A program made the translations under genes and the position numbers. DNA of 64,000 nucleotides from Auanema rhodensis. Lineage: Eukaryota; Animalia; Nematoda. The stretch is taken from NCBI GenBank assembly GCA_964057225.1, contig OZ059899.1, positions 14,570,001 through 14,634,000 on the forward strand. Reading direction: 5' to 3'. Of this stretch, positions 1-64,000 are shown piece by piece. Under the pieces are notes generated by a model. The model was not told where the DNA came from. It worked only from the letters and a program-made list of their open reading frames with translations, and ran no database searches. Every line of letters starts with the position of its first letter. Positions within the stretch are counted from its first letter, which is position 1.

Positions 1-1661
1 TATCTGAAGCATAAGTTATATTTTATGTTTTAATGTTTGAAACACGCACATCCATGTTCATGAATATGAGCAGCATTGTTTAACAAAACAGTCTTCAAAC
101 TTCATAATATGATGGTAGTAACACCAGTAATAAGTGTCAGTTTCCCTATAACAGTAGTCGTCGTCGTCCTCTTCTTCTTCTTCTTCTTCATTTTTTCTTC
201 CATTAGCCTTAAAAGTCAGAAATCAAAGGTGTCATTGCCAGAAAGAAAAAAATATATAATTTATACTGTATAGTTAGAGATAGAGAAGAGAAGGGCATCT
301 TCTTTTTTTTTTTGTAAAAATCAAGTTATCAACATATTTTTTAAAAAAATTTTATTTGAAAAAAACCCGAAAGAAATTCAGCCAGTTATGATTAAAAGCA
401 TAATCGAACTACATCAAAGCTTTTGATTCAAATTGAGTCCAGTCTAATACATCTTCGGACCAAAATGATGTTCAGCCTTAAGTTGCACCCTTGTACATCT
501 GTATAGATTGAACTATGTGCGAAATTTATGATTTTTGATGTAAACAACATCATAATAGGACTAAAAAGTGGCCGGAAGGACGACTGCACTAGGTGAACAG
601 GCTGCTAACGGTCGTGAAAACCTGCTTACTTAGACAATATAGCTTACTTTCCCATAGTTATAGGATCTACTTCATTGTTTTTTATATTTCTTGCACGTTT
701 ATCATCTTCATTTTCATTTTTTATCATTCCAAATGAAGGATTTCTATTCTTTCTTTGTATCTTTCTTCTCAAGCTTTAGCAGCATGCTTGAAGATGACAA
801 TGCTGACCTTACAACCTTTTCGTGAGCAGCATTATTTTTAATCAGATTTCACCGTTCTTTGTTCTCTTATATCTTAAAATATGTTTCATTTACTGCTTCA
901 TCAAAAATAATTTAAGCTTTAATCTATATGATATAATTAGGTTTTCTGATATATTTAGACGTTATGCTGAATAATCTATGATACTAGCTCTTGCTACGTC
1001 ACGCAATTTCAATCTCTCTAACCATTCAAGACCACTGTTGTGTCGAATTATTGGAGGAAGATTAACCAATTCAGTATTTGCTTCATCAGAATCTTAACTT
1101 GTTGAAGCAAACGGTCTTTGAACAATATTTTCCTTTCACACTAATTCAAAACAGAAATAGAGAAAACGAAAGTGAAGATATGTACCAACCTACCTTCTCA
1201 AATTCCAAATTTAACTCATTGTTTTCAAAATATTTTGAACTTTAAACTGTAAAAACGATTCGAATTGAGCACTTAAGCGTTCACCTGCTAAGCATTTTAG
1301 GACGAGCTTTGCAACTTTCGTGTACAACAAATCCAAATCTCCAAAAGTAAATTCAATGATGAGCAAGAGAACGACGAGAAATAGACGAATATGCTGGAAG
1401 AAGTAGAGTTGAAAAGATGAAATATATGAAAAAATTGGAGAAAAGCTTTACGTTGTTCTGAGTCAATCTAGACGATTTCTTAGCATTTTTCTCTTTAGGG
1501 CAGGGCTTGGAAAAAATAGAAAAAAAGTGGTAGCAAAGGATAAAATATGAATAAGTATTCTATGCCTAATGCCATTTTAAGACAAAAAAATTTGTTCTTT
1601 TCGCCTTCTAATACCCCCACATAAGTTTCTAGCTGAACCTGGTATTCCCCTATTTCCCTGC

Positions 1662-1698
<37 letters not shown>

Positions 1699-2671
1699 CC
1701 CCCCCCTCTCTCTCCTTCTCTCTCTCATTTATACTTTATAATATTTGAAATTTAATAAATGGTATTGCTGAACCATAATTTCTTCGTACTTCTGCACAAA
1801 AATGTTTTAATATAGCAATACTTAAATTCAAAATCCTTACTTTGGCTTTTGTTTTCTGTTCTTTGTCATCTTCCACCCTCACCTTCCCCACCCTTGCAAC
1901 CCTCTCTCTCTATTCATCATTCTCTATCTTTCTCTGTCAGCTCAAAGAACCATCTTTCTCTCAATCACGTTCTCTCTCGCTATCTCTCTCTCCCTCTCTT
2001 TCTCACCATCTCTCTTTCTCTCTCTCTCTCAGTTCAAGTAAAAGTATAACTCTGAAGCTATAAGCTAATCAGTTTGTAAATCATTTCAGAAGACAAATCG
2101 TCTTCTATTTGACTTTAAAGTACTTCATATAGCCTTTCATTGGTAAAACTCAGCTCACAATTTGGTTCCTGATCCCGAGCTACCCACCTTAATATTCTAA
2201 TTTTGGTACACAAACTTATTTTTCTAACTTTAATTTTTAGCTTCTCCAGGCTTATTTGCATCTCCACTTGCAAACTTGAGCATTTTATGAACAACAATAG
2301 AGTTATATGAAAAACTGTTTAGCTTAATGCTCATATGTCATGTCCTTTTGTGGCTACAACAACTGCAACATTAGTAACAACTTGCTCAGATATTTATGCT
2401 CAAATTAAGAATAAAACATCTTTGTTCCTGTCAATCATTTTTTTTCAACTTCATCACAACGTTTGTTTTACCCAAAAAACGAGGTGAAAACCAATAAGAA
2501 ATAGCCTCCAATCAAGCTTACGCCTTCTGGTGATAGCACCTGAATACTCTTCCTTTCCTCGTGTGTGAATCAAACAATCCGCTTTTTGTTGGATTTCTGT
2601 ATTCAAAAATTCGTCACCATATTCAATGCTGTTGACCTGTTTACTTGAATTTTTTATTTTCAGATTACGAG

Positions 2672-2744
2672 ATGTATAAGATTCACAGGCAAGGACAACT
2701 GAATAACGAGAAAGTGGTCAGTTTTTATTTTCTTCTTATCCCCT

Positions 2745-2796
<52 letters not shown>

Positions 2797-3581
2797 TTTC
2801 TGATCAAATCAAAACCTTTATTTTTTTCTCACAAACCTTATTTTGACATTTTTAAATGCCAACAATATGATGTAGAACGCGAGAGTTTAATCTTCCGTTT
2901 TACTTTGAAATTTGATCCAAATCTTCCTTAATTTCCTATATATTTTTTTCTCAACAAGCTTTTTGAATGTTTGAAGAGTTGGATATGCTCTGAAATTTCT
3001 AGCTCACATCTAGAAATTCGGGCTGAGAGTCATATAAGCTTAGACTTTAATTCGGCTTCAAAACCACAAACAGCACATACGGGCATACGCACTTGCAAGC
3101 CACCCCGACTCACACACATACATACACAGTCCGTCGTATCCTTTCCGGACTTGGGACGTCGCTTGCCTGTGTGATAATACAGCTTCAGAGACGTTGAATG
3201 AATTCCTTTTCGGATATTTTCGTCGGCTATGTAAGTCAATTCCAGCTTCATCTCAACAAACTCTTTCTCTTGAACTCACGACCCATCTTCACTTCGAAAA
3301 TCTCCGTGTTTATTCATAAATCACAAGATAATGCTGAAAGTTTTGAGTTGTTTTTGTTTTCAAAACAAAGCATTTTTTTGAATTTTATGGAAATCTTCTC
3401 TTCTTTTCAACTTCTTGCTATTCTCTATTAAAAATATTCATTTTAAACAGTTACTTCTTCCGTTTCTCTCGCTCTCAGTGAGTCTTTTGAATTCAAGCTT
3501 AATACTGCGCTTGTGTCTCTATCAATCTCTCTCTCTCTCTTCTTCTTCTTTCCATATCATTTTTTTCTATCAATCTCTCTC

Positions 3582-3664
<83 letters not shown>

Positions 3665-5961
3665 ATCAAGATGTTCTATTTAAACGAAGTTATAACTCAT
3701 TTAGCCATCCATAACATATAGTCCTTTCAAATAAATTTTTTTTCTTACCGAAACAAAGAAAAAACGAATATTTCCGTATTTGAATCTATAAATTTGAACT
3801 GTTATAAGTATTTTTCTCATATTTTCACATCTCTAAGAATCATTGAAATCACATAAGAGTATAAAAATAAAGTAATGGCTGGGAAAATTTTTCCAAAAAA
3901 AAAAAACATTTTCACAGCAGTAAGTTAAAGCCAGAAAATTCTACGTTAAGCCTCAAAACAATGTTAACGCAATGCGAATCTCATATTGTGTCATGTTATT
4001 TTGTGCTATTTTCAGAAGTCCAAAGTGAGTAAGACTCAGGATGAAGAAGAACGGACCAAGGTTCTTGTTTTTGACTTTTTTTTTTGTTTCTTTAAACATA
4101 TATTTGTCTTGTTGTCTTGGGTACAATGATATATGTTTAAGGATTTCCAAGTGAAGTGTAATAGCTTAACTCTGGAAATCTCTTGACATCATTATCTTGT
4201 CATCTTATTTTGTTTGTTGTTGTTTCAAAAAGTCTTCAAAAAATGAAAAAAAGCAGGAAGTAAAAGAAGAAGGAAAAGCTCTGCTCACACATGTCTTTGT
4301 TACGTTCTTGCCGTCTTTCAGGTATCTGTGATTGCCATGGAAGAAGACGAGGAGATGCGTCGCCTGGAGCGCAAAAAACGCTCACAGGAAGATATGGTTG
4401 CTGATTTCGTGAAGATTCTGGAGCAGATGAGTGAGTATTAAGCTAGTCCTATTCATAAATTACGTTTATTCTTTCATTGATTCTGCTATATATGTATATG
4501 TTGCCAATTACTTTAATGTTTCAGTGAATCCCCGACAGGCTGTTACCTCATTCGTGTCAGCTACGACCGGCCTGGGAGCTGTCATTGTTGCTCTGCTCTA
4601 TCTGAACAATGTGCCAGAAACAGCAAGTAAAGCCAAGGAATTGATTGTTGTACTGATAGTTTATGGTTGGTTATTATCTTTCTGTTGAATCTCGCTGTGC
4701 TGTTACTGAGAGCGTCACCAACGTTTTCGTCCAGCTAGCTTGCTTGGTTCTGTTTTTTGAGAATTTTGAATGAGATCAGTAAATCGCTGTGCTCATACAG
4801 AATAGTCTTATCATTGAAACCATATAAGAAAGGAATTCATATAATATTTTGCAAGATTAAATGTTAATAACAGGATTCATAATTCCGGCTTGTATGACTC
4901 AAAACAATTATTGCAATATTTGCCTTTTTTTGCCTCATTATCGTCACATGTTTTCAACCTTTTTATCAGCTGATTATCACTGATTTTAATTTTGCAACCA
5001 ATAGTTCAGTGATTATGAATTACAAATTTCAAAATGAATAGATAAATGGTCTTAAATTATTTAAATGTCAAGGTTAAAATTGAATAAATCAACAAAAAAA
5101 AAAAGATATTTGTCTTCAGAAACTCTTAGAACTTTTTCTTCGTTCAGGTATACTTCAAGTACTTTTGGCTACTGCCTTCTTTGTAACATGTATGCAAACA
5201 TCAATTGCTGTTTCTAAAGGAGTTAAGGTTTGTTAAAGCTTATTATTTTCTGAAAATGTTGAGAAAAAGTGAATTTTATAAGGAATAAGACTGAAAGAGG
5301 TGATCAGAAAAAAAACATTCGAAAGGATAAGGATGAGGAAGTTCGAACGCCTCACAACTATACTTGAGGCTCAGATTTCAAGGAAGATGATCGCTTTCAG
5401 AGGTCGTCGTATTCTTTCAATTATTGTGAATTAAAAGAGAATTGGAAACAAGTTAAAATGGATAGCGAGTACGAGAGAAATTGGGAGGGCGAGAGGGGGA
5501 GGATGTGGATCGGCTGACTGACTCTTGAGTGCCACCCTCTAAATCCATAAAAGATTTACTCTTTCTGTCAGACCAGAAAAAAACACATTTCTTTTGATTT
5601 CAGGATGCTTTTCAAATTGTTGTCGGTCTACTGGTAGCACTTGTATACGTAGCCATCGCGCTCATATCATTAGTTGTCGGAATATTCGGTACGTCCTTCT
5701 GATAATGCTCAAGGATTAGATCATGATAAAGCAATGTTCATAATCTTAGCATAAGCTGTTACAGCATTTCTTCAATCTTCACTAAAACTGTTTATATTAA
5801 TCATTTAAGGTTTTTATAAAACTATCTGCTTGGTTAGCTATGTGGAATACATCGATCGCACATCATTGTTCTTCTGTCCACCACCTGTGTTCTATACTTC
5901 ACTCTGTGTTTTCATACTTCACATTATACTTATTGTACTTAAATGCTGCTGTTGTAAATAA
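2672..5961 (+). CDS. Small four-transmembrane protein with a C-terminal Cys cluster, TMEM272-like (multi-exon)
   Basis: Hand-spliced, phase-consistent GT-AG exons: 2672-2716 (MYKIHRQGQLNNEKV; alternative first exon 3198-3230), 4016-4024 (KSK), 4322-4430, 4525-4665, 5148-5227, 5604-5688 and 5810-5961. The product has four hydrophobic segments and ends FFCPPPVFYTSLCVFILHIILIVLKCCCCK*. AATAAA lies at 6018-6023. The family name is inferred from architecture, and the 5' end is uncertain. Confidence 0.8.
3575..3662. repeat. (CT)n microsatellite
   Basis: Near-perfect CT run; representative of dozens in the flanking zones. Confidence 0.95.
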
Positions 5962-6735
5962 TTTTAATTGAAAAATTACACAAAATCGAACAAAAAAATC
6001 ATTTCATTGTTTCAAGAAATAAAATTTTCAAATTATAAATTAAGAATCTAATATACACATCTACTGATTCATCTCATCTCATTTCTTTATTCTCAAGAAT
6101 ACTGAGTTCGTTCTTCGATCAAGCATAAGAGATAAACTGTCTTCTCTTTTTTCCTATATAGTAGTAAAGCACATCCTCTCTCTCTCTCTCTCTCTCATAC
6201 GTATAGACATCATCAAATACATGTGAATTAAACGTCAGAATGTTGGATTATTGATGATATGAAGACAAAAATAATCGAGGTATTTTGCTTCTTATCATAT
6301 CATATATATATGAACTTAAAGTTAATATATCATGTAGAATATATTATTTATTCAATCTTTCCATAAATTACAATGAATTGAAGAGGAAAGTACATAGAAT
6401 GTATTGTTTCTTCAAATTCAATTGAAAACTAAAATCAAAAAACTCTCTCACATTCCTCACTCTTAATGCACCGAAATTGTGAAAAAAAAAGATTTGTTCC
6501 TAATTTGATATACAAGCACTTTAATGCATGTTCATGAATTCCACATGACTCTCTCTCTCTCTTTCTCTGTGTGTGAAACAACCGCTCGTGCCATCTGATA
6601 TCGTAAAAATTCAAAAAACCCCGGTTTTCACGTGCAAATGGTATCACGTGAATTAAAAAATGAATAAAACGTAGCTCATCTTATCAGCATCTCATTTGAT
6701 TTAAGAGGTTTTTGCAATAAAAAGCTTGTTTCATA

Positions 6736-6739
<4 letters not shown>

Positions 6740-6775
<36 letters not shown>
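6740..6775. repeat. (TA)n microsatellite
   Basis: Perfect TA run. Confidence 0.95.
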
Positions 6776-6779
<4 letters not shown>

Positions 6780-9700
6780 AATAAACTGATAGATACTTCT
6801 AAACACATCTGCTATATGTACTTCATCTCACTTTAAACTTCAGAATTTCCCGCCCATTCCAATTTTTGAATTGGAAACAGCCGTTTAAGTGCAAATTTGT
6901 ATTATGATATGTACTTATATGTATGTATACTTAGTTCAAAATACATATTTTAACATCCCTTAGGGTATTTTCTTGTTAAACTACATTTTTCCTTTTTTTG
7001 TTTGCATTTCAAGCTTGTTTATTAGTAGGTACAACTAGCCGGTTGATGACCATAAACAGCTGTTTTTTGTTTTTTATTTTTTTGTTGCACTTTAAGGTCA
7101 ACTTATTTGTTTTTAAAAATAATTTTTTTATTTCACTACTCTAAGTTCATTATATTTTCTTCATTTATTATTACGTTTTAACGATCTTTCTTTCAATATT
7201 TTACACTTCTATGTATAACTTTTTGTAATTTTAATTCATTTTTTCACCCTATTAATAGTTTCTGTGTTACTTTTCTTTATTTCAATATGGACTATAATAA
7301 TGATGTAAAGAAAGAGAAGAAGTAGTAGTTTTCTTATTACAAATGATTTTTAAAAGAAAATTTATCTTAATTTCTTATCACGTGTAGAAATTACATGTGA
7401 ATACTTATAATTCTTTTAATTCCTATTAAAAAGTTTAAAATTTTATAGAAATGAATGAAAGCCAGACTGAAACATGTGATGGATTAGATTGTTTGACTCT
7501 TTGAACATAATTGATCTTTTGAACAGGAGCCAATAACATCATACATGGGTTGATTGTCATACATAGATTCATAGATAGAGATAGATGATCGATGAATTGT
7601 GATCATCTAGTTGAAACAATTCACTCATTTATTCAAATTTTCTATTTTTAAATGACAGATTAATCAATTTTTGATTATAATTTCTCATATTTTTCTGTTT
7701 GATTTTGTGAGATTGATAGATTGAGAGAAGAGAGAATGTAAAGAAACTTCATGATCATCACGTTTATCAGTGGAATTACTTTTAGTCGTCCGTAAGAAGA
7801 GATTAGACCAAAGTTGTCACCTATATAGTAGTAAAGCACAATCTCTATTTCCTCAGATATTCTCAATTTCTGTTTTTTTTTGATATCCCATAGTATTATT
7901 AGGTGATGTTATGTGTCTGCTTCCTTGTTGTTAAGAAGATTAGAAGGCATACTATCACCACATTTCCCATATGTCATTTAGATATGACACTTATTTCCTT
8001 ACAAGATGTTTGAAAGGAAAATTGAAGTGCAAAAAGTTGTTAAGTCTCTTACAGCTTCTTATCAGATACATATGTGTTGAATAAGAAGTAGGAAAGACAC
8101 ACACACACATATATATGTATATGAATAGGTAAGAGAGGGAGATAGAGAGAGAGAGAGAGAGAAAGAGAAAGAAGATGAAGCAGAAAAGAAAGGGGAAGAA
8201 AAAGCCTTTTCGGTGTGTTAAAATTTCCTGCTTAGTCTTTGTTCTAACCACGTGACTAGTGTCTATCTATATCAATATTTCTATCTCTTATTAATGTAGA
8301 AGCTTCATGATTTTTAATATTTAATTGAAATATAAATATATCAAATCCACTATTCATCATCTATTATGACCTTCAGCTTATCGTCATGTTCTCCCTCTTA
8401 ATCTCTTTACACCCCTTTCTTTCTACCTATATATCTATGGCTTTCTTTCGAATTGTTCTCGCAGTTCTCTACCAATCAAAAGAGGTACTGTACATACTTA
8501 TAAGTAGGGATGTTCAATTCTGGGCTAGAAAAAGTTTGAAATTCCATGAGAATATGCCATAAACTCATGACCTCTATGCTTCCTTCTCTCTCTCTATCTT
8601 TCTCTCTGTCTCCCTCCTCTTTCTTTGATAAACCGATTGTGCTATCAACTAAGCTGTCATCTGAAAAAAGGTTTATCTTTTGATCTTACATGTTCCGCTC
8701 CATTCTACAGCAACAGTCTTGTTTATTGAATTTTTCGTTCATTTCTGAATTTCTGCAATTGTAGACGACGCAGAAGATGACGTCAATCGACCACTTTTCT
8801 TACACCTTCATTTGATGAATTAGATGCCGCTTTCTAATACAATAATCAAAAAATAGTCTGATAGCTTCTGTTGATCGAACCTTTTCGTTTGCATCATGCT
8901 TTGTCAGAGTTTTCATCTTCGCGCAACATGCTGAAAACCGGCAAAAATGGCCGGCTGACTGCTGTCTTCTGGCGTTCGCTCTCCATTCCGATCGTCCGTG
9001 GACTTCATGATCAGTTGGCTAAACGTCTGTGCAGCCAGCAAAATCACTTAGTTTGTCATTCAGTCAGGTATGTGGATGTACATATCTGCACAAGATCACT
9101 TCTTTAACAGTTTTTTTGTCTTCACATCGCTATCCTTTGTCTTGGTTTTTTCTAGTTCAATGACAGTTCTACCGAGAGAGAGAGAGAGGGAGAGAGAGAC
9201 AGACTGACAGAGAGGGAAGGAGAGAGAGAGAGAGAAATTGGAGCTGTGCAATCAACAGCACATTTCCTTTCTTGCTTCCTATCCTATGTATATTCTTCTA
9301 GAATTCTCATAAATATAATCAACAAGAATTGTTTTTCCGTCTTGAATCTACAACTACTACGTCTACTACGATTACTTCTCCTACAACTACTTCAATGATC
9401 TCGTTTCCTATCGACCACACATAATCATAACATCATTAACCTGAAGTCTGATGTAATCTTAGATCACTGATTGTATTTGATTTTTCATTATTTCACATTT
9501 ATCGAAACTTGTTGTTTATATCACTTTACCGCTGATATATAGAAACGTTTTCTTATAACTTGTTTGTTTTTTTAAACTTTGGTCACCTGAAGTATGGTAT
9601 TAGAAAGCCATTTAGAAACGATTTAAATGTTTTTTAAAAAAATCCAATATGTAACTTTCATCACATGTCTTCAAAGTTTTGTCCTCTCGTACAATTTATT

Positions 9701-11011
9701 TGCTTCTCTTACGCTAGTGAACTTAGGTTTGAACTTTGGAAAACAGAAAGCAGATTTGCGAAATGCGCTCATCTTTCTGGGGAATTCCTTTGCTAGATAG
9801 CGGCAGCACAGAACATGTTTTGCATATTTCCTTTTCTGATTTCTCTCTCCACCTCTGTCTGCCTTTCTTAAAATTTCTCGTAATTTTGACCGCTTATCTG
9901 AATTCGTAATAGAACCACGTGCTTGGAAAGAAAAGAACAATAATGCTGTCTGTATCGAAAGGATAGAGAAAAGTAGAATAAGAGGGGGAGGGAGAAGGGG
10001 GAGAGATACAGAGAGACAGAGAGATAGCTGCATGCATGTAGTGGTGGTGATGATGATGCTAAGTGAATCTTCCTTATTCTTTCATCTTCCTCATCTTCAT
10101 GACTATAATCATTAAGATCTTCATTATTTTCCTTTTATGGTCTGCCAAAACGAGAACTAAGATTACTTCTCCGATACTCTACTGCTTCTTGCCTTTTTCT
10201 GGCACAAAATAGGGGGAGGAGGGGGAGTTGTCAGAGGAGGCGATAGATAATAGAGAGGTAAGATAGAGGGAAAAGAAGAAGACATAAAAGAATAGCTGAT
10301 AACGGTCTTGCAATCTTTCATCTGATTATGACTAGAATCTTTTCCCCATTCTTTGCCTCTTCTTTTCCTACTTTACCTTTAGTCCTCTTTCCTTTCCTTC
10401 TCCATTTCTTCCTCTTCTTCCTCTTCCTCGTCTTCATTTGTTTTGCATTTCTGTGATCGAATACAATTTTGTTCGAAAAGGGCAAAAAAGAATTCGGCCA
10501 TCTTCTCTTCGTTCCCCATTCTCGCCTCTCTCTCTCTCTCTCTCTTGCTCCGTAGTCTTCTTTGTATTCCTCCTCCCATCTGCTACAACTTATTTAACTT
10601 CTCTAAACTTCATCATATATGGTTAAGCATCCTATTTCAACTCGATACGTACAGTTAAACACTTCTAATCGAATAAATGGTGGCAATGGTGTTTTCTCTT
10701 TTCATTGATCCAGTTCAAAGTCAATGAGAGATATGTTTATATAGATTCTGAAGCACCCCTTTTACTGGCATCATCGTTACAATCAGTGTGTGATTGTCAT
10801 TGTAATCGTGATATACCTACTACTTTACTATCATTCCTATTATCGTAGTCATATAGTCTTTTTTGACATAAAATCAGTTATTTTTGAATTAATTGAGCTA
10901 ATACTCTTCTATCGGTTTTCCAATTTTTGTTTTTTAAAAAAATTTTAAAATTCGAATGTAATTTCATTTATTTCGTTGAATTTTTTGTACTTCATTCCTA
11001 ATTATTTTTGC

Positions 11012-11067
<56 letters not shown>

Positions 11068-14000
11068 TTTGCTCACAATCCTTCTCGAAACATTGCTCAA
11101 GTTCTTAATCATGTTTATTAGAAATTTCATCTTAAATCTACTTTTTATTTCTATTATTCCTATTTGTTTCACTATAATATTGTCAGATTTTAAACGAACG
11201 AATTGGATTTGATTGACTCATATGCAAATCTGCCATGTTTGCTTCTGAATTTTAACTTCTATGAACGTCAGTCTTTCGGATGACACGACCTATGGGCTTC
11301 TTATTCATCAACATAAATTCTGATGCCGTGTTGGGATTTCAATCCCTTACTTACTTCCATATATACGTTCCTACACATATGTTCATACACATGCAGACTC
11401 AATCAAGCCATGCCATGTACTCATTCTATAGTACTCTTACGCTCCGTCCTTTGTGATAATTCTTTTTATTTTTTCGAAACCATCATCTGGTTGACCTTTG
11501 ACTATCGTCAACAGGCAACACATCGGCCTTATTCTTCATGACTGAGTCTGTTTCTCTCCTTTTACAAGGAAGGACATGTTTTCTGATGACATCAGTCTCA
11601 ATCATCATCAGTCTCAGGCATGGCTGCAAGCCTCCTCCTCTTTTGCAGCATCAACTTCTGTCCAGTTGGTTCGTGCGGCGCTCATCTTCTCACTTCTGAT
11701 CGTTGTAGTGTTGTTGTGGTGATGATAGTGGCTGATGACAACAATGCTTTTCGATCTTTTATCATTCTTTCAACATGTGGCAAGTGAAGATAAATGGTCA
11801 TTTACTCTGATCACGTTCGTTATCATCATCTCTATCATCATCCCCATACCCATCACCATCAGTATCATGATCATCACATCAGTCTTCTAAATAATAGAAT
11901 GGTAAACTTAAATCATGAAGAGACGTTCAAAGTATGCATCGGTTAGAGTAAGTGCCTCATGACACATCTTCTCAACTGACACATGAGTTATACAGCTGCA
12001 AGTGTTTGTACAGAATGTTTCACTTCGTTGTCTTCATTCTTGTTGATTATCATTAACTCGCCAGATATTGTCCCTCAACTTTTTAATTTTTTAATTTTTT
12101 TTTTTCGAATGAAAGTCAGAGATATTTAATTTGTTTTTCACGTGAATAAGTGTACACGTGAATGATACGTTGTTTGGCGCTCATTGTTAGAGTTGCAACA
12201 GCAGTGAACGGTTTAGTTTTAGTTTCGTTAAATCCTTTCTTCTTTCTCTCTTTACTTCCTCTTGTCTCATACATTTCACAATGTTTCTTACAAATCAAAT
12301 CTTATGTCGAGAAAGCCGATTGCTGGAATCCTCTGTTATGAGCGTGTGTATGTGTGTGTGCATGAGTATGTGCATGCTTCAAACTTCGAGCTCTAAACAG
12401 CCTGCTCAACCATTAACTCAACTCCCTGCGCTTCCTTACACGTCATTCTTTTCTTCTTTTTTTCATCGAAAATTTTTGTTTTGCCATTTGCCGTTTTTTG
12501 CCTTTTTGATGTCCATGTCTTGCATATCTGCTTATGTCACCTCCTTCAGTTCTGTGTTCATTTTCTTGTAATAGATATCCATGTGATTCAAAATATTCGG
12601 AAAGATGTTGGACTCTCTTTCTAAGTTGAAATTTCGATGTTTCTGTTTGAAAAACTTTCACTCTACAGCTTGGTCTCTACTCTGAGAGCTGTTAGTAAGT
12701 AAGTAGCTTAATGACTTTGAAACGAATAAAATACGAGGTAGAAAGGCGAGAAGGAAAGAGAGAAACTTATAGAGAGAAATAGAGGAAAATAGAGAGAGAA
12801 AGGGAAAAGAATGTAGAAAAGCTGTACGAGAAGTAGGAAATTCCTTCCATCCGGTTGATGTTATGTTTCCATCTATGAACATGAAGTATGACCAACAAAT
12901 AGCCGTTTATCATGAAAAAAATTTATTTTTGAACTTGTATCAATACAAATCTTTTCTTCATTTCTCAATATTATAATACAAATCTAGAAAGTATTTTATC
13001 TATCTATCTATGTTTTTTTCTAATATCTCTATACATATGTCTACTATACATTATATTCTATTGTTTTGGTTTCTCTCTCTCTCTTCTTGCTCTATCTTCC
13101 ATCTCTCTCTATCTCTTTACTTTATCTCTCTCATTCTCTTCTCATCAGTATATCTCTTACCTTTCTATGCTCTTTAAAGATTTGAGGGAGGATGGATGAA
13201 TGATAACCAAAGATTGAGATATAGACGTGACACAGAAAAGAGAGAGAGACACACACACACACAGTTAGATATGTATAGAGAAAGAGGAAGAGGAAGAGAG
13301 AGGGAGAGAAGACCAGATAGACACAGAGCATTGAGCTATATGATCGGCAAACGATAGACACAACATAGATATATATACACAAGAAAGATTTTTCCATATT
13401 TCTTTTCGGCATACGTTTAAGCTCAGGCTGAATGAATGATGCTTCTGCTTCTCCTTTTCTCCCACATTCTTCTCTTCTCCTTGCGAGCGCTCCAACGTTC
13501 GCGTCGTTTTCGTTTCGTATATCGTTCATCTACCTTAGTTGTTCAGACTGTTGTTGATGTTAACATATAGCAGAATCCTTCATGTTTGCCATAAAAGCTT
13601 CAATTATCTTGTTTCTTCCACTAAAAGTTTCTCTGACTCCCTTTTCTCAACTAGTTACCATTTTCTTCCATTGCTTTCATTTACCCTTGTTTGATTTTTC
13701 CTTATCTATCGTTTGTCTTTCAGTTCTATCTACGCTTCGCAACCTAATTACACCAGCGTTTTCCGAGTCCTGCCTACGCTGTAGCTTCATAACAAAAATA
13801 GCGACATAAGGAAGGCTGTGTCTCTGTTCGCACTTTTGAACATTCATCGCGTCCTCTCTTTTTCTTTGAATATGTCTTTCTTTCAACTTCAGCACATGTG
13901 CGAGCTTTGTTTTTATAAAACGGAAGGACAGAAAATCTATGTCCCTGTGGTATGTTAGCATTCAGTTAAGCAATCCCATAACTCGCCTTAGGACATAGCC

Positions 14001-17000
14001 ATTTCGCGTATTTCCGTTCAGAACCAAAAAAAAGGACGACAGGCTGAAAGAGCCGCTCGCCATTCGGTTTTGACTATATCTATCTCTCTTTCTCTCTTTT
14101 TTCTTTCTTTTTCAATATGACATGCTATTCGAATGAAGTAGCACTGACTTCGCATAAAGCGACTCTATTGCTCTTACATGGATGAAAGCAGGATTTAAAC
14201 TAGAATGAGGCATCACAAACGTTATAGCTTAATTTCTCACTTTTTTTGGATTTTACACCCTCATATCACGATGCCAGCCTGAGCTGAAAAAAAAAAGAAG
14301 GAGAAGATATACGTTCGCCGGTCTATTTAGAAAGTTTTTGTGAGAAATGTGTATAGCACAAACCTCAATTGGAAAACTTGGGCAAAGGTCAGAAATTAAT
14401 TTTGATTGCGACGAAGAGAACAAAAATCCTAACTTAAAAATGAGGAAACTGGATCAAATGAGGAAGAAATTAGACAGCAGAATCGTCTCAAACCTCATTT
14501 CTTGCTCAGAATTAAGCTTATTTAACCTAGAATTCAGAATAAAAATATGAAAATTGAAATTATTCTTCAATTAGTTGTTTCATCCGTTTAATTCTTATTG
14601 CATCTATCCTACTAGTAGCCAGTCAATGAGAGAAAAGGAGAGAGAGATAGAGAGAGAGTGAGGGAATGCTCTCGATTTGCAAAGGCTGAGAAGGCCACCC
14701 GCTCCCAGCTCCACACACACACACACATATACACACATCAGCACACAGCTACTAGCTAGTCATTGTGTTGTCTCCAACCAACAGCCACACCAACCTATCT
14801 TCTCCGTCTCCTTCAAGCCACACATGGGATTTCGACCAGCTGCCCTGCGTGAGGACAGCATGGGCTCCTTTTCTTCGGAATCTTCTTCTTTTTCTTTTTC
14901 TCTTCATGCCCTTCTTTCTTATTTAAATAGACGATATGCGTACATGCTTTATCCCATTCTTTGTGTCCCTAACCAAGCATTTCTAACGGTTTTTCAATTA
15001 TTGTTCTCCAACTTTCCGCTTATTTCTTCTCATTTAAAACATCTAATAACCATTTGTTTCTTTGTCATTCCTATGTTTTCCCATTTACTCATCCCTGTCA
15101 CCATCAATGTCGTTCCAATTTGATGAGCTTCATACACCCAACTCTTGGTTCTTTGCGAGTTTGCCTTTCTATTGCTTAGCTAGCCTTCCCCTCCTCCTCC
15201 TCCCTCCCCCTTTCCTTCTCTCAACAACGCGTAATTTCTAGAATATTCGATTTAAATTTATCGGTTTTTGTCTTATTCGGTGCTCAAAGCAACACATCGC
15301 ACACACACTCGCTTACAACTACCACTTTCACCATCAAAAAGGAAAAGTTTTTACTTTCCACTATTTTATTTATATTTTTTTGTAAATTTTCCCACATTTT
15401 CTTGTTGTTTCTCCTAATATGTTCTCTCTTTCGCTTCTCTCTTTTTCTCTATCTCTCCCTCTATCCCTATGTACAGATCGTTACTTGCTCACTATCTTTA
15501 CCCTCATTGATTATTATTTTTTGACTCTGCGAGCCAATTTTTTAATTTATTATTGATTTTTTTCATTTGAGACAAGTACCTTCTGCTCCAAAAAGTGGCT
15601 CTGTACAGAAAGTAAATATCTTTTCTCCACTCTTTATTTGGAATGTTACTTGATGATGCTGAAGCTTGATACTTATGATGCATATCAAAATATATTTTAT
15701 TTCTGTTGTGTAATATCTTATACTTTGAAGTTTGTATTCATGCTCATGAAGTTGTAGCTACTATTACTGATGTTTATGTTGGTGATGATGAGGATGTCAC
15801 TGTTGTTACTTAACTGACCTGTTACTCTCATAATTTGCTATGTATTTTATTTATTCTACAAACATTTCATTCAATGGAAGTTTTTAGTCAAGTTTACAAA
15901 CTTCAAATCTCGTGATTTGATTCTCAAATATACTTTTCTAGGATGCAAACCTCCTATTCTTTCGTATTATCATCATCATCATCATCTGTTGTAAATGTTG
16001 AGACTACGGTCGCAAGCACATCATCATCATTATCGATTCATATGAATTTCCATATTAGGTTTTAAGTATTATCATCATCATATTCACCATATTTTCAAAT
16101 ACCGTTTCGAACTCTCTCTCACAATTGAATATACCAAATTACGAAAAGACTCTAGTTAGTTCCTTTCGATTGTATAACCGTTCGTTTCCATAGTTCATAC
16201 ATCTCTCTTTGCTTTTTTTAGTTATTTTTACTATTTTTGCACAGAAATGAACTTGTCCATTGTCGTAGCTCGCAGTATAAATTTTCTCGCACCCCTTTTT
16301 TCTCTCTCTCTCTCTCTTCCTGCCACTCTCTCTTACTTCCTCTCCTATTCTCAGTCTTTTTCTTTCTATTGTGCTGTCTGTTTCTTTTTTCGCCCTTTCC
16401 ATCTTCTTGATTTGCTCTCCGTCATCGTATTTTATATTCTTCGTTTACTCTAACCTCTTCAATTCTATCGGTTTCTCACATTTCAGTCAGCTTTTCTCAT
16501 CCATTTTTATCATACTATTTCTGTCTGCTGTCCTTCCCCTCATCATCATCGTCATCATCCTACGCTCTTACGCAAGAGAGAGGGGGTTAGATTGAGGGGT
16601 ACCTGAGCTAATAGATGTAACCGCTTGAGTTTTTAACCCCACTTGTTTTACGTGTATTTTGCTATGAGATTATGAAAGAATGAGCCCTCGGCGATCTGTT
16701 TACATGCTGCTGTTGCTTGTGATCTTCTTGATCGCACTTTGTGCCATTCTCCTCATTGTGTTTTGTTTCACTGTTCGTATCTGCTGTTGTACTCACGCTT
16801 AACACACAGTGTTATCTCGACTATTTCCTGTGATTTTATTTGAATGACTTTTATCTGTGAAACGGGTTCGATTACATCATCACGAGGATGTTTCGTTCTC
16901 AACACGTTGCTTTCACTAGCTCTGTTAAACGTGTTTCCTTGATATATCCCCCTTGACAACAATAAATTTGCTTTTGCTATGTTCTGCCATTGGTTATGAA

Positions 17001-17715
17001 GGGATATAGAATGTGGTTAGTATTTCAAATTCTTCCCTTCCAACATATTACCAAATCTTCTTGAATCTAATTGCCTTATGGACCAAACTTCGATGAAAAG
17101 ATGCTGCATTAAGTTTAATGTTATTCTATGATTAAGAGACAATGATGTAACAACACGTTGAACATAGTCATGTCCACATTGTATTAGAAATGGAATACGA
17201 CCGCTCTTTAAAAATTACGAAATAAAAATGATTCATGCACGGAGCTCACGTGAAGATTTGCATGACGTGTTTCCGTTTGCCAGGTTAGAACAGTGAATCG
17301 AGAGTATCGTCTATCTCAGGATGATCATTGATCTGAGCATATTTTTTTTGTTTTTTAAATTCAAACTATTCTAATAGTTTGCAAATGTTTTTTCTTTGTG
17401 TCCACATCGAATGTTGTTATATTTATTCAGATAAAGCAATTTCCCGATTTGAAGTGTATTATAATTTTGTTTCTGTTCATATCTCTGTGTACAAATTTCC
17501 GTTTTTCATGTTCTGTTCAGAAAATGTTCGCACGTTTTTTCTACATTTTTCTATTTTATTTTCATTTTTTTTTAGAAAATTTTCACTTATAACTGCTCAT
17601 ATTCTAATTTTATCGTTCTCTTTGTCTCGTGCTGTCTTTATCTTTTTCATTCGCTATATCAATTCTGTACATATATTCACTTTTCAGTTCATTTTTTACT
17701 TTATGTGAATAACCC

Positions 17716-20700
17716 ATGGCTTTCCTTTCAACTATATTCTCACCCATAATATGGGTTGTTGCTTTTCTTTTCACTAATGTAAGTTTATATATATATAATT
17801 ATCTTATACGTTTTCTATTTCGATTCTTTTTACAGTGTTTAGCCATTATATTCTCCTTGTTAGCACTAGGATTAGGAGCATTTCTATTGTCATATTACCT
17901 CTACGGGTTCAATTCTCCAAAAAATAGCAACTACTCTCAGAAACCTTCACCAAGTAAGTTGCTTAGTTTAGAATTCTTTTATCTTTTTTTTCTAAAATCA
18001 AACATTCTTATTCACTTATTATACTCATTATGCTACTATTTATTCAGTTGCTGCTCGAAAAGTATCAACGATACACGAAAGTGAAGAGGAGACCGATCAT
18101 ATGAACCCAGCCGATACAACACAGGAGTTACGGCGGATGAGAAAACGAGATTGGGCTAAAAAACTTTATACTAGCTTTGTGGTATGTTACTGATACTTCT
18201 AATTTTGTGTCCAGTTGTCTAAGAATTCAAAGTCAAGCTTCTGTGTATCCAAGATTCCTCTTTTCCCATTCAGAAACAAATGAGATGAGATAGAGAGTTA
18301 AGAAGGTTGTTTCTTTTTTGTACTACGATTATCCTTTTGCCCATTATTCAGAAGCAAATAGAAAATTTCAATGAATTATTTCTTGTTCTATTCGATCACT
18401 ACGAGTCACTCTTACATTTCCTTTTTAGGCTGACGAAGGCCGACGCACACCTTCCGATGATTCTTCTGGTGATTCTTCTGAAGGACGTCGTAAAAAGCGA
18501 GACCTCCGTCGTCGTCATTCTACCGCTGGTCCACTTCAAATGGCCAGAGAGTTAGTAGCCATCGGCAATGAACTCTTTTTTAAGTACTTTGTTCCATTTC
18601 AGTTTAATTCGGAGAGGTAGCCGTGGGTATTTTCGGCAGTCATCTCTTCTGCGAGATCGGCTTCCCATGCCACCAATGGAATTTTTTGAGCCAACTGCAC
18701 TGCCAGAAATTCCTCAAAATCTCCAGCCAGAGATATTCTACATTCTTCACAATTTGAAGTCAGATTCCTACAATTTATTGTAATTCTGATTTGTTTTTTT
18801 TTCAGAATGTTAGAATTGCCAGCGGAATGGAAGTTGGATCCGCGTGAAATCGAAGTACGTGATTTCCAAAAAGGAGATTACATAGTAAAACCTGGCGAGC
18901 AAGATAATTCTATTTATGTATCTATAGAAGGAACTCTAGCTGTTTATATCAAAGTAGGATTACTTGTTTCCTCTGTGTGTTCAAACTAATATATTGTTTC
19001 AGCATATGGAGGGAAAAGAATATTTGGTCAAGAAAATTACTGCTGGTAATAGTTTCTTCTCCCTGTTATCTATGCTTGATATTCTTATGGTTTGTTAGAT
19101 TTGTGTTCTCTCTCTCACTGTCAATTCCAAATTTTAGAATGTTCCATCAGTTTTCCGAACAGTATCCTTGAAGGCTGCTGAACCTTGCAAAGTGGCCAAG
19201 TAAGAGACTCCATTAATGTTCATACATTCATATTTCTTTTCAGATTCCCTATTCTTAGTTTCCGTGATTCTTTCCATAAATATCCAGAGCAATGGACGAG
19301 ACCAATTCAAATTGTTATCACTCGGTTACTTCATGTCACTATGACCACACTTCATCAGTATATGGGATTAAGCTCTGAGCTTATGAAAAGAGTAAGCATA
19401 TATGATCATTTTCCAAAATTTTTTTCAATTTAAGAGAAGAGATATCAATGTTGATGATAAGCTTCGACAATTAGCTGCAGCACCTAAGACTAATGCTTCC
19501 ATAAAGAAGAATCGTCAACAAAGCCAAGATGGTTGGTATCTTTTGAACTTCCGACTTTATATTTATTTTCTTTCAGAACATACTGATATGCAAGTATTAG
19601 GAAAGAAATGGTTTGCTGAGCAACTTGAGCTTGGACAAGATGGTCTTCCTCTTCTTGAAGGAAAGGTATTGCTGTTTGAGAGAACCTAATTTTTGTTATT
19701 TCAAATATGCTTTAGGTTACCATCGAAAATTACGATGAGAATACTGTCATCGTAGAACAAGGCTCAGAAGAAGAGCAACTCATGCTTATTCTTACAGGTT
19801 CTCTGCGACTTATCCAGGTATTATCATTTAAAAATTTTAAAAATTTTACCATGTATTCTGAATTAACAAAATTTAGCGTTGTGAATGTTTCCAAAGTGAA
19901 GTAAGTCAGAATGTTTTAAGCATTCTCTAACGATGTTTGTTATCTGATGATTTGTCATTTTAACTTTGTTTCGTTTTTCTTTTGAAGAAAACTAATATTA
20001 AAAAGTATTTTCGACTGGTTGAAAGTGAATGCTAAACCTAATCTTGTGATTCTGAGTGTTCTTTTCAATATTTTATGATTTTAGGAGCCTTTGTTTGACG
20101 AAGAGCCTGACGAGGAAGATCAAACTGTTTCAAAATTAATGCCAAAGTAAGAGAATTTCTATTTTTATTTTTATTTTTCAATTAACTTACAGAGATCTGA
20201 TTGGTGGCTTACAGTTATTGACTAACGAACCATCTTTCTATACAGTAAAAACCTGTTCTAAATGTGTTATAGCTAAGATGTCCAAACAAGATTTCAATGA
20301 GTATGTTTCTAATGTCAAAAAACTTTTGTGATATAATGGGACATATTGTAGTTTACTTGAAAAGAGGCCTCAAGTTTACTTACCTGTAGCTCACTCAGTA
20401 TTGAGACGCCTATCGCCTTTCTTGCGTGGAGTTGATTTTGCACTTGATTGGGTTCTTGTTGATTCAGGACAAGCTGTGTACAGGTTTGTAGTATTAGATA
20501 CACAGTGAATACGTATGATTCCATGACTTGGTTACAGAGCTGGTGACAATGCTGATTCTCTCTACGTTGTACTCAGTGGACGTCTACGTTCCGTTGAGAA
20601 AAAGACAGTAGTTGAAGAATTTGGTAGAGGAGATGTATTAGGAATGGTGAGACAATTATCGACAGTCGTGCTAAGTGTTACGCCATTATCATTTAGATGG

Positions 20701-23700
20701 AAGTGTTGCAAAAGAAACCGAGAGCTACAACAGTCATGGCTGTCCGTTTCTCCCAGCTGGCTCGAGTCCCTGAGGGCCTTCTGAATTTCATCAAGTTACA
20801 ATTCCCTCAAGTTGGGTTTCGATTGGTACAATTATTGGGTCAGTACTACAGCAGCTTAACAAGACGGGCTCCATTCGTACCTGGCACAACTATCAAGGTT
20901 CTTGATTCCGCTGGAGATCCTATGTCTCATATCAAGGTTTGACGATCCTTTTTAAACTGTCAATTAAGATAGAACTATTTAGAATTTGCATACCATAGCT
21001 GTAGTTCCAGCATCTGCTGATGTGCCATTGGTACCATTTACCTGTGAGCTGTATCATGCTTTATCAGCAAATCTGCGAGTTTTGAGGTTAAGTAGCCAGA
21101 AGGTCGCTTCCTGCTTGGATAATTCAGTGCTAGAAAAGTGAGTTTTCTGTTTTCTTTTAAACAATTCAAACACTGGAACCCAAATGACACACCGTTTCAA
21201 GTTATTAAACAATCAGTTTTTCCGTTTTCCATAATAGATTATAGATTTCTGACTTCTGATGATGAGTCGATGTAAGTACTGTATCAAATATAGTTTCGTA
21301 TTGTGCTTGCATGAAAATATATCAGCTATATTTAGTTTTGAAAATCTCCCAAAATTCTGATCCATATCGTAAAATGTCCGCGCTGCCTTCCAAATCATTT
21401 TTGCGCTTCTGTCGTGTTGTCATCATATCCTGTCACTCCAAACTTTCTAACCTAATCACCTTGTTTATAGGCAAGCTGATTTCCGGCTGATGCACTGGCT
21501 AAATGTCCAAGAAGACACTTATCCTCTTGTTATCTATGAGTGTGATTATACCGCTACCAACTGGACCAGAAGGTTAGCTATTCATTTTACTTTTCTCCGT
21601 CTAATTTTAAATTTATAGATGTTTGAGACAAGCCGATGCCATTTTGGTTGTCGCTATGGGACAACGTAAGCCTCAAAAAAGTTCTTTAGTATGTGCATAA
21701 CTCTTTCTTCTCTTTTCAACACAAAAGTTTACAGCTTCGTGATTTATTGAGCATGAATCAGGATGGAGTTCGTACGAACAAAGAACTTATTCTTCTTTGG
21801 CCAGAGGGAACAACATCACCCACAGGTTTTTCAATAATAATTAAATTGAAATTTTATTTTCTCAATTAGGAACATATGAATGGCTGAAAAACAGCTATTT
21901 CTCTGGACATCATCATATTAGAGCTCCTAAACGAATGTTGCAATGGTCAAAGAAACCAAGTAGAAAGTTATCGAGAGAATCGCCTTGTTTGGTAATAATC
22001 TTACTTTGTTTTTGGATCTTGAATTGTGACTTTAGGTACCAGAAGCTGATGTTATAGATTATTATCAGAAAAATGTGTTCTGGACTGTTGATCACTTGTC
22101 CGATTTCGCAAGATTAGCAAGAATACTAACGGGAAATGCTATCGGATTAGTTTTAGGAGGTGGTGGCGCTCGGTTGGAATTAGGCTTTAAGTTTTAATGC
22201 TTACTTTCAATTTTTTAGTGGAGCAGCTCATGTAGGAGTCTTGAAAGCCTTGAGAGAACAGGGAGTCCCTGTTGATATTGTTGGTGGAACATCAATTGGC
22301 TCATTCATTGGTGGCATCTATGCTGATACGCCAGATGAGCGAGTAGAAGAAAGGGCCAAGTATTGGTTTGATGTGAGTTTTCAGTTAGTCGTGATGTTTA
22401 CCTCATGTTCATAATTTCAGAGTATGACCTCACTGTGGAGAAAAATCCTTGATCTCACTTATGCTCATTCCGCTATGTTTACGGGTGCCCAATTCAATAA
22501 ATCTATCCAAGACATCTTTGGGGATCAAGAAATTGAAAATTTGTGGATTCCATATTTTTGTATTTCAACAGATATCACGTAAGTTAGATGAAGCATCGAC
22601 ACAATCTTCAATAAATTATTTGTAGGACATCTGAGATGAGAGTTCATCGTACTGGTCCACTTTGGGCCTATTGTAGAGCTTCAATGTCATTGGCAGGATA
22701 TCTTCCACCTCTGTGTGACCCTCAAGATGGCCATCTGCTTTTAGATGGTGGTTATGTGAATAATCTTCCTGCAGATGTTATGAGGTAAGGACTCACTATC
22801 ACCAGATAGTTTCTCTATACTGAAATTTTAGATCAATGGGAGCCAAAATTGTAATTGCTGTTGATGTCGGTGCTATTGAAGAGACGAACCTATACAATTA
22901 CGGAGATTCGCTTAGTGGTCTCTGGGTGTTGTTCCAGAAGTTGAATCCTTTCGCTAATCCTCCCAGAATTTTGAATATGGAAGAAATTCAGGTTAGCTCT
23001 GTGTAAGCTTCGTGATTGTTTCATCGTAACTGTTGTTCAGAGCCGACTTGCCTATGTATCATGTGTTCGTCAATTGGAAACTGTGAAAAAGGCTCCATAT
23101 TGTCAATATTTGAGACCAGCTATTGAACCATTCAAAACTCTTGATTTCGGAAAATTCAATACCATTTTGGTAATTAAACAACCATTGATATGATGCTCAA
23201 ATTGATGACTTTTTCAGACCGTTGGCTATGAATATGGAAAGGAAAAGATTGCTGAATTAACACGTTCATCGACTCTTCGAGCTACTCTCTTTGGAGATAG
23301 CCAAGACCGTAGTCTTCGACGACAATTCAGTAGACGAGAAAAGGTATAGCTCTGATATGTACACATATACAATCATATTTGCTTTAGAATATGGATTTGG
23401 AAAGAACTTCATCATTCACTGATCTTGCAGCAGCAATGTCTAAAGTTCCAGTTGTCCGACCTGTTCTTCGTCACACCGTTTCAGAATCCCATAATTATAT
23501 TACAGATGACATCCTAGATGAACTGATGTACTCTGACCGTAAGTTTCATCTATTATAACTCTTCAAAACTAAGAATTTCTTTAGATGCTGATGCTGACAG
23601 TGAATTATCTCAATCTGAAAACGATATTATGGAAACAACTGATGATGAAGATGATGATCTCATAAACTTGAGAGGAACAACACCACGTCCTTTCTCAAGG

Positions 23701-23712
23701 AAGCTTATGTAA
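17716..23712 (+). CDS. Neuropathy target esterase / Swiss cheese (PNPLA6/PNPLA7) patatin-like phospholipase with cNMP-binding domains
   Basis: About 25 GT-AG introns. N-terminal TM segment, then cNMP-binding repeats ([15 protein letters not shown]; [14 protein letters not shown]; [18 protein letters not shown]). Patatin motifs present: GGGGARGAAHVG, GGTSIG (GxSxG) and [16 protein letters not shown]. Stop TAA at 23710-23712. Confidence 0.95.
19877..19900 (+). other. Probable 24-nt cassette microexon of NTE (RCECFQSE)
   Basis: ATTTAG|24 nt|GTAAGT inside a phase-0 intron of about 265 nt that is unusually long for this gene; in frame, no stop. Confidence 0.6.
21245..21271 (+). other. Probable 27-nt cassette microexon of NTE (FLTSDDESM)
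   Basis: TTATAG|27 nt|GTAAGT inside a phase-2 intron of about 330 nt; in frame, no stop. Confidence 0.6.
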
Positions 23713-24317
23713 AACTGTCTAGCCTCTCTCACTAACATTCTCGTTATTAGCTTAGAGTATAGTAATGTTTTCCAAGCTTCTTGATCAACTATCTTCTCAT
23801 CTCACAAGTGATGGATCTCTAAAAATCCTTGCATAGAGTTTTATTTCCTACTTAAAGCCAAAAGTTAATTACATGTAAACCATTACCGGTGCTTGTTTGT
23901 ACGAAAGCCAGATATATATGTAGATTTTACTACTTTTTCTCACTTCTCACGTTTTTTCTTGTTTTATGTGATAGTAATGAGCGTAGTTTTGATTGTAAAT
24001 TTTACTTTTTTCGTTTATTTTTTCCGGTTAATTGTATAGGGTATCTCTTCAATCAAGACACTTTGTTGTAAGAGCTTTCATTAATTTGATAATAATTTTA
24101 TTAACAGAGCTCCTTTAAATCTCATAGCACTTCTATCATTAACATGTTCAATAAAAATCTATTGATACTGACTAGACAATATTTTAAAACAAAATTATGC
24201 TATTGACACATAAATTACAAACAGTTTGATACTCTCTTTCTTTCTCGAAAATAAGTGAACAAAAATGATTGGAATGACTGATTGTTTTTGGATTGAAATA
24301 AAAAAGTCCTGTCTGAT

Positions 24318-26001
24318 TCAACGGTTGGCTCTTCGTTCTTCATCTTCCATGATTCTGCGTTCGACTGAAAATTGAAAACCAGCCATTTCCATGAGAGTTT
24401 TGTCTGGATTATCATCCCAATTTCCAGGAAGTGGCACCTAAACGTTTTCCGTTTTTAGTCATTACGAGATGAGAAAAAAAGAAAACCTTCTTGTGTTTTT
24501 CAGCCTGTTTTGATTGCCATTCTTTCAATTTCTGTTGCTCAAGCTTTGTTTTCGCTGGTGCACAGCCCCACACCTAAAGCGTATATTGTATACTCGCCTA
24601 ATCTCGTCAGACTACTACCTCAACAGCTCGAAGCTGAGACATTTCTTTATCAAGAGTGAAAATACTTTTGAATGATAATCCAAAAGCTGATTGGCGGATT
24701 TTAAAATTACAATAGACAGCCGACGATTCCTCCATTTTCAATAATGCTGGAGAAATTTGCAAATACATAGTAGAAGGTCCTCCAAATCTTTTACTACCAT
24801 GTCTAAACGTTTATTCATGTTTTCAGCAAAAAAAGCTTTAAATACCTCCATTCTTGATCGAGAGCTAACACAATAACTTCTCCTGTGAGAAGTTGGAATA
24901 TTGAAACCGTTGGACCCCGATAATCGAAAACATTTGCTTCAAATCTATTCACACTAACACCCTGTGTCACAGAGTTGTATAAAGGAGTCCACTGTTTCAA
25001 AGTTTGTCCACCCTATAAATATCAAGGAAAAATGAGAGTAGGAAAAATGTATGCAAAACCTCATCTGTGTTGGGGAAATATACAGCTGGCAGACACGCCT
25101 GCACATACCACATTTGAATTGAGGATAGAATATCAGATGATAAATCAGGTAAACTCTGAAATGATGAATTCAAAAAGAAATAACAAAAAAAAAACTGACC
25201 AAATCATAGTTCAAACATTTGTGTAAAACTTTATTTTGAACATATTCTGCTAATTTTGGAATATTTTGTTTGTACCAGTTAAAAATATCTCTTTCAGAAG
25301 TACCCTGTTTTGACTGCAATTTATGTCCATTTTGCAATATACTTGTACGTACAAACATACAATTAGGTCAGCAAGAAGAGCAATAAACCGTTGATCTCCG
25401 TCTACAGCTATAGCTCCTGCAGATTCAGAACATACTTTAATCAAATGATGTACAGGCTGGCAAACTGAAACACAAATTCTTTTTCTATATATATATATAT
25501 ATATATAACAATAATATTACTTGAAACATATATATCGTGTGAAGGTCCCATAAGACGAACAACCATCTTACCAAATTGTTCTCGTGATACTGTTCCATCT
25601 TTATTCGATTCTGTAAAATTAAATTTTATTCATATCAATTAGAACTCATTCATATAAACGAATGCAACCAGCATCCATTTGTTGAAAACGCAAAATAAAG
25701 TCCACGTGAACACGTGAACGATGATTACACAATAATTTAAATTAGTAGCCTACTTCCTGAATTGCCTTGATCAGTGAAAAACGCCCACAAACTTTCTGCC
25801 AAATCTTCTCCAAAGGCATCCTGAAAAGAGAAATTGTCATGAAAGTCTTGCAATTATAGAACGAACCGTGAAATGAGCAAAGGTTAGTGCATTTCCGTTA
25901 CCTAAATTTTCGAAAGCAGTAGCAATTCGAGGATCTGTCCGTGGAGTAGGTTGTGCAGATGTTTGTCCACTTTTTTGAGGTTTCCCAGCTTCATTACCCA
26001 T
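24318..26001 (-). CDS. TLDc-domain protein with N-terminal MG (possible myristoylation) and an EF-hand-like segment; MEAK7/EAK-7/Rtc5-like group
   Basis: Spliced product starts [12 protein letters not shown] and contains [12 protein letters not shown]. TLDc core reads [30 protein letters not shown]-terminus [14 protein letters not shown]...RRANR*. The introns checked are canonical. Confidence 0.88.
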
Positions 26002-26425
26002 TTTCTTGAAAACTGAATGAAGAATATTGACGAAATAACAGTCAATGGTTATCTAAGAGATAAGAGCAATGTCTAACAGAATATCAGCACTTCATATCAA
26101 TGTGATCAAGCATCTTAATACTTTAATTGCTAATTTGAAAGAAAATCGCTATTTATAGTTCATCGTAATCAATTGTTCAGTTTCAACAACAATCAGCTAT
26201 AGTTGTTTTGATGTTTATATATATATATGTACATGAGTTTATACAAGGTTATACTTGTTTTCAGTTTAGATATCATACTAGTTAACGACTTATCTTCTAA
26301 ATCTTAATCGAATATTCTGAGTGATTTAATCCCTTGAATTGTCCATCTTAATCTTTTTAGCTTGAATAGGACAAAATATCAACACTTCAATAGGGAAAAT
26401 ATTCTGAATGCATTTGCCCCTTGTT

Positions 26426-26438
26426 GTTGCCTAGCAAC
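26426..26438. promoter_or_regulatory. RFX/DAF-19 X-box
   Basis: GTTGCC-T-AGCAAC fits the RFX consensus GTNRCC-N0-3-RGYAAC. It lies about 75-87 bp upstream of the 5-phosphatase ATG. Confidence 0.75.
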
Positions 26439-26512
26439 TCTGACAGGTTTGGTGAAAGCCCCACCCTCCCGTCATTCTTAATCCAAATAACCGATAGATA
26501 TGTCTCGAAGCT

Positions 26513-28193
26513 ATGAGGTAAACCCACTACCGCGGATCAAGCTATAACTTCGTTCATTTAGCACCGACGGCAGTAAAATAAACAGTATGACTCCCCAGAA
26601 ATCAGAAGATCAAGCAGCAGAATGTAATTTTCTTTCATATTCCTGAATTTAAGCTAATTTTTCCTTCTGATTTTAGACGAAAATACTGGCGATTTTTCAT
26701 GGACAATCATTCATACTAATCAAGATGGAAAGTAAGTTATTATTTGTGTAATTAGAACTAGTTTCTTCGAAAATTGTTACAGAATTCCCATAATGGGCTA
26801 TGGAAATGTTCCCATACCATCCCAGCATAACATTAATCTACTTGGAGAAAACCGTTCAATAAGTATAAGATGCATAACATGGAATATAAATGATAAAGTA
26901 AGTTATAAAAAATGTTCAAGTTTTAAGAAAAGTATCAAAAACTTTTTCAGAACGTCAAAACTTTAACAAAAATTACCGAACACTTGTGCAAACTGCCGCT
27001 TGAACAGAGAGGAGATGTTATATGTATCGCCCTCCAAGAAATCCCACCCTCAGCCACGTAAGAAGATATTCATTTTACTTTTGCTTTATCTTTGGTATTA
27101 TCAGGAGATTTCATGAAGAAGCTCTAAAAATCTTCAACAAAGCTATATCGGATACCACGCATTGCTTGTTTCTGTCACACAGGTCATGGAGCCAAATGAT
27201 TTTAATCTACATTAATAAAGCTCATTTACGATATGCAACAGGTGATTAGCAAAGAGAAATTATTAATAATATTATATCTTAACTACATATTCTTAGAACC
27301 AAGTATCAAATTCGTACCTTCTGCCCCTATACCGAAACCATTGCGAACCAAAGGAGGTATAGGTATATGCTTCAGGTTATATCAACGATGGATAGTACTT
27401 ATTGGCTGTCATTTATCACGTATGTTCAAGCTTTCTGACATTTGGATGCTTAACAAGATTCTTCAGATGGAAGCATGCAAAATAGAATTCAAGATTATGG
27501 CAAGATCATCCGTAATCTTAAATTCGCGAACTTGCAACAATTCAGTGGAATGGAAAGTGTTTTAGCTGCAGATGTAAGCAAGTATTCGATGAATCGCATG
27601 ATAATGAAATTCAGGCTGTGATATGGTTCGGTGATCTTAACTTCAGGCTTCATTCAGATCTAGGGATAATGTGGAAACAAAATGAAGAAAACAATGTAGA
27701 AGATATCAGAAGAGCATTAGATTTCGATGGTCTTAATCAGTCACGACAGAAAGGTTAATCTTTTCTATATTATGGCAAAGATTTATGATTCTCTTTATAG
27801 CATTAGCATTCATGGAATTTGAAGAAGGTAATATAAACTTTCCTCCAACACACAAATATGAACTGAACCAAGATGAATATGTAAAGGATCGAATTCCATC
27901 ATATACGGTAGGAAAAAAAGATTTTCCGAATTTAAATCGATATGCATATCACAGGATCGTGTACTTTATTATTCGCAAAACCCTATATGGTTAAGTGTTA
28001 GAGATTATAATACCATTACGGGACCAACTCAGTCAGATCACAGACCTGTTTATTGTCTACTAAGGTGAGTGCTTAATACAAATTAACAGTTGATTTCTTT
28101 CATTTTCTTTTCAGATTAAATGTTATAAATAATCCAATACCACAGAATTCTTCACAAGATTCTGCTGATGTCATTATACAACAGCCCACATAA
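26513..28193 (+). CDS. Inositol polyphosphate 5-phosphatase, INPP5E-like (probable inpp-1 orthologue)
   Basis: Motifs RCITWNIN, CIALQE, RTKGGIGICFRL...IGCHL, WFGDLNFR, FPPTHKY...RIPSYTDRV and SDHRPV. The first coding exon is ATGAG|, then a 44-nt intron, giving MSTDGSKIN. Stop at 28191-28193. Confidence 0.9.
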
Positions 28194-28708
28194 TTCTAGG
28201 AAAGTTAGTATTGCTAATTATAAAAGTTTCAACGCGAAAGTATAAACTATTGCCATAATAATACATTGTCATATTGAATTGAAATCAATTAATTCCTAAT
28301 ATAAATATTAATGCTTGAGAATAAATTATGTTATTTGCATCTGATTTATCTTTTCAAGTAATAATTGAGGGTGGAAAGACTGGTGTCTAAATGATTAATA
28401 TAAAATTTTCAAGGAAAAAACAATATTATCGACATAAAATTTATTGCAGAAAACGTGAGGAAAAGCTTTACTTTTTTTCCAGGAAAAAATAAAACTAATT
28501 ATAGAATCGAATTGAAATGATTAAAGCTTAAAAAACATGGCTACTAACAGCTGCAACTTTTTTAATGAAACGGTACGCAAAAACAAGACAATGTGTAAAA
28601 GTTACGCACTGCGTACAATATTTATTGAAGGATAGATTTTGCATAATTTTTTAAATTACTTCAGGGTCGTTGTTTTTTTTTTTAATATTATTTCAATTTT
28701 AAGGTGAA

Positions 28709-28906
28709 ATGATGTTCCCCGGTGGTCCAAGTGGTGCTGAATTACAGAAGGCTGCTGCAGAAAAGGCCAAGAATGATGTTGGAACTATTATTACTTTCGC
28801 CATTCTCATTGAAGCTGGTAATACCTTAATTTATTATTTGAAATATAACTTTTTTTTAGTTGCCTTTGGATGCTCTTATTTCAAAATGGACGGAATACTT
28901 ATTTAG
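28709..28906 (+). CDS. 51-aa single-pass microprotein, candidate Tom5 (TOM complex small subunit)
   Basis: TTTTAAG acceptor 5 nt before the ATG, a 42-nt GT-AG intron at 28818-28859, and AATAAA at 28936-28941. Product MMFPGGPSGAELQKAAAEKAKNDVGTIITFAILIEAVAFGCSYFKMDGILI. The gene structure is well supported; the Tom5 identity is inference. Confidence 0.75.
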   Translation: MMFPGGPSGAELQKAAAEKAKNDVGTIITFAILIEAGNTLIYYLKYNFFLVAFGCSYFKMDGILI

Positions 28907-29047
28907 AAACTTTCAAAGATTCATAGTTTTTTTTTAATAAAGTTGTTATTGCTGTGAAATTCACAATTTCTACTGATATCTGTTATGAACAGTTTATATT
29001 TAACAAAGTTATTTTAAAAATTTCAAATAGTTTTATCTTAGTTAAGT

Positions 29048-29539
29048 ATGGACGGAGGCGATCCACAAACACTACGCTTTTTGCAGCAACTTCAAGCTGA
29101 AACTCAGCGCCAGAAGTTCACTGAGCAGGTTTAATCATTTTCTGCAACTTCATTAAACATCACATTATAGGTCCATACCTTAACTGGCCGTTGTTGGGAT
29201 GTTTGCTTCGGTGATTATCGCCCACCCAGCAAAATGGACGGCAAAACCCAAACTTGCATTCAGGTACATAATTTGGCTTTATATCGATTGTTGCCTATTT
29301 TTGCAATTTCTGTTCATTAGCTCATGGTTGTCTTCTTAATTCTTTCTCTAGCCCCAACTCACTTTATTGATTTTACATATATTAGTATTAGATGCGAATA
29401 CAAAAGATTTTAAAATAAAACAAACAATTATTCATTTAACTTAAAATATTTTTAGAATTGTGTTAACCGCATGATTGACGCAGGCAACTTCATGGTAGAA
29501 CACTTGCAAAAGATGGAAGGAGGAAAAGGAATGGTTTAA
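29048..29539 (+). CDS. ddp-1: Mitochondrial small Tim chaperone Tim8 (TIMM8/DDP)
   Basis: Three exons giving QRQKFTEQVHTLTGRCWDVC...TCIQNCVNRMID, a twin CX3C motif with typical Tim8 residues. Confidence 0.95.
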
Positions 29540-29780
29540 TATTTTGCTATGTAGTTGTTCTTATTTCAATGATCTTTCTTATGATTTACATCTTCGTTAT
29601 GTGTTAAAGGTTGCCTTTTCCTTGTTGCTAGTTTGTTAGAATTATAGATAAATTTTTTCTTATATTGTCTGTTACTTGAATTACATATTTACGTACGAAA
29701 GGTTTTCTTAGCCTTCTATATATATCTGACATGTTGCGGTTTCCTACATAAACAAGACATTTAAGCTTTACCAGAATTCG

Positions 29781-32700
29781 ATGACGACTAAATTACGGGG
29801 CAGTCGCCTCGAAACCGAAGTCGATCGTGCTAGGACCGAGGGTAACTGGAAGCGCTTAACTGAGCTTCTTCCCTCTGTTCGTTCAAAGCAATCGGGAATG
29901 GATGATGCTGTAGAGCTTCTTGAGGCAGAGATTGAGCTTGAAACCTTTTTGGATCAACAAGGCGGTAAAAACATATATCACTTTGAAACAAGTGTATTTG
30001 ATTTACAGAAGTGTTAAGACCAAAAGAAGATAATATTGATGTTTTAAAACATGCCGAAACACTTCTTCTTAAATGCCATCAAGACAAAGAAAAAACGTCT
30101 ATATGGCTTGAAGCTCAATTATTATTGGCTAAACTGTATTACGTATCAGCAAATTATGAGAAGGTAAAAGAATAAATAATGTCACTCAATACCTATACTG
30201 TTTTTCAGTCCTTGAAACAAATAGAAAAATCCTGCATGGAATCAGGAAGTACTCCATTCCGAACTCTCAGAGTTTTACGACTTGTAGCTGAAGCTTATGC
30301 CATAAAAGGTAGTGACAAACCTTATCTATAAACTATAATGGAAGTATTGCAGCATTATGCTTAGAAGTAACTGGAGTAGAAGATAAGACAACTCGCAATA
30401 AGTCAGCGTGTTGCTTCGAAAAGGCAGCTGAATTAACGATTTCATATGTTTCTGAATTGGAGAAAGTTCTGGGAAATAGCATGGGAAAGAGTTTGTTCAC
30501 TACTACTCGAAACAATGATAGTATTATATCTGATTCAGCGGTAAACCCACTCACCAATTCAACGACTTCTGTACGCTCGCAAAAACAAGAAAAAATAGGT
30601 GATTTATTGGAATGTTGTCTAGAACGAGTTGCACAACTGCGAGTAAAGGATACCACAGTTGATAGAGTGAATGATCCTGAAGGAATTGAATGGTTTTTTG
30701 CTTTGCTTGCTCTTTTTATAATTTTCTATTTTCCGGTATCGCAAAATTATAACTTGCCTTGGTGATAAGTCGACAGGTGAAAGACTACAACAGAAATTGT
30801 CTCGTCAACTGGCTGAATTGTTGTTTCGTGTTGTTCCTAGTGATTGTAATGATCCCAGCCAAGTATTAAGCACCAAAGCAAAAAACCTAAGGTATTCTTT
30901 ACGATGTTGTTCAATTTACCGATTTTCTGGCAGTTTCTACGCTGGATCTCAACGGGCGTATTTCTCACCCACTTCGCGGACCGAAGAAATTATTCTTTTA
31001 TTACTTATTAGTGAAGTAAGTTCCAATATATTTCTATATATTATATTACCTTTTTAAACATTACTATGTAGTCTATACTCAAAACCGAACATATAATACA
31101 TTGATCCAAGTTATGAAAATGTGTGAAACTTGCGCAAATAAATCCAACCGGCCGCAATTCCGGTTTGGTGTATGGGACATCCAACATTTTCCATATTATT
31201 GATATATTATACGCTTGAACTATCTCTCCCTCACTTCCTTTTCTGGCATGTAGCTATGTTGTGTTGAATTCTGCTTCGTAATTTCATTTCTCATATCATT
31301 CCTTGAGCACTATGCCTTTGCTGAACAAGAACAGTTCCAGTTATTGCTGGGAAGATAACCCATTTCTTTTACGGCATTCCAAGGAAAGAACTAATGCAGC
31401 TGATACGGAGACTGTTGATTTCTCAACTATTCCCGACTGTTCTTTGCCTCCCTTGGATACTGAACGCCAACTTCAAAACATCATGGATTGTATTCTGCCA
31501 CCGTTAGTTTTCAAATCTGAAGAAGATTTCTGGAAGCAGCGTACATCGACAGCGCCTGTAACACGCATGGATATGGCAGCATTAGAAGAAAAGTTCGAGC
31601 ATGAACTTGAGTCTAGAGCAGCCAAGCCTTTTGGTATTTGTCCTATTCGTAGACAAATCTACGATCAACTTTTTGGTGATTGTTTTACTTAGTTTTCATG
31701 AAACTTGTGGCCTTATTCAGATGAGCTCATTCGTCAGACGACTGTTTCATGCTCAGAACGAGGTTTACTCCTTCTACGGATACGTAACGAGATAAGGATG
31801 ACGTTTCTGGCATACCAGACGTTGTTAGAAAGTGCTATAAGCTATGGCTTACGTAAAGCACTTTCTGTTGAAAATGATCAATCACGTGCTGTATATGAGC
31901 GAGATGAAGAAAGATCAAAGAATTCACAACTTATGCTTAAGTATTGCTTCCTCATTTCTAAATTTGCAATTGTTTGGAGGTTTTAGGATAGCACAGCTTG
32001 AAAGACGCGCAGCTGCTGACAAAAATGCTGCGGAGGAAGAGCTTGAAATTTTGTCGCAACGAATGAAAGAAGAAAATGAAAGACTCATAGATGCAAATAA
32101 GACTCTGAAAAATCAATTACAAAGCATTTTACAATTGGATCAGTTGAAGCCATTTGATCATGACACTACTAAACAGCCAGAAAAGAAATGAAATTTTGTC
32201 CTCATAATGAATCTATGTCCAATAAACCATGCTTAAAATCTCATTTATTCCTCCATTTCACAGATTTTCATTTTAATTTAAATCCTTCTCTTAGGTTCTT
32301 GCCACAAGAGAAGTAGTTCTTAGCCGTAGCGACGATCTTGCTGCTTCTAGACTGCAGTCTATTAGAAATGCCAAATCTGTTTACAATCTTCTAACTCTGG
32401 TAAAACTATCAACTTTTTCAATTCCTGTTTCATTCTCATCTGATTATCTACAGGTTCTATCTACTATTCGTCAATATCATTTGATGTCAATTATTTTTGA
32501 AAGAGCTATGAAGTTTGCTAACGAAGATTCTTATATTTGGTATTGTTTTTTTTTAATTTCTTTGAAAAAAAATTGTTTTCTAGGCAACAGTTTGGCCTTT
32601 CTCTTCTTTGTAAAGGACGTTGGCTTAGAGCGGCTCATGTACTTGACCAGAGCATCCAAGTGGATAGCTCGGAGGGTCCATTACAACATTTACTAGCATC

Positions 32701-34510
32701 ACAGCTATATATACAGCATCTTGCTCAATATGATATTGGTATTCCTGAACTGAAGTTTTGTGTTTTGATGAAAATAATTCAGCTTATCAGCATGCTCAGA
32801 AGGCTACCGATTTATGCTCAAATGCTCATTTTGCTTATTTACGTCCAAGATGTTTATTAATGGCTGCTCTAGCTCAGAGGTAAGTACATAACTTAAATTA
32901 TTATCTTACAACTATTAATTTAGTTTACAAGCACAAGCTGAAATATGCTGGGATGATAAGAAGAAAGGATTAGGTAAAGCTGTAAAGCTTTTTGAAGAAT
33001 GTGTAAATGAAGATCCTCATGATTATTTGAGTTTGTATTACTGTGCCCTTTATCACGCAATTGGTGAGTCTTTATTTTTATTTTTTTTAGAGTTGGTGAA
33101 ATTTCAGTTCGGGATCTTGATGGAGCAAGAGATCGTTGTGCTCGTTCTTTGGAGCGAAATCCTGATCAGCCATCGGCCATTATGCTTTTAGCTCTTCTTT
33201 TCACTGCTGTCGGAGATCTTAAGGTCTTAGCCTCCAAATGTTTAATATTTGAAACCGTTTTTCGGATTTTAGGGCGCTTTAGAACTTGTGGTAAACGCAT
33301 TGAACGATTTCCCAACTCACTATGGTCTCTTGGTTCTACGCTTGCATATTGAAATCAAGTTCGGAAGAGTAGATGAGTCACTCGGAACATGCACTGCTCT
33401 TCTTGATTTCTGGAAGAAGAAAGAGCCTGCTTATTACGATGAAGATAGAGCTCAGGCTACAGTAAGTGGCACCGACGCTGCTGCTTTACTTGGAGTAAAA
33501 GCCGGAACTCCTGTTGGTGGAAGGGATTCTAGCGTTACTGGAGCCCACAATGGGTTGCCATATGCTCCAAGTGTATTAGGAACTGCTGGAAGTCAGGTTG
33601 GACTTGATATATCAGGTAATTCCCTGTGTATTGTAACATCACAATTTACTCTATTCAGGGGATAGTGGAGTAGCCCAGTCGGAAGGTGGAGGCCAATCTA
33701 GTGCAAGTGATTCTGGAGTTGCTGGTTATAACTGCGGATTCGCTTGGTCCCGGTTCCGCGCCAGAGTAAATAAAAATCTTCATCTTGTTATCTAAATGTA
33801 TATGATTACAGGCTAATATGTGGATGGCATTGGCAGAATTGTTCTTATCTCAGAACAGAATATCTGATGTTGGACCATGTGTGGAGCAAGCTATAGCATT
33901 ATTCCCTCATTCTTATCAAGTTTTATATCTCAAGGTTTCTTTCAATTTTGAAGTTCCTGTTTTAAAGTTATTCTATTTCAGGGAAGACTTTTCTCAGTTC
34001 GGGCTGATACTAACAGTGATGAACAAGTTGCATCTCGATTACGCTCTGAGGCCAAAGTAAACTGATTATTTTCAAATCTTATTCTTATATTCTTTACATT
34101 CAGGCTGCTTACTTATCTGCTTTGGCTCTATCTCCTTCTCACTCATCAAGTCTTCATCATCTCGCTATTTTGTATGAAAAAGAAGAGAACTTTAAGATGG
34201 CCGAACAACTGTACAGGTAAATCTAAAAGACTTATATCAAAATCTTACATTTTGTTTAATTTTTTAGCTTTATTAGCAAATTTTATTAAGTGTTATTATC
34301 TCGTCGTTGATTAATTATAACTATTTCAGAGAATTAGTTCGTGTTGATCCTATGAATTGTGATGGCTGGCAGCAACTGGGTTGCTGTCAGATGAGACGAG
34401 GCTTGATGAAAGAGGCTTCTGAATCTTTAGCTACAGCAGCAAATTTGGACAGATCCACTCCTCTACTTCCATTTTCAGCAATTCCAATTGTATTTCCTTC
34501 TGGGTTTTAG
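29781..34510 (+). CDS. ttc-7: Tetratricopeptide repeat protein 7 (TTC7/Ypp1, PI4KA complex scaffold)
   Basis: N-terminus RLETEVDRARTEGNW; LRVLRLVAEAYAIK; RQLAELL; EEIILLLLISE|VLATREVVLSR; TPR repeats; C-terminus STPLLPFSAIP. Confidence 0.93.
31312..32191 (+). CDS. dyla-1: Axonemal dynein light intermediate chain p28 / DNALI1, nested in a TTC7 intron
   Basis: Exons 31312-31675, 31721-31940 and 31987-32191. Family motifs CILPP and GICPIRRQIYDQLFDELIRQTTVSCSERGLLLLRIRNEIRMT..AYQTLLESAISYGLRKAL, then a C-terminal coiled coil. AATAAA at 32221-32226. Confidence 0.93.
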
Positions 34511-35013
34511 GAGGGTACTAGAAGCCCTACGTATATTGTACAAGAAATTTGATGTACATTCTAATTTATTTATTTCTAAACTATTTATTCTGAAATATAG
34601 GATGACAATGTGTTTTTCTCATTACTTTTCTATATTTTATTTCTTTTGCTCGCTTTAATTGACGTTTCCATATTTCTTGATCTTCTTTTTTATATTATTA
34701 GGGTTTGTATACTTGTCTCCTTGGAAGATTTCCGGTAAGCTTCATTGTTGTGAACATCAGCTTTCGTCATTTTCAGTTGATGTTATTTCACACAATTGCC
34801 TGTAAACTGTGATGTATAATAGGTATATAATTAACTTATTAATCATATGCTGTCATAGATTGTTTTAACATCCATAATAAGAATTTTTTGAAATCATCTC
34901 TCTTTCTGTTAGAGTTATTTAGCTCCTTAACTATATTTTTGTATAAAAATCGAATGAACTGTGTATATTTCAAAGGTTTTTAAAAGAAAAAAAATCCACT
35001 AATTCAGGGAAAT

Positions 35014-35917
35014 ATGGACAAAGGTCAATTTATTGACATTGGTGAATTCGATGAAACTTCTGTGGATTGCTCAGAAATGCCGCAATCAGCAGAACAATAT
35101 CTCAAACAAGTTGTTCAAATGAGAAAACACTTATTTCTTTTTTTGCTTTGATTTAAGGTAATGGTTTCAAGAAACCGTTGCCCTGATGTTGTTCGTGCCC
35201 ATGTGCTTCCGAAAGCTGTGGAATCAAAAGCTGTAAACGTTCAGGTTTTTGTTGGACCAAGTATTTAACTAGTTATATGATTATAGAAGAAAATAAAAGA
35301 TGTTAGGTGTCAACCGTTAGAATGGCAACAGGCGAAAGCAGAAGACTTCGCAGCAAAAAGAAAGCAATTTCTTGCTGCGAAATCTTCGTTTACAAAATTA
35401 AAAATTAAGCTTCCTCATTTGGATGATGAGGATGCCTGGAAAGAACTTATATTAGATCGGTGTCATCCAGAATTAGAGAAAACATTGAAAAATTTCCCTA
35501 ATCATGTTGCTACTCCTCCCACAGCATCTTTGATTGCTAGCATGTCACCAACGCTGGTAATCAAATTCGACAAGGATCATATATTCTAACAAATCTCTGC
35601 CTAGGTAAATACTTTGATCCCATACATTGTGGATTGGGCCAGTAGTGAAAGTTTTATTCGTCCTTTAAGAGAATGGCTTTACTCTTTGATGTTAGTAGTT
35701 GAATTACCGGTAGGTACAGCTTTTCGGATTGACAATCTCATTCTCTATTTTGTAGCTTCTTCATGATGTTGTAGCTGCCTTGAGAGATGTGACGAAAATG
35801 TGCAAATCGCTCAGATCAAATATTGCTGTTGATAGAACCGAAGATATAATGGAAATGTCTTTCTTCATAGCTGTTGTTTCCATGTTTTTCGGGCAGAAAG
35901 ACTTGGGCGATGAGTAG
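35014..35917 (+). CDS. smi-1: Gemin2 / SMN-interacting protein (SIP1 family)
   Basis: PQSAEQYLKQV...CPDVV, EWQQAKAEDF, EWLYSLML, and C-terminal FFGQKDLGDE*; four GT-AG introns. Confidence 0.9.
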
Positions 35918-36431
35918 AAGCCGGTACTTTATAATTCTGAATTACGGGATATTTCTACGTGTTATTATTTTTTTTTAATAAATATTGATGTTATAATATA
36001 TAAATCGATTAATTAAGTAAAAACCCTATGATAATACTCGATTACATCATATTGCGTAATTGAGATACAACCGCTAGACGTTTTCAATGCTTAAAGAATG
36101 ACTTATCTTCATGATGTATTACTGAGTTCTGTTTGCTTTTTACACCTGAACAAACTATTCAATTCAATTTGTGAATCATGAAGAAGCTAACTTCGAAATC
36201 TATGCTATGAAAGAACTTTACAACTTTCTCGAAAATTTCAATTATTTAATAATTTTTTGCTATCAATTATAATACGGTTGCACACATTACAGGTCGTAAA
36301 CGTAGGTCTGCGTACTTGAAAAAATATTTTCTCTAAAGTAACGAAATGCTTATTAAAATGGTTCTATTTTTTCAAAGTGTTGTAATGAACGGTGTTTTAA
36401 ATTATAAATTCCAGGGTAACATCAAAAGGGT

Positions 36432-39400
36432 ATGTCTGAGACTGAACACGCTGAAACACCTTCAGTTGAAGAGGGTGAAAACCCAGTGACCGAATCTGCG
36501 GAAAATCGTAGTGAGGTTAGTACTACGCTTTAAATATTGTGAACTTTCTTGAATTATTCAGGAAGATATTTTAAAAGATGAAATCAAAAAATTTTCTGCC
36601 AACTCTCTTGACTCAAGCGTTAGGAATCAAGATATGATACTGTCTGCTGTTACTAAGGCCGTAGAAAGAGTTTCTGGTAAATCACTCGAACTACTTCGGA
36701 AGACAATAAATTTAAATTTTTACAGAACTTCCTGAAGTTTACATCAAAGGTCTTATTAAGTTAGTAACTTATGCAGCAGTGCGAAGATATAATCAACCTA
36801 AATCCTATCAACTTGTTGCACGATTGCTTAGTGCTTTAGCCAAACATGATTCTGTGGCTACTGTGAAGCATTTATGCGATTGTATTGTGTCTTCATTCCC
36901 TATTCTACCCAATTTGACGTAAGCCTCGGTGTGATTAATACTATATTGAGTATTGTTTTTCAGCCCCAGCCGTGCTAAATTGGCTATCCACCCACAAAAA
37001 TGGATTTTGAATAATCTTTCTGAGGATTGCGTCAAAAATACTTCCTTGGTTTATATAGTATTTTCATTCACTTTCTAAAGTTCAATCTTTCTAGTTATCA
37101 GCTCTTGCTTCACTGAGCTATTACTGTGCGGTTTGCCCTCAAACATTCAAATCATTTAAAGAAAGATTAACTGGTTTATTCCAAGTAATCCCTGAAGAAT
37201 CTTTGAAGTCCGGGCTCGAAGGTTTAGCTAAAGACTCAGCTCATCCAGAGAAAGTTTTATGTCTTATATCAGCTATAGGAGTAAGTTATCGAAACTTGCT
37301 TCTCAGAAATTATTTTTATTTCAGAAATCTTTTGCTGTTCCCTGTTTTGTTGATTTGTTTTCTAAATATTGTTTGGTTACTAGAGCTAAACCACTACAAT
37401 TCGTAGTTGTAAGTTCATTTATTTATATTTTCTAGAAGTATTCTAATTTTCAGGATTGTTGCTCATCTTTCATTCCTTTGTTATCTGTTAAAGATTTTGA
37501 AAGTGAATTGTTACCTAACATCAAGAAGAGTTTACTTCGTAGTCCAGAGTTGTCTATGCCAGGTAAAAAAACTTAGTTTTGATCTATCTAAAAGATTTAA
37601 TTTCCAGGAATTCTAAATATTTTAAAGTATGCCACCTTCCCATTGGATGCATATGCTGATGAAATCATCAAGTCTGCTTCATGTACTCTTAGTCTATTTC
37701 TTACTGTTTATTCTTCATCTCTTTTCAGCTTCTTTGACATCAGCGAACGAACAACTTCGTGATGAAGCCGTTGATGTTCTTATTCAGATTGCAGTCTCTT
37801 CATCACCTGCTATTACTCAAAAAGTCATTTCTAGATTTTTCGACGCTATTACAGGTATTGCCTAGATTTAGTGCGCTATGTTGATTCAATTTTGATATTT
37901 ATAGCCTCAAAATCTGCTGATCAACGTGTCTGTTTCCTAAATGGAATAGCTAAATGTTCCGCTAGTAAAACAGCAGCTTCTCCTGAACTTGACAAAGTTG
38001 CTAATGAAGTTATTTCCAAAACTGCTAAGGCTGATAAAGATAGTATGTCCTGTTTTAAAAAGCAAAACTTTTCTTCAACAGTGTTTTTCAGCACACGAGG
38101 GGACAGTATCTGCTCAATGGGAAGCTACAACCCTATGGGCTGCTCGTCTGACTCAAACCTCACCACAGCTTATTTCAGCTTTTAATGTGAGTTTGAAGAA
38201 TTTGGGTTTTATTTCTCATTTTATGAATTTTTACAGGAAGCTCCTAAATTGAATATTGCTGTTAGATCAATTGGATATAGAGCTATTGCTCAAATTCTCT
38301 CTTCACGTAAGTGTGGTATAGTTCTTTAAGATTTCTATCATTTCACTCAGGCAATTTGGAAACGCTTCCAACTGAATCTGAGAAGGTTCTTTGGGGTGAA
38401 TTAGCCAATGCTCAGAAGGAAGCTCTTGATGCTATTGGACTTTCAACCGTTCTTCTTAGAACTATTCCAATAACATCTGATAAGTACATGGCAGTGTGGG
38501 AAAAAATTTCTCAGAACGAACAGCTTTTCAAAGATAAATCTCTTGGTTCTATCAATTGGAAAGATGGAGTAATGTGGGGTGAATTATGCGAACGCATTAT
38601 TCTCGATCGTCCTGCTTCTCAGGTAAATGCTGTTTAATCAAAATTTTAAGTATATCGATTGTGCCTTATAGACAAATTATCCTTCTTCTACAATTACTGC
38701 TCTTAGTTTACTCTTACTCTGGCCTCATTGGGAAGTTAGAAAGAGAGCTAGTCAAGCTGTTGAAAAGATCATCAAGGTTGAAAAAACCAAATTCGCTATT
38801 CCATTCGCTAAAGCCTTGTTCAAGGATATTGTAAGTGGCACATTGGCTCAGGTTTGTAGTCTAAAATATCTTAATGATGATTGGCATAACTTTCAGAATC
38901 TTCGTAAAGTTCCTGATAACAGAAATAGAACGGTTTGGTTCCCACCTGGAGAGTGGTATGTTTCGGTAAGTTGTTCTCACTTAGTATATAAATCTACTTT
39001 TTTAATCTAGGCTCTCAGACTTATCTTGAGCTCTGAAGGAGAAGATCTTACTAGTTTAGCAGTTCACACTTTGTTATTCTCTTCCTACTCTGATCTTGGT
39101 AATGTGTTATTTTCTTATTTTATTAGAATTTCTGTTATAGCTGTTGTTGACGGATCTGTATGGCTCCGTTGGATTCATAGCATTGATAAGGAATTGTGGC
39201 TGACATCTGAGACTTTCCGCAATGAAGTTCGTGATATTGTTCTTTCATGCGAGAACAGATCAATCCGGTAATTAAACCTGTTAAATCTCTTATTAACTTC
39301 TTCTGATTTAGTGATAACGCTTTGACCACATTATTTGCTCTCAATATTCCAAAATTGAAAACAGATCTGTGGGATTATACCGAAGAAAAGCTTAATGCTA

Positions 39401-42400
39401 TTGATGTTAACAAGTGTGTCCGACTCACTGAGAAGAATGTAAACATCTGGAAATGTCGTGATGGACAACTCTACAACACCGATGTTCTTGACTTGTTCGT
39501 TTACTGATTTACGCAGAGCCATATAAATTTCCAATTTTAGTGATGAGGGAGAATTCGCTCATAATACCAGGAGAGAAAATAAGGCTTACAGCTATAAAGA
39601 ACAAGTTGCTGAGATGCAACTTCGTCGAGAGTTGGCTGAAAAGAAGAGAAAGGAAGGAAAGCTCACTACCAAGCAGAAACAGGTCATGGAAAAGGAATTA
39701 GCAAATGAAAAGGTGAGATCTAGTCAGAAAAGTTGTCTCATGTTGTATCTGTTCAGCTCATTCGGGATGAAATTCAAGAATTATACGCAGAGGCTGAACC
39801 AATCATTGATTTAACCAGAGCTCTAGTTAGTTGTGACCATGCTGAAGCATTCCATAGGTTTGTTAATAACTTAAACTTGAAACTTAAATTTTTGTTATTA
39901 GATCCTCTATCTTGTTCAACTTTTGTCTTCCTCTTTGTCGCAGTTATCTTCTCACTCAAGATGCTGCTAGACTTTTCTTTGCTTATCGAGATGCCGCATT
40001 CCCACCATCTGAGGATTTCGTTGGAGAGATTGCTGGAAACTGCTGGCTAAAAGCAAATGGAAGTCATACTTACAATGATGCTTACATCGGAGATTCTTTA
40101 ACCGATGCTCTTCGTAGATCATTTTCTCTTCTTAATGAAAGAGCTTTTGCCATTGACACTGGAGATGAAGAAGGACAGGTAGTTCAAATGAACCACATCG
40201 ATGTTAAAATTAATTTTTCAGGATGACTTTGATATCTATGATGAAATTATTGGAGCTCCTCAACTTACATTCCTTTATCCATTAATCAAAACTATTCTGA
40301 ATGGAAGCTACATCGATGAGTTGAGAGAAGCTGCTTTGACCCTTCTTCATAATGCTTTCCATCGACGTTTCCTTAAGGTGCATTATATTCAATATTTAAT
40401 ATTCAATATGGTTTATTAGGACAATGCTGTATTAGAGTTACCAATGCTGGAATATGCTGATCTCTTGTTGGATTACTATTCTAAGAACTTGACTCCTGTA
40501 TGCCTAAAGGTAAATTTTTCTTTTATTTCTTTTAAAGATTAAGTTTTAGGCTATCACTCAACTTGTTTCACTTGCCAATGATACCGGGGACTTTGGACCT
40601 AGGGTTGTTGCTTTAGTACAAGGAGCTTTGAACTATCTTTTGGACATTAATCCAGATGTTCGTGGAAACGTATTGCAGGTATGTCTTTCATATATTTTAA
40701 AATGTATTATAACTCCATCTAGATTCTCTCTGCTCACAAACTTCTCACTCGTCTGGTTATTGAATCCGAGAATGAAACTTTCGCTATTAACTGCTTGAAC
40801 CGTATTTACATCGCTAAATTCGATGATGTAAATGATGTTGCTGAAAAGGCTAGCAACCTTTGGTTCAATTCTATGTTCAACCTTCGCCCAACTATGATCT
40901 TACCCTTGATCGGTATACTATTCAAAACAATTCATCTCAATTTTTTAAATTTTAAGAGGAATGTGTATCCCCTGTCAAGCTTATTCGAGTGTCTGCTGCT
41001 AAAGCTTTATCTGAAGCTCTCACTGAATTACCTGAGCAGATCGAAGTCTCACTTCAGAAACTAGATGATACCTATCAAGATTTATACAAAATCCGGGAAG
41101 CAGTTTTCGACGAAGTTGGACGCATGCAGCGTGATTCTATCGACGAATGGGAGAAGAGGTTTGAATAAATGGGAATTTTGTAATCGAAACATTCTTTTTT
41201 AGAACTGGAGTTGGAGAATCGTTGGGATATTTGGCTCGCCTTGTCCCACAAGAGTTAGCTGAGAAGTTGGTTCGAATCGTAAGTTCTTTAAAGTTTAGCA
41301 GAACTCATTCTTCAAACTCAGGTTGCTCCTCTTGCGTTGACTGATCGCATTGCCAGCTGTAGATATGCTATGACTGATGCTGCTGTTGAAGCTATTCGTC
41401 GTCATGGATCTTATCTTTTACCCACTGTTCTACCTTTCTTAGGTAGAATATACTGTAATCATGATACTAGTATACTTGCATTATAGAGGAAATGTCTGAC
41501 AATACACCAGCCGGAGCAGAATACGATAACCTCAGAGAAGGAGTTGTTGTTTTGCTCGGAACATTAGCTCAATTTTTGGAACCATCTTCGGTTAAGGTTA
41601 AGGCCATTGTAGGAAAACTTTTGGAAGTTCTCAACACTCCAAGTCAAGCCGTTAGTCAATTTTGAATGAAAACGATTTAGCCTTTTTCTTCAAGGTCCAA
41701 GAATCTGTATCGAAATGCTTGTCTCACCTTGTGCCAGCTATTCGTGATGACTACAAGAAGATTATTTCTAAGCTTCAATATCTTGCCATGAATGCTGGTT
41801 CATACGGTGAACGTCGTGGTGCTGCTTATGGTATCGGAGGTCTCATCAAAGGAGCTAAGTTGTGTGTTTTGGACGTGAGTACTGTAGCTTTGAATATTTT
41901 ATCTTGGATTTTCTTAAGACTATTGATTTGATCCCAGCCACATTCAATGCTATTGCTGATAAGAAGAACTCTAAAGCCAGAGAAGGAGGACTTCTAATCC
42001 TTGAGATTTTCTGCAGGTTTGCTATTGCTGTTCTGCAAAATCTTTACTAGTATTTTAGCTCATGTGGAGTTCCTTCTGAGCCATACATGGTAAAAGCTCT
42101 TCCCAACCTTCTTCTCTGTTTTGGAGATAACGACGAGAATGTTAGAAGATCTGCCGAAGATGCTGCTAAAGCTATGATGAGCATCATGTCACAACATGGA
42201 ACCAAGATTATACTTCCTATGATTACCAAAGCTTTGGATGATGACTCATGGAGAACTAAATGTGCTGCTGTAAGTTTATAAATTCTCTATTCAGCTTACA
42301 ATACTCGAGTTATAGACTGAACTTCTCGGAAACATGGCTTTCTGTGCTCCCCGTCAGTTATCTGCCTGTCTTCCCAACATTGTTCCAAAACTCATCGAAG

Positions 42401-45400
42401 TAGTGGCTGATTCTTCATCTAAGGTTAGAATCAATTCCGTGGCTTTTGCAAGTTTCTTATTCATGCTATAGGTTCAAAAGAGTGGTGAAAAAGCTCTTAG
42501 AAACATCGCTCGTGTCATTCGTAATCCCGAAATTTTGGGAGTTACTAATCATATCATGTTGGGTCTTCTTGATCCTGCCAACAAGACTAGTCATGCCCTC
42601 CAGGTTTTAATTTTCTAAATAATTCATGCTAATGTTCCTTATCAAGGCTGTTCTTAACACCAAATTTATTCACTACATTGATGCTGCTTCTCTCGCTCTT
42701 TTGATGCCAATTGCTCGTCGTGCTTTCGAAGATCGTAACAGTGAAACAAGAAGATATGCTGCTCAAATCATTGCTAACATCTACAATCTCACTGATCACA
42801 AGGTTTTACTTTGATTTAGGTTTCGTGATATCATCAATGTTTCAGGATATGGAGCCTTACCTTTCCGAATTAGTTCCAGGACTTCAGAAGTCTCTTCTCG
42901 ATCCTGTACCAGAAATTCGTTCCGTCGCTGCTAAAGCTTTGGGAGCTATTGTATCCAAATCCACTGGAGCCACCAATGAACGTCTGCGTACTACAATCAT
43001 TCCCTGGCTTAAGGATAAATTGGTGTGCCAACAATCTACCGTCGATCGTTCTGGAGCTGCTCAAGGTCTCTCCGAAGTCTTGGCAGGAGTTGGTCCTGAC
43101 CAACTTGACTATGTCATGCCTGAGATCATTGAAGCCACTGAGAGCACTGATGTTTCTGCCGAAACTAGAGATGGTTACATTCTCATGTACATCTATCTTC
43201 CTATGGTATTCAAGGAGAAATTCTTGCCTTATCTTCCAAAGGTTGTTCCACCTATTCTCAAGGCTTTGGCTGATGAGAACGAGTAAGCATCAGAAAACTA
43301 AATAACTCAAACTATTTTCTCTTTTCCAGATACGTTCGTGCGTCTGCTTTGAAGGCTGGTCAGCGTCTTATTGCTCAATACTGTTCTCAAGCTCGTAGAC
43401 TCTTGCTTCCACAGCTTCAAGCTGCTCTTGCTGATGACAACTGGCGTATCAGATATGCTGCCGTCCAGCTTATTGGAGATTTCCTCTTCAACATCACTGG
43501 TAAATTATTTGTTCTCAACTCTGATTAATTGTTTTTGCTTTCAGGTGTTACTGGAAAATCTTCTTCTTCTACTGCCAATGAAGACGATACCATGGGAATG
43601 GAACAAGCCGGAAAGACCATTATCCGCGCTCTTGGACAACAATGTCGTGATAAGGTTATTGCTGGACTTTATTTGGCCAGGTATGATTATATGATTTTTC
43701 CTATCTGAACCTGAGGTTTACAGAGCTGATGTTTCTCTTACTGTTCGTCAATCCGCTGGACACGTCTGGAAGATTGTTGTCTCCAATACTCCTCGTACAT
43801 TGAAGGAAGTCTTGAAGATTTTGTTCGAAATGGTTGTTTTTTCTTTTAATGTTCTTATTTGAAATCGTTTTTTTTAGGTTGTCGATTCTTTAGCTTCTAG
43901 TTCTGAAGATCGCCAGCAGATGGGAGCTCGTTGCTTGGGTGAATTAGTCAGAAAAATGGGAGACAAGGTCATCAATGAGATCTTACCAGTTTTGGAAATT
44001 AACCAGAAGTCAGAAGATTTTGAAAAGAGAGTTGGAGTCGCTCTTGCTCTTCATGAAATTATTGACAACATGGGCAAGGTTGGTATAATCTTATGATATT
44101 CATCAATATAATGTTTCTTGTCTAGGACGTTCTGAACCATTATCTTTCTAATTTGGTCCCATCTGTTCGTCACTGCATCTGTGATGAAAATGCTCTCGTT
44201 CGTGCCGCTGCTGCAAATACCTTCTCTGTTCTCTATTACGTATGTTTTGTATGTGGTTATCCCTCAATTTATACGGTATTTTCAGAGTGTTGGCCATGCT
44301 GCCCTTGATGAGATTATCACTCCTCTTCTTGAAAATCTTACACCTGAGCAGGATCATATCTTGGATGGTCTTTGCGAAGTGATGAAGCAAAACAGCCGGT
44401 ATGTATCCTTCTTTATTTTGTATTTTCATAATCTCTTTTAGACAAATGCTTCCATATCTTCTTCCACGTCTTACGAAGCCACCAATCAACGTTCATGCTC
44501 TCTGCAGTTTGGCCGCTGTTGCCGGAGATACACTCAGTCGTCAACTTCCAAGAGTATTGGATGCTCTTTTGTCTTCATGTGTTAATAATGATCAATATGA
44601 TCCTGTAAGCTTTTAATCATTTTATAACAGTTTTCATTTATCTTTGTTTCAGATGATTGAGTCATGTGAGAAGGTCGTAATCGCTGTCACAGATGAGGAA
44701 GGAGTTCCAGTTTTGTCTGAATATCTCTTGGAGAAAGCATCCAAAGGAAACGTTCCAGCTATTGTTCTTTTCCATACCTTTGTTGATAAGAGTGGTGTAT
44801 GTTAATCATTTCATGTATGATGTTCTTAATGTTTCTGTTCAGGTTGATCTTACCGAGATGGCTGAAAACTTGGTTATCGGGCTTCTTCAACTCTATTGCT
44901 CTCCAAATGCTCAGATTATTGATCACGCAATCCTCGCTGCTATCGGAATCGTTCAAGCTCTTGATTCTAAGGATATGATTGTGAGCTCAGACACCCAAAT
45001 TAGTACCTATAAAGTAATCACTTAATTCAGAATATGCTTCCAAGTGTCAAGAAGACCGTTAGGATGTTGATGACTCAAGCTAAGAATACTGTTATTCCTG
45101 GATTCAAGCATCCTAAGGCTTTGAACCCACTTGTTCCGCTTGTGAAGGAAGGAATACTCAACGGAGGTGCAGAAGTAAAAGCATTGACTGCTGAAACCTT
45201 CGGATACATTGTATCAGCCGCTGAGCCAGAAGCTCTTAAAGCTCATGTCATCACCGTTACTGGTCCATTAATCAGAGTTCTTGGAGACAGATATCCTCCA
45301 GATGTGAAACTTCCAATTTTGGACAGTTTGAGCAAGTTGCTCGATAAGGTAGCTGCTATGCTCAGGCCGTTCATTCCTCAGCTTCAATCTACTTTTGTCA

Positions 45401-46653
45401 AATCTCTTCAAGATACTACTTCTCGTCAAGTCAGATTAGCTGCCGGAGGTTTGATTTAGAATAATTCAGGCTTACCTAATTTTACTGTTCCAGCTGCTCT
45501 TGCTCGTTTGATTACCATTCATCCAAAGGCTGAGAATATTGTGCTTGATCTGATCAACCACGTTTCTAAGAGTCAGGATCCTAGTCTCACGTATGATTTT
45601 TCAAAAAATCTCTCATGTAATTTTGATTCTCAGAGAAACTTCCTTGGTCGCATTAAGAGCTCTTATTCAACATGCCGCCAAGAAACTGCCAGCAACCACT
45701 GTTGAAGCAGGTTATAAGGCTTGCTCTGTTATTTTCTCGGTAAATCCTGCCTTAACTCATATATCTAACTTCTTTGTTGTACAGAAGTGCATTGATAATC
45801 CTAATGACTTGGACTTCTCTTTGACATCTTGCTCGGGAGCTTTATATGGTGAATTAGCTGTTAGAACAGGAGATAGTAAAGTTGTTCAATCCATCATATC
45901 AGGTTGCTTATATAATAAGATAATCTCTTATTTTCATTTACTTCAGGAATTGAAACTTGCGACTACAGAACCCAGATCGCTTATTCGGTTGCCATCGAAC
46001 AAATGAGCATTGTTTGTTTCTTTACAGTTTTGAATAAATTACAAGTATTTTTCAGAGTGATCCTAATACAGTTTGGGAAGAAAACGCTAATCTTCGGAAA
46101 TCCCTTCTTTCTTGCTTCACCGGAGAAGTTCTAGTTGCTGGTCCAGCTGTCAGAGCCGCTGCCGCTTTCCTGATCAGTCAAGGGGGACAACCTGATAAGG
46201 AATTACTCGCTGGTTTCACTAAAGCCGTTAATCATCCAAGCATCGAAATTCGTCGTCTTGCTTTCGTTGGTTTGGGTCATGTGTTCCTGCAGTCAGAAAC
46301 GAAATTCAGTGTCGATTATCTCAAGGTATTTCACATTCATCATTCTAATCCAATCTTCATATTGAAGACTATTGTTCCACAACTTGTCAACGGAGCTAAG
46401 GAAGGTAATTCTCCCGTTAGAATAGCTGCAGAACTCGCTCTGCTTTATGCATTTGATCTTAAAAAGGATGACTCAATCTTTGATGTAAGTTAAATGAATA
46501 GTTCATCAAATTAATAATATGTTGCAGCAATACCGTAGTTCTATCGAAGGTGCAGCTCTCGGAGTTTTGGATGAAACATTGCCAGTTCTACGACGAGTTA
46601 TCAAGAGTGGTGACATATCACTTGACTCATTGCACAACATCTTAACAATCTAA
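36432..46653 (+). CDS. gcn-1: GCN1 HEAT-repeat ribosome-collision sensor / GCN2 activator
   Basis: Roughly 50 short introns. Motifs include [112 protein letters not shown] and [13 protein letters not shown]. Stop at 46651-46653. Confidence 0.97.
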
Positions 46654-46919
46654 ATGTGTTCTAGAAAAATTTTTCATAGTTTTTTTTCTTTTTATTGAAA
46701 ATTTTCTTTCTTTTCATCGAAAATATTTTGTTTTCATTTGTTGTTGACCGTTCATATGTATGGGCCTTGTTATTATTGTGTTATCATTATATCGGGATAA
46801 TTAATACATATTACGAACGCTATTGACATTGTCTCTTCATCTAGTTCATCTTGGCTTCATCCAGACATTATCTCGATCTCCTGAAAAATCTGAAAAATAA
46901 TTAGTTTCCTCTATTCTAG

Positions 46920-49256
46920 ATGATAGGTTTTAATAAGTTATGTAGGAGATATTTATCACAGGTTGCAACACTCAGGCCACGAGATGATTTCGTGCCAGTT
47001 ATAGGTCTTGAGGTCTTTAGTGTGTGTGGAAATATGAGCTGTCTCAATTCAAATTTGCAGGTTCATGTGCAACTCAAAACTAAAACTAAATTATTCTCAC
47101 GGGCAGCTGTGAGAGAAGATGGTGGCCCCAACTCTCGTGTTTCAGCATTTGACATGGCTGAACCTGGAACACTTCCGCTTCTGAATAAAGCAGCAGTCAT
47201 GGTGATTTCTTTGTTCGTTATCTACTAAACTCGTCTTTCCCCCATTTCATGAAAATCCATTTACTATAACATACAAACGCTTTAATCTAAGTACACAATC
47301 CTTAAGTTACCCACGACGGGTGTACTTTTTTAAGTTTTCATCGGAATTACTGCTAAGCTCCACTTGCACTTTGACGTGTAAATAGCGACGCCGTTAAATT
47401 TGAAACGTGCAACTTCATTTTTATTCACGCTTTGACGTAAATCGGTTGTATTGTCTAGGTTACTTGAGATTTCTTGTCGTTGATATAGTGACCATGAAAC
47501 TGCCGTGAAGATAGCAGGGTAATATACAGGGTAATATACAGGTACCACCTCTTTTATTCTCAAATGTACATCAATGCCTTCCTCTTCGATCTGTTATGAG
47601 GCATCATGTTTTCTCTTTCAGCATGCTATCAGAATGGGCTTACTTTTGAATTGTGATATACCTCCAACATGTAGTTTTGATAGAAAACATTATTTCTATG
47701 CTGATATGCCTGCAGGGTTTGTGTGTCCTCGATGATTTAGCGTCACAAATCTTTCTTAGTTATCAGATAACTCAAATGCAGTATCCAATAGCCAAGAAAG
47801 GGAAATTTGGATTTCATGTTTTTGATGAGAATTCTGATCCATATTGGAAGGAAGTTGAGATTATACAGTTACAACTCGAACAAGATAGTGGAAAAACAAT
47901 ACACGATGGAAATATTTCTTTGATTGATCTGAATCGAGCTGGATCACCACTTGTTGAAGTTGTAACTGCTCCAACATTCACCAGTGCCATTGAAGCTGTG
48001 TGTTTCACACAACAACTCCGGTTATTGTTGATGCATCACCAAATTTGTGAAGGAGAACTCCATAGTATGCGACAGTGTGAATGTGAATCACTGACTTTCA
48101 TAAAATATTTCAGGGGGGCATATAAGAGTTGATGCTAATGTTTCATTATATCATGATGGAGCCAATGGTGTTCGATGTGAGGTAAAGAAGCTGTAATCCG
48201 TTTTTCAACCAAAACATTATCTCTTTGGTTTTCAGGTCAAAAACATGAATAGTATCCGTCATTTACAGTCGGCTGTAGATTATGAAATCAATAGGCAATA
48301 CGAAATACTATCTAAAGGTGGTGAAGTTGAATATGAAACAAGAGCTTGTGATCCTAATGGGTATTTCCATCCATTATAATTTGAATCTTCAAATTATTTT
48401 AGGCGAACAGTGTCAATGAGAGACAAAGAAGGTGATGTTGATTATCGTTTTATGCCAGAACCTAATATTCCTACTGTACATGTAATTCTTGATTCATTAA
48501 GCCTTTGGTATACTTTAGTTTTCCAGATTTTACCTGAATATATCAAAAGTTGTAATAATAGCATGACGGGCAAGCCGCTTTATCAAGAGTTTATTGAACA
48601 AGGATTTGATCCTCGATCAGCTATTCACTTCTCGGTTCCTCGTTCTTATCATCGAACAACACGAAAACAAGGCTTTCTTTTCAGGAAAATCCGCTCCTTT
48701 CCAAGTTTACTAAAAGCTGCTCTCCATTTGACAAAGTTTCACCATCTTCCTTCCTGCATTGGCTTAAACAGCTGAAAATTGTGATGCAGAGATCAAAATC
48801 TGTCTATCCTCCGCAAAGGTATAACTCTTCACATCATTTTCAATGAGCAATTATCTCTTTTCAGCAAATTTTTCGCCATTCAGTTCATGACAATCATCGA
48901 GTTATTGGAATCGAATCGAATAACCCAGCTCACAGCTATTGAATTAATGAAATCATATGTGAATGAAGTTGAAGTGCGAGATACATCCTGTGTAGGTTAT
49001 CTAATATAGATCCTTCCATTCAGCATTCATGTTTCAGGTAATATCTGAAGAAAATCTTTGGAAAATTATAGATGAATCAGAATTAAATAGGATAGTTGAT
49101 GAGGTTATCAACAATAATGAAAAATTGGTTGATAAAGTAAAAAATAATCCGAAACGTCATACCTCAAAATTAAGAAATCTAGTAATAGAGAGTAGTAAAA
49201 AGAGAATAGATGTTGATGTAGCTGAAAAGATAATTATGAATAAACTGAAAATCTAA
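46920..49256 (+). CDS. GATB: Mitochondrial glutamyl-tRNA(Gln) amidotransferase subunit B (GATB/PET112)
   Basis: Presequence-like [13 protein letters not shown], then [59 protein letters not shown] and [17 protein letters not shown]. Confidence 0.95.
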
Positions 49257-49660
49257 TAAATCTAAAATAACTTGTCTCATTGATAATTTCATTGTTCTAT
49301 TCTTCATTTAAATGATTTATTTATTTTGAAATCCTTAAAGAAACCTTATTAAAACATAGATAAACTTCAAATATATCAAGTTATACTGATCCGATTAGCT
49401 AATTGGAAGGACAGAATAAGTTTAAGGATCTGCTGACTAAATAGAAAGAGAGGACTATGTTAGGCTCAATGATGTCAGATTTTCGTCAGATTTTGCGTTG
49501 AAAATAAGTTTGTGATATTCTCAAGCATTAATCTATTCATGTTATGCAAAATGTGTGATAGAAAAGTAAGCGTTTCATATTATTAGCGAAACTCTACATC
49601 TGTAATTGAAGCTTGAAGAATACAAGATACTCAAGAAATTTTTGAAATCATGCAAATTTA

Positions 49661-49760
49661 TACCGGATTTCCCTCTGTAATAACACCGAGTGCAGAGGTT
49701 GACGGTAGAGTACTTGTCTGTCCCCTCACCGTATACGTGATGGGTGTAATGAATATTTTT
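49661..49760 (+). ncRNA. Candidate structured small ncRNA (two hairpins, H/ACA-like)
   Basis: GC-richer island. Stems TACCG/CGGTA and CCTCTGTA/TGCAGAGG, then AGAGTA (ANANNA) at 49707-49712, a second hairpin CCC-TCAC/GTGA-TGGG, then ATA followed by TTTTT. It is short for a canonical H/ACA RNA. Confidence 0.3.
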
Positions 49761-51289
49761 ATATTGCCGATTTTCGTTTACATGGATGTTTCTTTAAATC
49801 AATAAATGTATATTAAAAAATCTTTTATATTATTAAATCTCATATAACTATTCAAAATAATAAAGTTTTGAAAAACACCTGTACACGTATTAATACTGTC
49901 AGTACTACTAGGAGGATTTGGTGGTGAGGGAGGAACGCAATAGCAGAAGCAGCAGCAGAGACAAGTGTAGTAGCATTGTCATCTTTCCTTCAGTTGACCC
50001 AACTAGCCATATCTGGTTGTTGGACTAAAACTAACTGACGGTGTGAAGTTACCTACCGATTTCTCACATTTGATTCATGCTATCAATAGATCAAACAATG
50101 AGTTTCTAGGTTTTGAGATCTGTTTTGCTTGTTTGTTTATCATCTTTTACTATTTTTTCCATTGTAGTATATCTAAACTGTCACATTTTGCCATATCGAT
50201 TGATCTAGCTTTTGTTTATAGACGTTTTTTTTTGAGATTCTATGAAAACTAGTCTCAAATCTATTATTTTTACATCGAATAATGATCGAGAATTATGGAA
50301 CAATTTTTTTAATTCGTCGTCTACTGCTCCTGAGAATAGAACGACGAATTTTCTACTATACCTATTCAATTTTGACGTCTTCAATTCATACATAACCTGT
50401 CTAACTTCAGCCTAATAAGGTAGAAACATGACGAAACGGAACATTCTCTCCCAACCTTTCTTCCAGAATTTTTTTCATCTTCTACTTTTATTATGAGGAG
50501 AATCATTCCCTTGTTTCAGTCTTGTTGTTTTTCTTATGTTTCTCTTGTATTCAGAAGAATATTCCATGAAGTTGTTAAGAACATTCATTAATTTCTTCTA
50601 ATTATTCTCTCAGAAATATTAATGCATTTTAAAACTTTTTTATATAATTTCATTGTATTTCCTTATATTTACGTCACAGTTGAAACATTTTTTTGCTCTA
50701 TTTCTAAATTGATGGTGTATTTAATCTCCGCCTTTTGCTGGGCGGGGTTCATCCTCGTTTTAAAAGGAAACATCCTAGAGAGCAGGTTTATGCCATACAC
50801 AACAGACAGACAGAGAAAGAAATAATTCTGCTTAGCAGACACGACGGAGAAAGAACATAGAGGAAGATGTTGAGAAGATGTGAAGGCTGCTCTTCCTCTC
50901 ATAGAAAGAGATATCCTGCCGTTCAGTTTGTTCGAGCAGAATGATGCTCTTGTCAATCTGAGCATGGAAGTAACTCATTTCTCTTTATCCTCCCCCCCCC
51001 TCTCTCTCTCTCTTCGCAATCTAATGTTAGTTAAGGTTTGTTATCTGTGAATAATTCTCATGCATATGCTTCAAGTCGAGCAATATCATTCAGATTTCAA
51101 CTAAATTTCATTTGGTCAAGACTACCTTCACATTTTTTGTTGTTTTTTTCGTCAAATCGCTCATCTTTAATTCCCGGTTACTTAGTATCCTACTATACTT
51201 TTTAAAGTGCAGTTCCTTTCTACATCTTGTTGAATCTATAATTAGTCTAAGCTTTTCGTACGCTTCTCTTTCTCCCTCCCTCTCTCCCT

Positions 51290-51292
51290 TTT

Positions 51293-51365
<73 letters not shown>
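51290..51365. repeat. (CT)n microsatellite
   Basis: Long CT run. Confidence 0.95.
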
Positions 51366-52578
51366 ATTTTACGTTATATTCTCTCTCACCATTTACATTA
51401 CTTTTCTCTTTTTCTCTTTCAATCTTTATATTTATATTCTTTTTTTGTCTATATCAAAGTATATGTCGCACTTTTATTTCTAAACTTCCAATTCAGAATT
51501 TTCTCTAGACATAATTTTTTTTTCTTCCTCAACTGTTTTATGACATGAAAACTGCTATTTTACACTTTCTCACATGCCTAATTCTCCTATGTAACTTGTA
51601 ATCAAAACAATTTTTTTTATGTTATCATCATTCACTCCAATTTTCTTATAATTTTCTACTTGTTCTGCTAACTTTTCCTGCATTGCGTGTTTCCACGTAG
51701 CTATTAGCATAATAGATGCGTCAGAGATTACGCATTTCATTTTTGCGTTACGTTTTCGATACATACGGTTGCTTCTCATTTTCTATTCGTTCCCACGTTC
51801 TCCGAGCTCTTCGATCATCTCCTCTCTTCAATCTTCCTCAGTTTATGTCATCATCATCATCTTCTTCAGCTTCTTTTACTTCATTCTAACTTCCATTTAT
51901 TTATTTTATTCTATTTTTTCTTCACATTATTAAGCTTGTTCTTCTTGTTCACAACTTATTTTTAAGTTTTCATACCAATTATCATATTCTATCTGATAGA
52001 TAATGTTTAACGTAATATAGCAGTAGGAACAACGGCAGCAACAGCTCACAACCAACATCACCAAGCAAGCAAACGCCACAACCAAAACCACCACCACCAT
52101 CATCTATGTGTCCCTTATATAACAACTATTGCTCCCAAAAAGCATTGACCTTCCAGCCAAACGTTTCATTTTTCTAACCAAATATTAACCATTAACTTAT
52201 AGAATTATAGTTATTGCACTATTTCTCTTAATTTGAAATATAGTTATGTTTGTTCATATTTTGTTGATGAATTATTTTATTTTCTAAAATATTTATCTAT
52301 ATGTGTGTATATTGTATTGAATATTGATTATTTTTATATTATAAATATGAGATTTGTTGTGTGATTGTCACACTGATATTTGACACAGCTCTCTCTATTT
52401 CTCTCTCTCTCTCTCTCTTTTTTCTCTCTCTAGGTTTTTGTACTACCCTCTCTTTTTTGTAATTTTAAATTTAAAACTCATAGTCCTCAATATTTTTTTA
52501 CATTTTTTAATTTTCAGATGCCTAATGTAATTTCGTCGACATAAGAGGCTCTGTTGCACAACCTGAAAAGAAATAATA

Positions 52579-52680
52579 ATGCCGGAATCATGGTCCAAGG
52601 TATCATTTCGATCCGGTTCCATTCGGAAGTCGTCACTTTTCCGATCATCGTCAAGGAAATCCAGGGCATCGTCTCGAAAG
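52579..52680 (+). CDS. Probable first coding exon of a large gene continuing past the window (MPESWSKVSFRSGSIRKSSLFRSSSRKSRASSRK)
   Basis: Perfect TTTTCAG acceptor ending at 52517, a GC-richer exon, and AAG|GTGCGC donor followed by a T-rich intron; phase 0. A second frame (MVQGII...) is also open. Confidence 0.55.
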
Positions 52681-54794
52681 GTGCGCTCTTTTATTATTTT
52701 TTTTTTTTTTTGAAATTTTGAAGTGAATAATTGGAGGTGAAAGAGTTTTGTACCTATTTTGTCTTGCAGCGTATGTATGAAAATAATATTTTATTCTAGT
52801 TATTATATAATTATATTGGTCTATAATATTCTTCTCTTGATTTATTATTTATTTAATTGCCAATGCCTGTTCCCTTTTGTCGATGTTCTTCCTTTTTCTA
52901 CAGCTTGACGCTTGCTTGTGTGTTGAGGGAATGTGTTTTGTAGACGAAAAATAGAAGTTAACAGTTAAAGCTATATCTATGTGGTGCTCAAGTTATATTT
53001 GATAATCATTCTTAAGCTTTATTTACAACTTTATTAAGCCATATTATTCGGGAGCAGCTCTTAATCATGACTGGCTGTGATGATCTTCAATTTTGAATAA
53101 GGCTTAGATAAAATTTCACACATTACGTGTGCATTGTTCTTCAATGTTTCAGCTATCCTTACATAGCTTTACCCACGTTCATTCATATCAGTTTTGTTTG
53201 AATTTTCCTTATTCTCTCCTTCTTCAGGACTTTTTTTTCATTTTTTATGTTTGTTAGTTTGATGAAAGAAAAAAGCAGAAACACAATAAAAGGAAGGAAC
53301 ATTGAATACGAAATAAAGAGAAAGTTGATCTTCATGAGTCAAAGTATTCATATACTCGTCTCATCATTCGTCTATTTCTCTTATTGACTTTTTTCATTTT
53401 CTTTAGCTATCTTTCTTAAGGAATCAAACGATAAGAGAGAATGAATATAGAAGAGAGTATAAAGCATTTCTAATAGATGTTAACTGAATCTAAAAAGAAT
53501 GAAAAACAGGGAAGATGACAAGAAGTTTAGAAGAGAAGAAGCTAGAAAAAACTGCAGATGATGATGGTGAACAATAAACTCATTGAGAGAGATATAGCTA
53601 GAAAGAACTAATATTATTGAAATATGTGCAAGATTTTTTTTTTTATTCATCCTCATCTCATTCTCTTTCTATTTTTTGTAAACCGTTGAGCATATGGTTG
53701 CATGTAATTTTGCTTTCAATCTAGTAATAGCTCTATAGCATTGAGTTGTAGAATTTTAGAAGGGAAGTATAGAGGGAGGGAGAGAGAGGGAGCGAGGGAT
53801 GGAGAGAGAAAATAAAAAAGGAAAAAGACAATATATTTTTAAAAAATCTTTTTTTTTTGTTTCTTTTTTTATAATGTTCGTGTTTTCTGAAACACTTACT
53901 CAGCCGGAAACATACTACTCAGAAGCAAAGGAGAGACGAAACGAGGCGATTTCAATGATTTCAGAGGTCACTTCTTAAGAATTCAATGTGATCCATAATC
54001 TTTAAAAAAAAAGTTTTTTCCTCTTTCTTTACTATATTGTTCTTAAAAATCTCACAAGCTTACAAATCTTTACTTCCATTTAAAGAAATTTGAATGAAAA
54101 TCTATGAAGGGAGAACTAGTGGAACATTGTTCAGCAGACACAAGAATAAATAGGCTTGACTCGTTAAAGCTGAACCACTATTCTCATTGCAATTTTAAAA
54201 AAAGCTCGATCGTATTGGTAGAGGAATAGTTTACAGAGAAGCTGCAAGCCCAACATATAAATCGTAATACACAAACATTCATCTGGACTATACAGTTCAA
54301 GGCAATCAATCTGATCTTTTGGAACTTATCCTCCAATCTACTAATGCTTAATCAAATTGTATTGAAAAGAAAAAAGAAAACTGCAGTTTATGGGTCCTCC
54401 TATCAACATATAAATTGGTTTTCGGCATTCGAACAACAAACAAACACACACAAACACAAACACATAACAAGCATGTGAGGTTGCTCAATAGCTTACTATG
54501 ATGCTACTGATTCAGCTACTAGTATGGAAGATGAGAGGACAATGCTAATGGCAATATCGAGAGGGATAATAACAATGATAATGATAGTTTTGATGGGGGG
54601 ATAACGCCGCGTACAGCTTACAGCATCTTTAGCAAAGGATATAGACTTGACTCTTCGTAACAATTTTTCAGTAAAGACTTTATATTAAAACATAAAAGGG
54701 TTGCTGGTGCTGAATAATCTTATTTGGTCATCCTCTCCTTATGTTTTATGCAGTTATAAAGCGGATATGCAAACTGCAATAGATTCCTTAGCTA

Positions 54795-54797
<3 letters not shown>

Positions 54798-54852
<55 letters not shown>
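54798..54852. repeat. (CT)n microsatellite
   Basis: Long CT run. Confidence 0.95.
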
Positions 54853-56462
54853 ATTCGAAAATCAAGAGAAAAAGATTTCTTTGAAATAAAGCTCAAAGTG
54901 TGCATCTTTCTCAACACATATGATCATCGTACTACTTCCGCACAAGGTTTAGCAGACCAGAAGTGACGTATTCTTCGGTAATCAGAAGAAAGCAACAAAT
55001 TGTGTGGTCAGCTTAGGTTTTGTTGCACATGAAGGAATGATAGCCTTTTGTCTTTTTCACTTTTTAGATGTTTTGCAATCTTAAAAGCACGAGCTTACAG
55101 CTTGAAATTTGCTCTCAACATGAGAATTTAGCAAAATCGCTTATCTATGCAGACATTGGCGACAATTGGATCATATGTGAAGAACGTCAGGCTGTAAGAG
55201 CCTTGAAGCTTTGCTCCAACTCGTTAACAAACGGAAATGTGTGTCTATGTGGCGTTCTGTCCGTGATGTCAACTGGTATACTACACAAACACAGAGAGAC
55301 AGGCTAGAAAGCATGACAAGGGACACAAGAAACATTACCAAAAAGAAGACAATTTCTGGTAAATGAGAATTGAAAAGTGGTTCAAATAAGATATTTGATC
55401 TAATTGTTATAAGACTGTTGTTCACAGATAAATCTATATACTTTGAAATAGTTTAATACCTTCTATGAATTCGTAGAAGGTGTTAAGCTAAGATCAGCTG
55501 AAGATGTTACTCATCAATCTTCCAAATAACTTTGAACGATAAATACTTCTGAAAGTATAATCTGTATATTCGCCCCCTTCTTCTTCATCTGCTGTTTCGG
55601 TTTCTGTTCTTCGTCTCACTATCAATTACAGAATTTTGGAGGAAATTTTATCTTTCTGATAGAAAAAAGATAAGCTTCTATTATAAAATATATCACTGTT
55701 TTCAATGTATTATCACAAATTTATCTTATAAATTCGTCATCATGTTTATAGTATTCTTCGTTTTGCTTCTGAGTGCTTCTTAATATTCTTTTAAAATTTT
55801 TGTTCTCTCTCATCTTACCACCCAAAATTCTATTGCCATGCAATAATTTGCCACAAAATTGACTTGTCAGTGCAATTTTGTTATCGTTCGTGGCGAGAAC
55901 AAGCAGAAACAAATGAAAGAAGAAAAGAAATAACAGAAATACATTCTCCTATTATATCTCATCACCGGATATGGAATCGTCTTCTGTGTGATGTAGCATA
56001 TACAAGAAAAGAGGATGAGAGAACATGCCTGATGACGATCAGGTTTGTGCCGCCATAGTATGATGAAGCAGAAAATGATGACGACGACGAACAAGCTCTT
56101 GCCAATCTGCTTTGTGCAGCTTAATCATCAAGTCCAGCTTAGCTTCAGAAGAGTTGGAAAGCAAATTGTAATTGATTAAACATCATGCAAATGATATAGT
56201 TATTCTAACCGATTTAATCAGATTTTCTTTTATTTTTATTTAGAAAAATAAAAATACAAATGATGAAGTTCTTTCAAAAAGCTATTTCAACGAAATAAGT
56301 TGCTTGTATAGGATTTTTTTTGTGAAAAAAGTTTAGAATTGCATCTTATAAGGTCATTTGTTTGAATGAACTCAATTGAACTTAAACTCATCTAGTAAAT
56401 CTTTTTTCTATTTAAACTCATACATGATGTGAACTACTCCCCCCCCCCCCCCCCCCACGTAT

Positions 56463-56511
<49 letters not shown>

Positions 56512-57644
56512 TATATCTTTCTTTTTAAAAGCTTTATATCAAACTTTAAGAAGCTACAAAGCTTGGAGAGAACTAATTGAATTGGGAAAGCAATACAGAT
56601 CTTTATTCACCCCTCTATCTCCGTCTCTTTCTCGTATATGCTCTCTTGAAAGTTGCTGAAGAAAAGCTTAAACTCTAGCTATTCTTGGCTAAAAAGAACA
56701 ATAAAAAACAAAAAAAACTAAAATTTAATATCTATGTTTGGTTTGGCTTTCTTTTGGGGTTTCCCTGCAACTGCTTTGACTACTATCATGGATATCACCT
56801 ACAACAACGAACTACTACTAGTAGTATGTATGATACATATGTCGTGGAAAAAGTATGAATATTGAAAATAAATAGAATTATTCAAGATTTATTAGCAAAT
56901 TGATCTCTAATTCTTTATGATTTGAAGTAAAAAATAAAGAAAAAATAAGATTTTATATGTGAAATATGGAAATATTAAAGCGAAATTGAAATAATGTAAA
57001 CCATTGGAAATTGGAATAGATACATACATCTCTCTCTTTCTCTCTCTCTCTCTTAGTTGTCATTTCAACCATTTTTCTTAATTCATTTAATATTTTTTTT
57101 GATTTAAAATGAACTTTAGAATGCTATAAAGCTTGATTAAAAGGAATAACTTATACTAAACTTGAAGATCAATGTTTAACTGGATTTATAAACTAATTTC
57201 GTCTTGATTAATGGCTCAATTTAACATTGATTTTCATGTTAAAACCTGAATATTAAACCACACTAAAATATTATTTGAAGCATTTTCGTAAGAGGGTAAA
57301 TCTATAGTAATTTAAGTTTTTATTGTTTTTCTTTACCACCTACTTATCATTGAATCCTTAGGATGATGTTCTATTTCCAGATAATGCTTGTTAGGCATGT
57401 TGTGAACTTATGCACAAAGGTGCTTCATCACAGCTTAAGGATAAAGAGAGAGAGAGAGACAGAAAGAGAGAGAGCAATTCAGAGTTCAGGACCTCAGTAA
57501 TCTTTGAATGTTTCTGAATTGAAAAAGCTGAAGCTATATCTCTATAATCGATTATGCAACAGTTTTTATCGTTGTTTTAGTAAATATGAATGAAGATTTA
57601 TCATATCTACTTTTTCTTCCTTCCTCAGTACTTACAAGTTCTTC

Positions 57645-57647
<3 letters not shown>

Positions 57648-57697
<50 letters not shown>
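57648..57697. repeat. (CT)n microsatellite
   Basis: Long CT run. Confidence 0.95.
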
Positions 57698-57703
<6 letters not shown>

Positions 57704-58979
57704 CTCACTATTTCTATGTACTTCGACAACAATATCTACTCGGAAACAACTACATACATTGTGTAAAAATGAAATTGTTATTATAGTTTGTGGATGATGA
57801 TGATGATACTCTTAAAATCTTAAACAGCGGCTTAGCCAAAAATAGCAATTCACTCAAATCTTTTGACTATAACATACTTAAGCGATTGTACTATCAAAAA
57901 TTATATTCTAAAAGCATCGCACAAGAAGAAGGACAGCGTCTCCAACAACGACTTCGACAGAAGAAAAAGAAGAAGAAGAAGAAGAAGAAGACTTTCTTCT
58001 TATTCATTTGACTGTGTTATAAAGAAATTTCATACTATTGAAGACAATTAGGCAATACCATTCATCAGTATAAGATCGTATATATCTGGTTCAAAAAGGT
58101 CACATCACGTCAAACTGCCTGTTCTCTCTGAATTTCTACGAGCCTCTGGATACGACATTCATGGCCCTAACTTTTTCTTGGCTGCCAACTTAACTTCAAA
58201 TTGTGGGTATCGTTGAATGAGGGAGTGTATTGTAGTGAAAAATAGACAGAAAGTCCAATGAAATACTTATATATTCTCTTGAAATGTGCTTGTGATAGCA
58301 TTTGATTTGAAGCAATAAAAGGTCGTTTAACTTCTCATCAATCAGCTTGTTCTGTATGTGTGTGTGTGTGCTATAGCTGTTGTCTTCTTCATCTTCTTTG
58401 CACAATCCATCAAAGTTATAATCATCACTCTTTCATTTCTACTTGTTACCGTAAACATCATGTTCGAGAATGTTTCGAAGATTTTGCTGGACTCACTTGC
58501 ACATGCACAGACAATAGATACAACCGTTCGTCCTTCTCTTCTCTGAATTTGCACAAAATGAGCGTAAACAAGCTATGAGACTATGTTGCGTTGTGCTTGT
58601 CTCCATGCTTATAGCAAGAGGACCATTAACATCTCGGAACATAACAAGAAGGAAGTAATGATTGCAGTTGAATGTCTTATATAAGAGCAAAAAGATGATA
58701 TTATACAAGTTAAGCCTTATTACTTCTAAAATAAATTGTAGAAAGATACATGTATATACATATCTAACAAGCTATATATAGTATGAAAAGAGTATCGAGT
58801 GTACAGAAAATGGGGACTCAAAAACATGAAAGAGAAGCAGAAAGAATTACCTCAATAATGCTTGAAATTAAGTTTTTTCCAAGTTTTGTACAGGTGCTGA
58901 GAAGTTATTATTACTTATTCAATTATTAACAACTTCAGTATACAGTTTTTTGTATATTCTTTAGATAATTCCATCTCCT

Positions 58980-59018
<39 letters not shown>

Positions 59019-61544
59019 TTTCGTAAAACAAAAACATGTTCAATCTATACTCAATAGAAATACTAGCATAAATCTGCGTGAATGTACCGGGGACATTGGA
59101 AAAACTCAGATATCAACAATGTACTTACGAAACGTTGTCAAGATCTCCACAGTCGTCATGGCTTGCAATTCCTTCTTACATGAATTGCTGCACACGATAA
59201 TCGGCAGCCGAAACCGTCTAATTGCTACCCAGGATTATAGGTGAAAACGAGAAAAAAAACTTGTAATGTTTGTTTCTCTTTCAACGTCTTTCATCCATTT
59301 TTATGTCTCACACTCAACCGTTTTAACTTTATTTTACTGATGCCTTCAACGTACAATGCGGAACAAAAAAATATTTATAAAACCTGTTGGAAGGTTCTGA
59401 GGAGGACATACACACATACACATATACTCAAATGGAATGAAATCAGAGGACAGAGAGGGAGCTGCTAGCTGGCTCGAGCAACACCTAAAATGCAATTCGA
59501 TATGTTATCACAAAGGGCGAAAAGACTATGTATCATTTAGCTTAATGATTAAAGCTTTGAAATTTGATTTTACCTTGTTAGCTATGTAGATATGAATGAA
59601 CTTAGCTTCAGCTTCATATCTATTGTTTGAGCTATAATTGGCTTAAAACATAAAATAGAAATATATTTGATTTGAATATTAAATAGCTGTTAGAAATGCT
59701 ATAAGCTGCTGGATTTTTCTGGAAAATGTTGGCGGTCAAATCGGATAAATAGAACTAATTAGATGTCTGAGTTTAACTTTGCATTACATTTGAAATATGA
59801 TGATCATGAGTCGTTGGAACGCTTGTTTTCAGCCAAATGTCTTCTAACAATATTGAAGAAATGAACAAAGTTTGCCACAAAGTTTGAATTTTGCTGTTTG
59901 TAAATGAGCTGACGAAAAGCTGAACTGAATGAATCAGATGGAATGATGAGGTTATGCTGACACGGTTGAGGTTTAGTGAAATGATGTGATGCTATGCTAT
60001 GCTATACATGATTGGAGAACTGCTTCGGAAGTTGATTTATTGCTAAATATAATCGGGTTATGGAAGGACATAGTAAAGAAATAAGCAAATGCTCCGCTGC
60101 TGATTAACTGTATCCCAGCGAATGTGGCTATTCATGAGTTGCTGCTTTCTGTATATGAGAGTAAGAACATGGATAGAAGAACTCTTGTTCCTCATTCAAA
60201 TGGACGTAATTCATTTGCAGCAAGCATGCTTTGATTATTTTTCCATTCGCAAAGTTTTATGAAAACTTGCTTCTTCCCTCATTTTTCTTCTCAATGCCAC
60301 TTTCTTTAGTCCCATTTTCATGTTTTCCATGTCTATTTTCTCAATTAACTTCACTAAGCAATGCGGAACTTTTCAAATATTCTTGATTATTATGCTAATT
60401 ATGTTAGCAGTACACGTAAGTTGTGAAGCCAATGAAATAGCCATGAAACGCGCGTGAGATATTTGAATACGTCACGTGTAATTCAGATGATGATGGCCCA
60501 GTTTATGTCTCATTTTACTTTGTCCTGCTTGACAGATTGCTTGACCGGTTGCGCTGTCGTCTCTGGTGTGTTTTTTTTTCGGCTTTTCCTCCATCTTCTC
60601 GCTTCTCGTCTCTCGTGGACGTCGTCCATCTCTCGCATTTTCTTCCTTTTTTTCTACTTTTCAATCTTTTTTTCATTTATATTCATCAATTTTAATGAAA
60701 ATAAGACTTTTTATGTAATTGTAACTTGTATATATGCTTTTCCTCTATAACATCCAACACACTCTTGGGTATTTCAGAGCTCTGTTTTGTTGTTTTTTTA
60801 GAGACAAAACAGTATTTTACATTAGCTTATTGGATTATTTCGCTCATTCCTCTCTTCTCTTGTCTCCTCACCTTCTTTCTTCTCTTTTTATCTACTCCCC
60901 TCCTCTCTATCTTCCTATCTCTCTATCTATCGGTGCATCTCTCTATCTCATTTTGCTCTTTGAATCAAATTTTTGCATTCTATCTACAGACTTTAGTAAA
61001 TCATCTCATACGAACTAGTTTAGAACATTTTATTGGAGATTTTCGACAGTTTATCGTATTTCATATCCCTCTTATGTTATCTTGTTTTACACTACTGATT
61101 GTTGTTTCTCAATCATTTTCTTTAAATAATCGCATCTTTCTGAGCTTCATGATTCTTCTGCCCCTCCCCCCCCATCATCCTTCTTTCTGCGTGATCTTCG
61201 TCGATGTGTCGTTTTTCGAATCTTTTTGATTAAATTCAAAACATTGTGATTGAAAGCAAGATCACATAGTAGCTGTATGGAGTGTGGACGAATGATGAGA
61301 ATGAAAAAGTTGTTGAACATAGAATGAGTCATATATTCATGTTAAAGCAATCAAGATTTCTACTTGTTTTTGAGACATTTCAAACTAATTTTTAAGAAAT
61401 ATGAGCAAGAAAGGTGAGAAAAATAAAAAAAAAGTGATTTGAAGCAAACAAACATGTTAAAACAATACAAACAGTTTGGCATGGTATATGATGAAGAGAG
61501 AAAGCTTTTTTTGAAATATCTGGCAAAAGATAGATGGAGAGATA

Positions 61545-61557
61545 GAAAGAGAGAGAG

Positions 61558-61610
<53 letters not shown>

Positions 61611-61620
61611 GAAAGAGAGA
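61545..61620. repeat. (GA)n microsatellite
   Basis: Long interrupted GA run. Confidence 0.95.
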
Positions 61621-62243
61621 AATATAGAGAGACAAAACCTTGCAAGTATTTTTAAAACCTTTTGTAAGCACAAAATGAATAATTGATTTGAAAAAAATTT
61701 TTTTTGTTTCGGAGTTCTTTTGAACGGATGAATAGACATAGGGTTGATCTCAAATTGCCAATGGCTAAATTCACCGAAAATTTGCTTTTTTTCGATTTTT
61801 CTATCTATTCACAGTCAAATATATATAAGAATTTATTTAATTATCTATTCGTCCGTTATAAAATCATTTTTGGAAAAATCATAATGAATTAAGTAAAGTT
61901 CAAAACAACATATTTCGGGAATGTACTGAACCTCTCAGAACAGCTGGATGAAACAGCTTGATGAGCAGTGCAGCATGAATAAGTTGGAAGTTGCTTCATC
62001 CAACTTAATCTAATATATACTTTCAATTTCATTAATAATGAAGCAGGTACCTTTGCATGATTAGAAACATAGAATCTATCAATAAGGTCGTTGAGCTCTG
62101 CTACAATCTAATGTGGCTTTTGGCTTTATCTCTCTTGTGTGTGCTTGTGTTGAATCTCCTATAAACTGCTACACTGTCAGACAATCGTATATTGAAACAA
62201 AGAGAGAGATATAGAGAGAGAAAGAGGAGAGGGAAAGTGGAAA

Positions 62244-62248
<5 letters not shown>

Positions 62249-62287
<39 letters not shown>
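62249..62287. repeat. (GA)n microsatellite
   Basis: Perfect GA run. Confidence 0.95.
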
Positions 62288-62291
<4 letters not shown>

Positions 62292-63624
62292 TCACATCTC
62301 GTCTGTACGTTGCACGTTGTATCGTTTGTTACGTATAGTATTTCTTTGATCCAATGATGATTTTTCAAATTGCCATTAAACGCCTATCGAAGCCTATACT
62401 GGCTTGAAGGTGATAAGAGAGAAAGAAAGAAAAAGAAAATACAATAAAGAGAGGCAAAGAGAGAAAATAATATTATAAGAGATATGAATTGAAAATGAGA
62501 GAACAGAAAAATTGGTTTGACTGATTGAAGGTGGAGCGAAATTAAATTACTGAGGACTATCTGAATCTACATGCACTGAGCTTGTATGTATGAAGACCAC
62601 GCACAAGAAATAGAGCAGGAAGTTCAATTGTATTTTGCCTTTTCCCCACTCTCTTTTTCTCGTCTCGTCTCTCCGTGATCTCTCTCTCTCTCTCCCTCTC
62701 TCTCTTTATTTTTAAACTATTTAACAAAAAATATTTTTTTATTTAAAGAAGGTAAACTGTTTCCTATATCTATTCAGAGAAATCTATAGTTCGTTTTGAC
62801 TTTTTTGATGTTTTTTTATCTTCTTTCTCGTACTTGTTTTCTAAATATGGTCCCAATATGAACGCTTTTTCACATTCTCACTCTCTTCCTCTAACTTTCC
62901 CTCGTTTTTTTCATCATCAAACGGTCTGTTGTCTATTCTATCATCAAAATATCTAGCCAATACCATATAACTATGCCGTTTTTTTATATATATAATATGT
63001 ATATATTGTCAAACATTCTCCCCCCGATTTTTTCGGCCTCCCTCTTCACCTATTTTTCCTTTTTTTTTATTCTTTTTTCTCGTAACTTTCATGAGGCGTT
63101 GCAGTTTCATAACTCTTAAGCAATTCATTATTTCTATTATTATACTACCAATCTTACTTTTTCATTGTTATTTTTCTTTTTTTTGTTTCATTTTATGAAT
63201 TATTTTACTTCTCATCAGTTCTATTTAATAACCTTCCAACTCTCTCTCTCTCTCTCTCTCCCTCTCTCTCTCTCTCCCTTTCTCTCTTTATACTGCAATG
63301 CTACCCTTTCCGTCTAATTTCATTTCCATGTTTACTTGTTGTTCTTCTATTCATTATTCTATTCGAACTATATGTATTATCACCAAATATATGTATACGT
63401 GTTTCATCTTCCTTACCATTCTTCTTATTTCTTCTGCTCCTCCTCTTCTTCTTATATTTCTTCCGACTTCCCATTTTTGATATTTTCTTCCTTCCTTCCT
63501 TTTTTTCTGCTCAAAGCAACTATCTATCCAATATTTGCTTCTGTGCCCATCATTTCATCATTAATTTCAAATCACCTATCAATTCTACTATGTGATTATG
63601 TGTTTTGACTGATTATACATTAGA

Positions 63625-63705
63625 ATGCGGAATATACGACGGATCTCAAACCAATTCACGTTTCGAGGAGCCAACAAAAAATTCTTCGATGACATCATCA
63701 AGCTG
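63625..63705 (+). CDS. Probable alternative first coding exon (MRNIRRISNQFTFRGANKKFFDDIIKL)
   Basis: TTAG acceptor, ATG one nt later, 27 open codons and a consensus CTG|GTAAGT donor; phase 0. Confidence 0.55.
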
Positions 63706-64000
63706 GTAAGTTTAAATTCAAATTTATTTTAATTCTTGTGATTTCTACTCAAGCTCAAACTCAAACTCAAATCATATTTTCTCATTTTCAAATCATCTCA
63801 TTTGCATATTCTCACTTTTTCTATTCTCTCATATTCTTCTGCTATTCGATGCTTTCACTTCTAACATCTCGTTCCTGCTCTCGTGTACGGAGATAGCCAT
63901 GGGCTTTATTTTGAGAAATAGGATGACTACAAACTTGACGCATTGGACTAGATTTGAACTCTTTGTAGCATTTTTCAATAATTTTTTCTCTGTTCAGCAA

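What the first reader, a model, noticed from the sequence alone, without database searches (positions are those of the whole stretch)
28709..28906. Candidate nematode Tom5 microprotein heading an operon with Tim8
Seen: a properly spliced 51-aa gene 141 bp upstream of Tim8 in operon-like spacing. Its 42-nt intron is in frame and stop-free, so ORF finders read through it. Known: Tom5 proteins are about 50 aa, start MF(G), have a charged helix (recalled fungal pattern PS.EEL.AAE.EA) and one C-terminal TM, and help import small Tim proteins. From memory, a tomm-5 is not among the commonly named C. elegans TOM genes. Inference: this is a diverged Tom5 co-expressed with its client. Caveat: the Pro usually found in the Tom5 TM is absent.
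Basis: partly seen in the sequence, partly recalled or inferred. Interest (0 to 1): 0.75.

Follow-up and report, generated by a model that had tools for sequence, protein, structure and literature searches.

The report
Unnamed nematode Tom5 gene beside Tim8
A real, expressed, two-exon 51-residue gene just upstream of Tim8 is conserved across rhabditid nematodes (in C. elegans as the uncharacterised Y39A3CL.3) and is most likely the missing Tom5 subunit of the mitochondrial outer-membrane import pore, though this rests on weak sequence signals.

Summary
Spliced transcript contigs from four runs remove exactly the 42-nt GT..AG intron (28818-28859), giving a 51-aa product. It lies 141 nt upstream of a spliced three-exon Tim8 gene.

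The gene is single-copy and under strong purifying selection. It has 50-51-aa orthologues in strongylids, Heterorhabditis and Caenorhabditis, including C. elegans Y39A3CL.3. All are unnamed or misnamed, and several are wrongly fused to Tim8 in public annotations.

Tom5 identity is probable (about 0.7), not proven:
- Pfam Tom5 is the only family hit, and it is below threshold (E 0.025).
- Protein-language-model neighbours of two orthologues are Tom5 clusters (0.92-0.93).
- Size and tail-anchor shape fit.
- Family profiles find no solved Tom5 chain.
- The Tom5 membrane proline is absent; an invariant membrane glutamate stands there instead.

An operon is plausible. Spacing is about 100 nt, the genome has SL2 genes, and both mRNA 5' ends sit at AG acceptors. 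The order Tom5-like, Tim8, TTC7 is the same in Haemonchus. SL2 use was not shown, and the linkage is absent in Caenorhabditis.

The scan had not noted this before. It is a new member of a known kind, of moderate interest.

The parts
28697..28703 (+). Probable trans-splice acceptor (ttttaag) of the 51-aa gene.
   Evidence: Transcript contigs in three runs start at 28698 with one extra unaligned letter and one mismatch near the end. This fits the genome's SL1 3' end ...GTTTGAG joined at 28703|28704. The letters themselves were not visible.
28704..28817 (+). Exon 1: 5-nt 5' UTR, then CDS 28709-28817 (36 codons plus the first base of a split codon).
   Evidence: The only Pfam hit is Tom5 PF10642, E 0.025.
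28818..28859 (+). 42-nt GT..AG intron, in frame and stop-free.
   Evidence: The joint 28816/28859 'skips 42, GT..AG (cut +1)' appears in all four runs. The same intron position occurs in Caenorhabditis, Oesophagostomum, Haemonchus and Ancylostoma.
28860..28925 (+). Exon 2: the last 15 codons, stop at 28904-28906, and 3' UTR to at least 28925.
28936..28941 (+). AATAAA poly(A) signal of the 51-aa gene, about 100 nt before the Tim8 acceptor.
   Evidence: Read directly from the sequence.
29040..29041 (+). AG acceptor at the 5' end of the Tim8 mRNA.
   Evidence: Contigs begin at 29040 with 3-4 extra non-genomic letters. Whether these are SL1 or SL2 was not resolved.
29048..29539 (+). Tim8/DDP gene. 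CDS exons 29048-29128, 29171-29263 and 29456-29539; introns of 42 and 192 nt; 3' UTR to at least 29650.
   Evidence: The orthologous part of P0002 best matches yeast TIM8 3cjh_B, E 2.3e-4.
29781..29966 (+). First coding exon of TTC7, the third gene on the same strand, with a possible acceptor at 29775-29776.
   Evidence: TTC7_N, E 2.4e-9. The order is the same in Haemonchus contortus.

Best explanation
The locus encodes a genuine, expressed, tail-anchored 51-aa protein. It is the nematode orthologue of Tom5, the small subunit that packs its long helix against the outside of the Tom40 barrel (strands 9-11) at the periphery of the TOM dimer.

Shown:
- The gene is spliced and expressed.
- It is single-copy.
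- It is conserved with the same length and intron position across Rhabditina, including C. elegans Y39A3CL.3.
- It evolves under strong purifying selection.

Inferred:
- The short flexible N-terminus (MMFPGG) and charged helix face the cytosol.
- The hydrophobic segment (about residues 25-45, with an invariant Glu in its middle) spans the outer membrane beside Tom40.
- The 5-7-residue acidic tail reaches the intermembrane space.

In this genome and in strongylids the gene lies on the same strand immediately before Tim8 and TTC7. The spacing and 5' ends fit an SL1-headed polycistronic unit. Tom5 would then be co-transcribed with a small Tim, whose import depends on Tom5 in yeast. That functional coupling is inference.
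For: Gene reality:
- The splice joint appears in four runs.
- There is one copy in the 181-Mb genome.
- 17 database hits at E<=1e-3 are, apart from one 2,439-aa protein left unexamined, short nematode proteins, and 18 more come from a profile search.
- The intron phase and position are conserved in 7 of 8 loci.
- C. elegans versus C. brenneri shows 15 synonymous and 1 non-synonymous differences.

Tom5 identity:
- PF10642 Tom5 is the only Pfam family reported for exon 1 (E 0.025, model positions 1-34 of 46).
- It recurs for one further orthologue (E 0.11).
- ESM Atlas feature neighbours of the Haemonchus orthologue (ranks 1-2, score 0.93, 207-214 of 256 features; nine hits share that Tom5 family set) and of C. 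elegans Y39A3CL.3 (ranks 2-3, 0.92) are Tom5 clusters. Emr1, Tom6 and TOM5_2 follow at about 0.8.
- AlphaFold2 gives one long helix, residues 9-42, at pLDDT 77. This agrees with the 'long helix' of Tom5 described in PMC9260164.
- The genome has Tom40 and Tom7 but no other Tom5 candidate surfaced.

Operon:
- The genome has canonical SL1 and SL2 genes.
- The gap from the AATAAA signal to the next acceptor is about 100 nt.
- The order Tom5-like, Tim8, TTC7 is collinear in Haemonchus.
- The gene is adjacent to Tim8 in Ancylostoma and Oesophagostomum.
- Fused gene models exist in Cooperia and Ostertagia.

Tom5 is needed for small Tim import in yeast: PMC4263444, PMC9260164.
Against: - The Pfam score (15 bits) is well below the 26.1-bit cut-off, and 10 of 11 full-length orthologues give no Tom5 hit.
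- HMM profiles of 6 and 11 orthologues find no Tom5 chain among solved structures, even at E 10.
- Language-model scores of 0.9 or more occur for 4-10% of shuffled proteins, and the two orthologues are not independent.
- No orthologue has the proline reported as conserved in small-Tom membrane helices.
- The tail is acidic, not basic as in the yeast and human Tom5 sequences as I recall them (from memory, not checked here).
- Fold searches on a single helix were uninformative.
- There are no localisation or interaction data.
- No contig spans the intergenic gap, and SL2 on Tim8 was not shown.
- In Caenorhabditis the gene is not next to Tim8.
Confidence: 0.7

Rival explanations
1. It is a conserved nematode-specific tail-anchored microprotein that is not descended from Tom5. 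It might be another small outer-membrane or ER membrane protein, and it resembles Tom5 only through its size, N-terminal MF-G motif, Ala/Glu/Lys-rich helix and single membrane helix.
For: - All sequence signals for Tom5 are below threshold.
- No solved Tom5 chain is found with family profiles.
- The membrane proline is absent, and an invariant mid-membrane Glu and an acidic tail are present.
- No homologue was found outside clade V nematodes.
Against: - Two different methods, a profile HMM and language-model features, both single out the same a priori family among tens of thousands.
- Nematodes otherwise lack a named Tom5, while they have Tom40 and Tom7.
Confidence: 0.2
2. It is a different small TOM-associated subunit, such as a Tom6-like or Emr1-like protein, rather than Tom5.
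For: Emr1, Tom6, TOM6p and TOM5_2 clusters appear among the feature neighbours at 0.76-0.82. No Tom6 was detectable in this genome with PF15184.
Against: These score clearly lower than the Tom5 clusters (0.92-0.93) and share fewer features (153-170 against 204-214). Pfam reports Tom5 only.
Confidence: 0.05
3. On the operon sub-claim only: the three genes are neighbours kept together by synteny and are transcribed from separate promoters. Co-expression with Tim8 would then be incidental.
For: - No contig bridges 28926-29039.
- The stop-to-ATG gaps in strongylids are long: 323, 820 and about 1066 nt.
- The linkage is lost in Caenorhabditis and at the Heligmosomoides copy.
- The third gene, TTC7, is functionally unrelated.
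Against: - The gap from poly(A) signal to acceptor is about 100 nt here, twice in a row.
- SL2 genes are present.
- The mature 5' ends sit at AG acceptors and carry non-genomic letters.
- The same order and strand are kept in at least five strongylid genera.
Confidence: 0.3

Closest known systems
Fungal-type Tom5 (Pfam PF10642; yeast and Neurospora TOM core subunit)
   Same: It is about 50 aa, with an N-terminal MF-G start followed by a Ser/Glu/Leu/Ala-rich helix and one C-terminal membrane helix. It is the only Pfam hit and the top language-model neighbour.
   Different: The score is below the family cut-off. There is no membrane proline, there is an invariant Glu inside the hydrophobic segment, and the C-terminal tail is acidic rather than basic. 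Tom40 binding is untested.
Metazoan TOMM5 (Pfam PF27930 TOM5_2; human and Drosophila TOM core, PDB 7ck6, PMC7522991, PMC11707698)
   Same: Same length class, tail-anchored helix, and the expected role beside Tom40. This is the family to which an animal orthologue would be expected to belong.
   Different: It is only a weak feature neighbour (0.79). The family is absent from the local Pfam copy, so it was not tested. The nematode proteins look closer to the fungal-type model.
C. elegans Y39A3CL.3 (NP_497458.1, UniProt Q9N416) and C. briggsae CBG15189
   Same: These are direct orthologues: 50 aa, 58% identical to exon 1, with the same intron position.
   Different: They are annotated as uncharacterised or carry spurious names. 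They are not adjacent to Tim8 (ddp-1): none lies within the 10 kb flanks.
Nematode SL2-type operons
   Same: Same-strand genes, about 100 nt between the poly(A) signal and the next trans-splice acceptor, and SL1 and SL2 RNA genes in the genome.
   Different: SL2 on the downstream genes and a polycistronic precursor were not observed here.

Membership tests
Tom5 (TOM complex small subunit) | Protein of about 50 residues. | tested here: met
   51 aa from the verified splice. Orthologues are 50-51 aa.
Tom5 (TOM complex small subunit) | N-terminal soluble segment, then one long helix ending in a C-terminal membrane span (tail-anchor). | tested here: met
   AlphaFold2 on the orthologue alignment gives a single helix, residues 9-42. 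The hydrophobic stretch covers about residues 25-45. Membrane orientation was not testable.
Tom5 (TOM complex small subunit) | Match to Pfam PF10642 at or above the gathering score (26.1 bits). | tested here: not met
   Exon 1 scores 15 bits, E 0.025. One of 11 orthologues reaches E 0.11 and the rest give nothing.
Tom5 (TOM complex small subunit) | Match to the metazoan TOM5_2 family, PF27930. | not testable with these tools
   The family is not in the local Pfam library. It appears only as a 0.79 feature neighbour.
Tom5 (TOM complex small subunit) | Conserved proline in the membrane helix. This is recalled from the literature on small Tom proteins and was not checked in a paper here. | tested here: not met
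   No Pro occurs after residue 10 in any aligned orthologue or in the window's two exons. An invariant Glu (E35 here) lies mid-segment instead.
Tom5 (TOM complex small subunit) | Sequence relationship to Tom5 chains of solved TOM complexes. | tested here: not met
   phmmer and two family profiles against PDB sequences at E<=10 list no Tom5 chain. A profile-profile comparison was not possible.
Tom5 (TOM complex small subunit) | Nearest families by protein-language-model features. | tested here: met
   Tom5 clusters score 0.92-0.93 with 204-214 shared features for two orthologues.
Tom5 (TOM complex small subunit) | Stable association with Tom40 (strands 9-11) in the TOM core complex. | not testable with these tools
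   No full-length nematode Tom40 was available by reference. The genome's Tom40 is multi-exon with stops between the exons.
Nematode SL2 operon | Same-strand genes with a short (about 100 nt) gap between the upstream 3' end and the downstream trans-splice site. | tested here: met
   AATAAA at 28936-41 and an acceptor at 29040-41. The Tim8 3' UTR runs past 29650, and TTC7 has an acceptor near 29776.
Nematode SL2 operon | Downstream mRNAs carry SL2. | tested here: inconclusive
   The Tim8 contigs carry 3-4 non-genomic 5' letters, but the letters were not shown. SL2 genes exist in the genome.
Tim8/DDP small Tim | Tim10/DDP zinc-finger domain with twin CX3C motifs, closest to Tim8. | tested here: met
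   zf-Tim10_DDP hits exons 2 and 3. CWDVC and CIQNC motifs are present. The best solved match is yeast TIM8.

The most novel reading that the evidence does not exclude
Rhabditid nematodes have a remodelled Tom5 in which an invariant membrane-embedded glutamate replaces the usual proline kink. In the strongylid lineage the gene is transcribed in one SL-processed unit with Tim8. That would tie the dosage of the TOM exit-site subunit to that of a small Tim chaperone whose import passes that site, which would be a rare operon pairing an import pore subunit with its own substrate.
Probability: 0.15. Interest if true: 0.6.

Novelty: new member of a known kind. Interest (0 to 1): 0.45.

Why it matters
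C. elegans and parasitic strongylids are widely used to study mitochondrial import stress. Even so, their TOM complex is annotated without a Tom5.

If Y39A3CL.3 and its orthologues are Tom5, a missing core subunit gets a gene name and becomes directly testable by tagging, knock-out, UPRmt reporters and small Tim import assays. A dozen wrong public gene models could also be corrected: fusions with Tim8, intron read-throughs, and spurious names such as 'ATP synthase subunit C' or 'C4-dicarboxylate ABC transporter'.

The finding also shows how two-exon microproteins with in-frame introns escape annotation.

Tried and rejected
- The word-index protein search with the 65-aa read-through found nothing.
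- phmmer of the read-through and of exon 1 against PDB sequences gave no Tom5 chain. Profiles A1 and A4 against PDB also gave none.
- Pfam Tom5, Tom22 and TOM6p scans of the whole genome returned nothing, not even this locus. Those blanks are therefore uninformative.
- PF27930 is not in the library.
- Foldseek against PDB and the Atlas fold search on the single-helix model gave no match or non-specific matches.
- Rfam on the window found nothing.
- The metagenome scan with the family alignment found no relative.
- The third protein search, with a Tim8 query, did not return this species' own Tim8. The transcript contigs could therefore not be fetched to read their spliced-leader letters.
- The bacterial promoter and terminator scan is irrelevant for a eukaryote.
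- Complex prediction with Tom40 was not run. The genome's Tom40 is split by stop-containing introns, and no full-length nematode Tom40 could be reached within the length window of the searches.

- The joined 51-aa peptide of the window was never sent to any tool. I searched exon by exon, used the stop-free read-through by reference, and used natural full-length orthologues from the databases.

Full report
**Observation**

- An ATG at 28709 opens a frame that runs to a GT at 28818.
- A 42-nt intron (28818-28859) ends in ttttttttag.
- The frame resumes at 28860 and stops at 28904-28906.
- The intron is in frame and free of stops, so the mechanical ORF list shows one 65-aa ORF at 28709-28906.
- Removing the intron leaves 36 + 15 = 51 codons.

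The only runs holding this stretch were four runs of one study, and the tool only guessed them to be RNA. Their contigs lack all three introns, so they behave as transcript assemblies.
- In all four, a contig covers 28698-28816 joined to 28859-28925, reported as 'skips 42, GT..AG'.
- A separate contig covers the downstream gene with joints that skip 42 nt (29129-29170) and 192 nt (29264-29455).

That downstream gene has exons 29048-29128, 29171-29263 and 29456-29539.
- It carries twin CX3C motifs and hits zf-Tim10_DDP.
- The equivalent part of an orthologue best matches yeast TIM8 among solved structures (3cjh_B, E 2.3e-4).

The distance from the stop of the small gene to the Tim8 ATG is 141 nt.

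**The gene is real and conserved**

It is single-copy in the 181-Mb assembly.

An exhaustive phmmer of the read-through, given by reference, found 17 proteins at E<=1e-3. I did not examine one 2,439-aa hit. The other 16 are short nematode proteins. They come from:
- Oesophagostomum, Ancylostoma, Haemonchus, Teladorsagia and Cylicostephanus;
- Necator, Angiostrongylus and Cooperia;
- Caenorhabditis brenneri.

A profile search added Heligmosomoides, Strongylus, Heterorhabditis, C. briggsae CBG15189 and, in the same 90% cluster, C. elegans Y39A3CL.3 (NP_497458.1, Q9N416).

Correctly spliced members are 50-51 aa and align without internal gaps apart from one residue near the N-terminus.

I located both exons in eight genomic loci.
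- The intron always interrupts the same codon in phase 1, just after the conserved Glu-Ala.
- Intron lengths are 42, 49, 63, 81, 282, 380 and 890 nt.
- The Heligmosomoides copy has no intron.

Where gene models read through or mis-splice the intron, the extra residues are unrelated between species. This is what an intron predicts.

Codon comparisons, done exon by exon, show strong constraint.
- C. elegans versus C. brenneri: 15 synonymous and 1 non-synonymous differences (dN/dS about 0.01).
- Oesophagostomum versus Ancylostoma: 18 versus 9 (about 0.10).
- Between distant species, synonymous sites are saturated while pN stays near 0.23.

**What the protein is**

None of the orthologues carries a precomputed Pfam domain. 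Their source names are 'hypothetical' or 'uncharacterized', or evidently spurious automatic names. No paper in the library mentions Y39A3CL.3, its accessions or a nematode tomm-5. Supplementary tables were not searched.

Two methods point to Tom5.
- Pfam: scanning exon 1 at E<=10 reports a single family, PF10642 Tom5. The match has E 0.025 and 15 bits, and covers residues 2-34 on model positions 1-34 of 46. One further orthologue repeats it at E 0.11.
- ESM Atlas feature search, Haemonchus orthologue: Tom5 clusters take ranks 1-2 (score 0.93, 207-214 of 256 features), and nine hits share that Tom5 family set.
- ESM Atlas feature search, C. elegans Y39A3CL.3: Tom5 clusters take ranks 2-3 (0.92).
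- In both searches, Emr1, Tom6, TOM6p and the metazoan TOM5_2 family follow near 0.8.

AlphaFold2 on the 11-sequence alignment gives a flexible N-terminus and one helix, residues 9-42, with mean pLDDT 77. This matches the description of Tom5 as a long helix on Tom40 strands 9-11 with a short intermembrane-space end (PMC9260164, PMC7522991). The genome encodes Tom40 and Tom7.

The evidence against full membership is real.
- The Pfam score is far below the 26.1-bit cut-off, and ten of eleven orthologues give nothing.
- Profiles of the family find no Tom5 chain in PDB sequences.
- The proline that I recall as conserved in small-Tom membrane helices is absent from every orthologue.
- Instead, an invariant Glu sits in the middle of the hydrophobic stretch, and the tail is acidic.
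- The feature-search scores have a stated false-positive rate of 4-10% at 0.9 or above, and the two queries are homologues of each other.
- Fold searches on a single helix say nothing.

I put Tom5 orthology at about 0.7, an unrelated tail-anchored microprotein at 0.2, and another small TOM-associated subunit at 0.05.

**Genomic setting and the operon claim**

The genome has a canonical SL1 array and four SL2 genes.
- SL1 is GGTTTAATTACCCAAGTTTGAG.
- Three SL2 genes read GGTTTTAACCCAGTATCTCAAG, and one is a variant.

It is therefore an operon-capable rhabditid.

The small gene's contigs start at 28698 in three runs, with one unaligned letter and a single mismatch that is not listed among internal differences. 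This is what an SL1 3' end (GTTTGAG) joined at the acceptor 28702-03 would give against the genomic ttttaag. The SL2 end would give two mismatches. This is an inference, because the letters were not visible.

The 3' end of the small gene and the 5' end of Tim8 look like this:
- An AATAAA lies at 28936-41.
- The Tim8 contigs start at the AG of 29040-41 with 3-4 extra letters.
- The gap between the 3' end and the next acceptor is therefore about 80-100 nt.

Tim8's 3' UTR runs past 29650. The next gene, TTC7, has an ATG at 29781, a TTC7_N match at E 2.4e-9, and a possible acceptor at 29775-76.

In Haemonchus contortus the annotated order is the same, all on one strand: the 51-aa gene, Tim8, TTC7.

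Stop-to-ATG gaps to Tim8 are 323 nt in Haemonchus, 820 nt in Ancylostoma and about 1066 nt in Oesophagostomum. Fused gene models show adjacency in Cooperia and Ostertagia.

In C. elegans and C. brenneri no Tim8 lies within the flanks fetched, 10 and 4 kb respectively, nor in the 4 kb after the gene on a Logan contig with Caenorhabditis-like sequence. Their divergent upstream neighbour is a TLD-domain gene. The window also has a TLD gene on the minus strand at about 24.8-26.0 kb. Here, however, an inositol-5-phosphatase-like gene on the plus strand (ending near 28193) lies between it and the small gene.

No contig bridges any intergenic gap.

My reading is that a polycistronic unit of Tom5-like, Tim8 and TTC7 is plausible (about 0.6-0.7), and that the small gene is probably its first member. 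Neither SL2 use nor a precursor was shown.

The pairing with Tim8 is specific to this lineage, and the third gene is functionally unrelated. 'Co-expressed with its client' is therefore an attractive reading, not a demonstrated one. The yeast basis for it is documented: Tim9, Tim12 and Tim13 import depends on Tom5 (PMC4263444, PMC9260164).

**Which organism**

The following place it in clade V, nearer to Strongylida than to Caenorhabditis. This is an inference.
- Exon 1 is 61-69% identical to strongylid orthologues and 56-58% identical to Caenorhabditis.
- The Tim8 C-terminus is strongylid-like.
- Gene order is collinear with Haemonchus.

**Limits and omissions**

All searches used exon references, the stop-free read-through by reference, or natural full-length orthologues from the databases.

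Two steps were not possible.
- A profile-profile comparison with known Tom5 or TOMM5 was not done, because no such sequence had a reference and I did not type one from memory.
- The Tom40 complex prediction was not run, because no full-length nematode Tom40 could be obtained by reference.

**Verdict**

This is a confirmed, conserved and expressed microprotein gene. It is probably the unrecognised nematode Tom5, sitting in an operon-like cluster with Tim8 and TTC7. I class it as a new member of a known kind. It is moderately interesting, mainly because it names a testable C. elegans gene (Y39A3CL.3) and exposes many annotation errors.

Noticed in passing
P0002, P0014, P0018, P0003, P0005, P0020 (database proteins); loci L020, L010: Several public gene models for this family are wrong. 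Exon 1 is fused to Tim8 exons in Ancylostoma ceylanicum (EPB79577.1), Cooperia oncophora (KAK6047221.1) and Ostertagia ostertagi (KAK6024786.1). The intron is read through or mis-spliced in C. brenneri EGT57149.1, Angiostrongylus costaricensis and Strongylus vulgaris. UniRef names such as 'F0F1 ATP synthase subunit C', 'DoxX family', 'GDT1 family' and 'C4-dicarboxylate ABC transporter' are spurious.
   Followed up: partly
L017:3001-3156 (Heligmosomoides polygyrus): The Heligmosomoides copy is intronless and has no Tim8 within 3 kb downstream. This could be intron loss with rearrangement, or a retrocopy.
   Followed up: no
window 24800-26001 (-) and 26790-28193 (+): A TLD-domain gene lies on the minus strand. 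Its orthologue is the divergent upstream neighbour of the 51-aa gene in C. elegans and C. brenneri. Here an inositol-5-phosphatase-like gene (Exo_endo_phos2) on the plus strand lies between it and the 51-aa gene, ending about 510 nt before the small gene's acceptor. Whether that gene belongs to the same transcription unit is open.
   Followed up: partly
window 28818-28859 and 29129-29170: The small gene's intron and the first Tim8 intron are both exactly 42 nt, which suggests a very short minimal intron size in this genome.
   Followed up: no
G000:C3:6.74-7.10 Mb; G000:C5:8569074-8569180, C1:13966668, C5:13487481, C3:6361149: There is a large tandem SL1 RNA gene array (at least 51 copies scored, spacing often 252 or 504 nt). 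There are also four dispersed SL2 genes with two leader variants.
   Followed up: partly
G000:C6:8123786-8123896 (+); G000:C5:7079946-7080344 (-); G000:C4:18274598-18275204 (-): Tom7 (47.7 bits), Tom40 and VDAC genes of this genome were located. Tom22 and the metazoan Tom6 family gave no match in the exon-wise scan, but that blank is uninformative.
   Followed up: no
C. elegans locus L016:10001-10435: Y39A3CL.3 overlaps the annotated 5' end of the divergent TLD-domain gene (4837-10260, minus strand). From memory, ddp-1 (Tim8) is named Y39A3CR.4, on the other half of the same YAC clone. This would suggest that the two genes are still in the same chromosomal neighbourhood.
   Followed up: no

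Follow-up and report, generated by a model that had tools for sequence, protein, structure and literature searches.

Intron 7 of a TTC7 homologue in the nematode Auanema rhodensis houses a complete DNALI1/p28 gene, in the sense orientation, which gives rise to a separate mRNA and very probably is self-contained, with its own promoter; the gene would have entered the intron once and been flipped later. The locus lies in a 64,000-nucleotide stretch of contig OZ059899.1 (the window), to which all positions refer unless another contig is named. A preliminary description of the window had proposed same-strand nesting within a TTC7 intron, and this was confirmed: the whole nested transcript (31289-32246) falls within 31016-32294, and both genes are on the plus strand. 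The features are listed below with the evidence for each; X1 to X4 denote four RNA-derived runs, and L002 is a contig from a related nematode.

29763..34923, plus strand: host TTC7 homologue, transcribed span, with ATG at 29781 and stop codon at 34508-34510 (RNA contigs, TTC7_N)
30934..31015, plus strand: host exon 7, ending in LLLISE, phase 0 (translation, RNA contigs)
31016..32294, plus strand: host intron 7, 1279 nt, GTAAGT..TTAG (joint from 31015 to 32295 in four runs)
31016..31288, plus strand: upstream space of the nested gene, presumed promoter (RNA absent over 31079-31275)
31289..31311, plus strand: minimal 5' UTR of the nested gene (start of an X3 contig at 31289)
31312..31675, plus strand: nested DNALI1/p28 exon 1 (translation, Pfam, matches to solved chains)
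31676..31720, plus strand: nested intron 1, 45 nt, GT..AG (spliced out in X1 and X4 contigs)
31721..31940, plus strand: nested exon 2, 220 nt (translation, Pfam; length identical to that in the L002 orthologue)
31941..31986, plus strand: nested intron 2, 46 nt, GT..AG (X2 contigs)
31987..32191, plus strand: nested exon 3, coiled-coil tail, with TGA at 32189-32191 (translation, RNA contigs, relatives)
32192..32246, plus strand: nested 3' UTR, with AATAAA at 32221-32226 (furthest contig end at 32246, 48 nt before the host acceptor)
32295..32399, plus strand: host exon 8, starting with VLATREVV (translation, Pfam, RNA; 89% identity to L002 exon 8)

The intact three-exon gene that had been placed at 31312-32191 was recovered at those coordinates, with exons at 31312-31675, 31721-31940, and 31987-32191. 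Translation of the joined exons yielded a 789-nt coding sequence for 262 amino acids with no internal stops. Both nested introns are GT..AG (45 nt and 46 nt), canonical as proposed. The upstream space, given earlier as about 300 bp, measures 296 nt from the host donor to the ATG at 31312, and the AATAAA does end 68 nt before the host acceptor, counted from the end of 32221-32226 to the last base of the intron.

Pfam domain analysis of the nested gene was carried out exon by exon. The PF10211 (Ax_dynein_light) profile, for which the curated cut-off is 26.4 bits, matched exon 1 over profile positions 1-67 (68 bits; E value, 1.5e-18) and, collinearly, exon 2 over positions 69-125 (80.3 bits; E value, 2.4e-22). 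Exon 3 alone, where the C-terminal part of the domain (profile 126-187) would be expected, gave no PF10211 match at E<0.1; it is conserved at 37-68% in the homologues L001, L002/L004, L005, L007-L009, and L011. The nested protein is collinear with Chlamydomonas p28 (7ju4_v; residues 7-116 and 118-172) and with human DNALI1 (8j07; residues about 51-132 and 134-199), and the matches to these solved axoneme chains had E values of 1e-14 to 6e-18. Among named proteins, its nearest relatives come from the nematodes Bursaphelenchus okinawaensis, Strongyloides, and Acrobeloides nanus. Judged by sequence, the nested gene encodes the nematode orthologue of DNALI1/p28, a light chain of axonemal inner-arm dynein. 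The p28/DNALI1 chains bind inner-arm dynein heavy chains in axonemes, and nematodes are not known to have motile cilia. The C. elegans homologue, dyla-1, is expressed in a few ciliated neurons, the OLQ sensory neurons (PMC3112216). Like the nested gene, dyla-1 (F41G4.1) is p28/DNALI1-like, and we liken the two at the level of the family, which is common to both. Another nematode homologue, that of B. okinawaensis, whose genome was inspected, is located outside TTC7.

The domain content of the host indicates that it is a TTC7 homologue, in which a TTC7_N domain is followed by TPR repeats. TTC7 is a scaffold of the PI4KIIIalpha complex, and its partners are PI4KIIIalpha, EFR3, and hyccin. Four pieces of TTC7_N (PF19440) were found in the host exons in profile order, at 4-62, 80-118, 263-336, and 338-371 (36.9, 19.6, 23.1, and 22.1 bits, respectively; only the first exceeds the 27-bit cut-off alone), and matches to C-terminal TPR repeats followed in the last host exons, the final exon being a TPR repeat. 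Since piece 263-336 ends exactly at 31015 and piece 338-371 starts at 32295, no host exon is missing between them. The best match of host exon 8 among solved structures was to residues 338-371 of human TTC7B, a weak one (E value, 0.29). The exon joint LLLISE/VLATREVVLSR had been predicted in the preliminary description, and it was found as such across GTAAGT...CTTAG, a span of 1279 nt (31016-32294). The remaining 12 listed host joints skip only 42-54 nt each, compared with the 1279 nt of intron 7. Introns of about 45 nt are the norm here, and the G+C content of the window is 31-41%. The positions of the host 3' introns are approximate, as an exhaustive intron search was ambiguous past 33659. 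We also noted a host joint at 30691-30735 that skips 43 nt with noncanonical GG..CC ends (GT..CG if shifted by one base) and recurs in the host contigs of X1 to X4.

The RNA evidence consists of assembled contigs from four runs (X1 to X4) of one study; such contigs carry no strand, lack true ends, and drop rare isoforms, so that an infrequent chimera, a spliced leader, or early termination of the host transcript could escape detection. About half of the words sampled from the region occur in these runs, and the lack of introns in their contigs indicates that they are derived from RNA. Fourteen contigs aligned to 29700-35600, of which 12 were listed individually; the other two were assigned by depth bins to nested exons 1 and 3. 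In each run, one contig of 3.0 to 3.7 kb represents the host mRNA, with at least 13 joints; six joints of the whole set of contigs were outside the list. The splice from 31015 to 32295 was found in all four runs, with GT..AG ends. Separate contigs span 31289-32246 with the mini-introns removed, which establishes that DNALI1 is expressed. One nested contig covers 31289-31566. An X1 contig joins 31439-31674 to 31720-31941, which removes nested intron 1, and the same joint was seen in X4. In X2, a contig at 31736-31941 ends in the unaligned letters ATAGCACAG, identical to the beginning of nested exon 3, and a second contig at 31983-32246 carries the one mismatch expected for a spliced nested intron 2. 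The X3 contig that starts at 31289 is collinear with the genome and has no extra letters. Another X3 contig, at 31981-32221, retains 6 nt from the 3' end of nested intron 2 with no mismatch and represents an unspliced or partly spliced copy.

Word depth was 3-5 for the nested contigs and 19-55 for the host contigs, depth being a poor measure of expression. Over 31079-31275, depth was zero in all four runs. Every one of the 12 listed contigs (of 14) is explained by either the host or the nested gene, so that none of them is a host-nested chimera, and none joins a host exon to 31307, 31721, or 31987. These data show two separate, correctly spliced mRNAs, with the host intron removed whole. They also show that the nested mRNA is present at a low level, starts at or before 31289, and ends at approximately 32246.

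The locus was compared with its counterparts in other nematodes. In the 5.08-kb contig L002, TTC7 exons 5 to last and the downstream gene are collinear with the window on the minus strand (tblastx, blastn). The DNALI1 orthologue has the opposite orientation (plus strand) and is flanked by the homologues of exon 7 (4706-4621) and exon 8 (3676-3572); contig L004, from a second run assembly, has the same layout at 99.7% identity. The mark of TTC7_N at the locus of the relative is faint. The L002 orthologue is intact (exons 3795-4140, 4179-4398, and 4433-4613; 248 amino acids), and its protein shares 68% identity and 87% positives with the nested protein of the window. The intron positions are conserved between the two, exon 2 is 220 nt in both, and dN is approximately 0.28, with dS saturated. 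The L002 host intron is 944 nt long, with 118 nt between the nested ATG and the host acceptor. At L002 4609-4621, the nested stop codon overlaps an AATAAA and stands 7 nt from the host donor of the opposite strand; with the stop so placed, the nested 3' UTR must overlap host exon 7 in antisense.

The closest homologues of the nested protein, at 64-68% identity, were found only in run assemblies. The comparison of TTC7 neighborhoods covered B. okinawaensis and four long contigs, L005 to L008 being too short to tell. The homologue of B. okinawaensis lies between SLC35F-like and AMP-binding genes and not beside TTC7, and no TTC7 was present within 5-10 kb of the homologue on the four other long contigs. 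Synteny had been suggested as a means of dating the insertion; the nesting is common to one relative and absent near TTC7 in five more distant ones. Among the four closest species, the distance is about equal (59-66%) and two are represented by short contigs only, so that these species do not polarize the flip. In word-based protein searches for further relatives, nested exon 1 gave three matches and nested exon 2 gave seven, all on short contigs; the host exon 6-7 open reading frame gave zero matches, and scans of metagenomes gave none. When the noncoding flanks of the intron were aligned between the window and L002, only 7- to 9-mers matched, too little similarity to place the inversion breakpoints.

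From these gene orders and orientations we infer that the nesting is lineage specific and that the gene is flipped between species. The arrangement would be explained by a single entry of the gene into the intron in a common ancestor and a later micro-inversion, confined to the intron at both ends, that turned the gene around. Two independent insertions into one and the same TTC7 intron are unlikely. A search for transposon ends or long repeats around the nested gene returned only low-complexity matches of 12-15 nt, which we treated as chance. One of these is a perfect 12-nt inverted repeat, AATTTCATTTCT / AGAAATGAAATT, at 31280-31291 and 32184-32195, which flanks the nested gene at its 5' end and at its stop codon. 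It is of low complexity and is probably a chance occurrence, though its two arms coincide with the expected places of inversion breakpoints.

The orientation of the relative's gene bears on how the nested mRNA is made. An antisense copy cannot come from host RNA, yet it is conserved, which makes a promoter of its own the simplest reading; lineage-specific nesting combined with a flip likewise argues for one. The nested gene of the window would be transcribed from a promoter within 31016-31288, although no promoter motif was found there. No X-box (DAF-19/RFX) was present in the intron, window-wide matches to it were below chance, and none was common to five orthologous upstream regions. Neither the intron nor the window contained matches to Rfam families of noncoding RNA. 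A scan for sigma-70 promoters was discarded as irrelevant in a eukaryote. Within the A+T-rich upstream space, we observed a G+C-rich palindrome able to form a hairpin, AACCGGCCGCAATTCCGGTT, at 31146-31165.

As had been pointed out, four additional splice sites and a poly(A) signal are unavoidably present in the host pre-mRNA; in the RNA contigs, the host mRNA skips them all. Three properties may account for the tolerance of the sense copy by the host. First, the nested introns, at 45-46 nt, may be defined and removed as units, which would consume the internal sites. Second, the host donor (GTAAGTT) is nearer to the general donor consensus than are the nested donors (GTGATT and GTATTG). Third, cross-splices that did occur would be out of frame and would yield substrates for nonsense-mediated decay rather than proteins. 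We modeled splicing of host exon 7 to 31307, 31721, or 31987, splicing of the nested donors to host exon 8, and inclusion of nested exon 2 as a cassette. In every case the frame was shifted, with a stop 4-24 codons past the junction. Out-of-frame products with early stops lend no support to a switch, to productive chimeras, or to release of DNALI1 from host RNA, the three outcomes raised in the preliminary description.

In the last of these, the DNALI1 mRNA could be cut from the host pre-mRNA, as from an operon within an intron, if a spliced leader (SL) were added in trans at the AG of 31305-31306 and the 3' end cleaved near 32246. This AG, in the nested 5' UTR, is a putative trans-splice acceptor. 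It stands 5 nt before the ATG, as does the AG in L002 (CACTCAG/GGATC ATG), and such spacing is usual among trans-spliced nematode genes. The host and the next gene downstream also appear operon-like. However, the X3 contig that starts at 31289 crosses the putative acceptor with no leader letters, and the acceptor itself (TTGAG) is weak. An acceptor located past the host donor would be expected to splice in cis, and the product of that splice stops after 5 codons. In the relative, moreover, the gene is antisense to its host, intact, and under purifying selection, and host RNA is no source for it there. Release from host RNA is therefore improbable. We attach equally little credence to the TTC7 intron having become a polycistronic precursor, a state that would be possible only after a flip from antisense to sense in this lineage.

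The apparent operon-like arrangement concerns the next same-strand gene, at 35014-35917, which is conserved and collinear in L002/L004 and has weak Pfam matches to SIP1/Gemin2 (PF04938; 21 and 14 bits, below the cut-off). The coordinates of X2 and X3 contigs imply a 185-nt GT..AG splice at 34820-35008, a joint that is not among the listed rows; its donor would lie in the TTC7 3' UTR, about 312 nt beyond the stop codon, and its acceptor 6 nt upstream of the ATG at 35014. The X1 and X4 contigs of TTC7 continue unspliced to 34897 and 34923. The contigs that lead from TTC7 toward the downstream gene look like read-through between operon-like neighbors.

A regulated switch, in which host transcripts end at the nested poly(A) site or splice into nested exons to give a truncated TTC7 or a chimera, is very improbable. 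The nested signals do lie on the sense strand of the host, and rare forms would be dropped from contigs. Against this, the stretch at 31079-31275, where RNA would be expected if host transcripts ended in the intron, has none, so that the idea of a tissue switch with truncated TTC7 was not borne out. Nor was that of chimeric transcripts: of the 14 contigs from four runs, the 12 listed include none, and all those modeled stop early. A switch under selection would also require a conserved orientation, and the orientation differs between species. An assembly artifact, with the nested segment misplaced or flipped in this assembly or in the contigs of the relative, is scarcely credible, although all sequences used are short-read or database assemblies and the two runs that supplied the only contigs of the relative have neighboring accession numbers and probably belong to one project: DNA runs of three studies contain 98-100% of the sampled 31-mers of 31016-32294, and the relative's two run assemblies agree at 99.7% identity over their common 5.08 kb. 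Inverted repeats flanking the nested gene do not exceed 15 nt in the window, and those at the L002 locus do not exceed 18 nt, lengths too short to confuse an assembler, and together with the 31-mers this makes a flip during assembly unlikely.

A self-contained nested gene with its own promoter, the reading that we favor, has parallels elsewhere. It had been stated that nested genes are usually antisense to the host; this holds only as a bias, in that 71% of nested genes in Drosophila are on the opposite strand and 29% on the same strand (Lee and Chang 2013, PMC3814207). Of the same-strand nested genes in flies, 73% are single-exon genes, which was explained by selection against mis-splicing (PMC3814207). 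In C. elegans, 567 opposite-strand nested pairs have been reported (PMC12274878). Like the same-strand genes of Drosophila, the nested DNALI1 lies whole in one intron, has a separate mRNA, and carries a potential cost in mis-splicing; unlike the single-exon majority, it has two introns, and the other introns of its host measure about 45 nt. Between D. melanogaster and D. pseudoobscura, micro-inversions within host genes have been described that extend over exons of nested or overlapping genes (PMC1779558). The inversion proposed here resembles these in that it is small and would flip the nested gene with the host exons untouched. It differs in its nematode hosts and in the tight fit, the nested gene occupying nearly all of an intron of just 0.9-1.3 kb.

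The locus is also comparable to loci of the unc-17/cha-1 type and to operons, in which same-strand genes are likewise packed in one transcribed nematode region. Unlike at the unc-17/cha-1 type of locus, none of the listed contigs splices a host exon to the nested gene, and thus no host 5' exon serves as a shared leader in them. Unlike a downstream operon gene, which starts shortly past the upstream 3' end, the nested DNALI1 is not downstream of the 3' end of its host; it lies in the middle of the host, whose stop codon follows 3.2 kb later.

Same-strand nesting and intronic micro-inversions are already documented, and in this respect the locus is real but ordinary. What is new is the flipped orthologue in the same TTC7 intron of a relative, a useful detail rather than a new principle. 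For annotation, the locus is a warning that gene callers may merge or split such nested pairs. The two nematodes offer a natural comparison, in which one host intron contains one intact gene in sense in one species and in antisense in the other. This pair could be used to measure the cost of same-strand nesting, in terms of mis-splicing, premature polyadenylation, and nonsense-mediated decay load, and the definition of very short introns in this organism bears on the idea, drawn from flies, that selection acts against mis-splicing.
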